Shown: piece by piece, positions 1-64,000 of the stretch
How the letters are laid out: each line of letters begins with the position of its first letter
Numbering within the stretch: position 1 is the stretch's first letter
Source of the DNA: Epithemia pelagica
Taxonomy: Eukaryota; Protista; Bacillariophyta
Reading direction: 5' to 3'
Assembly: GCA_946965045.2 (NCBI GenBank)
Contig: OX337234.1
Location: 3,224,001 to 3,288,000 of the forward strand
Length of the DNA stretch: 64,000 nt
The notes under the pieces: model-generated
Seen by the model: only the letters and a program-made list of their open reading frames with translations
The model's database searches: none
Told to the model about the DNA's origin: nothing
Position numbers and translations under genes: made by a program

Positions 1-336
1 TTCGGTCACGACAATGGGAGACGATCGATATTGCAAATTCTTGACATGATCCAATCCTCCCAAGGGACCAAGTGGAATGGTTTTGGTAAAGGCAACCGTT
101 GTTTGGGTCAAGCCCTTGCTGTTTTCCTGGGGCAACACAATCGTGGCATTGTTGGCCACGTACTGGGCTGCAGGATGGGCAAAGTAAAAGTAGGGCTTGA
201 CAGTGTCCGGTCCAGGAGGATCCAAGGATGGTTCAAATAAGGGTTGGTCTGGATCGTCAAATGTGTCCCAAAACAAGACGGTCCTCTTGGTTTCGGTCTT
301 GTCGTCGTCCTTGTCGTTGGTCGAGGAGGACGGCAT
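1..336 (-). CDS. 5' part of a hypothetical protein resembling the bacterial DUF6081 family; runs off the left edge
   Basis: My translation of the minus strand from ATG at 336 is open for 112 codons to the window edge: MPSSSTNDKDDDKTETKRTVLFWDTFDDPDQPLFEP...YFYFAHP...FTKTIPLGPLGGLDHVKNLQYRSSPIVVTE. It is not in the ORF track because it has no stop. The GGLDHVK motif is recalled from DUF6081 proteins. Confidence 0.55.
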   Translation of the reverse strand, partial: MPSSSTNDKDDDKTETKRTVLFWDTFDDPDQPLFEPSLDPPGPDTVKPYFYFAHPAAQYVANNATIVLPQENSKGLTQTTVAFTKTIPLGPLGGLDHVKNLQYRSSPIVVTE

Positions 337-1044
337 GGTTCGGTCCTTGCTGCTGTGGTTGTTGTTGCCCTTCTCCGTTTCTGTTTCGTCTTGTGCTTGT
401 CCAAAACACACCCAAGCAAAGATACCACCGCTTGACAACGTTCATGTTCGTAAACTTGCCGGGTTGTGCTTGCCGGATCTTTGGCGTCGAAAGACTTCTT
501 GGTCACTTTGTGATTTGTGAGACGATCGCGTGGGTCGCGGATTCCTGGTGAGACTGCGCGCGTGCGCCTCTGTTCTGTTGTGTCCCCTCATTTTTTTCAA
601 TCCCCGCACTGCGAATTCGTTCCACACCATGGCGGTTTCAGGAACCAACCGTCCCGTTGGACCGGGTCAAGAAAGGAATCTCGGAATCGAGAGACAGGCG
701 GTTGGGGACAATGAGGAGGAGGATGGACGACAAGTATATGACGAACTCGGGACGAAGCACCATTGATAAAGTCTTAAGTAAGTATATGCTAGGAGATGCT
801 ACCTTGAGAATCGCCGCCGATCCAAGTGCCTGATCGTTGGTCATAATCCACACATGGCAAATAAAACTCCATGAAGACGAGCAACAAAGAAGAAGAAGAA
901 GAAGAGGATCGAAACGTTTGAAGAAAAAGAACAACAACCTGGAACGATAGTCACCTTCCTAGCAGCACAGTGACGCTACAAAAACGGAACCCCACACAAT
1001 CCTACTGGTACCATAAAATAGCTATATTAGTCAATAGAGGGCTG

Positions 1045-2906
1045 CTAGCACAAGGGATGCAATGGTTGGGATTGTGACTGGGATTGCTCCTCGGGAGATG
1101 TTGTCGAAACGGACACAAGTGGAGTAGTAGTCACCGATGCCGATACCAAGGATTGTGGTTGTGGTGGTGATTGTTTCCGAGTCGGGGATGGAACCATGGT
1201 AAGCGACAGGGGTGATGGGGAGGACACGGTCGCAACGACTGTCGAACCGGACGACGGCAGAGTCGTTGCAGCATTCGTAGGCATGTTGGTATGAGTATCG
1301 AGTGGTGGTCGGTTCGGGTGCTGATGAGACACGACGGGTTGGAGTTCAACGCCATAGTGTGCATGTTGAGAGGATGCTTGGTACACGTCTTGGGGTTGCA
1401 CCGATTTGGTGGCAATGGCCGGGAGGGGGGCATAGACAATGCGAGCCTTGTTGTTGTGGTTGTTGTTGTTGTTGGCTTCACTTGCCACATCGTCCTTGGG
1501 TTGTTGTTGGTGTTGCGGGTCCTTTCCAGTCTCGTCGTCGTCTTGTGCTCTATCTTGGTCGGGAGCGGCGGCGGCGTTGGTGGGCGACACCATGCGTCGC
1601 AACAAGGACGATCCTGGAAAGTACGACGCGTACACGGGGGAGGATGCTTTTGCCAATGGCAATCGTTGAGGTCCACGGGTCATGGTCGTGGCCGAAATGG
1701 TACTGCTATTGTTGTGGCTGCTCGAACGAATGCCGGCTCCGAGCGCCTGTAGACCGGCCCCCGAAGGAGCGGACGTGATGCGGATTTCCCCCGACTTGAG
1801 CGTCCCTGGTTGTTGTTGTTGCTGCTGTCGTTGTTCCGGATCGAGAGTAGTTCCATCCTCTTGTTCCCATTCCACATCTTCCTTGGCGGATTGCAAGGCA
1901 CTGGGGAGATCCCAATCGGACAATTCCAAATAACTGTTCGTGTCCAAAAGAAGTGAGATACAAAACATTCCGCACGAGAAAACAAAAAACAAAACAAGCA
2001 AAAAGAGGTGCGTGTAAGACTTGCAGTGTCCGATGGAGCAAGACGAACGTGTGTCATCCCCCTAGGCGAGCTTCCTGGTCGTGGTCCAGTTGCAGTAGTT
2101 GCTCCTGGTACCGCGTGGACACGTTCCTTGGTTCCCAAGCTGTATTAGTCGAACACGTACGCTTTGGCTTCGGTAATACCGAGTTTGGGAAATTCGGCCA
2201 AAAAGCTATAGAGCTTGTATTCCTTGGCATTGGTATCTTGAACGCGGAGAAAGCCACTTTTCAGGGCCTTGGCGGAAATGGGAATGACGAGCTTTTTGGG
2301 CGCAAGCAACAAGGAGTGTCCGGAAAAGTGATTGGCCTGACGCAAGCGGGTACTGGAAATTTTGTAGGCGAGACAAATGCCTTGCAGCGTGTCGGTGGGC
2401 AAAATCAAGTGTTCGACGTAATCGACCCCCAAGACGCCCTTGCCGGCTGGACCCACACAGTCGTGACTGACGACATCGTTGGAATCAATGGTGGAATTGC
2501 TGTGCGTCCGATGCAAGGGATACTGCGGAGGAGGTATCGATCGGACGGCCGATCGATGCGGGGGTGGAACCGCCGGACTGCCACCGCCACTGCTGCTGCC
2601 ACCACCACCGTGGAATCGATGCTGCGATCGTGTAGTGGTGGTGGAGGAACCAAAGTCGTCGGTTCGAATGCTCCGGACACTGCCCGTGGTGGGAACCCAT
2701 ACGGCCGCCGCACGCGCCGAACTGCCACAGGCACTGCGACTGCTGCTCGTGTTGTTGGTGGTGTTTGGGTGGTGGCGTTCGGAGGAGACCAGATCCCATT
2801 CGTCATCGTCGTCGTCGCCGTGATGACTGGACGCTTCGTGGACACGGAGGGGCGATTGAGCTCCAAATTCAACCAAAATGCGTGCTGGAGGGTGCGGACT
2901 GGCCAT
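1045..2906 (-). CDS. LysM-domain protein, 2 exons (2906-2161, 1933-1045), about 544 aa
   Basis: LysM motif VEHLILPTDTLQGICLAYKISSTRLRQANHF...LVIP. A 227-bp intron 2160-1934 (GTACGT...AACAG) joins EAKA|YLELSDWDL in frame. The spliced length of 1635 nt is divisible by 3. Confidence 0.8.
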
Positions 2907-4366
2907 GGTGTGTTGGCGGAGTGGTCGTACTTTAAGGATTGAGAATGAGTGTAATTTTCTATTTCTGCTGCTGCTGTTGGTCCACTGGCACAAGGAGGAT
3001 GGAGGATGTACGGTCGGACACAAGGATATGGTAACAACAAGTAGGTGAGGACAAGATTCACTTCCAGCTTCAAGGATAACTTCCACTATCCTCAAAAAGA
3101 CAATACAAGTGACAGTGAGAGTCGAATTTCCTTGTTGGTGGTGACCCGAAAAAACTCTACACGACGAACGCAACACTACTAGAGCCTTGTGGTGATGAGG
3201 ATGATGTGGGGTTCCTCCATTCAGGGTTCCATATCTCACCAATCACTCGAGACAAAGAATCTTGGACCCACAATATGGAAACCATTGTGCCTGCGGACTC
3301 ACCTTTTGGTGCACCACCGAGTTCTACACAAGTATATGAGAATCGAGGGGGAGCAAGTTCCGTTGACTCCGTTCTCTCTACAGCTCTTGGTCGATCCAAC
3401 GTTCCAAACAATTCTGCTGCTTTCCAGTGCAGTGCAACCGTTACCAAGAGGGCGAGAGGAACCAAAGACCAAAGCCTTGTCGTTTGGTCCAATCGATGGA
3501 CAACAGACGACACTCGAAGAAAAGATAAAAGTTGCTTGGATTGTGAAGAGGGTGCTGGCCAAAAATTGGGGAATACGAAATCTCCTCCGGCTTTGTAGAT
3601 CAACTCTCGTTTAAAGTCTGAATGGGCAATGACTGGATGGAAGAGACTCGAAAGGATCTTTCCTTGTCAGGTATTACGAGCATTTCACTTCTTTCATGAG
3701 TCCTCCATTCTCTATTCATCTTGTAAGGCGAGTCTAAATCGTGTGGAAGTCTCGTTTCCTGGTCCCCCAAACTCCTCACGAGCGCCATGCTTTCGTATGT
3801 TCCACGGGAAGGCTACTGTCGAACGATTGCTCGGCTCGCTCCGAAGTAGTGACTCCTCCCCCAATCCCCCAAAGCGCCCTCCATTCGGTCACGCCAATGC
3901 CCGTCCGTCCAACCATCCGTCTTTAGGACGCGACTCTGGAGCGTCTGAATCATTCGCTCCAGAGTCGCTGTGGATAATGCTAACATCATTGGAAGTTGCC
4001 ACTTGCCACACCTCTATTGAATCATCTTCAACGGATCAACGGAAAGAAAGAGAGAAAGCGAGAAAGCTCAACGTCCAATACAATAATATATATCATACAA
4101 TAGCTCAAGAGAACCGAATCAGATTGCAGCCATCATTGATACACGCAACAAACAGCAAGAGGCTTTTGTGTGTTGATTTGCCTTTTGAAGAATCTCTCTT
4201 GGCGTGTGGATCATCAGACGGTTGCCCTTTTGTCAGGCGTGCACGTATTGCCAAGTAGACAAAACAAAACCACGAGATAGAACAAGAGCAACCCCAACGG
4301 ACTGTGGAGAGAGAACCATTACATCCAAAGTGTAGTGAAAAACCAAGACCTGGATACCAAGGAATC

Positions 4367-6142
4367 ATGAACAAGGACGACCAACGTGACACTACCAACA
4401 AGAACAAGGAGAACAATCACAACATGAATTCACCGGCCAGCGAAGATGAAGAAGACGAACAAGAAGAAACCATCTCTCCCTTGCCTCTCACATCACGTCC
4501 TCGTCGCATGCCAAACATCAACAACAACAACACTGCCACGAAGACTGTAAGTCAACGTCGGTTGCATCAATCCATGCCACCCATGCGACTCTCCTCGGAA
4601 GATGGATCAAAGACGGCACAAGATCGATGGCGCATGTTGCGAACGGTCCGACGCGTTCAATCGGTCTTGGTGCATTCCTTGCAAGCCGAAGAACGAGAAT
4701 TGTTGCAGCACATTTCTTCTTCCAGTACCACCACGGCCCGTGCGACACCCACCACCACCAGTACCCCACACACAACTCATAAGACTGTGGATTCGAACCG
4801 AGACGTTCATCGTCAAGAATTGCACAAGGTATTGCAAGAGCACAAGGAATCGCTGCCCGCCGCCGAAACGGAATATTTGCATCAATTGATTGCCTCGCCT
4901 CATGTTTCTTCGGAATGGGTCGGCAAGGCCCGACAATCGGTGGTCTGGAGCTTGTCCCGCTCGGCCACCTTGCAAGAATCGCTCCGCACGGCCGCCGACG
5001 AGACTCCTTCCACCAAAACAATGATCCGTTCGACGCCGCTCCAAGGATCCATTCCGGAAGGAGGAGGAGGTGAAGTGGGACGTCCCTCGTTGAAACAAGT
5101 GCCAACGGATGCTTCCTTTCGCAAGGAACTGTGGGACTTTTCCGAAAGCTCCTTGTCCTTGGCATCGGCCGAGCAGTCTCCGAAACGAGAGCAACAACAA
5201 CAACCATCACAGCCACCGGCACCAGAGAACAACAACAACACTCCGGATACCAATGCGAATGCGGCCAATCCCTGGACGTCGTGGTTTCCATTCTGGACTG
5301 GACCAACCAGCCGTCCTTCCACGGACGATCAATCCAAGGCAACGGCCGTCACTCAAGAAGACGACGACGATGAGGATGAGTTGTGGGACTATCGGATTTT
5401 GGGGACACTGGGTGGAACCGACCCCGACTGTGCACCCCATGTCTTGACCCCGCCCATGATGCATGCCTTGAGACCACATTTGCCCACGAGTATTCAGTAC
5501 GATAATTTTTGGCTCAAATATTCCCTCCTTCGCGACGGTGCCTCGTTGGAAACCATGGTCCATCAACTCCGGAATTCGACCCGGACCGTCTTGGCTGTGG
5601 AAACCACCGACGGTCACGTGTTGGGGGCCGTGTGCAGTTCGCCGTGGACGCCTCGTGGCCACAAGTATTTTGGCAGTGGCGAATCCTTTGTGTGGCAGTT
5701 GCGTCGCTCGCGGTATACACCCTGTGCCACGGTCCAGGACCAAGTCGCCTTGGAACAAGAAGTGGATTTGTACAAGTGGAGTGGCCACAATCGCAACGTC
5801 CAACGACTCGTCCATGTCCACGAACCCCTCATGTTGGGTGGGGGAGGACCCGACGAGGTCGACCCCACTGGGACGGTACACGGCAGTGACGATGCCTTTG
5901 GATCGGCCTTGATTTTGTCACCCGATTTAGAATTTGGTCATTCCCATGCCTGTCTCACTTTTAACAGTCCACCCCTCCTCCAACAAAATAATGATAATAC
6001 AACCAAGAAGGAGCGGTTGCAATTTGCCATTCGCAATGTCGAAGTGTGGACGTTGACACCCGTCGATACGTTGGATCAAGCCGAAAAGGTGGAATTGGGA
6101 CGTCGGTTTATTTTTGAACAAGGTGCCTTTGTACAAGATTAA
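4367..6142 (+). CDS. TLDc-domain (OXR1/NCOA7-like) protein
   Basis: Intronless ORF. The C-terminal region has TLDc hallmarks: LKYSLLRDGASL, LAVETTDGHVLGA, YFGSGESFVW, LMLGGGG, GHSHACLTFNSPPL, FAIRNVEVW. Confidence 0.9.
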   Translation: MNKDDQRDTTNKNKENNHNMNSPASEDEEDEQEETISPLPLTSRPRRMPNINNNNTATKTVSQRRLHQSMPPMRLSSEDGSKTAQDRWRMLRTVRRVQSVLVHSLQAEERELLQHISSSSTTTARATPTTTSTPHTTHKTVDSNRDVHRQELHKVLQEHKESLPAAETEYLHQLIASPHVSSEWVGKARQSVVWSLSRSATLQESLRTAADETPSTKTMIRSTPLQGSIPEGGGGEVGRPSLKQVPTDASFRKELWDFSESSLSLASAEQSPKREQQQQPSQPPAPENNNNTPDTNANAANPWTSWFPFWTGPTSRPSTDDQSKATAVTQEDDDDEDELWDYRILGTLGGTDPDCAPHVLTPPMMHALRPHLPTSIQYDNFWLKYSLLRDGASLETMVHQLRNSTRTVLAVETTDGHVLGAVCSSPWTPRGHKYFGSGESFVWQLRRSRYTPCATVQDQVALEQEVDLYKWSGHNRNVQRLVHVHEPLMLGGGGPDEVDPTGTVHGSDDAFGSALILSPDLEFGHSHACLTFNSPPLLQQNNDNTTKKERLQFAIRNVEVWTLTPVDTLDQAEKVELGRRFIFEQGAFVQD

Positions 6143-6890
6143 TCTCCTAGAGGAGACACTGCCAACTCTACTACTCTAACTTTACGTGACGACGACGATA
6201 ACAAAAACAACAACTGCTTTCGGAGTGTGTTGATGGAAAGCGAATCGCGTGACTTTAGCCCATCCCTCGTGAATCATGGCGTCGCAAACAGTGGTGTTGT
6301 CGTCGTCGATCGTGCTTGTGTCTAGGTAGAGACATTGCGCGTCATCGTTGTTGTCCATGTGTGCACCATCCAGAGGCGCTTTATCCCTCCTACTGCTAGC
6401 TACTAGAGAGTGCCACACGCTTTTGTTCGTACACTACCGAGATTTGACCTGTGGATACCACCAAAAGGAGATCACCATGCGATTTCCAAGAGAGACCGTT
6501 GGCTACATCTACATAGACCAGGGGTCGCGCCTTGGGGGTAACTATGGGAACATGAACCGGACGTCCATTCACGATACACTTGCCAAACGCATAGAACCGA
6601 CACGATTTTTAGACGACTACGCAACAGTGAAAGCCTTCTTATGGGCAGATCAAAACCTTTCAAAGACAGGTTACGATTACTGTCATGACGAGCGGAGGAA
6701 GTGCATCTAGGATCGCCAGAATCAGAATGGCCTAACAGTGTTAGACCTATGGAAAAGTGGTACGTAGGAATATAGTTCGATTCTTCTTGTACTGTTACTC
6801 GAATTAGATTTGCTCAGACGAACATCGGAGACGATGAGTTGGTCCAATCACACACATCGTTCCATCATCCTCCTACTACTACTATTTCTA

Positions 6891-7783
6891 CTAAAGGATT
6901 CCAAACAGGTTGTACAAAGCGAGTGCCGAGGCCACACCCACGGTAAGGACAGGGCCCCACATTCCATACCAGTGCTGCTGGGAGGCGGAGGAGGAGGTGT
7001 CCATGTTGGTAGCCGCATCGTATTGAAAGAGTTGCTGCCATTCAGTTTGCGTCATGCACCGATCGCCTCCAGTTTTTTCCACAAGGCGTTGGGCCAAATC
7101 GGGGGGAATAATGGTCTTGCCTTCAAAGAAAATGTTCAAAAAGTCCACCACATTCGAGGCCGAAACACAACGTTCGTCCTCCGTGTTGGTAGCCGCGTTG
7201 GTGCAAGCCACGATATCATCAAAGAAAAAGTCTCCGGCTGGCTGCGCAAGGCGCAAATCTTCTTTTCCAATAGATCAATCATGCCATCACTATTGGTATC
7301 GATACGGCCAACGGCGGTGTCCACAATGCTCTCGATATCTTTTTCTGTCGCATCCTTTTCGAGTTTGACGAGCAACCTCGACAACAAAGTGACATAGACA
7401 GAACGAATGACATCTGAGGAAAAGCTTTCTGAACCTTCCAAGCTTTGAAACAATGTCTGCAGCTGCTCTTTGGCTTGTTGACGGAACGCAATGGTTGCAG
7501 CGTCAATGTCTCCTCCTTGATCACTATCCGTTTGTGCTTGTTGGGGCTTAAACGTCGACGGCAACGAACCAAGAATGTAACACAGAGAAGGATCGTAGTC
7601 ATTGCTGGTTTCATCCTCGACGAGTTCTCGAGTTCTCTTGGACAACAAATCATACTTGGAGATGGGGATTGAAATCCCTCCTGAGATCGTGGCGATCTGG
7701 CCAATCGGAGGACTCGTGATCGTCGGGCTCACGACAGAAACAAAGGAATCCTTGAGCCATGTGGCTTGCAATACCGACGACAT
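6891..7783 (-). pseudogene. EF-hand protein with C-terminal hydrophobic anchor, frameshifted near 7262 (pseudogene or sequencing indel)
   Basis: ORF 7136-7783 contains the EF-hand loop DTNSDGMIDLLE. Coding-like sequence continues in another frame (EDLRLAQPAGDFFFDD...WGPVLTVGVASALALYNLFGIL, ORF 6891-7256). One extra base in GGAAAAGAAG would join the two. Confidence 0.5.
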
Positions 7784-8240
7784 GATGAATTACGGTGATG
7801 ATGCCCTGGAACTTGGAACCTGTCAACACAAAATAAGAGATCTTCTCAAAAAATCTTTTTTAGAGACACACAAAAGATTTGGAATCTTTTTCTTTGCTGG
7901 GTGCGCGCGCAACTCTTAAGTATCGGTGCTCCCAGTCACTCCAAATAATAATGGGCAAAGCGCAGCCAAGCAGGCCGATTTACTTAACAATTCTCTGGGG
8001 CAATAGTCTGAAATATTTATGCGAAAATTGACAGGCCTGCGCTTCTTTGACTTTTTCAAGACCAAAGACCATCTAAAAAGAATTCATTCGGGGATCACCC
8101 AACCAATTTTCGGATATGATACCGATACTTTGGGGGCCACTTTTTGGTCACCACAATCCACCAAACACAACAACCATCATATACAATGACTCAACATGCA
8201 CCACCTTCATCCTGACGACAACGACAACGACGGCGGCCAC

Positions 8241-8351
8241 AAAATACGGTCATGTCATTAACTCATAAACTAAAAGAGTGACCATTAGGAACCTCTAACC
8301 TAGAGGTCTATGTCTCGCTAAAATCTCGCCCATAACCGCGACCATTTCTTG
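8241..8351 (-). repeat. 3' LTR of copia element 1 (111 bp)
   Basis: AAAATACGG...CATTTCTTG is identical to 13714-13824. In element orientation it is preceded by the polypurine tract GAGGGGA (8359-8353). Confidence 0.9.
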
Positions 8352-8490
8352 GTCCCCTCGCGATTCTCTGACCATTGCTAGGGTAATCGTGTCCCCATTC
8401 ATCATTATATTCCTTCATGACCTGCTTAAAGCCCAATTCTTATGAGTGCAGGACGTACCCAAACCCGCTTTGCAGTCGGTGGGAAACGTA

Positions 8491-11400
8491 CTAATACAAT
8501 ATCAAAGTAGCCAACCGAGTCCTTTCTGTTCCTGTTTGTATCTTTGTCAAAAGATCCGCAAGGTTAGTACGTGACGGCTCATATGCGATTCGACAGGTAC
8601 CATTAGCCACATTCTCACGGACAAAGTGATACGCAATTGCATTTGATTTCTTACGCAACACTGACTCGGGCCTTGAACTGTTTTGGACAACCGACATATT
8701 GTCCACTCTGACATGGGTGTGGCCGTCAAGAGGTACACCCATCATTCTGAGCTTGTAACGGAGTCCCTTTATCATCTCCACTCCAACCTTCAGAGCCATG
8801 AATTCAGACCCAAAGGTGGAAGTTTCCACACTTGTCTGCTTTTTACTGTACCAGTTTATGGGAGCTCGGTTCAGATAAATCAAAACGCCGGTTCTGGATC
8901 TTCGTGTTACCAAATCTCCAGCATGATCAGAATCCACGAAGGCGGTCATTTGCACTGCCTTCCCCAGTGGTTCAGGTGCATCTGGGGGTATGTCCTCTTT
9001 TGCATCCGGATTAAACCCCGTCCAATCCACAGAAGGTTCCTCACCATGTACTATATAATCGGGATCCAGTACCAATCTTGATCTGTCGTGCGTATTGATA
9101 TACGCGAAAACATGCAGCATTGCATGGACGTGTCCTTCTCTTGGTGCAGCTAAGAAAGCCGACAACATAGAAACTTCCGCTGTAATATCAATCCGGCCAA
9201 GTTCCACTAACCATCGTAGAACGCCTATCTGTTGCTGGTAGAAGTTCATCCATTCTTGATCGCAATATGCACTTGTGTCCAGCTCCGGCCTGTAGCCGCT
9301 TGGGAGGACACCGGCTGTACGTGTTTTGAACTGCATCCCTCGACTATCCATCCATGTTTGCACATTACGGATTGCTTCTTTCGCATACCTCCGAGAACTC
9401 AATGCCCAACATCTTTTGGAACTGTCATTGTCCACGTCGAAGGTCTCTACTTGATTGCCCAGGTAGATTTTGGGCGGTCCAATCGAATCCGGCTTTAAGA
9501 GATAATGCTGGTCTAACATGTTGAGGATGTTCTTTCCTTGATCAGACAATACCAAAACATCGTCGATGTAGATGAATACCAGCTTGTAATATCTAGTCCC
9601 GTCGGCCTTTGTTGCCGGTCTCATATAAACATCAGGGTCTGCACGACAAGCCTTGAAACCAAGAGATTCTTGGAGCGTCGTTGACAAATGCTCCCTCCAT
9701 GCGAATGCACTGGTCTTCAATCCATATAGAGCTTTTGTTCTGATGGCGAATCGGCCTTCGAATTCCGTTCCGAACTCCAACCCACACTTCATGCAGATTT
9801 TCTCATGACAAGGAGCGTTTAAATAAGCTCCAGCGATATCCGCAGCAATGACATCGATGCCATTCAACGCCGCCAACAAGAAACCAATCCGAACGCTCTC
9901 CCTCGAAACGACACTCGCGTAGGTCGGTGTTTCGGGTTCTTGTGTTTTGTGACCTCCAGCAACAAACCTGGCCTTCCTGGTAAAGTCCATTTTAACGTCA
10001 AAGACTATGTGACAGGGTATAACCTGGTGCCCAACAGGTTGTGCGGCCCCTTCATCAAGGATCTTGACTGCCGGAATGATCTTGGACATTTCGAGACGTA
10101 ATGCTTTGGCCCAGAAGTCTGTGCCCGTCTCTTTATCGATCTGCAGCGCTCTTTCGACCGTCTTGGGAATTTCTATCCCGTACTTCTGCCATTTACGCAT
10201 ATACCTCGTAGATTTGGCAGCCTTGATGAGGCGGTCTCTCCTTTTAAGCGTAAAGTTGACCCACCATACGAATGCCGGCTCTTTGTCGATCATATTCGCT
10301 ACTGCATATTCAGCAACTTCCAGGGGATTCGACTCCTTCAGATCTTTAAGGAGTTCCCAACTCGTCGACCCATCACGCCATTGAACACAGAGCGACCATC
10401 CTCTCGTCGTCCTTTTCTTGTGTTCACGTCCGTTTAGCATTAGCGTCCCCTTAGAAAGTGGGATTGCTGTTGCATCCTTCTTGTGATCAATTATTTGATC
10501 AATCAGTCGGTATTTGTTGCCTTCATCATCTAACTGTTCATAGATGTTTTCCGCGATTATATTCGCGGCATAAGCTTCAACATGCCCATCTTGAAACTCC
10601 ACTTCGTACATAGACGTGTCTAAATAGGGATTTGCCGACGCCTTGCCCACTAAGTTGCCTTCTGCGTCCCTTTTCCTTCGTTTCACTTGACCGGATCGTA
10701 GTGAGTCGCCGAGTGGTAGCATTACCTTCGCCGATATCAATTTGTCATAGGCATCTACTTTGTGCTCATCCATCTCGGGTTTCCTGACGTCCCCTTGCTC
10801 GTCATCCTCATAAGGTTCATAATGCGGGGTTTCATTGTCATATTCGTCAGGTTCTTCATCGTCTTCTTCCGGTGGCAAACCCTCTATTCTTGCTCCCAAT
10901 GCTGCTCGGAGCGAATCATTAAATTGCTCCTTTTGCGCAGTGAAGGTCTCGTCGTGGGATTTTTCTACGGACAACGGCCAAACAGACGTTCTGTGCACGA
11001 TCTTTCCTTTTGCAGTGAGTATCTTCGAACTCATGGCTTGTCCAACACTATGACTTGGACCAAGCCATCGTCCCAGTTTCCTTCCCTCAAATCCAGGGTT
11101 GGAATACCAAACTGGGTCATACCAACGATGCTCCACCAAATGGGATATATCGGGTGTGTCCCCTGTAAGAACCTTCATTGGCGGACCTTCAACATACGGA
11201 CTGGTCGTCAGTACCGTATGGGATCTTCTTCTGGCCATAAGCTCCAAGCAATGGTCCCACAGAACAGCCGGGCAATTCGTCCTTCTCATCTCGCGCCTGT
11301 ACATGCGCTTGAGCTCCCGGATGTTGGCTTCCGCTAAGTTCTGATTTGGCGTCCAAGCCTCGATAGGCTTTACTCGACAACCAAACTTATGTGCGGTCTT

Positions 11401-12477
11401 TCTAAATTCCCCGCTCGTCAACTCCGGAGCGTTATCGGGAATGACACTGTTAAAGATGCCGAAATCGTTGAAGACTTTCTCTAGAGTCCGATGGGCTTCT
11501 TTCTTCCTCTGCATTGGGTAAAATTGTACCCATCCGAAGTCCGTTGCATATATCTGCCCACATGTATTTTGGGCCAAAGACTTGACATCGGAGAACAGGG
11601 TATCAGTGTACACGTCTGCTCTTAATCTACGGTGCTTCAACTGATACGCCGGGTGCTTTAACCGTTTGCTGCCGACCGTGTCCGAGAAATCTCTCACTCC
11701 CAATTGGGTCGTTGCAGCACATGTCTTTTCTGCTGTTGGGATTCCTATTCCCCACCTTGTTGACAGTGTTAAAGGGTCAACTGTCCCCTTTCGACGATGC
11801 CGAATATCTGCAATCGTCCTTGAATTTACGCGCACCATACGGGCCATCCTTTGGTGTAAAGTTCTTGGTTCCTTGTGTCGGATCGAACCGCTCCCCAGAT
11901 CCAAACGAAGTTTACTCTCGTCAACATCATTAGTTGAGTCATTCGGACTCCATTCGGGTGTCTGGTTGGTCATCTGGATCCTATTCGACGGTTCCACGTC
12001 ACGGATTTCATCCCATGTCGGTTTCCTTACTGAGAAAGTGCTCATTACACCGACCAAGTTGAATGGGATGATGAGGTTGTCGCTTCTGTCTTCAAGAGGC
12101 GCAACTATTGAATGTGAAGTGGCTTCTCTTTGGTCTTCCTTCAAATACTTCAACGGTACATCGTTGACTATGAGACCAGCCTCTCTCATTTGGTTTGGGT
12201 TCAAAAGGCATTTCTCCATCATCGGAAGGTGTAGCGACTGGTGGAAATATAGAAGATAAGTTTCTCCTGTCCTTTCATCGTCATATGCTACTACTCCGGT
12301 AACAATCGGTGTTTCTTTGATGCTTCCGAGCGTGTTAGTGAATCCACTCACTTCTGCTTTGTCCGTTTCGTACAAGACAAGACAGACACTACCGAGGCAA
12401 CACGTGTCTGCATGGCTATCCAATTCACAAGTGGATGACTCGGTTTCAATCTCACTTGTCAGGGTACTAACCGTCCG
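8491..12477 (-). CDS. pol: pol polyprotein of copia element 1 (protease, integrase, chromo-like module, RT, RNase H)
   Basis: Protease ELDSHADTCC. Integrase D,D,E in VYTDTLF, IPDNAPE and AEANIRE. RT motifs HIVFDVKMD, KARFVAGG, DIAGAYLNA, KALYGLK and YIDD. RNase H FVDSDHAGD. The frame is open from 12477, in frame with gag. Confidence 0.95.
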   Translation of the reverse strand, partial: RTVSTLTSEIETESSTCELDSHADTCCLGSVCLVLYETDKAEVSGFTNTLGSIKETPIVTGVVAYDDERTGETYLLYFHQSLHLPMMEKCLLNPNQMREAGLIVNDVPLKYLKEDQREATSHSIVAPLEDRSDNLIIPFNLVGVMSTFSVRKPTWDEIRDVEPSNRIQMTNQTPEWSPNDSTNDVDESKLRLDLGSGSIRHKEPRTLHQRMARMVRVNSRTIADIRHRRKGTVDPLTLSTRWGIGIPTAEKTCAATTQLGVRDFSDTVGSKRLKHPAYQLKHRRLRADVYTDTLFSDVKSLAQNTCGQIYATDFGWVQFYPMQRKKEAHRTLEKVFNDFGIFNSVIPDNAPELTSGEFRKTAHKFGCRVKPIEAWTPNQNLAEANIRELKRMYRREMRRTNCPAVLWDHCLELMARRRSHTVLTTSPYVEGPPMKVLTGDTPDISHLVEHRWYDPVWYSNPGFEGRKLGRWLGPSHSVGQAMSSKILTAKGKIVHRTSVWPLSVEKSHDETFTAQKEQFNDSLRAALGARIEGLPPEEDDEEPDEYDNETPHYEPYEDDEQGDVRKPEMDEHKVDAYDKLISAKVMLPLGDSLRSGQVKRRKRDAEGNLVGKASANPYLDTSMYEVEFQDGHVEAYAANIIAENIYEQLDDEGNKYRLIDQIIDHKKDATAIPLSKGTLMLNGREHKKRTTRGWSLCVQWRDGSTSWELLKDLKESNPLEVAEYAVANMIDKEPAFVWWVNFTLKRRDRLIKAAKSTRYMRKWQKYGIEIPKTVERALQIDKETGTDFWAKALRLEMSKIIPAVKILDEGAAQPVGHQVIPCHIVFDVKMDFTRKARFVAGGHKTQEPETPTYASVVSRESVRIGFLLAALNGIDVIAADIAGAYLNAPCHEKICMKCGLEFGTEFEGRFAIRTKALYGLKTSAFAWREHLSTTLQESLGFKACRADPDVYMRPATKADGTRYYKLVFIYIDDVLVLSDQGKNILNMLDQHYLLKPDSIGPPKIYLGNQVETFDVDNDSSKRCWALSSRRYAKEAIRNVQTWMDSRGMQFKTRTAGVLPSGYRPELDTSAYCDQEWMNFYQQQIGVLRWLVELGRIDITAEVSMLSAFLAAPREGHVHAMLHVFAYINTHDRSRLVLDPDYIVHGEEPSVDWTGFNPDAKEDIPPDAPEPLGKAVQMTAFVDSDHAGDLVTRRSRTGVLIYLNRAPINWYSKKQTSVETSTFGSEFMALKVGVEMIKGLRYKLRMMGVPLDGHTHVRVDNMSVVQNSSRPESVLRKKSNAIAYHFVRENVANGTCRIAYEPSRTNLADLLTKIQTGTERTRLATLILY

Positions 12478-13275
12478 TCAGACACGGTCTTTTCCTTTCT
12501 TCTTCCTTTGACTCATGACGGCTCCGATTCCGGCTTCCTTGCTTTCATCACCGTCACTGCTGGATGAATCCTCTGCAGTTGAAGTCGTCGAGCCATTCTC
12601 GTTCTTCCTCTTCTTATTACTCTTGCCAGATTTTATGGCCAACGTGGCCCTTTTCTTAGTACTGCTATTTTGGGAGTCGCGTACTTCTCGTACCATCTGT
12701 TGCTGCTCCCTGGTCAACTTACACCCTCGCTTCCTCTCCAAATAATCGTCTAGGTCTTCTAAGACGGTTCTGATGTTCTCGACAGTCGTCAAGCGTTCTG
12801 GTAGGTCAATGTCGTTGTCATATTCTTCCTCACTCGTCTTGAAGCGGTACAAATCTTGGAGGTTTTCTAACAATGCGTGCGCTGCGTTGGGATCGAACTT
12901 GCGGGAGATCTTCTTCAGGTGATGAACGTAATAACGTAGCATCTTCAACCGTTTCTCTATCACATGCCCAACGAGGACTCCTGGGTTAGTAATATTAGGA
13001 GGTACACCGGCAACTGGATTCACAGGGTCGTAGTCAGGGTTTACTATCGTCCCTCCAGGTTTCCTAGCATTGGAGCATATTTCAGCGATGTCATCTTCTG
13101 TCAAACCTTCGAAATCGCCGATTGAGATCAGCCCTTGTGCATTCAACGCGTCTCGTACGTTCTGCTGGTTAATCAACAACGTGCCTTGGAAGTAGGTATT
13201 TAGCTGTTGAAGTAGTTCTTGAGGAGTTGGAGGTGCCGGGGGAACGACGGGTCCAGGAGGTGCAGGCATTGCCAT
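12478..13275 (-). CDS. gag: gag of copia element 1 (short, probably internally deleted)
   Basis: First ATG is at 13275, directly upstream of pol in the same frame, ending in TGA 12480-12478. The Pro-rich N-terminus and basic C-terminus are typical of diatom copia gag. Confidence 0.8.
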   Translation of the reverse strand: MAMPAPPGPVVPPAPPTPQELLQQLNTYFQGTLLINQQNVRDALNAQGLISIGDFEGLTEDDIAEICSNARKPGGTIVNPDYDPVNPVAGVPPNITNPGVLVGHVIEKRLKMLRYYVHHLKKISRKFDPNAAHALLENLQDLYRFKTSEEEYDNDIDLPERLTTVENIRTVLEDLDDYLERKRGCKLTREQQQMVREVRDSQNSSTKKRATLAIKSGKSNKKRKNENGSTTSTAEDSSSSDGDESKEAGIGAVMSQRKKKGKDRV

Positions 13276-13698
13276 GGTTACCAATTGTTTGCTTTTTCAG
13301 GACTCTTTCAGACTTTCCGGTTATTCGGAAGTGTGGTTTTGTTTCAATCTTTCTGTTTGTCATGCTGGCGATTCGTAAGTAGAAAGCGTGCACAGCTGCA
13401 TTCATTATCGTCCAGCGTCACATAATTGTGATAACCGCATGGTCGCATGGCAGGCTTCTCTTTTCAACGGCAAAGAGTGGCGCGTCCGCCATTGCCCGAG
13501 GTTCGCGCATGTGCAGACCGTACCTCTAAACTAACCCGGTCCAAACCCCGTTGCAGGTCGGATATTCTCGTGGTTAGTAGGAGACTAGTTATGTCTCTCT
13601 ATGGGCGGATCCAATTGGGACCATGTGTGTCCGATCCAGATATTTCTCGACCTTCCCAGGCCCATTGTGCCATCGTTTCTTCTTACGAATCCAAGTCT

Positions 13699-13713
13699 TG
13701 GGTCTGATAAACC
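13699..13713 (-). promoter_or_regulatory. Putative primer-binding site complementary to a tRNA-Ile anticodon arm
   Basis: The plus strand reads TGGGT-CTGATAA-ACC directly abutting the 5' LTR. This is a canonical CU-NNN-AA loop closed by 3 bp. Confidence 0.5.
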
Positions 13714-13824
13714 AAAATACGGTCATGTCATTAACTCATAAACTAAAAGAGTGACCATTAGGAACCTCTAACCTAGAGGTCTATGTCTCGCTAAAATCTC
13801 GCCCATAACCGCGACCATTTCTTG
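13714..13824 (-). repeat. 5' LTR of copia element 1 (111 bp)
   Basis: Identical to 8241-8351. Confidence 0.9.
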
Positions 13825-14998
13825 GCCACGTCCCCGAAATTGGAGGCATTCAAGCGTTCTGGTTGGAGGCATTCAAGCGTGCAGCAACCATTTGGTAATA
13901 CAATGTCTCTCTCTTATCCTCGTCGGGTGCTACGTGGACCGATGTTTCCCTGCTGCTGCAAGAGATCGATCCGCCGCCGCCGCAAGTGCCAAAGCATCGA
14001 CCACATTCGATAGACACACAGAAAGTCGTGAAAGAAACACGAGATCAATACCTTTCCAAGCGTAACAATGACTCTATATCGGAACAAGGCAGCAAGAACA
14101 GTCCACAAGACGACATAGAACAACATCAACAAAGGTTCAATCGACAACAGAGGGCACACTACTTTTATCGCGAGTACCCCGTTCCTCCTCCTACGGCACC
14201 AAACCCAAGTCTTTTTGGTGGTCGAAAATCATCACGATTGTTGATCATGACCAAAACAATTTGGCACACTTGTTTACTAGCAGTCATCGCAATGTCACGT
14301 TTGATTGTGTCTATGAATGGGACGGATCGCGAGTCCCCTCGCAACCCTTGCTCCCATTTCAAGTACTGGTAACCTCCTTTTCACGCGTCCCCTATATCTT
14401 GATTCAATGTTCCGTTCCATCGCATCTTCAGTCTCGCTTGTCACGGAGTGGAGTGATGGAAAACAATATGTTTTTGTCTCTCCAGCCATCATTACCGTTG
14501 GCGGCGGCGATGGCGAGAGACGCAGCGTCTCTTCTAAGCGTTGTGTAGCTCTGGAGCTCGTCCATTTCCATTTCGCTTTTACCTCTGTTGCCGTGGAACA
14601 GTGATCACCTTTATGGCGGGTGTATTGCGTTACGAGCAGCTCGGATCCCTCCGTGTTCGCTAACACGTGCCTTTTTCGCCGTCCCGACCAGACACGTGCC
14701 TCTGAAAACCGGCCCGCGTCTATAAGTAGCTCCCAAATCCACTCCCACTGTGACATAATTCATTTCTGACTCTTTTAACAATATCTAGCAAGAATTGTCC
14801 TATATGAGTACCAGTTCAAGAACGGTACAGGTCTCTCGGAAGCAATCAATGATCCATTGGACGCCTGATGCCAATCTCCTCCGATGCAAAGCACAATGAC
14901 AAGACCCTTTGATAAGACCACCTTGCTCATACCAACTATTCCGAACAACCCTATCACTCAATCCAGTTCATGTATTGGTCCATTTGATTATCGCAAGT

Positions 14999-16704
14999 AT
15001 GAGCGACGATGAATCTCCTGTGTACATTCCCCATTGCAATGATTGCTTCCGATTGAATACCTTCGTCCACATCTGTCTTGCCGACCAAGATAATGGCACA
15101 ACCACGATATGCCAACTCTTCAAGGATCATGGGAGAGTGTCCCTCCGTCTTTTCTACCCATTGTTTCCACAAAAGAAGTTACGTTGTCATCCGGACATAC
15201 CTCCCCATTCAGCCAACAAATTGTTGGAAGGCGTCGGTTGTGAGAATGTCGAGCTCTACAAGTCCAACCAAAGGATCGTCGCTCGCAATCTGAATGCCAA
15301 GGAAATCAAGATACGTTTCCCTGCCTTTGTTTTCTCCATTGAAGAGTTCCAAGATCCTGCCAATGCCTGGGCTCATGGCTTATCGAATGTTTTCATCGTT
15401 TGGTACAAGGAGCCCCCTGTTTCACCAAATGACTCTTCTCCATCTCTCGTACCTATTGAGCCGAAGGAGATTGAATGTTTCCCCATGGATTATCGTCCAG
15501 AATACAACCCTATTGAACTGTGTGTCCCTCCTCGATGTTTCCATCGAAACGTATGGACCGGATTGTTCCTACTTCGAAAAGGACTATCAAAAATCCTCAA
15601 CAAACGTGGTCATCAGTCGGAGGAGATTGATTTACAGTCTCTCAACATTGGTGCAGTACCAATGGAAACTTTCAACTACATTTTTGTCGTGGCAAATTCT
15701 AACTGCTCTTCTATTTTATGTGAACAGAACAACAAGACCGAGTCCTACCTTCAGGTTGACTCTCGTCTTACTCGTTCCAAAATCAAGATGAGCTACGAGA
15801 ATGGGATTCTACGTTTCCAAACTCCCTCGGACATAGACATCATTCGTCGCTTATTGGGTATTACGGCCGTCTACGGCTCATGTGAATCTTGACCCACCCT
15901 TAAACATGGTAGCCAAGGACTCAAGCTCAAACGTGGTCACTTCATTACCTACATCAATGCAGATGACGAACGAGAAGAACCTCCCTTCAAGAAACGTTCT
16001 TTGTGCCAAAGAATTGACTTTTCCTTTTCCAACTATCAGGTGAAACTGACAGTTGGTTTCCAACGGTACCGATTCGATGCCCTTCGTTCAGGAGAAATCC
16101 GGACCCCTCCAGGCTTGGAACACCTGTCTTGCATCCTCTCTCGCAAATCCTATGAACCAGACAACATTCGTGGTCTGATGCCGCCCAAACCCAAGTCAAG
16201 TAGTCATTATTCTCCGTCCTCTCCAGCTCTCACAGAGACCTCAAGTGATTTGAGTTCCAGTCCTACTGGAACTCTATCAGCAGTGCCTGGAAGCACTCAG
16301 TCTCACAATCGTAACCAAGCATCCACCCCACCTCAGAAAGACACAATCGTAACCAAGCATCCACCCCACCTCAGAAAGAACGAGTCACTTCACTAATTGG
16401 TGATCGCTTTTTGCAGAATGACTCTGTGTATCGTGTTCTTTGCATCATCCCTGCTGCTGCAAACAGCAGAATTGTATACCGTGACCGGATTTCCCGTGAT
16501 TTGTTTCACGCGTCCGCTTCAAATCCCCAAACGCATGATTTGCTGGAATGGGTTGCCGATCTGGAACCAAGTGAAACAGACATGTTTGTTTGTATTGTTA
16601 CTGGTGGGCCTCTGTACAAGACCCATCTCCATGAGTTCTGTCAAGAGCTCTATTTCGCCAAGGACACAGAGGAACTTCGATCCAAAATTCGAGCATACGA
16701 ATAG
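14999..16704 (+). pseudogene. Disrupted ~555-aa hypothetical protein, convergent partner of the RAG1/Transib-like transposase
   Basis: ATG at 14999. An in-frame TGA at 15890-15892 is followed by an open frame into ORF 16001-16396. An exact 38-bp tandem duplication (16304-16341 / 16342-16379) shifts the frame. Removing one copy joins it to ORF 16411-16704. Confidence 0.7.
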
Positions 16705-16705
16705 T

Positions 16706-19700
16706 CTACCACAACGAATCACATATATAACCATTGTACAAGCATGATTGATCGTCACTATGGATAGAATCATCCTCGAGACTTGTAGGCAAGTCTCGTG
16801 ACTTTGGACCGAGTTGCCAATCCAACAGTAACTCTGATCCATTAGTTTCATTGGAAGTGTCACCGGTTCCAATCTTTTGACCGAATTCAATGGTCCCACC
16901 GTTGCGTGATACCCATGTCTTTAACCATTCGTCTTGTTCGTTGTCGTAGTCTCTCAGTCCCTTGTCAATGGAATTCTCAGTATGGTTTAGCATGAAAACC
17001 ATTCGGCGCTGTAACCATCTCGCCATAGGTTTCAATCGAGAGCGCTCTCCGTTGCCCTGGCTCACTGCCCCACCTCTTTGAGTCCTGTTAAAGTAGTACG
17101 TTTTAAACGCGCTATTGAAAGCCTCCCATCCTTGTTGGGAATGGGAGCTGATGTTCTTCCAATGCTGCAGATATTCTGCAATGTGTCCTGCTCCCAGATA
17201 ATGCGCATAGTTTGTCACGCCTTGGTCTCCGAATAGCGTAACCCAGTCTTGAAACCATAGATCAATGTGGCGTTGGAATGCATTGATTTGAACTTGAGAC
17301 AGGTCCTCTTTCTTCTTAACAATTTCCATACCTGCAGAGTACTCTCTCATGCACGTCTTCCAACGTTCCTTGTCCACTGTATTGACCACGCAGAGGTCAA
17401 TAAGACAGTCGATGGCAGCTATGACCTTCCGTACATAGCCATTTTTCATAATGCATTCTTCTATGCTCTTGGAAGCCTCGTCGAAAGGCAATTCAAATTG
17501 GAATGCCACGTTCGTTGTTCCTAGAATCACAGTGTTGATTGTAGTGTTTATCTTTTTCCGGAAGGCATCGCACTTTTTCTTCACGCTGGAACGTTGGCTT
17601 CGAGTGATCCATGGAAGCTGGTTGCTTTTGGCATTCGTCAATCCAACCCTCATCAAGAGCGTAATGATCCGAATCCCCATGCGCATCTCCATGTGTAAAA
17701 TGCAGGGGATTGCATCCATTACCATGACAATAGCCGTTGTAAGCAATGCACTATCGAATTTTTGCACACAGTCAAACGCATCAAGGTACATCCACTCTCT
17801 AGTCAACTGTCGTTTGAGACGTTCCTGCTTATCCTCAACACTGCCATCAACATCCATATTCCGTAACTTCAAATCATCAGTCAGTTTGGTGCTGTATTGT
17901 TGTTTCTCTTGTTCACTTGCGGATTCGCAGTCGAAATGAATTGATGACAAATCATCCAAATCCGTTGGTTCGCAGAGTCGAGGATCATCTTCTTGATTAA
18001 TTTTGATCTTCGACTTCGCCCAAATATCCTTTAGCTCAGCACTAATGGCAGGCATCTCTGCTTTGAATGCATCAATCTCATTTTCCTTCTCTGCAACAAA
18101 CTCGTCCGTACAAATGGGTCTGTGATAACAGTTCCATTCTTCGTTAGCTAAGTGGTCCAGTTCGATGCACCACTTACAGTCCTTGTTGTCACCATTGGGG
18201 GTAACCAGTTGCGAGCTCATTATGTTGCACTTTGAGCAGGGATATGTCGCGTTTTTGGCCGCTCCTCCACGATCGGATAGTTTCCAATTGCACGACATAT
18301 CACTGTCAAAGGGTGTACGGACTTTCTTAATGCCAAATTCGGAAGGAAGAACTTTCTCGGCAGCTTCCTTGTTTTCGGCGTGCATCATAGCATAGATGCC
18401 TTGAGAATGTTTCTTGGTTTCGGGTCCTATCGTACAGACTACAGGATAGACAGCATGGAGCGATTGCTTTAGTGGATTGGAGGGATCGTTGAATTTAAAT
18501 CCACCAAGTGTATGGCTTTGGTTGTTAGACATTCGTGCTCCATCAAGGCTCATGGACACGGTCTTTTCTTCTTCAAGGGCCTCACCAACAATCATATCTC
18601 TTGTCTCTAATACTCGGGTGAGAGTATCTGCCGATCTAAAATAGAAACCTTCGGAACCATCTCGCTTGTTCCGTATCATTCGATATGGTACAAGCTGATC
18701 TGCGAATTCTTCAACCTTCGCAGCGTATTCCCTCATTGCCGCAGACGAGGGGAGAATTGTATGAACTCCCTTCCTTCCCCCAGTCTCGCACAAACGGAGA
18801 ACCTCAATACCTGCGTAGGATAGTTTGCCACCAGTGAGGTCCATCTCGCGAAGAATGTTATGAGGACTGAATACATTTTGTCGAAGGTATCTGCCGACCA
18901 CCTTGACTATTGAGTCGCGTAGTTGGTCGTAGTGGATGCCTTCGTACATCAACATGTTAGCCAGTAGGTTGAAAAAGGTAACGGCACGATGGCTGTCTTC
19001 GTTGTGACCACTGACACATTGGCTGATTGTTTGCTTTATATGCTCAACAATGGCATCAGCGTTGTCTCTGTTCGAACAAGTCGTGGGTACCATGTTGATT
19101 GTTACTGGATTCCTCTTTCGATTGACCATCTGTTGGAGATGACGCACCTGTCCATATCTTGCCCGTGATTTTTTCCTTTCCTCACGAAGCAGACGGCGGA
19201 GACGGTCGTTCTGCGCAGCTTCCTTCGACAACTGAGTCTGTAGGCGAGAGATAGTTGCCAAGTGAACACCTTCAGACGTTACAACCGTGAAACGACTTTC
19301 TGTGGTTTGTGTTGAAGAATCGGTTGTTGTAGTAGGAGGAACGCCATCTGATTGATTGTGGTTGTCGTGTTCTTGAACACTGGGAGTTGGCGGGTTGTTT
19401 GGAAGGTTAATTGGATCGGTTTGAGTCGACACGTCGTTGAAAGAGATGGCCGTGACGACTTCAAGGTCCTCAATGTCAACTTCAAACTCTGATTCAATGC
19501 CATTTTTCGCTGTTTCGACAACTTGGAGATCTTCATCAATAGAAGTGTTTTCATTGTTCGTTGCTGGACCGGTGGTTTGTGTTGAAGTGTCGGCCTGAGC
19601 ATCTTCATGGGTTGATGTGGCTGTAGGTGGAGGAGCCTTGAGTGAACGCCTTTCGTTCGGAGGCTGCTTAACCTTGGACTTCTTCCTGGAGGTCAACGAC

Positions 19701-19777
19701 GCTCGTCTCTTCTTCTTTCTGGGTACTTTGGAGTCGGCTGGTTAGGTTGGATCCGTGTTTGTCGTTGCGACTTGCTC
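16706..19777 (-). pseudogene. RAG1/Transib-like DDE transposase, 3' part (5' part at 28148-28579)
   Basis: Motifs appear in RAG1/Transib order: SLDGA (D), FDSDM (D), YPCSKC (CxxC), PCILH, VTNYAHYLGAGH (Zn His), SQQGWEAFN (E). It carries one in-frame TAA at 19744-19742 and is interrupted by copia element 2. Confidence 0.75.
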
Positions 19778-19782
19778 AGATT

Positions 19783-20566
19783 TGTTAGAATTCTCACCGT
19801 CGATGGTGGTTAGATTCTACATCTCATCGATTCCCCATGTCACATAGCCTCGTGCTATCGCATCATGCCATCTAGCTTCGAGCTATGTTCCCTAGCTTCG
19901 TGCTATATTGACCTATATTTCTTCGCAAATCATGAAAAGTGAGAATAGATTGACGAACTCACTCTCAAGACTAAACTGGGTCGTGCGGTATTACAACGGA
20001 CGTAAATTTGGCCGTTGCTCGGACATTATACTAACGCCCTAAGCGTACGCGCCCGAAATCATCGAGCGCGCCCAAGCGACATCCGAGCGCTGTCGGCATC
20101 TATCCGACCCAACGGTCTAAGTATCCCAAGCACGACACACGATCACGCGAGACCATATTTCCATTCCCACAATCTCCAAATTGTCAACAAGCTGCGCGCC
20201 ATGAAAACAACTATGCCAATCCAAAGCAAGAGCTGTTGACCCTGTATATGTTATCCGTCCACATATACATGTCATATACATCACATGAATCGACTCCAAC
20301 TATTCCAAACCTGTTGCCGCCAAGACCCTATGACACATGACCCTTGGCAGGACCGAACATTTCACGTAGACCTATCGTAGTAATCAACACACAATCTAAC
20401 AATATCACCATTTATCACATCCTCTTTTGTGTCCCGACTATCCTTTTGATAGACTACGACTTGCTTTCCTCTCTTACCCGTGGAGAGGTTTGTATCGGTT
20501 GGTGACTACCTGATTGTCTGCTCTACCGAGCATCAACGCCACTGCAATTCCAAGAGAATTGTACCA
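19783..20566 (+). repeat. 5' LTR of copia element 2 (784 bp)
   Basis: TGTTAG...GTACCA. I saw one mismatch against the 3' LTR (T19909 vs C27490). Confidence 0.97.
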
Positions 20567-20584
20567 GATTAACAGTCTCAGAGC
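20567..20584 (+). promoter_or_regulatory. Putative primer-binding site complementary to a tRNA-Asn(GUU) anticodon arm
   Basis: The reverse complement reads GCTC-TGAGA-CTGTTAA-TC and ends exactly at the LTR boundary. There is no TGG-type PBS. Confidence 0.55.
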
Positions 20585-20602
20585 TTATTTCCTTGTGGTT
20601 TC

Positions 20603-21394
20603 ATGGATACTAACAAGCTTATCACTCCTGTACGACAGATCTATCGAGCCAACCTGCATTCCGGGCAGCCCGATACCCTGGTGCAGCAGGAACTGGTGCC
20701 GACGCCGAAGGCAGCCAACACATCGGTCAACATCTCCGTCGACAGTTCCAACAGCAACCCATTCAAGACTCCAACCCAGCCTCACGCTCCGATCCCTGCG
20801 CCGTTGCTTCGGCCCCCGAGTCCGCCTCGTCGGCTCGTCCCTTCTCGATCCCGTCGTACCACCCGGTTGATTGCTGATCGTATCAAGTACTTCCGTCAAC
20901 CAACTTCTTTGACCTTCGATCCCGAGATCATCCGTGGGGAGACCCAGATCGAACGCCAGTTCCAATCGGTGACCCACATCGTCGACCAAGAAGACATTGA
21001 ACGTCTGAACGACCAACTTCATCGCTCTCCGAGGCGTCGCCTCATCTTGGCCGCCCTCTCGGGCAACCCCATCCGTACTGTCCACCTCCGCTTCCTAACC
21101 TTCGAGCGCCCAACTGGATACTACAATACCATCTACGTCGTGAACACGACAACTTGCCCTCTGCCTCCTAACGTTGTACGCCTAGATAACTACGTTGCCT
21201 ACATCCACGAGGTCCATACCATCGAGGACCATCGTGCAACTATCTTCCCTTTGCGTGCCGAGGCCGAGAACCACTTGGCTGAAGGTGATACCCCTTCTTC
21301 TGTTGCTTGTGCTGCCCCATCTGAGCCTAGAAACGACTTTGATTATTCGGAAGAGAGTGGAGATTTGGAAACCGAAGCTTACTCTAATAGTTAA
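20603..21394 (+). CDS. Extra 5' ORF (263 aa, unknown function) inside copia element 2
   Basis: Intact ATG-to-TAA ORF between the PBS and gag. It has a Pro/Arg-rich N-terminal half, a globular-looking middle and an acidic tail. Confidence 0.65.
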   Translation: MDTNKLITPVRQIYRANLHSGQPDTLVQQELVPTPKAANTSVNISVDSSNSNPFKTPTQPHAPIPAPLLRPPSPPRRLVPSRSRRTTRLIADRIKYFRQPTSLTFDPEIIRGETQIERQFQSVTHIVDQEDIERLNDQLHRSPRRRLILAALSGNPIRTVHLRFLTFERPTGYYNTIYVVNTTTCPLPPNVVRLDNYVAYIHEVHTIEDHRATIFPLRAEAENHLAEGDTPSSVACAAPSEPRNDFDYSEESGDLETEAYSNS

Positions 21395-21700
21395 CTCCCG
21401 TCCTCTCAAAACCTTTCCAAGACTTAAACTCAACGCACATCCGGGTGCCCTTGGTCGCACAACACGCCACACATTCCCGTCAAATCGCGAAAATTCGGCG
21501 AAAATTTGTTGAAACTCGGCGAAAATTTGTCGGAATCAATGGAAATTCCCAGGAGTCGCACATCACAACACACATCCGGGTATCATATACGTGGTACATA
21601 CGTGGCACACGTGGTACATCCGGGTTCACATCACATCACACATTAAATAAACCACATCACACCGCACATTAAATAAACATCGAACCAACCAAATAACACC

Positions 21701-24700
21701 ATGGAGCCTCAATCACCCAAGACACCTACGACTCCTAAGGGAGAAGATAACCAAGACAATGTCTCGAACACAGACCTATTCGACCACATCATATTTACTG
21801 TCTGCCAATTCTTTACCAAGGAAAGGGCCGACTACTTAATGAAGTGGATGAAATACCATGGTTTTGAGAACATTACCCATGTTATCTCGTATATGCAAAC
21901 TAATACCGAGGAATCCATGAACGAACTGACACAATACAAGGTCAACAAACAGACACATGATCTACAAGGCCCCACAAGACAGCAGATCAAGCTCTTGGCT
22001 TATTGGGCCATATACAAGACCAATGAAATTCAAGACGAGCTATCCAATAGCGACTGGATGAACCTAACGAGGAAAGAGTTCAACACTTGGAGGATCAACA
22101 CAGATTTCTCTAAGGGACCACCTAGCCAAGTTCCAGTCTTGCCAATGAAGTCACCGTCATCTGTGAAATCTGTCAGCACAGTTACTGCCGCATCCCAATC
22201 TCAACAAGACCTTGCAGCATTCAGAAAGGGAACTAAGCGCGACGCAACTGCGTATGAGGTATTCAAGGATGAACGATACTACGATTCATTCTGGCGTGTA
22301 TTCAAGACTACAGCTAAGGCTCAAGGCCTATCCAACGTTCTGAATTTCAAATACACACCACCCCATGATGATGAGTATGCCGAAGAACTTTTTCAAGAGC
22401 AACAAGTATTTCTTTACTCCGTTCTTGTCCGTATCATTCAGACTGACCAAGGTCGAGCCTATGTACGTGAACATGAACATGATGAAGATGCGCTTGCCGT
22501 ATTGCAGAAGTTACACTCTTTGCATACCGAATCCGACCTAGCAAAACGAGAAGTCCTCCGTTTAACCAACTACATTTCCAATCTACGTCTTGACGACACA
22601 TGGCGCGGAACAACACGTCAATTTCTTCTACACTTTCAAGAGCAGCTACGTTTGCTAGACAATCTAGTGACATTGTCTGATCGCATCCCTGATCATACCA
22701 GGATGACCTTCCTCATGCAAGCTGTAGAAAAGGTACCTGATCTCCGCCAAGTCAAGATCTTGGATAATGTGGTGAACACCAAATCCGGTGCAAAATCCCT
22801 TTGCTATCAATCATACTTCCGTCTCCTTCTAGACGCAGCTTATGACCATGATCAAGCAACCCAGTCATCTGTTCATAGTCGCCGTAGACATGTCAAACAA
22901 CATGAATCACTATATGGCCAAGATACAGATGCTGACATAACCTCACAAGATGATATGGAGTATCATGTCCACAACACCAAAGTGACATCTGAATCTCCAT
23001 CCTCTTCGTCCAAGGTTAGTCTACCGCGTGACCTATGGTTCAAACTTTCTGAAGAAGATCGCAAGTTGATCATTGAGTATAACAAGATGATTCAAGCACC
23101 TTCATCAACAACACCGAGGAAAGTGCAAACACATGCCCTCGACATTGATCCGGAACCTGATCCTGACCCCAACCAAGTTGCATCTGATGACGACTCACCT
23201 GGCGCAGTCCCTGAGCATCCAGATGATTCAGATCCGGTTACACAATTTATCAACCAAGCCATGACGACTGATATCAATCACCTGGCAACTGACTTGACTA
23301 GTGTTCTTTCTAACGCCAAGTCCAAGACGAGCAAGAAGGTTACTTTCAAAGCCAACATGCATAAACAAGCAGGACATGTTCCACGCTATTTGTTTTCCAG
23401 GAAATCTACTTTACCAGGGAATCAATTGATTGACCGTGGTGCTAATGGAGGACTTGCTGGTTCTGACATGCGCATCCTTTCTAAGACTGGCCGCCATATC
23501 ACTATTGTGGGTATTGATAACCATGAGCTTACTGGACTTCCTGTCGTCACATGTGCCGCAAAGTTTGAGACCAATGATGGACCTATTGTCGGCATCTTGG
23601 AAAGGGCTTATCTATCCATGCTCCTGGTCAATTCGGGCATTTCGGACTTGCTGTTGATGAACGATCTGTTAAAGTTGATGGTAAACAACGCATCACTACA
23701 CTTGATGGTCGTGCTATACCCCTTCACATCAAGGATGGGCTAGCCTACATCCACTCCTTGGGTATCCCCAGCGACGATGACATGAATACCTTACCTCAGA
23801 TCATCTTCACGTCACCCGACACATGGGATCCTGGTGTTCTGGACCATTCGTATTCTCCCACACCCTCTGACAATGATCCTGATTGGAAACACGTCAAGAC
23901 TGATGGTAGTATGTCGAACCATCCATATGACAACTATGGGGAGTACACTGATCGTGTTGTTTGTAACCTCAATCTCCTTTTGGATCTCCCATACGATCAT
24001 GGACCTGACGACGCACCCTTCTTTTCTATCTATGCTGACGCAGAAGGTAATGATCCTACACTTCATGCCTCTGTCCACCGTCGTTACCAGGAAGCGTATG
24101 ACTGGAAGAAGTTCCGTCCATTCTTTGGTTGGCAATCTGAAGATGTTATTGCCGATACGTTCAAGCACACTACACGTAATGGTAGCATTACTTTTGACCA
24201 CGACATCCTCAAGAAACATTTCAAGGCTCGCAATCCGGTCCTTAATATACCTCGACGTCATGAACCCGTTGCTACTGACTCGGTTTTCTCCGACACCCCT
24301 GCTGTTGACCATGGCGGTAAAGTCGCACAAATCTTTGTTGGTCGAGATACTCTGGTTACTGATATCTATGGGATCAAGTCAACCAAACAGTTTGTCAATA
24401 CTCTTCAGGACAACATCCGGTTTCGTGGTGCCATGGAGACTCTTATCAGTGATGGTGGTTCATCTCTCATCTCTCAAAAGGTCAAAGACATTCTTCGCAC
24501 TTTGCTTATTGGGGAGTATCGATCCGAACCTTATCATCAACACCAGAATAAGGCTGAAAACCGTTACCAGACCGTCAAACGTATGACCAACGCTTTCATG
24601 AATGCCACTGGTTGCCCTGCCAACACCTGGCTTCTTTGCCTTGAGTATGTCTGTGATTTATTGAACCATACATCATCACCCACCCATTCCGGTCGCACTC

Positions 24701-27369
24701 CTCTTGAGGCTCTCTCCGGACGCCCACCCGACATTACTCATCTCTTGTTCTTTCCTTTCTGGGATGAGGTTTACTACCGTGTCGACCCCGCTGAACCAAA
24801 CTCTGGTTCATATCCATCTTCTTCTGATGAGAAACTTGGCCACTGGGTTGGTTTTGCTCACAACGTTGGTGATTCTTTTACTTGGAAGATTCTCACCCAG
24901 GATAACCAGATAATCTACTGTTCTGCTGTTCGCTGTGTTGAATCCACTACACCTAACCTACGTGTGGATCGACCTTCAGGGGAGGACTCGTCTGAGAAGG
25001 ATGACAATGATAAGCAAGCTGACACTGTCTTCGTTCGCAGTGATAGTGAAGATCCATCCAAACCAATGCCCACGATCGATTTTGACGACATGATAGGACG
25101 CACATTCCTATGCGACACAGAAGAAAATGAGGAGCGACACCGTGCACGTGTCATCAAACGAGTCATTGATCTTAATGAAGAAGCAACGAAACAGGAAGAA
25201 CGTGTCAAGTACATCTACCGAAAGACAAATTCTGATGTTGATGAGATGATATCCTATAATCAACTCATGGAGTATATCGAACGAGATAACCAAGCTCAAA
25301 CCTCTGGAGATAATCTTTTCAGGTTCAGGGACGTCATTGCCCATCAAGGCCCACTGAACACAACTGATCCAGATTACAAGTGGAGCAAATATAATTTGCT
25401 TGTTGATTGGGAAACTGGGGAGACTACCTATGAACCTTTATCACTCATCGCCAATGATGATCCGATCACTGTGGCAATTTATGGAAAGAAACATGGTTTA
25501 CTCAACGAACCTGGATGGAAGCATTTGAAACGTTATGTCAAAACAAGCAAACGTCTCATTCGAGCAGCCAAACAGTCAAGGATTAAACAAGTTCACCATT
25601 CCGTCAAGTATAAGTTTGGATCCCAAGTACCACGCAATTATGAGGAAGCTGTCGCTCTTGATAAACAACATGGCAACACAAAGTGGCAGGATGCAACAGA
25701 ATTAGAATTGTCACAGATCCAGTCCTACAAGACATTCAAGGATTTTGGGAAAGCCATCTTCATTAAAGGGAAAGTATCCAATGCACCTGAAGGATATCAT
25801 AAGATACGCGTACATCTTGTCTTTGACGTAAAACATGATGGACGACATAAAGCAAGACTTGTCGCAGATGGACATCTCACAAAAGAACCTGTTGAGACAA
25901 TCTATTCAGGTGTTGTTTCCATTCGCAACCTCCGCATTGCCTTATTCCTGGGTACTTTGAATGACCTGGAAATATGGGGAGCAGATATTGGAAACGCATA
26001 TCTGGAAGCCTTGACAGGGGAGAAAATTTTCATTGTCGCAGGACCTGAATTCAAGGAATTAGAAGGTCACATCCTGATTATATACAAGGCACTTTATGGA
26101 TTGAAGTCATCAGGCGCACGCTGGCATGATGTCTTATTCGATGTTTTGACAGACATGGGATTTTCACCAAGCAAAGCAGATCCGGATATCTGGATGAGGA
26201 AAGCACCTGGAGAAGACTGTTACGAATACATTGCCGTATACGTTGATGACTTAGCCATTATTTCTACTGATCCTGGGAATATCTGCAAGATCCTGAAGGA
26301 GAAATACAACTTCAAACTCAAAGGAGATGGACCTATTGATTTCCACTTGGGATGTTGTTACACCAAGGATTCTGATGGAACATTAGTAGCAGATCCAAGA
26401 CGCTACATTGGTAAGATGATGGACACTTTCGAACGAATCTTCAAGGAGAAACCCAAGAAAGCCAAAACAACTCTTATTGGTGGAGACCATCCTGAATTGG
26501 ATGATTCTGAGCTCCTTGATGAAGAAGGTACTAGCCATTTCCAAACTCTGATTGGACAACTCCAATGGGTGATCACTATTGGTCGTTTTGACGTCTTCAC
26601 CGCTACAATGACGCTATCACGCTTTCGTGCTGCTCGGAGGAAAGGACATCTTGATAGAGCCAAGCGTATCTATGGATACCTTGCACATCTCCCAGAAGGC
26701 GCAATCAGATTTAGGATTGGAGAGCCTGATTATTCAAGTCTTCCTACCCATGAATTTGATTGGACTTGCACTGTCTATTCGAATGCAAGTGAACGTATTC
26801 CTGAAGACTGCCCAACACCTCTTGGCCGCTATGTTACCACAACTCATTATGTTGATGCCAATCTCATGCATGACATAGTCACTGGTAAATCCGTCACTGC
26901 TGTTCTACATTTGCTGAACGACACACCTATTGACTGGTACAGCAAGAGACAGAGCACGGTGGAAACTGCTACCTATGGATCCGAGTTTGTGGCTGCAAGG
27001 ACAGCAATAGATCAGATTACAGAATTACGACATTCTCTCCGCTACCTTGGAGTACCTATCCGAGAGCGAAGTTACATGTACGGAGATAACAGATCTGTTG
27101 TGCTCAATGCAACCGTTCCTCATTCCATACTATCCAAGAGACACCATCTTCTGTCATACCACCGAGTTTGTGAAGCCATCGCAGCAAAGTATGTTGCATT
27201 CTACTGGAAAGATGGAAAGACCAACCCTGCCAATATCCTTAGCAAACATTGGGATTTCGTATCTATTTGGCCCATGCTCAAGCCATTGTTGTTTTGGAAA
27301 GGAGAAGTTCAAGACCTCAACAAATCCAATGATGACAAGGCTGAAACGACGAGTTGTGGGGAGTGTTAG
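21701..27369 (+). pseudogene. gag-pol: gag-pol polyprotein of copia element 2, frameshifted in the protease at about 23596
   Basis: gag and protease (LIDRGANGG) lie in ORF 21701-23743. The protease continuation LGKGLSIHAPGQF is in the -1 frame and runs into ORF 23758-27369, which has integrase (ATDSVFSD, ISDGG, AENRY), RT (HLVFDVKHD, KALYGLK, YVDD) and RNase H (YVDANL). Confidence 0.93.
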
Positions 27370-28147
27370 AATTCTCACCGTCGATGGTGGTTAGATTCTA
27401 CATCTCATCGATTCCCCATGTCACATAGCCTCGTGCTATCGCATCATGCCATCTAGCTTCGAGCTATGTTCCCTAGCTTCGTGCTATATCGACCTATATT
27501 TCTTCGCAAATCATGAAAAGTGAGAATAGATTGACGAACTCACTCTCAAGACTAAACTGGGTCGTGCGGTATTACAACGGACGTAAATTTGGCCGTTGCT
27601 CGGACATTATACTAACGCCCTAAGCGTACGCGCCCGAAATCATCGAGCGCGCCCAAGCGACATCCGAGCGCTGTCGGCATCTATCCGACCCAACGGTCTA
27701 AGTATCCCAAGCACGACACACGATCACGCGAGACCATATTTCCATTCCCACAATCTCCAAATTGTCAACAAGCTGCGCGCCATGAAAACAACTATGCCAA
27801 TCCAAAGCAAGAGCTGTTGACCCTGTATATGTTATCCGTCCACATATACATGTCATATACATCACATGAATCGACTCCAACTATTCCAAACCTGTTGCCG
27901 CCAAGACCCTATGACACATGACCCTTGGCAGGACCGAACATTTCACGTAGACCTATCGTAGTAATCAACACACAATCTAACAATATCACCATTTATCACA
28001 TCCTCTTTTGTGTCCCGACTATCCTTTTGATAGACTACGACTTGCTTTCCTCTCTTACCCGTGGAGAGGTTTGTATCGGTTGGTGACTACCTGATTGTCT
28101 GCTCTACCGAGCATCAACGCCACTGCAATTCCAAGAGAATTGTACCA
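27364..28147 (+). repeat. 3' LTR of copia element 2 (784 bp)
   Basis: Near-identical to 19783-20566. Confidence 0.97.
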
Positions 28148-28579
28148 AGATTGGTCTGTTGTAGACGCTTCATGTGCCTTTTTGGCAGCCATCTTCTTTC
28201 TGTCTTCAATGGTGATGCGATCAGTGGGGTAGAGAATCGACGTGTGAGAGGCAGTGCACTTGAAGGAATTGCTAAGACGATTTATGGGCGTATTCGGAAA
28301 AGCCTTCTCATAATCGTCCGCGTCGCGACAGTTGAAGCAAAAGAAAAAGCCACCTCGATAGCGTGCATGACGATCGCTTCCAAAAACGGAGCAGGGTTTT
28401 GTTGCGCGGTGCTTGAAGTCACGGCATACCTTGGCAACTCGTTGCCGTTCAGTGAATGAATTCTCTACGGATACGCCAGATTGCTTCCTTCTTGTACAAG
28501 TTTGTAGGTTCGGAGACATCGGCAACTGGTCGATTGTCCTCGCAGAACGACGAATGGGCTCGTGTTTCTCCTTCTCCAT
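28148..28579 (-). pseudogene. 5' part (144 codons) of the RAG1/Transib-like transposase, separated by copia element 2
   Basis: ATG at 28579 (MEKEKHEP...). Removing the copia element and one TSD copy joins ...EASTTDQS to EQVATTNTDPT in frame with 16706-19777. It contains the Cys/His motif CFNC...KCTASH. Confidence 0.75.
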
Positions 28580-29561
28580 GGTATGGAAGGAGCCGCCCTT
28601 TGGTAATAATGTCCGTCTATGTGTCGATTCAACTTCAGCAAGAGGGTTGGTTCTTTCGTCTTGAGATGACAGCGATATTGGAGACAGGCATCTCAAATCG
28701 AAAGGTTCCAGTCATCGGATGCATCAAGGCCCAAACACAATTTTCTCTTTGAAACAAGTGATTCAACAACGAGTGAAAAGCGACTACAGTGATATATGTT
28801 TTTCATGTCTGAATAAAAATTAATATAGAACAAGGCTGGCGATGGAGTGTGACGACTGTGCTATGTGTTCGATGCTCATATTTTCTATAAGAATCGGGCA
28901 TCGGTTTTGCAACGTAATTTGGGCAATGATAGAGACAACCCTGCTCCAATGTAACTATACAGTGCAATAGAGTAAGTACTCTTTTATTGTAATGGATACT
29001 TACATCGGGGCTGGATGTGTGACCTTATTGAGATTAAGAGCGTCTAAGTGGGATCGGTGGGTTATCGAGTAGTTTTTGGCCATTTGGGGTATTTTATTTA
29101 ACAAAATAGGCTTCTCACAGTTTGGTCAATAGTGACGTGTCATGTTTCTGAGATGTTAGAGAATGATGGGAGGCGCGGCATGCGCTCACATTGGGAGTCG
29201 AGCTGCTCGTAATGGTAATTTTGAACGACAAAGCATGCCATGTCATGCGCGCGCCCTCCTTCTCGCGCAACTTTCCTTCTTCGCTCTCGCACTCGCATGC
29301 CCGATTGCGACTGAGGGTTGGTCGCGCACCTCTGAGCTTCCGTGAAAGCGGACAGATTGTCGGCGCGCGAGACTTTGCTACGTGTATCCGAAATCGAATA
29401 GACGATGAGCGAGTTCATGCAACGTATTCCCGTCGGAAACCGCAATGAAAGTTTTGTCTTTTTGGCATCCGATGATGAGCTCACAAAACAAAATTCGCAT
29501 AAAGCTTCTTTCCTACTCCTATTATTACATCATGTGCTACCTAGCAACAACAAACAAACCC

Positions 29562-30378
29562 ATGACGCACGTCGCTACAAACGCCATCGATCAAGAGAAG
29601 AAAAGGACACCATTGTCAGTGATTCTCGCGGTGACGTCGTACCTTTCCTTCCTCGTTATTCTGTTGTGGTTTGTTGCCTTTTTGATCCCCAAGGCCTCCC
29701 TTCCTGACTTTTTGTCGTTTGTTCCCACACTCGACTCTGCCCCTCAAGCACCATGGATACTTGCGATCCTGATTGATCTGGGGCTCATTTCTCTCTTTGG
29801 CACTTGCCATTCTCTCTTTGCACGGCCTGCCTTGAAACAATGGATGAACCTTCCCAAACGATATGAACGAACCTTCTTCATGATTCAGGCAAACACCTGT
29901 TTGGCTATGTTGATGGTGTTCTGGCGAAACTTTGACGGTCCCTCCATCTGGGATGTCACCTCCGCTGAACGAGCTTCAAATCTTGTGACTGGATTCAACT
30001 TGTTCCACATTTGCCTTTGATCACTTTCACTTGTTTGGTCTTACTCAGGGAACTGGCATTGACTTGAACAAGACCATTGGCTTGGCTCCTTCTGCTTCGT
30101 CGCCACTCAACGAATCGAAAGAACAATCGTCTTCGTCCTTGAGTACACGGTGGCATTACCAGATGGTGGCTCACCCCATCATGACTGGTCTCCTTATCAT
30201 GTTTTGGGCCACTCCTCAAATGACACTTCCTCATTTCCTCTTTTCTCTCGGTTGTACCACGTATATTCTCATTGCCGTCTTGCATTTCGAAGAAGCCGAT
30301 CTGCTCAAATCTCATGGTGCAGACTACCAAAAGTACCTCGATTCGGTGCCACGCTTTATTCCCTTTACCAACTTCTAA
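29562..30378 (+). pseudogene. Nurim / methanethiol S-methyltransferase (MddA)-like membrane protein, frameshifted at about 30003
   Basis: Motifs FGTCHSLFARP and ERTFF, then, in the +1 frame, STFAFDHFHLFGLTQ, YQMVAHPIMTG, FWATPQMTLPHFLFS, EEADL, YQKYLDSVPRFIP (isoprenylcysteine-methyltransferase-like family). Several residues appear to be missing at the junction. Confidence 0.7.
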
Positions 30379-31020
30379 TGCAAATCGGAAATGAGAGAAA
30401 TGAGATATGCAGTTTGCCTCCTGACAGATTTGGCCAAGTCCTAGACTTACCAAGATGTGACGGATACTTCATCCTTGTTCACACCAAATACACCACCTTT
30501 CCATCTGTGATTGTTCGTAGTAATTTCAGTACATAAAACTCTTTATAACCAGCATCCTGAATATCGTCAATAGCATCTCGTCTTTTTAGAATGGGGCAGC
30601 TATGCCGAAAGAGTTGTCCGCGCAAGAGTGTTTTGACATTGACCAACGACAACGGGGCTCTTGATATGACAAGTCCCTTAATCGAGATGACAAGTAGGTA
30701 TTTGCTATTGAGGTGCTTTCCAAAATCGTAAAACGTGCTGAAGGTGCCTTCCTCTTCTATTATTCCCTTATTGCTGTCTTCCATATTCCATCTTGATCCT
30801 GCTGTTGCGAACGAGGGCATGTGTCCTGCGAGGACGAATACGAGAGCCAAGGAAAAGATCTGGGCCAAACTACCAAAGGGAAGTAAGAGTTCGTGTCCAA
30901 TCCGGTACAAATCGAACCCATTCTCGAAATTCTTTTCTCCATTGAATCTTGTCTTGACCCTGGTCTAGAGCATTGTCCATCCGGTAGCTACACCCATGAT
31001 GAAAACGGTGTGGGTTTGTT

Positions 31021-32244
31021 TCAAGCCAAGGACGATACCATTGGGTTGCTGTTTGGTTCGGCCGCCACCAAATGGTTGGCGAGTTGTTGAATCAAGACAT
31101 GACGAGCCTCCCAACCATAATGGCCCTGGTTATCTCCCCCAAGGCGATGATTGCCTCTGGATCGGGGAGCAATGGCACCGGCCCAATCCACAAAGGAAAT
31201 GGAAGACTTGGAGTGTTGTTGAATCCACTCTTTGAGGGCTGTATTGTACTCGTGGACACGTGGTTGGTCGTTGATGTGAGACGTGTGACTCCCCCATCCC
31301 GATGTCCGCCAAATCACATGCACGGGTGTCTGTGGTTGTTGCAACACTTGTTGCAGTCCTGTCATGACCTTGTCCATCCACTTGGTCACGGTATGATTGC
31401 CTGGTTCGGGTGAGGATTGTGCACACGTTTGGGGTTCCAGTTCGTGCCAAATGCCCAAGGATACAATCCAGACATCAAAATAGGTGGATAACAATAAGGG
31501 TTGTGCATCGGGTCGTCCTCGTTTCTGTTTGTTGGTGCTTCTTGCAAGACGAGTCTGCTCGGTTTGAAGCAAGTCATGGACCGTTTGCAAACAATTGGCT
31601 TGGTAGCACACAATCTCGGTATCCGCATGATTCTGGTTGTCCACCCCTTTGTTCTTGTGGTTTGGAATGCTACGACAGAGGGAAACAGCAGGATACTGGG
31701 ACCATTGAGGACAGTCTTGCGTGACTGGAGGATGGTCATTGACATGCTGTTCCAACTGAGCCACGGAAATGTCTTCCGTCGTCGCATAGTTCGTCGGAGT
31801 TGTTGTCGTTGTTGTTGCGTGATTCAAGAGAGCATTCAAAAAGAGGGAAGAACGACGTGCCGTTGTGTCGCCAATCCAAAGTATGCGGCGTCCATGGAAA
31901 ATAGATTGCAGTTGCGAAATGGTAAAGAGTTGCCATGGTTCGGTGGGGATCCACAAATTTCCCACCCATGAACCCACCATGGTTTCATTGTTGAGTGTGG
32001 ACCGTAACAAGAGATTGTCCTCGTGGTGGTCGGTTTCCTTGTCTCGTCGATGGGAGGAGGAGGAGGATGCCAACGCCGACGATGACGCTGGCACATGATA
32101 CGGACCATTTCGCCACAACAAGGCCCCTAGCTCAAGCAACGCAGTCAGTAGAATCACAGCCAAGAAGGAATGTCGATATCCAAGCATTGTTCTCATCTTT
32201 CCGATGTGCCGAAAGAAGAGAGACCGTTCCTCGTTGTTTTCCAT
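31021..32244 (-). CDS. Type II membrane SGNH/GDSL-like (PC-esterase-like) protein
   Basis: N-terminal TM segment (FLAVILLTALLELGALLW), RILWIGDTTARR block I, VSLGIWH, VIWRT, and C-terminal DNQGHY (DxxH). Confidence 0.65.
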   Translation of the reverse strand: MENNEERSLFFRHIGKMRTMLGYRHSFLAVILLTALLELGALLWRNGPYHVPASSSALASSSSSHRRDKETDHHEDNLLLRSTLNNETMVGSWVGNLWIPTEPWQLFTISQLQSIFHGRRILWIGDTTARRSSLFLNALLNHATTTTTTPTNYATTEDISVAQLEQHVNDHPPVTQDCPQWSQYPAVSLCRSIPNHKNKGVDNQNHADTEIVCYQANCLQTVHDLLQTEQTRLARSTNKQKRGRPDAQPLLLSTYFDVWIVSLGIWHELEPQTCAQSSPEPGNHTVTKWMDKVMTGLQQVLQQPQTPVHVIWRTSGWGSHTSHINDQPRVHEYNTALKEWIQQHSKSSISFVDWAGAIAPRSRGNHRLGGDNQGHYGWEARHVLIQQLANHLVAAEPNSNPMVSSLA

Positions 32245-32563
32245 TGTTGTTTGATCAAGATAGTCATCGGAGGAGGCCCTACCAGCTACCAGCAACTTTT
32301 TGATTTGTTGCAAATTCTCAAATGGGTAGTTGCCTCGAAGAGAGGGTAGGTTTTGTGTCTTACTCCTCTAGCTAGCAGGAGTAGTATTTCGTTACTATTG
32401 TATCGAAGTTTCCCAATCTCACGAAAAGAGAATGGATACGGAGCTCGTACCTAAAGAGTATTAGGAGTTAAAAGCTATAATCCATGGTTGACATCATTAC
32501 CCAAGTGCTTTCCGCTAGCCGCTTTTTCAAACGATTCCTGTCCACTTGGACTATCCCTAGATC

Positions 32564-33901
32564 TTAGTTGCCACCAAGAAGCGAGGCCACAATTTCCTCC
32601 GCTTCTTCGACAAGAGAGCTCAATTTTCCATGTTCCAATCTCAAGCGTTCATTCTCAATTTTCAATTGCGCCGAATCCGTTTGGAGTTTGGCAACTCGAT
32701 TTTGTTCACGCTCACGTTTTTGCCGCGAGGCGATCAAATTCGATAATCGCTTCTTGGCCTTCCTTTCTTGAAGGATTCGTTCGCGTTCACTACTTGTAAT
32801 GCCTTTTCTTTCTGTATCATGATCCGAATCACGGGTGTCATGCGTGTTTGGATACAGTGATTCTCCAGCACATGTTTCTCCCTCTTGTTCCTTGGTCTCG
32901 TCCATGGTCCGAGATCGCTTCCCTGTAAGAATAGTGGGTGGTGGTTCTTTCAAAAGTCTATCCTTGTACATGTGTGCTTCCTTTAACTTTTGTTCATCCA
33001 CCCAATCCTTAAAGTCTTCAAACTTCCATTCCCCTCCAAACGACTTGGGGATGTTCTCCTTGGTGAACCCCAAGGGCTGCAAGTCACCCACGAGAAGCTC
33101 AGCTTTCGCTTGCGCGAAACAATGAAATTCCGTATCAAAGTACGACTTCATGACGCTTTGACTTGCCCTCACAATGCCTGCCGCAAGAAATGGCTTCTTC
33201 TTGATGGGAATCGAAACCAAGACAACTTTGTGTCGAACGGGGAATACGTTTGCCACCATGTAGGAAGCTTGTCGTAGCCCTTCCCAGTCTACCTCATAAT
33301 GCCTTGGCGTTGCAGTAACATAAATTGCAAACGCACCATCGACCTGTGAAATGTCAGAGGATGCTAACACACTTTCCAGATAAAACCAGCCTCGCATTTT
33401 GCTTTCCAAGGAACTGCCTGGTATCAATTTACTCTTGTCAAACAAGATGCATTTGTGGCCTGACTTTGTATCGGGTAACAAACTGGGGTACCCTCCATAT
33501 AAATTCCGTACATCTTCCTTGGTGAGCGCTCCCGTGCCAGTCAATGTCAAGGGCAAAAAGGCTCGATCCGGGCCAAAGAGCTTCAAGCGCTCCGTCCAAT
33601 ACAGACATAGTCGTTTGGCTCCCTTATACAAATCGTAGCCACAGTATCGGACAAATTGAAGAGGATCAGTTTCTGTTTGCACCAGATCGGCATCTCGCTC
33701 GACAGCTTCACAGTAGGCCTTGGTCTCTCGCTCGTCGGGCATGCATCGAATGATCGAGTCGACATGGCGACGCACACGAGCCCGTAATGCAGGCAGCTGA
33801 GAGAGATCGTAGACGTGCGTCTGATGATTCGCAGCATGCATGACGATTGGCTGCTGCTCAGGGAGAACGTAATAGGTTGTTCGAAAGCTTTGAGAGGACA
33901 T
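32564..33901 (-). CDS. CRAL-TRIO/Sec14-like protein with C-terminal bZIP, copy 1 (intact, 445 aa)
   Basis: LVQTETDPLQFVRY...RLCLYWTERLKLFGPDRAFLPLTLTG is a diatom CRAL-TRIO-like motif. The basic region RKAKKRLSNLIASRQKRERE is followed by Leu heptads. Confidence 0.75.
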   Translation of the reverse strand: MSSQSFRTTYYVLPEQQPIVMHAANHQTHVYDLSQLPALRARVRRHVDSIIRCMPDERETKAYCEAVERDADLVQTETDPLQFVRYCGYDLYKGAKRLCLYWTERLKLFGPDRAFLPLTLTGTGALTKEDVRNLYGGYPSLLPDTKSGHKCILFDKSKLIPGSSLESKMRGWFYLESVLASSDISQVDGAFAIYVTATPRHYEVDWEGLRQASYMVANVFPVRHKVVLVSIPIKKKPFLAAGIVRASQSVMKSYFDTEFHCFAQAKAELLVGDLQPLGFTKENIPKSFGGEWKFEDFKDWVDEQKLKEAHMYKDRLLKEPPPTILTGKRSRTMDETKEQEGETCAGESLYPNTHDTRDSDHDTERKGITSSERERILQERKAKKRLSNLIASRQKREREQNRVAKLQTDSAQLKIENERLRLEHGKLSSLVEEAEEIVASLLGGN

Positions 33902-35349
33902 GGTTCTTGAGCGAATGTGGCCTGTTGTGTCTCCGGACACACGCGTTATGTCTGCGCGTAAACAGTAAAAGGCAAAATGTGAGAGCACAGATGAGTCACT
34001 TGAATGTGCGGCAAGCGGCAACCAGACACTTTCCGATATGATGTCTTCCCGCTGAAGCGTTTCTGATCGCTCCTTGTCATCTATTAGAGAACTATTGTGG
34101 CGATACTCCAGAAGCAACACTCTCTAGCGATAATACATACATACTTGTAAGGATGAAGAACTCTATTCCCTATTCCCCCGTCCTACGCATCCTTTTGGTC
34201 TTGGTCCTGCCGGGTCGCTGGCGTCGTACCTTAGTTCCCTGTTATCGTCACAATTTGCGTCAATCCGAAATCCGAACGAACCGGGGAGCGTAGAGGACTC
34301 TGTTTCATAGTTTCTACCCATAACCCAGGCAATAGAAGATATGGATTTGTTGTGATGGCCACTGGCCAGTGAAGGAAGTCCAGTGCGGTACAGAAGTCCT
34401 CAGACGCAGTGAGCCCAAACATCTGTTTACTTGCATGGCGTGTCCGCTGTCCGCAACACACCACACACCACCAATAATTGACTAACTCTATATCTTCCTT
34501 CGCAGACGAGTCCAGAGAAGATTGTTGCTGACAAGAGATAGCATGTGGCAATTTCATGAAGGCGGCATCGATCGTGAGTCTTTTTCTTTACCGAATTGTT
34601 GTGCTTGGATCGAATCCTTACACAAGTTTCTTTGTGCTCCTTTTCCAACGTTGGAGACAGATGGACTCTACCAAAAAGTGTGGCAGGCATCAAGGAACAG
34701 AGCATATCACTATTGAATATATAATCTCGGAAGAGCCTTAGCTTTGGCACCAACCCACTGCTACAGTGAATATGATTGATCAAAGTTGATAACCTACCTA
34801 GTGATTCTCAAAGTCGAAGCAAGACGAAGTTGTGACCACGTTAGAGGAAAAGAAGAAACTCTCGGAGTTAGTGCAACCACGCGACTCTTATTCTTGGAGA
34901 TTAGAATTTGGATTCGATCTATCTACCTAGCTACTCCTAGCTCCTTGGAGTAGGAGAAAAAGAGGAGTAGGAGGTAGGAGTATGGAATGAGGAGCTAGTG
35001 TCTAGAGTGGGACCAAGAACAGAGAGAATACACGTGGGCATTAGACTTGTACATCAGTGGTTGGTGATTCATCTGTCGTCGGTAACCAGCGTTCAAGGCT
35101 GAAGTACGAGATCTCTTGGAAAAATGCAGCTGTAGCTCGTTGATTAGAGTTTCTACCTTGCTTTTTTACCTAACTTATTGTTGAGGAGTTGTGGTTGTTG
35201 CTCCTTGCCTCCTTGCCACCATCTCTACGAAAAGAGAATAGATAAGGGACTCGTCGAAAAAAGTCCCAAGACAAAAACCTATCATTCATGGTTGACATCA
35301 TGAAGCCTTTATTCAAACGATTTCTGTCCACTTGGCCTATCCATAGATC

Positions 35350-36682
35350 TTAGTTGCCTCCAAGAAGCGAGGCCACAATTTCATCCGCTTCTTCAACAAG
35401 AGAGCTCAATTTCTCATGTTCCGATCTCAAGCGTTCATTCTCGATTTTCAATTGTGCCGAGTCAGTTTTGAGGTTGGCAATTCGATTTTGTTCACGCTCT
35501 CGCTTTTGCCGCGAGGCGATCAAGTTCGATAATCGCTTCTTGGCCTTCCTTTCTTGAAGGATTCGTTCGTGTTCAATACTTGGGATATCTTCTAGTTCCT
35601 GATTCGAATCACGGGTGTCATGCGTGTTTGGATACAGTGATTCTCCAGCACATGTTTCTCCCTCTTGTTCCTTGGTCTCGTCTATGGTCCGAGATCGTTT
35701 CCCCGCAAGACTACGGGACGGTGGTTCTTTCAAAAGTCTATCCTTGTACTTTTCTGCTTCCAATAACTTTTGTTCATCCACCCAATCCTTAAAGTCTTCA
35801 AATTTCCATTCCCCTCCAAACGACCGTGGAATGTTCTCCGTGGTGAACCCCAAGGGCTGCAACGCACGCACCAGAGAATCAGGTTCCGTGCGTGTAAAAC
35901 AATGGAATTCCGTATCAAAGTACGACTTCATGACGCTTTCAAATGCCCTAATTCCCTGCCGAAATAAACGGTTTCTTTTTTATGGGAATCGAAACCAACA
36001 CAACTTTGTGTCGAACGGGGAATATGTTTGCAACCTTGTAGGAAGTTGCACGTAGCCCAGCCCAGTCTACCTCGTGACGCCGAGGTGTTCCTGTAACAAT
36101 AATGGCATATGCACCATCGACCTGTGAAATGTCAGAGGATGCTAACACACTTTCCAGATAAAACCAGCCTCGCATTTTGCTTTCCAAGGAACTGCTTGGT
36201 ACCATTTTACTCTTGTCAAACAAGATGCATTTGTGGCCTGACTTTGTATCGAGTAACAAACTGGGGTACCCTCCATATAAATTCCGTACATCTTCCTTGG
36301 TGAGCGCTCCCGTGCCAGTCAATGTCAAGGGCAAAAAGGCTCGATCCGGGCCAAAGAGCTTCAAGCGCTCCGTCCAATACAGACAGAGTCGTTTGGCTCC
36401 CTTATACAAATCGTAGCCACAGTATCGGACAAATTGAAGAGGATCAGTTTCTGTTTGCACCAGATCGGCATCTCGCTCGACAGCTTCACAGTAGGCCTTG
36501 GTCTCTCGCTCGTCGGGCATGCATCGAATGACCGAGTCGACATGGCGACGCACACGAGCCCGTAATGCAGGCAGCTGAGAGAGATCGTAGACGTGCGTCT
36601 GATGATTCGCAGCATGCATGACGATTGGCTGCTGATCAGGGAGAACGTTATAGGTTGTTCGAAAGGTTCGAGACGACGACAT
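35350..36682 (-). pseudogene. CRAL-TRIO-like/bZIP copy 2, frameshifted at about 35950
   Basis: GGGAATTAGGGCA versus GGGATTATGAGGGCA in copy 3 (net -2 nt) splits ORFs 35948-36790 and 35350-35931. Confidence 0.85.
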
Positions 36683-38149
36683 GGTTCTGGCTGTTGCGTT
36701 TGCCTTGTTTCCGGACTTCGCGGACACATTGCGTAAAAAGTAGGGCAAAATGTGAGAGCACAGATACAGATGAGTGTGGCAGCCAGACACTCTCCGCTAT
36801 GATACCCTCTCGCTGAAGTGTTTCGGATCGCTGCTTGTCATCTACCACTCAACTGTATCCAAAAACTACACGCTCTAGCGATAATACATACGTACTTGTC
36901 AGGATGAAGAACTCTATCTTGTACCCGTGCCCCATGTCCATGTACCTTTTTGGTCTTGGTCCTGCCGGGTTGCTGGCGTCGCAGCCCCTGTTGTGGTTAT
37001 GGTCTCACAATTTGCGAGAATCCGAAATGAGGAGCGTAGACTCTGTTTCACAGTTTCTGCCCAACCCAGGCAATAGATTTGAATTTGTTGTTATGACCAG
37101 TGAAGGAAGCCCAGTACGGAACAAAAGCCCTTAGACGGAGTGAGCCCACACTGCATCTGTTTACAATACGGATACTGGCATGGCGTGTCCGCAACACACC
37201 AATTGACTGAACCTTCACAGACAAGTCCAGAGTCCAGAGAGGTTGGTTGCTGACAAGAGATGGCACAACAAAATTATCACATCGATCATCGATCATGTGT
37301 CATTTTCGTGATCGAATCTTCGTGATGTACAGGTTTGCGGTGCTTGAATCACACCGTGACACAAGTAGTTTCTGTGTGCTTCACTTCCAGCGTTGGAGTC
37401 AAAGATGTTACTCTACCAAAAAGTGTGGCAAGCTACCGTGAAAATGATTGGTCCAAGTTGGTTGATGAGCTGCCCTACCTCTAGAGTGATTCTAGAGAGA
37501 TTCTAAAAGTCGAGGCAAGAATAAAAGTTGTGGCCGCGTTGAAAGGAAGTACCTAGGAGTCTAGGAGTACTCCTATCGGAGTTATTGCGATCACAGGCCA
37601 TTGACTATCCTCTCTCCGATTCTTATTCTTGGTGATTGGAATTTGGAGAATGGTGGGACTATTGACTATTTCCTATTATTTCCTCCTATCTCTAGAGGAG
37701 TCTATGATGGAATAATAATATGTAAGATCTTCTGTCTTCCTAGCTCTTTCAGGGACCAAGAACAAAGAATAAAGTACGCGTGAGCATGACACTTACTGGT
37801 TGGTGATTCATCAGTCGTCAATAACCAGCGTTGAAGTACGAGATGTCTTGGCACGGAATGCGGGTTGATTGTTGATTAGATAGTTAGAGCTTTACTTACT
37901 TTTACGCCTGTCTTATTGTTGTAGTTTGTGGTGGCCAGCAATTGCTATCGAAATCATTGAGGGTTGCTAGTTGCTAGCTAGTCTCTAAATGAGTAGCTAG
38001 CAAACTCTAATGAATCCATTAGTGGAAGTGGAAAGTGGGAACTGTTGACCATTGACCTCGAGCAATGCGTTTATTTTATTATGATTTGCGATTTGCGATT
38101 GAGCCCATTGAGCACTACGGCTGATGTCTGATAAGGATGATAGGGTTGG

Positions 38150-38690
38150 GGGAATCTGGCAGGGGGAATTCCATTCCCCGTGGGAATGGGAATTCCCGTT
38201 CCCAATTCCCGTCGCCGCCAAAAAGCCGATGGGAATTCCCACATGCGACTGCCTACATTATAGTGCGATTTTAAGTATGTGATACGTCAAAAGGTGTCGA
38301 AGATATCTTTGAATGATTGTGGATGCCAAATATCTTTTGTAGTTTGAAAGCACAAAGTCCCACATCAAAGAAAGAAATGGATACTGCTGGTTGCGGTGAG
38401 TCGATCGACTTAGAGTTGGAGCGTCTGAAGGACAACGATGAGGAGATAGGAGGAGAAGAAGAAGAATGTGTTTGGTTGGAACACAAGAACTCCATCACCC
38501 GCATATGGAAGCAGGTGATGATGGCATTGACAGTGACTACAGCATTGATGAACTCCTTAATTACTAAGATCTCAGCCATGTGCAACCTGCATTACGTGAA
38601 AAGGTGTCGTTTTGGGAATTCCACTGGGAATGGGAACGTTCCCATTGATCCATTGATATCAATGGGAACGTTCCCAATTCCCGTCGTTTA
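38150..38690. repeat. Two clusters of GGGAA/TTCCC palindromic motifs (possible non-autonomous element remnant)
   Basis: GGGAATTCC, GGGAATTCCC and GGGAACGTTCCC recur at about 38150-38241 and 38611-38686. No termini could be defined. Confidence 0.4.
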
Positions 38691-39721
38691 AATAGCGTTT
38701 CTCCAACACTAAAGGATGAGCCCCTTCTTCAAGATTGTCTACTGGTTAGAACAAAAAAGGGAATAGTCTATTCTTCCAGCTGCCGCGCCTACCCGCTAGG
38801 GTACGGTCGACCGACTGCCCTGGCGCCATTACTCTCGGAGTTAGAACAGTTAGACATTTTCTTGTGAATGGGGAAAGTCGATTTATGGGGGCGTTGGACC
38901 ATCGATGCCCTCAAAAAGTGAACATCACCCTTTCCTATAAATTTAGGGGCGGCTCTGACTCATTGTTGTACATACTGGTACGGGGGGCTCTCCTCTCACA
39001 CCTTCACCTGTGACCCCCTTTTCATGCCATGGTTATGCGAGCGGGACGGTGAGCTCGGTGTGCGCGCTTTTTTGCGTTCCCATAATTATTATAACAACAT
39101 TCTCCTCCTCAAGTCCGGAAGCAGAATATTCCTCCAACAACCAGCAATGTCCTCCGTATTATTTGTTAAGTTGCTCCTGTCTCCTGTCCTGTCATCTGTC
39201 ATCGTACGCACGGTGTTCGAACCGAACTGGACCATTCTCACTGTTTATCATGTTTTTCGGGTAATCGGTTGGGTTGGATCAATCTCCTCATCATGTCTCT
39301 ACGAGAGATAATCACACCCATGGTTTGAATGCGTCCCTCTTTCTTTCCAATATCATGCTGCCAATGCATGCCATCCAAAAAGCCCTTCTTGCTTGTTTGC
39401 CTTGACCACTCCCTGGACGGCGGATGCGTCGGAGCTGGAGCCAATGATTGAAAGTATTCCTCTTCTTTACTGAAAGAACCATCGTCACTGTCTTCTCATT
39501 TCGAATCGGAACCATCGCAGCCATTTTGAACTACACGCACGTCCAAACCCTCTCACAATTCCCTCGCTCTCGATTTGGGCGCCTCCTTCTTGTATTGTTT
39601 CATTCAAACCACGGTGGCCTCAAAGCCTTGTGCTTTCCGTTCTGGAACAAGCAGAAGTCCACACGTCCCACCAACCATTCACAAGACATCTCTTAAAGGA
39701 CGAGTTCATTGTGTTTCCACC

Positions 39722-41647
39722 ATGGAGTCTGATGAACAGGTTGTCGATGACGAAGGAGAAGAAGAGGAACTATCGGAACTACCACAAGAAGAACAAGATG
39801 AACGACCAGGCGGTCCATCGCGTCCACTGGAGCCTGCTCATCGTCAGGGGTTTCAGGAGCAACATGCGCAAGACTTTTTGCACCGTGGTCCACCTCACGA
39901 AATGGACGACATGGTTCGCTTTGTCTGGTCCAATTACAATCGGCCCAAACGAAAACTCTATCTGTTTGAACTACGACTCTGCTATCGGGCCTTGGACTAT
40001 TTACAATCGGAAATTGAAAAGCTCAAGGTGGAGGAACGACCCATCATGTTGTGGTTTCGCCGCGTCGAATTGTTTGGGGATGACATTGAACAATCCTTGC
40101 ACCAATTCTTGATGAAACGTCCCGAATTGCGAACCATTACACTCATTGGATGGACGCGGTATCTGGGAGAAGGCGCCTCGGTCATTGACGATTACATTCC
40201 CATACTCAACTGCCTCAACCTCAACCAAGAACATCAATCCGATCCACGGCACTTTCCCCATCATATTACCACTGTGGAAGTCGAACAAATGCGCTTGACG
40301 CGACCCGATATAGGCACCTTGTTGGGCGGGGCCAGTCTCAAAAAAAAGGTGAAATTGTCCCGATCGACCTTGGATGCCGGCTTTTTGTCGGGCTTTTGTG
40401 CCACACCCTGTTCGCCCCGGACCCTGAAAATGGTCCAATGCTTTGCCAATTCCAATACGACACTCCATGCCATGGCGCAAAATTCGTGGCAAGAACACAA
40501 TCAAATGTTTGAATTGGATTTGCAAAACAATCGCTTCACGTCGGTGGCCTTGGCCAGTATTGCCGATTTGCTTCGACAACAACAAGCCAGTTTACGAGCC
40601 CTTCGATTGGGGAGTAACTTTGATTTGTTTCAACAACCCGAAGCAGCCCTGCTGGATTCCTTTGTCACGGCCCTGGCGCAAATGCGACAATTGCATACCA
40701 TCCAACTGGAAGCTTGCAAAATGGACTTGCCCATGGCCACGGCCGTCATTCAAGCGGTCCGAACCACGTGTCGGACCATGAACTTGCAAGGAACCAATCT
40801 GTTTGATGATGACGATGACCACGACGACAATGAATGGTTGGCCTTGGGAGATACTACCAACAACAACAACAACAGCTGGTTGGGACCGCTGCCTCCCTCC
40901 AACCTGTCCCCGACGGCCGTCTTTTTTCGATTCTTGGCCACCAATACCTGTTGTTTGGTCGACCTGGTATTGGGAGGTTGCAATATTGGAACTTCCACGG
41001 CCGGCCTCCTCTTTGCCGCATTGGAACGGAATCGAACTCTGGAAAAGCTTGACTTGCGCGACAATCCCTTTACCATTGTCCAAGGGAGCTGGGAAACCAG
41101 TTTGCCCAAACTGGCACCGCAACTGGTACACTTGTGGTTGCCCCTCACCAACTTTGTCCTACACCCACAACAACAGTTGCAACAGCAGCAACAACAACAA
41201 CAACAACAACAACAACTTGCGGGGATGGTGGGCCCGACAAATTCCTCCACCACGCATCCGGATCCGTGGCCCATTTTTGAAAAAGCCGTGGTCCAAAATA
41301 TCCATCTCACCAACCTTCTCGAACCAGCCACGAGCCGCGCCTTGCCCGGTCCACAACGGGTCGCCTTGTCGCAATTGGCCTTGCGGAACAAGGGCATTGC
41401 TCGAGCGCAATGGGCCTTGCAGCATCCCAATACGACACGATTTTTGTGGCCTCGCATCATGGCCCAGTTATGGAGTGGATGGGAATCGGATCAAAATGCC
41501 ACGGCTGTCTATGCCTTTTTTCGACGAGCGGCCGAAGGCGAAGAATGGCGTACCTTGGCCCATGCGTCCGCCTCGGTGGCAGATGGCAAACCACCCCCCA
41601 CAACCGGGAAACGCAAACGACCCTTTGGACCCACGACGCATTCGTAA
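39722..41647 (+). CDS. RNI-like leucine-rich-repeat protein, copy 1 (12-Q tract)
   Basis: LRR motifs LDLQNNRFT, LRALRLGSN, LVLGGCNIG, ALERNRTLEKLDLRDNPF; acidic N-terminus. Confidence 0.85.
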   Translation: MESDEQVVDDEGEEEELSELPQEEQDERPGGPSRPLEPAHRQGFQEQHAQDFLHRGPPHEMDDMVRFVWSNYNRPKRKLYLFELRLCYRALDYLQSEIEKLKVEERPIMLWFRRVELFGDDIEQSLHQFLMKRPELRTITLIGWTRYLGEGASVIDDYIPILNCLNLNQEHQSDPRHFPHHITTVEVEQMRLTRPDIGTLLGGASLKKKVKLSRSTLDAGFLSGFCATPCSPRTLKMVQCFANSNTTLHAMAQNSWQEHNQMFELDLQNNRFTSVALASIADLLRQQQASLRALRLGSNFDLFQQPEAALLDSFVTALAQMRQLHTIQLEACKMDLPMATAVIQAVRTTCRTMNLQGTNLFDDDDDHDDNEWLALGDTTNNNNNSWLGPLPPSNLSPTAVFFRFLATNTCCLVDLVLGGCNIGTSTAGLLFAALERNRTLEKLDLRDNPFTIVQGSWETSLPKLAPQLVHLWLPLTNFVLHPQQQLQQQQQQQQQQQQLAGMVGPTNSSTTHPDPWPIFEKAVVQNIHLTNLLEPATSRALPGPQRVALSQLALRNKGIARAQWALQHPNTTRFLWPRIMAQLWSGWESDQNATAVYAFFRRAAEGEEWRTLAHASASVADGKPPPTTGKRKRPFGPTTHS

Positions 41648-41766
41648 AGCAGGGCGGCCACCAAGAGCAAGACACAAGACGAAACAGACCACAAGCGGAT
41701 GCATGAAAGGCTCGTCCAGAGGGGAACCGTGAACGGCAACGGATTGAAACTGTTGCTTCCACACTA

Positions 41767-42371
41767 AGGGCTGGGGATACCGATCCATGTACATCTAAGT
41801 AGGCTCAGTACATTAATCTACGTAGTACTATTTTCATGAGTGTAACAAGTGGGGCGGATGGTCTCAAATTGAAAACTTGCTGCCACGAGAAACAATGCAA
41901 ATTGGAAGCCATCGCTCGACAATGGTGGAAGCCGTCACCCCCATGGCCATAACTTCCTCAATAATAGAGCTTGACTCGACCGCTTTGACAATAAGATTAT
42001 TTACTACTAGAGTGACTATGCTTTCAATTCGGTCGAGTCAGCATTGAGAAATGAGTGAGTTAGGGCGGTCGTTCGGTTTCATCACTGCAGAAAAATGAGC
42101 GTACCTTTTCAGCCAACTTGGCAAATCTTCTGTAATTTGAGACAACAATTTCAAAGGTAAAGGCAATGGACTTACGGTGGTTGGATGTTAATGCGATGCA
42201 TGGGTGAATGCATGCGGCATCACTGGATCTCGCCGTCATCGTGGAGTGTTTTTGCATTTTTTTGGACTTCCGCCCATTTCTGGGGTGACGTGTACTATGG
42301 GATTTTATGTACTCTACGTAGCTTTTGTACTGAGCCTACTTAGATGTACATGGATCGGTATCCCCAGCCCT
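41767..42371. mobile_element. 605-bp MITE with perfect 46-bp TIRs, flanked by TA
   Basis: AGGGCTGGGGATACCGATCCATGTACATCTAAGTAGGCTCAGTACA (41767-41812) is exactly inverted at 42326-42371. TA lies at 41765-41766 and 42372-42373. No transposase ORF. Confidence 0.93.
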
Positions 42372-43438
42372 TAGTTCCCTGTTATCGTCACAATTTGCGA
42401 CAATCCGAAATCCGAACGAACCGGGGAGCGTAGAGGACTCTGTTTCATAGTTTCTACCCATAACCCAGGCAATAGAAGATATGGATTTGTTGTTATGGCC
42501 ACTGGCCAGTGAAGGAAGTCCAGTGCGGTACAGAAGTCCTCAGACGCAGTGAGCCCAAACATCTGTTTACTTGCATGGCGTGTCCGCTGTCCGCAACACA
42601 CCACACACCACCAATAATTGACTAACTCCATATCTTCCTTCGCAGACGAGTCCAGAGAAGATTGTTGCTGACAAGAGATAGCATATGACAATTTCATGAA
42701 GGCGGCATCGATCGTGAGTCTTTTTCTTTACCGAATTGTTGTGCTTGGATCGAATCCTTACACAAGTTTCTTTGTGCTCCTTTTCCAACGTTGGAGACAG
42801 ATGGACTATATAATCTCGGAAGAGCCTTAGCTTTGGCACCAACCCACTGCTACAGTGAATATGATTGATCAAAGTTGATGACCTACCTAGTGATTCTCAA
42901 AGTCGAAGCAAGACGAAGTTGTGACCACGTTAGAGGAAAAGAAGAAACTCTCGGAGTTAGTGCAACCACGCGACTCTTATTCTTGGAGATTGGAATTTGG
43001 ATTCGATCTATCTACCTAGCTACTCCTAGCTCCTTGGAGTAGGAGAAAAAGAGGAGTAGGAGGTAGGAGTATGGAATGAGGAGCTAGTGTCTAGAGTGGG
43101 ACCAAGAACAGAGAGAATACACGTGGGCATTAAACTTGTACATCAGTGGTTGGTGATTCATCTGTCGTCGGTAACCAGCGTTCAAGGCTGAAGTACGAGA
43201 TCTCTTGGAAAAATGCAGCTGTAGCTCGTTGATTAGAGTTTCTACCTTGCTTTTTTACCTAACTTCTTGTTGAGGAGTTGTGGTTGTTGCTCCTTGCCTC
43301 CTTGCCACCATCTCTACGAAAAGAGAATAGATAAGGGACTCGTCGAAAAAAGTCCCAAGACAAAAACCTATCATTCATGGTTGACATCATGAAGCCTTTA
43401 TTCAAACGATTTCTGTCCACTTGGCCTATCCATAGATC

Positions 43439-44773
43439 TTAGTTGCCTCCAAGAAGCGAGGCCACAATTTCATCCGCTTCTTCAACAAGAGAGCTCAATT
43501 TCTCATGTTCCGATCTCAAGCGTTCATTCTCGATTTTCAATTGTGCCGAGTCAGTTTTGAGGTTGGCAATTCGATTTTGTTCACGCTCTCGCTTTTGCCG
43601 CGAGGCGATCAAGTTCGATAATCGCTTCTTGGCCTTCCTTTCTTGAAGGATTCGTTCGTGTTCAATACTTGGGATATCTTCTAGTTCCTGATTCGAATCA
43701 CGGGTGTCATGCGTGTTTGGATACAGTGATTCTCCAGCACATGTTTCTCCCTCTTGTTCCTTGGTCTCGTTCATGGTCCGAGATCGTTTCCCCGCAAGAC
43801 TACGGGACGGTGGTTCTTTCAAAAGTCTATCCTTGTACTTTTCTGCTTCCTTTAACTTTTGTTCATCCACCCAATCCTTAAAGTCTACAAATTCCCATTC
43901 CCCTCCAAACGACCGTGGAATGTTCTCCGTGGTGAACCCCAAGGGCTGCAACGCACGCACCAGAGAATCAGGTTCCGTACGTGTAAAACAATGGAATTCC
44001 GTATCAAAGTACGACTTCATGACGCTTTCAAATGCCCTCATAATCCCTGCCGAAATAAACGGTTTCTTTTTTATGGGAATCGAAACCAACACAACTTTGT
44101 GTCGAACGGGGAATATGTTTGCAACCTTGTAGGAAGTTGCACGTAGCCCAGCCCAGTCTACCTCGTGACGCCGAGGTGTTCCTGTAACAATAAAGGCATA
44201 TGCACCATCGACCTGTGAAATGTCAGAGGATGCTAAAACACTTTCAAGATAAAACCAGCCTCGCATTTTGCTTTCCAAGGAACTACTTGGTATCATTTTA
44301 CTCTTGTCAAACAAGATGCATTTATGGCCTGACTTTGTATTGGGTAACAAACTGGGGTACCCTCCATACAAATTCCGTACATCTTCGTCGGTGAGCGCTC
44401 CTGTGCCAGTCAGTGTCAAGGGCAAAAAGGCGCGATCCGGGCCAAAGAGCTTCAAGCGCTCCGTCCAATACAGACAGAGTCGTTTGGCTCCCTTATACAA
44501 ATTGTAGTCACAGTATCGGACAAATTGAAGAGGATCGGTTTCTGTTTGCACCAGTTCGGCATCTCGCTCGAAAGCTTCACAGTAGGCCTTGGTCTCTCGC
44601 TCGTCGGGCATGCATCGAATGACCGAGTCGACATGGCGACGCACACGAGCCCGTCATGCAGGCAGCTGAGAGAGATCGTACACGTGCGTCTGATGATTCG
44701 CAGCATGCATGACGATTGGCTGCTGATCAGGGAGAACGTAATAGGTTGTTCGAAAGCTTCGAGACGACGACAT
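43439..44773 (-). pseudogene. CRAL-TRIO-like/bZIP copy 3, premature TGA at 44656-44654
   Basis: The TTA (Leu) of copies 1 and 2 is TGA here. The frame is otherwise continuous with ORF 43439-44644. Confidence 0.85.
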
Positions 44774-45460
44774 GGTTCTGGCTGTTGCTTTTGCCTTGTT
44801 TCCGGACTTCGCGGACACATTGCGTAAAAAGTAGGGCAAAATGTGAGAGCACAGATACAGATGAGTGTGGCAGCCAGACACTCTCCGCTATGATACCCTC
44901 TCGCTGAAGTGTTTCGGATCGCTGCTTGTCATCTACCACTGAACTGTACTCCTAGATATAAATCCAAAAACTACACGCTCTAGTGCCTCGTCCCGGGGTG
45001 TACCCATTACGCCCCGGGAGCGCTCTTTGGGTACACCATTTCAACTAGATAGAACATGACCAATATTAGGCCTACGGCAACATGTGGATGCTCAAAGTTA
45101 ATCTTTAGGACATCCTCTAACAACATTTGATACCCCATTAGACCTATATATGACATACCTAGGTCATATGAGCGCCTCCATTAGAGGCATGTGCAGCGTG
45201 CGGCACGTTTGGGCACACTTTCACCCAATGTACCCATCCCACTGGAGAGCAACCTGTGGCAATGATAGGGTGCCATGGCGCTGTCCAATCAACAAGTGGT
45301 ATGCTGTTGATGGATTGGGGATGTCACTCTCTGGTCCGGGCTCTATCACGACATGCTACAGGTCTGTCCAAGCAACGACGTGGCGGATTTCCTACTATTG
45401 GATAAATATTTGGCAATGGAAGATTTTATAAAGGAGACATGTTTAAGCTACGTTTTCACT

Positions 45461-46075
45461 CTAGTACTCAAACTTGTAGGCGATACAAGGCTCCTGCTGC
45501 GTCTCGGCAAACTCAAATGACAGATTACTGTCCACACTGATGCTGGATTTGCGATTCTTAGGTTCCCCACCAGCACTGTCGCCTTTGGAAGCAACAATTC
45601 CGCCGCAAGACGTCTCTTTGTCGCTCAATGCCTCCATGGACTGATTCTTTGGTAGATTGTTGGATACACCACTGTTTTCCTTGTTGTGGTTGCAATGCAT
45701 CGTCATCATAAGGTCGAACTTGTCAGGTGCTGCAACAATGATCTTGGGGGGTGGTTTTTCCGCAACAACCTGTTTCGTCTTGCTCTTCTGCTCCTCGATC
45801 TGTTTTCCATCGTTGCTTTTCTCTACTATCATTGCTTTCTTGGCCTTCACCTGCCGCTTGGCCCCCTTCACGTTGTTGCCAGTCACCCTTCCCTTTGTAG
45901 GTGCTTTCTTCGTTTTCGACTGCTTCGAGGAGGACGAGGACAAAAGTGATCCGGTTGGTAGGGGGTTGGACCGAAGCACAGCAGAACTGGACGATGGAAG
46001 GACGTCTCTGCTACCTTCCTTGTTTCGTTCTCGATTCCGCAAACTGATGCGGCGGCCGTTGATAATTGTCGACAT
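45461..46075 (-). CDS. Lys/Ser-rich hypothetical ORF inside the piggyBac-like element
   Basis: ATG at 46075, 204 aa, low complexity; may be spliced or non-functional. Confidence 0.4.
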   Translation of the reverse strand: MSTIINGRRISLRNRERNKEGSRDVLPSSSSAVLRSNPLPTGSLLSSSSSKQSKTKKAPTKGRVTGNNVKGAKRQVKAKKAMIVEKSNDGKQIEEQKSKTKQVVAEKPPPKIIVAAPDKFDLMMTMHCNHNKENSGVSNNLPKNQSMEALSDKETSCGGIVASKGDSAGGEPKNRKSSISVDSNLSFEFAETQQEPCIAYKFEY

Positions 46076-46366
46076 GGTTCTTCGTTCTTCTTCACTTCCA
46101 TGAAAATGAATGAGACGACTATAGATGATGGGGTCGTGTTTGTTAACAAATAGGTTCCGAGTATGCGCCGGACGCTTCACTTTATTATTTAAAAAATTGG
46201 AGCGCGCTGCGCAACGGACGGCGCCAATACCTGATCCACAATCCAGTGTCTCACAAAACAGAAAACGACAACCCAAACAACAACCAGACAGCAGGAGCAG
46301 CTATAGCAAATAGCCACAGCTCCCCTTTGCAAACTCCACACTGAACATACGCCGGTACGTACAGAA

Positions 46367-47026
46367 ATGGTGTTGATTGACCTTGGATGTTGCCAGTTTC
46401 TTACATTTTCACTCGCCCTACTGTATCCAGAAAAGATGGCACAACCTGCACTGGAAGGAAGTACTAAAAGCAAGAGATTTGAGACAATGAAGTTAGCGAA
46501 CGGATTCATCGTCGTGTGTGATGGTGGTCAAGAGCTCAACGCGGTTGGCGAAACAGTTACAATGTTTGGGGAAGCCGGCGTCAATGCATACATGAACTCG
46601 GCGACAAGTAATCAAAACGCAACAACTGACGGGCGGTTGATTGTTGATCGGGGTGTTCTACTCTTGCAGCGATCCTACTTGTCTGCTATGCACCCAAACG
46701 AGCTCTCAATTCGCCTGTTCTATCGTGGAAAGATGGACGACTCCGTACCTGATCTCGTGATTCCAATCACGTACATCAAGAACGAACTTAGTGGTTCGAT
46801 CTTACGCTCCAGCACCGGAAGCATTGTCAAGACCAAGATTGTTGTGGAGACCACCCATTCTCTCAATACTGTAGCGACCATGGAGCCGATGGTCATCACT
46901 CTTAAAATGAGTGTTGTTGGAGCTTCGACGCTGTTGTCTCTCTTGAAGAAAAATCGCAATGAAGGAAGTGACACTGAGAACAAGACGCAGCACTCCATCA
47001 ATGCTATACTCAAAAAGCTGCCGTAG
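46367..47026 (+). CDS. Hypothetical ORF (219 aa) inside the piggyBac-like element, convergent with the transposase
   Basis: Intact ATG-to-TAG ORF with globular, beta-rich-looking composition. Confidence 0.55.
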   Translation: MVLIDLGCCQFLTFSLALLYPEKMAQPALEGSTKSKRFETMKLANGFIVVCDGGQELNAVGETVTMFGEAGVNAYMNSATSNQNATTDGRLIVDRGVLLLQRSYLSAMHPNELSIRLFYRGKMDDSVPDLVIPITYIKNELSGSILRSSTGSIVKTKIVVETTHSLNTVATMEPMVITLKMSVVGASTLLSLLKKNRNEGSDTENKTQHSINAILKKLP

Positions 47027-47149
47027 TGCTACAAATGCAGAGGATCTGTGACATGAAATCAACTATAGTAGAATTATTCTTATAACTATGGGTCTGTTTG
47101 TTTCCTAATCATATGTAATTTCCGTAGATATCATGAACAAGTTGTTGCG

Positions 47150-50100
47150 TCATTCTGCGTTTTGCTGTCGTGCCCTCTCTTTTTCCAACCGAATAATGTG
47201 CTCTTGAATGCACGGATGTTTAAATTTAGGACGGATAATGTGGGCACGGCAAATTGGGACACCGCAGCTTTCCTTCATTTCTTCGGATCCTTGCACCTTG
47301 CGCATACTCGTCTGAGACATACAGGATGGATGCCCGCAAATGGATCGCGTCTGAAACCCACAGATGACACACCGACGCCCCTTCGGCCGTTGCTTCCCAT
47401 CTGAATCGGTGGTCCTATCAGGATTGTAGATTGGCCGGTGGTCAGCGGTTGGATGCTGAGACGATGATGATCCACTCGATTGGCTGGTAGGAAGGCACCA
47501 TAACGAGAATGCTCCGCCAGCAGTTGAGACGCTCGTATCGTCTGCAGCAATGGACGAGCTGGAGCTGGTTAACGAGGACTCTGCAGGGGAAGTAACAGGG
47601 AATGGTGGGTTCATGATTCCTGCTGGTACACCTCCAGAACCAAGTTGAGCCATGAATGCATTGTGCATCATGCGAACATACTCAGCGATGCTGTCGTTGG
47701 TTCCTGTTCCATCACCTCCGCGACCCATGAAATTCGGCACAATGTTGGGACGGATGGTGGCATGCGGATCAATCTGTTTGTTGAATTTGTTGTGCGTGAG
47801 ATCCCAGGCGAGGCAATCTGCGAACTGTTCGATCCCACATGAGCCTGCAAATTGTCGTCCCAAGTGAAACTTGACTGCCGTGTGACAATCAACCACGGTG
47901 ACACCGATTATCGTTGAGACAAGCCGGAACCACGGGTTCGGCGTCTTCCAAAGCATCTCCAACCGCAGAATGCCTTGCCTGAAATGGTTGTGTACGTCGA
48001 TGATGTTTGAAACCCCAAAGTACACGGACAGGCATTTCGGACGGAGCACTCGTCGCTCCCGCACGTTTCCGTGCTCGTCGGCGAACCTGGCGATGTAGGG
48101 GTAGCCAGGTTCGGTTGTCTCCGCATTCTTGGACATCGCAAAGGTAAGCGTTTTCCGCGAATTGTATTTGTATCCAATGGCCACCAGGTCAACGTTGGTA
48201 CCTGGGGCCTTGCATTCCAATACTAGGTAGGCTCCAGATGGATACCCTTCCATCTCTTTCTGAAGTTCCTCCTGTGGAAACCAACCTGTGTTGGTTTTGA
48301 TCGCACAGATAACTTCGGGTGCATTGTTGTTTTGTCCAAGCTCTTTGTCAACCGCCACGAAGTAGGAGCGACGGTCTCGAGCTGTTGGTTGCCTTGGTTT
48401 CTGGTGCAGGCACTTCATTGCCTCAACCATTTTCACGCTACCAAACCACGAGTCTGCACAAATCAGGGACCGCATGTTGCCCTCATTCTGGGCTTGTACA
48501 CGCTCGATGATTGACTGTCCCGAAAACTGAATTCCCTCCACCAACCGAAGCGACGTACCAGCTGTGACCCCCAGGTCAGGAACAAACTTCTTGAGCTTCA
48601 TGGGAATCTGTCCTTCCTGTATTTCAAGGAAGACGAGGCAGCCTGTCTTAGTGTCCGCCGAAGCCTGTTTAGACACGTAGCCAAGAAACACCCAACAAAC
48701 AAGTAACAATCAACTGGATGAGTTCGAAGCACCAACGCAAGAACTGCAAAAGCACCAACTTACCTTCATTTCTGTACCTAGCGGTTTTGGTTTTCGCTGG
48801 ATATATGAAAGATGGGGGAGGGTGGACGATTGAGTTGTTCGCGGTTGGAACGGGCTCATGATCTCGTCTAACGTCACCGTTGACGAGGTTGCAACTGTTT
48901 GATGGCGATTTTCGTTGAAGCCATCAATTAAGGGCTGGATCTTGTTCCAAGGGTTGCCTGAGTTCTCGCCCTCAAATGCCCGGTGGACGATCTCTTTGAT
49001 GTCAAAGAACCGAGTCTTTGACATCACGTCCATTCCACCTTTGGACACATTGACGGACGGTGAGAACTTGCGATACGCAGGCGCGTCATCAAACAGTTGG
49101 ATGCCACCTTTGTGACAAGGGGAAGCTCCAATGATGATGCCCCAAAAGGCCCACCACTCGAACTCGGACACGGACCGGAGATGGCGGCTTCGCAACCTTC
49201 CCTCGTTTCGCTCATCAATCGCTTGGTTCAGTTTGTTGAGTTGTTGTCGCCAACTCCCTTTTGAGACATGATACAGACTGTTAGTCGACAAGAATCCAAA
49301 GCAATCCCCAGGACACTTAGCAATCAAACACTTACCGGGCCACAAGTGAAGGAGAAGGCGCATGAATGGGAAGTCGTACTGCTCATTGTCGATGGACAAG
49401 TTTGCAGCCGAAAAGGATTGTTGAAAATCAAATCCAATGACTCCCACGTCCTGGAATTCTTCAACCGGATTGTCAGGCTTGGTGTCGCCATCAACGATTT
49501 GCCACGTAAATGCTCGGTTGTCATGTATCAAACGGATTTGGTTCCCCCCTGAAAGTGCTTGCTCGACGTGGTTCTCGCCATCAAACTGGACATTCCACAG
49601 AGGGTTTCCATGCACACTATCCGGATGTTTCCCCACAACAACACCATAATGCCGATTGATGGTGGATCCATTGACTTTTTTGTATACCAGATCACCAATC
49701 TCAATTCCGTTTCGTTTTGGAGCTTCGAGGTGAACCTTCCAATTTTCGTCGACAAGTTGTTTCTTCCTTGCAACATATTTCTGATGCTTGACCCGGTACA
49801 CGTCTCTGCGTTCAAGCTCATGAGCGAGTGCAGCACTGTTCGGGTCAATGGCATCTTCGTCGTCCGCAAAGAAATACGGGAAATCTTCCATCCCAGTAAA
49901 GTAATCGTCCATGGACACTTCAGAGACGTCATCGTTGTCAACATGGATACCACCGGGAAGAAGCTGCGGAGGACCAGTGTTAGTGCTGTTCTGCTGCTGG
50001 TTCTCATTTTCCATTCTTGGCACGTGAATGTTTTCACTGCTGATTGATGAGGAATCCTCCATCAGCGCCTGTGCAATCTGTGCAGCTGCTTGTTGCAGAG

Positions 50101-50719
50101 GAGGAGACGTGGGTGTGCTGATTTGTTGGTTTGTTGTTTGTTGTCGGTTTGTTGTTTGTTCAGTGGCCGTTGTTTGTTCGGTTCTTGTCTCGTGCTGATT
50201 GTTTGTTGCTCGTTCGTCGACAAGCACTTCAACTTGTTCATTGCTGCCACCTTCATTCATGACCAGCACAACATCCTCTTGCTCCACGTCCGGTTGCGCT
50301 ACCGCCTGCTGTTGCTGCTGCTGTCCCTGCTCGTCACCACCACGGACCACAACTTCCACCTCCTCATTCCCATCACCACTTGCTTCTTCGACAAGCACCT
50401 GCTCTTGAGTGCTGGCGTTGTTTGCCACGGCACCTCCACCAGAAGACGAGGCAGCTGTTGAACTTGCATTAGTAGTACCACGCGCAGCATACCTTGGTCC
50501 ACCATTGTCTCCAGGAAATGCCTCGCCTTGCAGTGGCTTCCTTAGCTGGTAAGAAGTCTTTTTCATCAGCTCGCCCGTTCTCGTTCCATTGCTCCTGTTG
50601 AGCCGTTCCACTTCCCAGGACCTGCTTCCAAGGGCTCGTACAATCAATACAGGCTCCTCAGGTTTGCTGCCCTTAACAAAAGCCCTGGACCCTGGACCTA
50701 AGCGACTTAATGCAGGCAT
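47150..50719 (-). CDS. piggyBac-family (PGBD/DDE_Tnp_1_7-like) transposase, 3 exons (50719-49336, 49257-48764, 48664-47150), about 1130 aa, apparently intact
   Basis: Motifs TLDEIMSPF...RKPKPLGTEMK, ADSWFGSV, IDVHNHFRQG and a C-terminal Cys-rich CVIC...CGHPSC. GT-AG introns at 49335-49258 (78 bp) and 48763-48665 (99 bp) give a 3393-nt open frame. Confidence 0.88.
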
Positions 50720-51190
50720 TGTTGTTGTTGTTTCTGCCACTTTGATTGTCGTAGAAGTTGGTGTTTGTCTTGCCTGTTTGTGATCTCTACCACCCCCGTC
50801 GTTATTTGTCGTCGTCGTCTTCTTCGCTGCTGCAACCAAAAAATAGAAGCTTTGTGCAATGATCATTGCACAAAGCTTGTATTGCTTGGGTGCAGCAGGC
50901 TTGGATCGCATCAAACAGTCCCGAGGGGGACTGTTCGAAAGGCGGTCATCGTCGTACAATTTTGTTGAGATCTTCAGGTGGTGCAGAAAGAACACACATG
51001 AAATTTCGTGCCGCGGGTTCCGAATTGACGCGCCGGAGCGGTGCGCAGCGCGCATCTATCTATCTATATGCCCATCCAGGACATGTTCTGGAAGTCGACC
51101 ATGGCACAAAATGGCGCAGAAAGTATGTCTAAAATATCTGGACATCCGTCCATGGTCGTAGGACTGTCATAGGACCTTCCGCAGCACTGT

Positions 51191-51249
51191 CCCCACATGT
51201 CCCCACATGTCCCCACATGTCCCCACATGTCCCCACATGTCCCCACATG
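51191..51249 (+). repeat. Subterminal tandem repeat (CCCCACATGT)x6
   Basis: Read directly; lies 27 bp inside the right TIR. Confidence 0.95.
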
Positions 51250-52744
51250 CCTAAAATCGAGCACAACCCCCGAAAGGAGGCGCTCATATGACCTAGATAT
51301 GTCATATATGGGTGTGATGGGGTATCAAATGTTGACAGAGGATGTCTTAAAGATTAACTTTGGACATCCACATGTTGTCGTAGGCCTAATATTGGTCATG
51401 TTCTATCTAGTTGAAATGGTGTACCCAAAGAGCGCGCCAAGGGTGTAATGGGTACACACTGGGACGAGGCACTAGCGATAATACATACGTACTTGTCAGG
51501 ATGAAGAACTCTATCTTGTACCCGTGCCCCATGTCCATGTACCTTTTTGGTCTTGGTCCTGCCGGGTTGCTGGCTTCGCAGCCCCTGTTCCTGTTGTGGT
51601 TGTGGTCTCACAATTTGCGAGAATCCGAAATGAGGAGCGTAGAGCGTAGAGGACTCTGTTTCACAGTTTCTGCCCAACCCAGGCAATAGATTTGAATTTG
51701 TTGTTATGACCAGTGAAGGAAGCCCAGTACGGAACAAAAGCCCTTAGACGGAGTGAGCCCACACTGCATCTGTTTACAATACGGATACTGGCATGGCGTG
51801 TCCGCAACACACCAATTGACTGAACCTTCACAGACAAGTCCAGAGTCCAGAGAGGTTGGTTGCTGACAAGAGATGGCACAACAAAATTATCACATCGATC
51901 ATCGATCATGAGTCATTTTCGTGATCGAATCTTCGTGATGTACAGGTTTGCGGTGCTTGAATCACACCGTGACACAAGTAGTTTCTGTGTGCTTCACTTC
52001 CAGCGATGGAGTCAAAGATGTTTCTCTACCAAAAAGTGTGGCAAGCTACCGTGAAAATGATTGGTCCAAGTTGGTTGATGAGCTCCCTACCTCTAGAGTG
52101 ATTCTAGAGAGATTCTAAAAGTCGAGGCAAGAATAAAAGTTGTGGCCGCGTTGAAAGGAAGTACCTAGGAGTCTAGGAGTACTCCTATCGGAGTTATTAC
52201 GATCACAGGCCATTTACTATCCTCTCTCCGATTCTTATTCTTGGTGATTGGAATTTGGAGAATGGTGGGACTATTGACTATTTCCTATTATTTCCTCCTA
52301 TCTCTAGAGGAGTCTATGATGGAATAATAGGCTCTGTATCGGTGACCACCTCTAAATCGTCTGACAGTCGTCCTTCCCCAAGTCTGTCTTTCGCACCAAA
52401 TTTCCTTTCCCACAAGAGGAAAAATTTCATCGAGTGTTGGCTTGGCTGGCGTCCCCATTTTTCCTCACCACCAACTGCCACTCCAAACTTCCCACCCACC
52501 AAAAATTGAATGGGTGCAGTGCAGCATAACAATGGACAATGGACAGTTTTGTCGATCTTGTTGCTAAAACAGTCTTGTAAGATAAGTCTTTTGGAATGAT
52601 CGAATATTTGAATAGCTTTGCATAACGCTCAAAGGCACTCATTGCTCTACTTGCAAGGGCAATCTCTTTCCAGCAACTCTTTTTTCATTGACTTTGAATT
52701 TGTGTTGGCTTCAACAAGCAACTCATTCGAAGGATCATTTGGTT

Positions 52745-54630
52745 GTTGCTTTTTGCTTGATTCTGTCAGATCCTTGTCTCAAAGGACTCTATACTAGTCC
52801 ATTGGGACAGTATATTGGGTCCGAACAGTGATTCTCGGCTGAAAAATTTTCTCGTCCTCTTTTGGGTTGCAGCTGCCATCTGGACCAGTGGGCACCATTG
52901 ACTGAGGTAAATTGTTGATTTCTGGTGATTGGTTGCTTGACCTGGCTTGATCCTCATCTCAAAGGACCCTATACTAGTCTATTGGGACAGTATATTGGGT
53001 CCGAACAGTGACTCTCGGCTGAAAAATTTTCTCGTCCTCTTTTGGGTTGCAGCTGCCATCTGGACCAGTGGGCACCATTGACTGAGGTAAATTGTTGATT
53101 TCTGGTGATTGGTTGCTTGATTCTGTCAGATCCTTGTCTCAAAGGACTCTATACTAGTCTATTGGGACAGTATATTGGGTCCGAACAGTGATTCTCGGCT
53201 GAAAAATTTTCTCGTCCTCTTTTGGGTTGCAGCTGCCATCTGGACCAGTGGGCACCATTGACTGAGGTAAATTGTTGATTTCTGGTGATTGGTTGCTTGA
53301 TCTGGCTTGATCCTCATCTCAAAGGACCCTATACTAGTCTATTGGGACAGTATATTGGGTCCGAATAGTGACTCTCGGCTGAAAAATTTTCTCGTCCTCT
53401 TTTGGGTTGCAGCTGCCATCTGGACCAGTGGGCACCATTGACTGAGGTTGATTGTTGATTTCTGGTGATTGGTTGCTTAATCTGGCTTGATCCTTATCTC
53501 AAAGGACCCTATGCTAGTCTATTGGGACAGTATATTGGGTCCGAACAGTGACTCTCGGCTGAAAAATTTTCTCGTCCTCTTTTGGGTTGCAGCTGCCATC
53601 TGGACCAGTGGGCACCATTGACTTAGGTTGATTGTTGATTTCTGGTGATTGGTTGCTTGACCTGGCTTGATCCTCATCTCAAAAGACCCTATACTAGTCT
53701 TTTGGGACAGTATATTGGGTCCGAATAGTGACTCTCGGCTGAAAAATTTTCTCGTCCTCTTTTGGGTTGCAGCTGCCATCTGGACCAGTGGGCACCATTG
53801 ACTGAGGTAAATTGTTGATTTCTGGTGACTGGTTGCTTGACCTGGCTTGATCCTCATCTCAAAGGACCCTATACTAGTCTATTGGGACAATATATTGGGT
53901 CCGAACAGTGACTCTTGGCTGAAAAATTTTCTCGTCCTCTTTTGGGTTACAGCTGCCATCTGGACCAGTGGGCACCATTGACTGAGGTTGATTGTTGATT
54001 TCTGGTGATTGGTTGCTTGATTCTGTCAGATCCTCATCTCAAAGGACCCTATACTAGTCTATTGGGACAGTATATTGGGTCCGAACAGTGACTCTCGGCT
54101 GAAAAATTTTCTCGTCCTCTTTCTGGACCAGTGGGCACCATTGACTGAGGTTGATTGTTGATTTCTGGTGATTGGTTGCTTGATCTGGCTTGATCCTCAT
54201 CTCAAAGGACCCTATACTAGTCTATTGGGACAGTATATTGGGTCCGAATAGTGACTCTCGGCTGAAAAATTTTCTCGTCCTCTTTTGGGTTGCAGCTGCC
54301 ATCTGGACCAGTGGGCACCATTGACTGAGGTTGATTGTTGATTTCTGGTGATTGGTTGCTTGACCTGGCTTGATCCTCATCTCAAAGGACCCTATACTAG
54401 TCTATTGGGACAATATATTGGGTCCGAATAGTGACTCTCGGCTGAAAAATTTTCTCATCCTCTTTTGGGTTGCAGCTGCCATCTGGACCAGTGGGCACCA
54501 TTGACTAAGGTTGACTGAGGTTGATTGTTGATTTCTGGTGATTGGTTGCTTGGCCTGGCTCGATCCTCATTTCAAAGGACCCTATACTAGTCCATTGGGA
54601 CAGTATATTGGGTCCGAACAGTGACTTCTC
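52745..54630 (+). repeat. 180-bp tandem array, about 10.5 copies
   Basis: The marker ATTGGGAC (one copy TTTGGGAC) recurs at 52801, 52981, 53161, 53341, 53521, 53701, 53881, 54061, 54224 (17-bp deletion), 54404 and 54594 (10-bp insertion). Confidence 0.97.
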
Positions 54631-54633
54631 GAA

Positions 54634-56886
54634 ATGGATCGATTACTCGTTGATGAGGGTCGTTGTCGGAAGGTATCTGGTCTTCTCCGTGTTATTGCTG
54701 ATCTACTTGATGGAGACACAAGTTGGTCGAGTGTTGATAAGGTTCCTGTCGAGACCCAGTCGGTTCCACGAGACATAAGTACTTCCACATTGCGTGAGAT
54801 TATTGATGCAGAACGTCAGCCTAAGCACGTTTCCAAGAAGCACAAGATGGATCAGAAAGCATCAGTGAAGTATAATATGGCTCTTCCATTCCTTTTTGAA
54901 ATTCCATCAAAAAAGTGGAAGGATGTTCCCAGATCGCTACAAAAGCAGATGATGTCCGAAGGTCCTTTTTTCCATGCCAGATTGGACTACATGAGTTCCA
55001 TTGTTTCCATTTACCAACCATTGGATGAAGTCACAGTCTGCACAGTGGCCAAATCACTTCACATTCCGCATGGGCATTTCACTGCAAATGCACCTGATTT
55101 CAAGTTCCCAGAAGAATGTATCATCCCCGTCCATTCAGTTTTTCCAAAGCAAGATTCTTTCCCACCCAATTCAGCCGACTTCCAATTTATTGAAACACGG
55201 ATCATAGAGGAGATTGGTATACCATGGCAGGATCTTTCTTCTCTGTTACTTCCGCAGAAAGAAGGGATGGTTAGTGACAGATCAACGCATATGCCACGAC
55301 AACATCTCTGGCAAGATGCCGGGTTTGGTGGTGGTCGTGCCTTTTCTCGTGATAAGGCCAATCACAGACTGTCACGTCCTTCGATGTTGGATGGAACAAT
55401 GGACCCTATAATGGTCAAGGTACTTTGTACAATGACAAAAATGATCAAACAAAACTGTCCTCATGTTTGGCATGGTCGTTCGACCCAGCGACTGGAAAGG
55501 TATGCAAAGCGAATCGATAAGGAGAATGTAATTGAATACATTTGGATAGCTGCGACAGACGTAAATTCAGCAGAAGTTGGACAATGTGGCTTTCACGATG
55601 ATGATCTCAATGATCCTAATTTTCCAGAGGTTGTGATTCTTTCCAAGGTTGTTCCATGTGGTGTGCGTTCTTTGAGAATTTCAGTAATTGCCGCTACAAG
55701 GAAGTCCATATTGGATGCAGAGCGCAGGGAGAACGAAGACATTGGTCCGTCTCTCCGATTCCTATTGCACAGGTATGCATCTATTGACGATGCAAGAAAA
55801 AACACTGGCCCATTAACATTTGCAACGACGACCAAGAGTGATGGTGCTTGGTGCGGAATTGGTTACAGTCTGTATCCATGTCATTTAGAGGCGTCCATCT
55901 ATGTGTCTCCCATTATTCACTACAGTTTGCGAATGATCAAACAATTCCATCTTGATTTTGTGGAGGTCATATGCATCTTCCGGTCTTTTGCATTGTGTTC
56001 CTTCACAACGTTCTTTGCTACCGCTGCGCTTATTGAAGTATTACAGCGACCTGTGCTGAAGCAGACCGGATTGGAATTTGGATACAACCTATTGGAAAGA
56101 GTTCACGAGATATATGGTTCGTATAAAAATTCAAAGAAACCAATCCCTGGGACACGATTTACAACAAGTTCTGAAACAAATCTACCATCCTTCGAGCAGT
56201 TTAAGGAACAGATACAGCATATGGTATTTGTCTGCATTCAATCATTCGGATATGACGATGCACCAACGAACAAGAAAACAAGGGCAAACTTATACAACAT
56301 GACTATGAAGGGATTGAAGGGAAGTTTGCCTTCATGTGGTGTCGTGGGAACTAATCATCTGATAAATGCAATGTCCATTGTTGGGTGTGTCCCGTTGTGG
56401 TATTCTTTCGAAATACAAGGTACTCATGAATCATGTGGTTTTCAATTCTTGAGCCGTGAATATGGTTTGAGGAAAGGGGAACAAGGGACAAAACAACTGC
56501 TTGATTCTTTCACAAAGGCCGTTGAAGATGTGTCAGGGAAATTTTGTTCCCGAAGAAATGCAGAGAGTATTGTGTGCAACATATTTCAAGCCCAACACAA
56601 AGAAGCACAAAGATTCACTGATCTTGTATGGGCCGATCAAATTGTGTACGAGCCCACAAAGAGTGGTGTTGTGTTATGGAAGAAAAATGGCATGTCTGTT
56701 TACACCGTTGGACCTCTAGTTGTACGATGGCCCTATGATGCGACATTCAAATTGGGACATGAAATTTACATGAAGCATGAGGCTGTGATATCAAAAGGAA
56801 TCAAACATGCCCGTATTGATGAAAAATTCGAACACTCTACCAGAACCAACTATTTATCGGATTCTATTCAAGAAGCACTCAACTAA
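54634..56886 (+). CDS. 750-aa cargo protein with TET/JBP-like (HxD...RxS) and HhH-like motifs
   Basis: Intact ORF inside the MULE. Motifs CGFHDDDLND...RISVIAATRKSI and GLKGSLPSCGVVGTNHLI...AESIVC. The family call is by eye only. Confidence 0.75.
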   Translation: MDRLLVDEGRCRKVSGLLRVIADLLDGDTSWSSVDKVPVETQSVPRDISTSTLREIIDAERQPKHVSKKHKMDQKASVKYNMALPFLFEIPSKKWKDVPRSLQKQMMSEGPFFHARLDYMSSIVSIYQPLDEVTVCTVAKSLHIPHGHFTANAPDFKFPEECIIPVHSVFPKQDSFPPNSADFQFIETRIIEEIGIPWQDLSSLLLPQKEGMVSDRSTHMPRQHLWQDAGFGGGRAFSRDKANHRLSRPSMLDGTMDPIMVKVLCTMTKMIKQNCPHVWHGRSTQRLERYAKRIDKENVIEYIWIAATDVNSAEVGQCGFHDDDLNDPNFPEVVILSKVVPCGVRSLRISVIAATRKSILDAERRENEDIGPSLRFLLHRYASIDDARKNTGPLTFATTTKSDGAWCGIGYSLYPCHLEASIYVSPIIHYSLRMIKQFHLDFVEVICIFRSFALCSFTTFFATAALIEVLQRPVLKQTGLEFGYNLLERVHEIYGSYKNSKKPIPGTRFTTSSETNLPSFEQFKEQIQHMVFVCIQSFGYDDAPTNKKTRANLYNMTMKGLKGSLPSCGVVGTNHLINAMSIVGCVPLWYSFEIQGTHESCGFQFLSREYGLRKGEQGTKQLLDSFTKAVEDVSGKFCSRRNAESIVCNIFQAQHKEAQRFTDLVWADQIVYEPTKSGVVLWKKNGMSVYTVGPLVVRWPYDATFKLGHEIYMKHEAVISKGIKHARIDEKFEHSTRTNYLSDSIQEALN

Positions 56887-56952
56887 TAAAATAATGAAAA
56901 TGTCCAATTGCCTTGTCATCAGACTCCAATGGACAAAACTCAGCTTGCCCAT

Positions 56953-57813
56953 GACCAGTCCAAAGAACGATCCCTCCAATGGCCCAAACAAGGTGCCGAC
57001 TGTCAACCTCAACAAATGAACCATCTTGTGCTCCACTCAGTTTGCCGACGACCAGTCCAAAGAACGATCCCTCCAATGGCCCAAACAAGGTGCCGACTGT
57101 CAACCCCAACAAATGAACCATCTTGTGCTCCACTCAGTTCGCAGACAACCAGTCCAAAGAACGATCCCTCCAATGGCCCAAACAAGGTGTCGACTGTCAA
57201 CCCCAACAAATGAACCATCTTGTGCTCCACTCAGTTTGCCGACGACCAGTCCAAAGAACGATCCCTCCAATGGCCCAAACAAGGTGCCGACTGACAACCC
57301 CAACAAATGAACCATCTTGTGCTCCACTCAGTTTGCCGACGACCTGTCCAACGAACGATCCCTCCAATGGCCCAAACAAGGTGCCGACTGTCAACCCCAA
57401 CAAATGAACCATCTTGTGCTCCACTCAGTTTGCCGACGACCAGTCCAAAGAATGATCCCTCCAATGGCCAAAACAAGGTGCCGACTGTCAACCTCAACAA
57501 ATGAACCATATTGTGCTCCACTCAGTTTGCCGACGACCAGTCCAAAGAATGATCCCTCCAATGGCCCAAACAAGGTGCCGACTGATAACCCCAACAAATG
57601 AACCATCTTGTGCTCCACTCAGTTTGCCGACGACCAGTCCAAAGAATGATCCCTCTATTGGCCCAAACAAGGTGCCGATTGATAACCCCAACAAATGAAC
57701 CATCTTGTGCTCCACTCAGTTTGCCGACGACCAGTCCAAAGAACGATCCCTCCAATGGCCCAAACAAGGTGCCGACTGTCAACCCCAACAAATGAACCAT
57801 CTTGTGCTCCACT
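56953..57813 (+). repeat. 97-bp tandem array, about 8.9 copies
   Basis: AAATGAACCAT recurs every 97 bp from 57014 to 57790, between the two convergent stop codons. Confidence 0.97.
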
Positions 57814-60800
57814 ATTTTGGCAGTAGTCGGTTTCTTCTGTATGTATTTTGTGTTGACTGTTTTGCCGTGTCAAATGGAACGTTAGAGGACAAAAAAGGCT
57901 CGTTGATATCATTCTCATTTCTGTCCCGATGACACATATTCCTTTGTTGTTGAGAAAGGCGCTTGCTTTGCCATGTTCTTGCATCATGCAACACTTGCAG
58001 AAGATGTTTTCGTGAGAGCTGACAATTGAACAACGGCAACATATCCTTTAACATTGTCAAGAGCTGTCCATGTGTGACGTCTTTATTTTCAGGAAAATCA
58101 AACTGGAAGTTTGATGTCATTTCCATAGATTCTTGAGTAAACGTGCAATTGTCCTCAGCGTCGGGGATCACTGAGGAATCCCAGTCTTCACATGTGTTTT
58201 CACCAGGCCTGACTTCATTAATTTCCTTGTGCAATGCCTCTCGAAAGTGCTTTGGGTATTCGTCAATCTCATAGTTCCAACAAAGAGGGACAGGAGAATT
58301 AATGACTTGATACATCTGGTCGATTGTGTACTCTGTACCAGACCATATATATGGGTAAGGACCGCTATAGCTGCATGTATCAGTCTTCATTCGTATGCCC
58401 TCATGATCTGAGTCATGTCCACGTAAGTACGATTCTGTAATGGAGGGATATTCAGAGACAAATGCATAATATGAGTACCCCATTTGCCATCGAACTGAGA
58501 TGTCTGACAAATCATATGCATCTTCAACACAGAACAAATGGCGGCACGGTATTCCATTTTGCTGTTTGTATCCACACTCGCAACACAAGATATCCTGTTT
58601 ATTTAATTCCATACGCCAAGCTGTCTTGAAAGAGGGAGGAGCCATTCCAGCCACTGTTCTAGTTTTGAATTCTGAAGATGGTGACACAGAATTTCTGAGA
58701 ATGTACCATACTTTCTCTGAATGACGGAGAACAGTATACTTGTTTCGTTGTGAATATTGCTGTATAAGCATATGACGTGCCATGTTGGATAATTTTTGAA
58801 GAATATCTACGTTGTGACATGAACCTTCCTTGATGAAAAGTGGAGTTGCCACCATCTGGCGAAGAGCTGCACAGCGTCGATCTTTTGCAGACAAACTTGA
58901 ATGGGTGAACATAGCATTTGCAGATGATGCCATTGACATGTTTGGACGTGTTGAAACATCGGAATGTTTACATGATCTATTCATGGCTTCACCAGAATTG
59001 TTCATGTACTTGTCAAAACACCGATGGAACCTCTTTTGCCAAAATGCAAAGGTGTTTTCATTTGGAAGAATTTTTTCTGCGAGCCACTTTCCGAGGAGAG
59101 CCAGACCCTCTGGTGATATTGAATGACACAATTCGTCCGATTCAATCTTCTTAAGCAAAAGATCTTTGGAGAGACTAAATTGTATCTCGGATGAACATGA
59201 GGATCCGTCACCCCATGTATAAATCCATGTCCGAATAGCTTGGAGAACAAAGAGACCATGTGGCGAACATGTAATTGAGTTTGGGATAGTTCTTTCAAAA
59301 GTCTTTTGGACAATATGGTACATACACCGCCCCCTGAAGGCATTCGTCAGATAATGGAGGCAGGACTCTTCAACTGCTTCGAACTCTTGGGCATCACCAT
59401 CAGTGATTACCAGTTTCACACGTTTTAGATTGGCTTCTCCAAGAAGACACGGCAGGCACTTGAGGAAAACCCAACGGTAAAATGCACTGGTCTCATTCGG
59501 CATAAATATTCGAGCAATCACAAATGCCTTCCCTGACTGATCTCTGCCACAAATCATGAGGAGTGGACGAGCTTTGTTGTTGGTTTTATGGGTGGAATCG
59601 ATGAATAGAACTTCGGGGAATCTTTGGAATTGGGCAAAGGCTTGAGCATCAACCCACCCTGCCCCCAGGAGAATTCTATGACTTTCGAGATCAATCAATG
59701 AATCATTATGAATTTCTCGAGCCATGTTCAATGTCTGATTGAGTGCATCGTTGTCCAAAGGGAGCTCTTGTGATTGTTCTACACTTTGAGCTGTTCTATA
59801 GGTATTCTCGAGAGTATCCACATATTCCATGTTTTCCTCTACTTTGTCAAGAGGAATTCTTCCAGTTTGTCCAGGCCTTCCTTTGGGATCTGCTGCATGC
59901 TTTCGTTACCAGTGCACCATCTGGGAAGCAGTGGACTCACGTTGCTCATTGTTTGTTAGGAAGTCAGGCTCCATTCGAATTCTTTGTATTGATCCACGGG
60001 ATATCAGCTCACTTTGATTTTCTAAGACAATGCATCTTAGAGAGCCATTGCCCACAGAAACTTTAGCACCACTGGTAATGAGCTTGTATGTGGAGTCGGA
60101 AATGTGGCGTTTAGCAAAACACAGATCACCTTTTTGTGGTTTGGGGTGGAAAGAATGAAGTCGATGTCCACACCCTTGTTTGAGGTATATGTACCCGTCA
60201 GGACCCTCTTTCACACCAAGACGCAGTGCAACTTTGCATGTTTCTTCAGCATGAACAGGTCGCATTGTCGAAGTTCCCCGAACAGATGATTTCCCACCAC
60301 AACGGTTCATGCTCCGATCACGGTGGTATCGGTATGGTCGTATACCAAGACGGACACCGTCATTGTCGAAAGTTTTGTCTGATAGAATGTTGTCTGGCTG
60401 TGCCGTATCATTGTTGTCCATCGGGCTTCCATTTGGTTGGTCGGGGATGTTGGTAGATGGGATGACTTTCGAACGTCGGGGACCATGTTTCCTACAACGG
60501 AAACAAGAGAGAACATGCGCTTGGCTGCGATAGACAAGGTTAGTTCCTGATTTGATACCCTCAATCTTTAGAGCTGTGCACAGTCTCTTAATGCCGTCAT
60601 CATTCGGAGGATATTTCTTTCTGTCAAAGATAACCAAATGTGGCAGTTCTTCAGTACTTTTTGATTTGGATGATTGTCGTCGAAAATGGTAGTGGTTTTT
60701 ATCAGTGAATTGAAACAGATCTATTGCTTGATTGTCAAAGTTTTCAAGGTCTGTGAAATAAAGTTCGGCTTGCCAGTTGAACTGACGATGGATGGCATTA

Positions 60801-60856
60801 TCAATATCAGCTTGCGCATCTTGAGCTGTTCCAATTGGAACAGTTGTCATGGTCAT
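57812..60856 (-). pseudogene. MULE transposase with SWIM zinc finger, one in-frame TAA at 59908-59906
   Basis: Motifs PEVLFIDSTHKTN, LVITDGDAQE, RGRCMYH and SWIM CCECGYKQQNGIPCRH. ORFs 59906-60856 and 57812-59830 are in the same frame with 25 sense codons between them. Confidence 0.88.
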
Positions 60857-61611
60857 CTTATAGTTGATCGAAAGGATCTGGATGCCATATTTGAAAGAGT
60901 TGGAGAAAGGCGGTTGGACAGTTTCCGAGTCGGGCGAGGCGCAAATGCCGACGAAGGAGATACCATGCCGGCGTGAAGAATAGGAAATTGACCAAAAAAT
61001 TTGTATGACAAAAGGGAAAAAAACCAGGTCAGAGAAGAATTCGGTGAACGACTGGCAGACGATTTAGAGGTGGTCACCGATACGGAGGGAAGATCTTCTG
61101 TCTTCCTAGCTCTTTCAGGGACCAAGAACAAAGAATAAAGTACGGGTGAGCATGACACTTATATTTTACTGGTTGGTGATTCATCAGTCGTCAATAACCA
61201 GCGTTGAAGTACGAGATGTCTTGGCAGGGAATTTAGGGGCGGCTCTGACTCATTGTTGTACATACTGACGCCCGACAAGACAATTGCCCTCCTCGTCAAT
61301 CTACCCTCCGCGCCGGGCGGTCCCTCCTTGACTCGACACCGGGAAGTATAAATACTACCACGCATCCCGAAACTTACATGGCGACGAAACTGACCTTTGC
61401 CAGTACCACGACAACGACAGGGCACCCGTGATGCTGGACTATGACCATTGACCAGCAGTACTACCATCAGGATGGAACAGCAAAAGAGCAGTGCAAACCA
61501 CAACAGCTCGGTCGAAGCAACTGTCACAATTTGTCTCGTGGCAGAAGTCCACACGTCCTACCAACCATTCACAAGACATCTCTTAAAGGACGAGTTCATT
61601 GTGTTTCCACC

Positions 61612-63624
<2,013 letters not shown>

Positions 63625-64000
63625 AACAGGGCGGCCACCAAGTGCAAGACACAAGACGAAACAGACCACAAGCGGATGCATGAAAGGCTCGTCCAGAGGG
63701 GAACCGTGAACGGCAACGGATTGAAACTGTTGCTTCCACACTACTAGAGGTACGCTGCATGGGGTAGTTTGAAACTCGGCGTTCCTAAATATTATTATAA
63801 AGGGTGGAGCGTTTCAATGAAAGTTTAGAGCTACGTAGACATGTCGCGATGGCGCGTCTGCGCTCGTCCAAGTAGGAGCACAAAGTCCTCGTGGTATTTT
63901 GTTTCGCGTTTGAGGTTCTATGATCATGGTGGAAAGCCACAGCCGCGTCAACATCCGTTGGGTAGGGTCCATGTGGTCGCGTATGAGACGCGTCTTGCCG

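Follow-up and report, generated by a model that had tools for sequence, protein, structure and literature searches.

Genes for TET/JBP-type dioxygenases have been described as cargo of fungal transposons of the KDZ, hAT, Harbinger, IS3EU, EnSpm, ESTA, Plavaka, and Helitron types (Kojima 2025, PMC12730594), where they stand beside the transposase gene and are proposed to enable the elements to escape from methylation silencing. Mutator-type elements appear in that survey in another connection, MuDR being cited for VANC and SET cargo only (PMC12730594). As cited in the same paper, VANC of the Arabidopsis VANDAL MULEs and the SET-domain genes of Phytophthora MuDR are accessory genes, and both act on the epigenetic state of the element. 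Phages provide a further related system, since TET-type 5mC dioxygenases or T-dioxygenases are consistently linked there with P-loop kinases and AADTs (amino-acid:DNA transferases, earlier named aGPT-Pplase clade 2) in clusters for DNA hypermodification (PMC8256090, PMC13229309). Finally, CMD1 of Chlamydomonas represents a TET homologue which generates 5-glyceryl-methylcytosine (PMC7854593).

The window analyzed here, a stretch of 64,000 nucleotides from the diatom Epithemia pelagica, contains a MULE whose accessory ORF is probably a gene long kept by the element, coding for a single polypeptide in which TET/JBP-like and AADT-like folds with a predicted pyrimidine-modifying activity are combined. 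As in the fungal transposons, a gene for a TET/JBP-type DSBH protein is located beside a transposase, but the host is a diatom, the element belongs to the MULEs, a group absent from the superfamilies listed for fungi (PMC12730594), and the DSBH falls outside of Pfam Tet_JBP, lacks the canonical distal His and is fused to an AADT-like domain. The same two folds and a Glu-x-x-x-Cys box are shared with the phage hypermodification clusters (5mYOX/TET or T-dioxygenase, P-loop 5-hmdU kinase, and AADT), which however consist of separate genes and require the kinase, whereas the window protein is one eukaryotic polypeptide encoded in an element without a kinase. The VANC and SET genes are likewise Mutator-type accessory genes, but their products are unrelated to the window protein and show neither sequence nor fold similarity to it, VANC not being an enzyme fold of this kind; CMD1 differs from it in possessing the full 2-His-1-Asp site, in lacking an AADT-like domain and in not being transposon-borne. 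To our knowledge, transposon-borne TET/JBP genes have previously been described in fungi only and not in Mutator elements, and the pathway link from TET to AADT has been known only in the form of separate phage genes. The fusion of a TET-like with an AADT-like domain seems to be new; Iyer et al. 2013 may already mention eukaryotic aGPT-Pplase homologues.

Organization of the Element

The MULE has a length of about 8.76-8.8 kb, is bounded by TIRs and encloses both the accessory ORF and the transposase. The order from TIR to TIR is 180-bp array, accessory gene (forward), 97-bp array, and transposase (reverse), with the following features:

52328..52373, no strand: left TIR of the MULE (inverted repeat); similarity to the copies L001 and L009 begins at 52328-52332
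52769-54631, no strand: 180-bp tandem array of 10.4 copies with 93% matches, ending 2 nt upstream of the ATG of the ORF
54634..56886, plus strand: accessory gene, 750 aa, with ATG start and no internal stop
56938-57813, no strand: 97-bp tandem array of 9 copies between the two convergent genes, also present in L001
57812..59830, minus strand: C-terminal piece of the transposase, 672 aa, DDE/RNaseH-like plus SWIM, 77% identity to the L001 transposase
59906..59908, minus strand: in-frame TAA breaking the transposase; the corresponding codon of L001 is TTG
59909..60856, minus strand: N-terminal piece of the transposase, 316 aa, in the same frame, 74% identity to L001
61046..61091, no strand: right TIR of the MULE (inverted repeat); similarity to L001 and L009 stops at 61091-61094

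The positions 52328-52332 and 61091-61094 are regarded as the termini of the element because the similarity to the copies L001 and L009 starts and stops there, and the inverted repeat detected at these ends (52332-52371 and 61048-61087) comprises 40-45 nt with 95% complementarity. No clear direct repeat was found as a target-site duplication (8-11 bp expected for MULEs) on the flanks of either the window element or L001. The tandem arrays which the initial annotation had attributed to the element are indeed present, one on each side of the ORF; the 180-bp array has no counterpart in the related copy L001.

The minus-strand neighbour of the accessory gene is identified as a MULE transposase by its matches to PF10551 (E 4.6e-15) and PF21056 (ZSWIM RNaseH-like, 1.2e-10) and by a weak SWIM finger. 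As noted before, its reading frame contains a stop, a single in-frame TAA which leaves pieces of 316 and 672 aa. This codon is best regarded as a lineage-specific nonsense change, because L001 reads TTG there and is otherwise collinear. A short intron spanning the stop, with a GTGAGT upstream, was considered and rejected, since the reading frame of the related copy is open across this site, with TTG in place of the stop. A comparison of the N-terminal piece with L001 yields a dN/dS of 0.17-0.21.

The Accessory Gene and Its Family

The ORF at 54634-56886 on the plus strand is uninterrupted over 750 codons from its ATG, in agreement with its first description. Three modules are distinguished in its product:

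54883..55749, plus strand: TET/JBP-like DSBH domain, aa 84-372, with P-H146, C318xxH321xD323xxN326 (nt 55585-55611) and R348-x5-A354-x-R356-K-S358 (nt 55675-55707)
55750..56613, plus strand: AADT/aGPT-Pplase2-like HhH domain, aa ~373-660, with a hairpin at aa 563-577 (nt 56320-56364) and the box E644-S-I-V-C648 (nt 56563-56577)
56614..56763, plus strand: small C-terminal beta module, aa ~661-710, of six short strands with conserved D663 and Q669, as judged from secondary structure, pLDDT, and conservation

Homology to the sister copy P0002 is seen only from residue ~84 onward and the model of residues 1-80 has low confidence, which suggests that the true start may be an internal Met; as far as the sequence indicates, M72 may be the real start of the protein.

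With a cut-off of E <= 0.001, an exhaustive HMMER search retrieved 164 representatives (E below 1e-30 for 19), which typically share 20-30% identity over residues ~84-710, and all 36 long members of the family (36/36) span both domains. A word-indexed protein search, in comparison, returned no more than 2-3 relatives even when the alignment was used as the query, among them P0002 (814 aa, 63% identity). All members looked up lack a protein name and stem from assemblies of ENA, JGI or Logan, and several family clusters hold many near-identical full and truncated copies, as is also the case for transposon genes. The family is invisible to the common resources: Pfam gave no match for the protein, its domains (to E 10) or the 36 long relatives; the Tet_JBP profile recognized 0/36 members with a threshold of E 0.01 and no domain segment with one of E 10, and the Pfam ADDT model matched neither family members nor domain segments. 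No match was obtained in PHROGs for either domain alignment or in PDB sequence and profile searches for the protein or its domains, Foldseek yielded nothing significant in the PDB (whole model and N-domain) or in BFVD, and the ESM Atlas contained no usable match by shape and only a weak DUF7869 lead by features (0.89) for the C-terminal half.

As for the expected association of the homologues with MULE transposases, it could be demonstrated for three close copies, but not for the distant homologues. In addition to the window copy, P0002 is likewise convergent with a neighbouring MULE transposase gene, whose product is 74-77% identical to that of the window, and P0007 is a truncated copy adjoining another MULE transposase in the same assembly. 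The distant relatives are found beside a PIF1 helicase (L002), a 1132-aa protein (L006) or proteins of unknown kind, and the MULE profile did not match any of these neighbours, L006 giving only a weak ZSWIM RNaseH-like match (E 0.003). Transposon linkage is therefore established for the close subfamily only, because the distant relatives adjoin other genes.

Comparison of the accessory ORF with the 63%-identical P0002 gives a dN/dS of 0.12-0.21, indicating, as judged from the sequences, that the gene is under purifying selection and has been kept for a long time by the MULE lineage. Of 26 columns which reach a conservation of at least 85% among the relatives (the start Met column being left out), the window copy deviates at five and P0002 at six, compared to a median of one for the other members. 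The deviations of the window copy include N645S, K649N, and Y354A, and P0002 carries C648S. It might thus be supposed that the ORF is a captured host gene or a decaying passenger without any role for the element, considering that the transposase of the window copy is broken, that the accessory gene of the L009 copy is truncated, and that several non-consensus residues are present in the window copy. This is nevertheless very improbable, because the gene order and the arrays have been kept across subfamilies whose proteins are 63-77% identical, because the dN/dS value given above is low, and because none of the family members was observed in host surroundings that were evidently non-repetitive.

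The TET/JBP-Like N-Terminal Half

An AlphaFold2 model of the full protein was built with 150 relatives (mean pLDDT 86.8, pTM 0.83) in addition to a separate model of residues 84-372 (pLDDT 86.1). In an exhaustive structure search with VIA-align, the N-terminal half matched TET2 (6.9/6.8), CcTet (6.6/6.8), FTO, and CMD1 ahead of AlkB homologues, and all 50 matches listed for the N-domain model (50/50) are 2OG/Fe oxygenases. The N-terminal half is accordingly predicted to be a very divergent DSBH, nearest to the TET/JBP enzymes, a fold already proposed from its motifs.

These motifs are located where they had been described: FHDDDLND corresponds to residues 320-327 (nt 55591-55614), and the string said to follow the HxD and a hydrophobic strand, RISVIAATRKSI, to residues 348-359. 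The strings of TET2 quoted for comparison, CAHAHRDLHN and TRISLVFYQHKSM, occur in the TET2 crystal constructs, and a check of the PDB shows that TET2 reads CAHAHRDLHN and TRISLVFYQHKS. Within the family, the C318-x-x-H321-x-D323-x-x-N326 motif (H321 in 84/85, D323 in 83/86, and N326 in 80/83 members) and the arginines of the last-strand box (R348 in 72/80 and R356 in 79/84) are near-invariant, while Y354 is present in 51/85. In the consensus of the family, the last-strand box reads R-[IV]-S-[IV]-I-x-Y-x-R-K-S and parallels RISLVFYQHKS of TET2, as HxDxxN parallels HRDLHN, and both the order of the motifs and their location at the ends of strands agree with the TET pattern. In TET enzymes, the base is contacted by the residue at the Asn position, three residues past the Asp (N1387 in TET2, D234 in NgTet1), and the flipped base is stacked on and contacted by the aromatic residue of the last strand together with the His two positions further on (PMC4678852). 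The window copy contains Ala354 in place of this stacking aromatic residue (Y354A).

The caveat of an abbreviated core that accompanied the initial annotation proved to apply to the whole family: R348 follows H321 at a distance of 27 residues, and a distal His is lacking. In TET2, the distal Fe-binding His is located 15 residues ahead of the Arg (ELH-x14-R), but no conserved His occurs between D323 and R348 in any family member. These two residues are separated by 24 residues forming one beta-hairpin; of the canonical barrel, strands IV-VII must be either missing or replaced by N-terminal strands. The sole other invariant His is H146, which is part of a P-H-[YG]-[QH] motif and may be considered as a candidate for a substitute of the distal metal ligand. 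The motif PCH417xDP was examined as another potential source of the missing His and rejected, since position 417 is His in 35/76 members and Asn in 31, and since the motif is located where the AADT-like half begins. Whether it is equivalent to the DLDP metal site of AADT is uncertain, the two being offset by 6 residues in the hhalign alignment.

The AADT-Like C-Terminal Half

The C-terminal half is tentatively predicted to adopt an all-alpha fold of the HhH type that is nearest to AADT/aGPT-Pplase2, as had been suspected from two short motifs, the HhH-like string GSLPSCGVVGTNHLI at residues 563-577 and NAESIVC at residues 642-648. The structure search with VIA-align listed the DUF2419 queuine-salvage enzyme (7.6) and AGOG (6.9), followed by further HhH glycosylases. 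The profile comparison agrees with an HhH-type fold nearest to AADT: against phage M6 gp51 (Pfam ADDT protein, PF18724) and its collected and aligned family, hhalign aligned the C-domain with E 4.7e-4, a probability of 33% and a score of 34.7 over 227 collinear columns, which comprise nearly the whole AADT domain. As controls, 40 column-shuffled profiles reached a maximum of 19.6, 40 block-shuffled profiles a maximum of 25.8, and the reversed profile 14.6.

The box E644-N-x-x-C648-K of the family is aligned in this comparison with E243-T-V-L-C247-K of gp51. The Cys of AADTs serves as the nucleophile of catalysis and attacks C6, the Glu holds a divalent metal together with a Thr, and the enzymes lose their activity when either the Cys or the Glu is mutated (PMC8989533, PMC13458397). 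E644 is conserved in 91/100, N645 in 89/101, and C648 in 100/104 members, while the box is partly eroded in the MULE-borne subfamily, reading E-S-I-V-C in the window copy and containing Ser for Cys in P0002. AADTs act on kinase-activated 5-phosphomethyl-dU and hence need a phosphorylated substrate; neither the protein nor the element nor the neighbouring genes of the homologues showed a kinase domain or a gene similar to a 5-hmdU kinase.

The relation to HhH glycosylases would also allow for a self-contained base-excision demethylase, in which the TET-like half oxidizes 5mC and the HhH half excises the product as a glycosylase, comparable to TET and TDG of animals. The hairpin of E. coli endonuclease III (Nth), LPGVGRKTANVVL, indeed falls on residues 563-577, but the hhalign score of 15.4 is at noise level. 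Since no acidic residue is conserved in the family about 20 residues past the hairpin, where the catalytic Asp of HhH-GPD enzymes is located, and since AADT is the best match by profile and fold, with a conserved Glu/Cys box, such an enzyme appears decidedly unlikely.

A catalytically dead reader or adaptor, in which a degenerate TET-like pocket and the HhH part bind DNA or modified bases and either aid transposition or recruit host factors in the manner of MURB/VANC-type accessory proteins, is given a small but appreciable chance. It would account for the strand with the distal His being absent from all members, for the loss of the stacking aromatic residue in the window copy and of the catalytic Cys in the sister copy, and for the missing kinase partner. 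It is harder to reconcile with the 90-99% conservation of H321, D323, N326, R348, R356, E644, and C648 at only ~20% overall identity, a pattern that catalytic residues typically show, in contrast to surfaces which only bind.

Possible Function of the Fusion Protein

None of the three conditions which the initial annotation had named as refuting its reading was borne out. If the favoured reading of a pyrimidine-modifying fusion protein is followed, the DSBH half would flip out a base and oxidize the C5-methyl group of thymine or 5-methylcytosine in DNA. The AADT-like half would then attack C6 of the oxidized pyrimidine, and this attack would replace or remove the C5 substituent, resulting in a changed or erased mark. 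For a transposon, the most plausible use of such a reaction would be the alteration of silencing marks on its own DNA. While the intact gene, the conservation of its family, purifying selection, the two folds, the equivalence of the motifs and the MULE linkage of the close copies are supported by the data, catalysis of any kind, its substrate (T or 5mC), its product and an anti-silencing role of the fusion protein are inferred. The model may be specified further as a single-chain enzyme with a non-canonical metal centre, made up of the HxD motif and the His of P-H-x-[HQ], and followed by an AADT-type Cys acting at C6, which would either install an adduct (hypermodified T or C) or cleave off the oxidized carbon (5mC erasure without base-excision repair), so that the element would mark or unsilence its own DNA; in this detailed form, the proposal is speculative and rather unlikely.

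The CpG observed/expected ratio is 0.59 for the element and 0.32 for its 180-bp array, the whole window having a ratio of 0.86 and its other transposons ratios of 0.84-0.96. The low value of the element fits a target of methylation, and the depletion also implies that methylation damage to the element was not prevented. Together with the missing sequence match to a known family, the absence of a distal His and of a kinase, and the deviations at conserved columns, this CpG depletion is counted among the points against the preferred explanation.

A fused and conserved family of this kind, which escapes the Pfam models and is present in algal and eukaryotic metagenome sequences, points to an undescribed pyrimidine chemistry in eukaryotic DNA, either in the form of a hypermodified base or of a repair-independent removal of 5mC, and the element may, according to the predicted activity, alter marks on DNA by chemical means. 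The family also offers a natural case in which the oxygenase capacity of a DSBH lacking the canonical distal His can be tested, and supplies a concrete protein for expression and assay. With regard to the window copy, public DNA contigs carry its ORF with 8 substitutions, 5 of which are non-synonymous and none of which introduces a stop. One of these substitutions, W304R, is a return to the family consensus, and no RNA run was found to contain the gene. In the runs that contain the window copy, loose contig ends also reveal the presence of a P0002-like paralogue.

CpG content and neighbourhood of the element

Dinucleotide counts across the MULE (window 52328-61091) give a CpG observed/expected ratio of 0.59, with a value of 0.32 in its 180-bp array, as compared with 0.86 for the entire window and 0.84-0.96 for the piggyBac-like and copia elements close by, and TpG/CpA is elevated in the MULE (1.35). 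This MULE-specific CpG depletion, together with the TpG/CpA excess, is possibly the scar of CpG methylation confined to the MULE. Its neighbours in the window are the following:

47150-51055, minus strand: two adjacent ORFs (519 and 781 aa) with a piggyBac-type DDE_Tnp_1_7 match (E 6.6e-7)
51188-51249: 10-bp microsatellite, TGTCCCCACA in six copies, adjoining these two piggyBac-type ORFs
61441-63624, plus strand: MULE-flanking gene whose 727-aa product matches leucine-rich repeats weakly

The 727-aa protein also contains a polyglutamine stretch of about 45 residues, encoded by (CAA)n.

Changes in the window copy and its sister copy

Position 55543 in the accessory gene is T in the window and C in public DNA contigs from three runs, which restore the family consensus residue Arg at residue 304 (W304R); at this conserved position the derived state is therefore that of the window copy. 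In the sister MULE copy at locus L001, the N-terminus of the accessory protein P0002 contains four 30-aa repeats in tandem (L001:10001-10440), indicating that the upstream tandem array extends into the coding region there. The transposase of this copy (L001:12921-15110) contains an in-frame TAG of its own, as well as a 69-nt insertion at the junction matching the TAA of the window copy. Both transposases are disrupted, but at differing sites.

A phage kinase and a distant family member

In phage M6, an E-x-x-x-C box, DIEHTLCEF, also occurs in the 5-hmdU DNA kinase (gp54, L004:17273-18229), within its helical domain. Because hhalign places this box on the ENxxCK of the accessory-gene family, the sequences suggest that AADT and the kinase helical domain are paralogues. 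As a further observation, the gene for the family member P0003 (31% identity) has a PIF1-type helicase gene (L002:10618-13998, 1126 aa) nearby, and its locus may represent a Helitron-like context.
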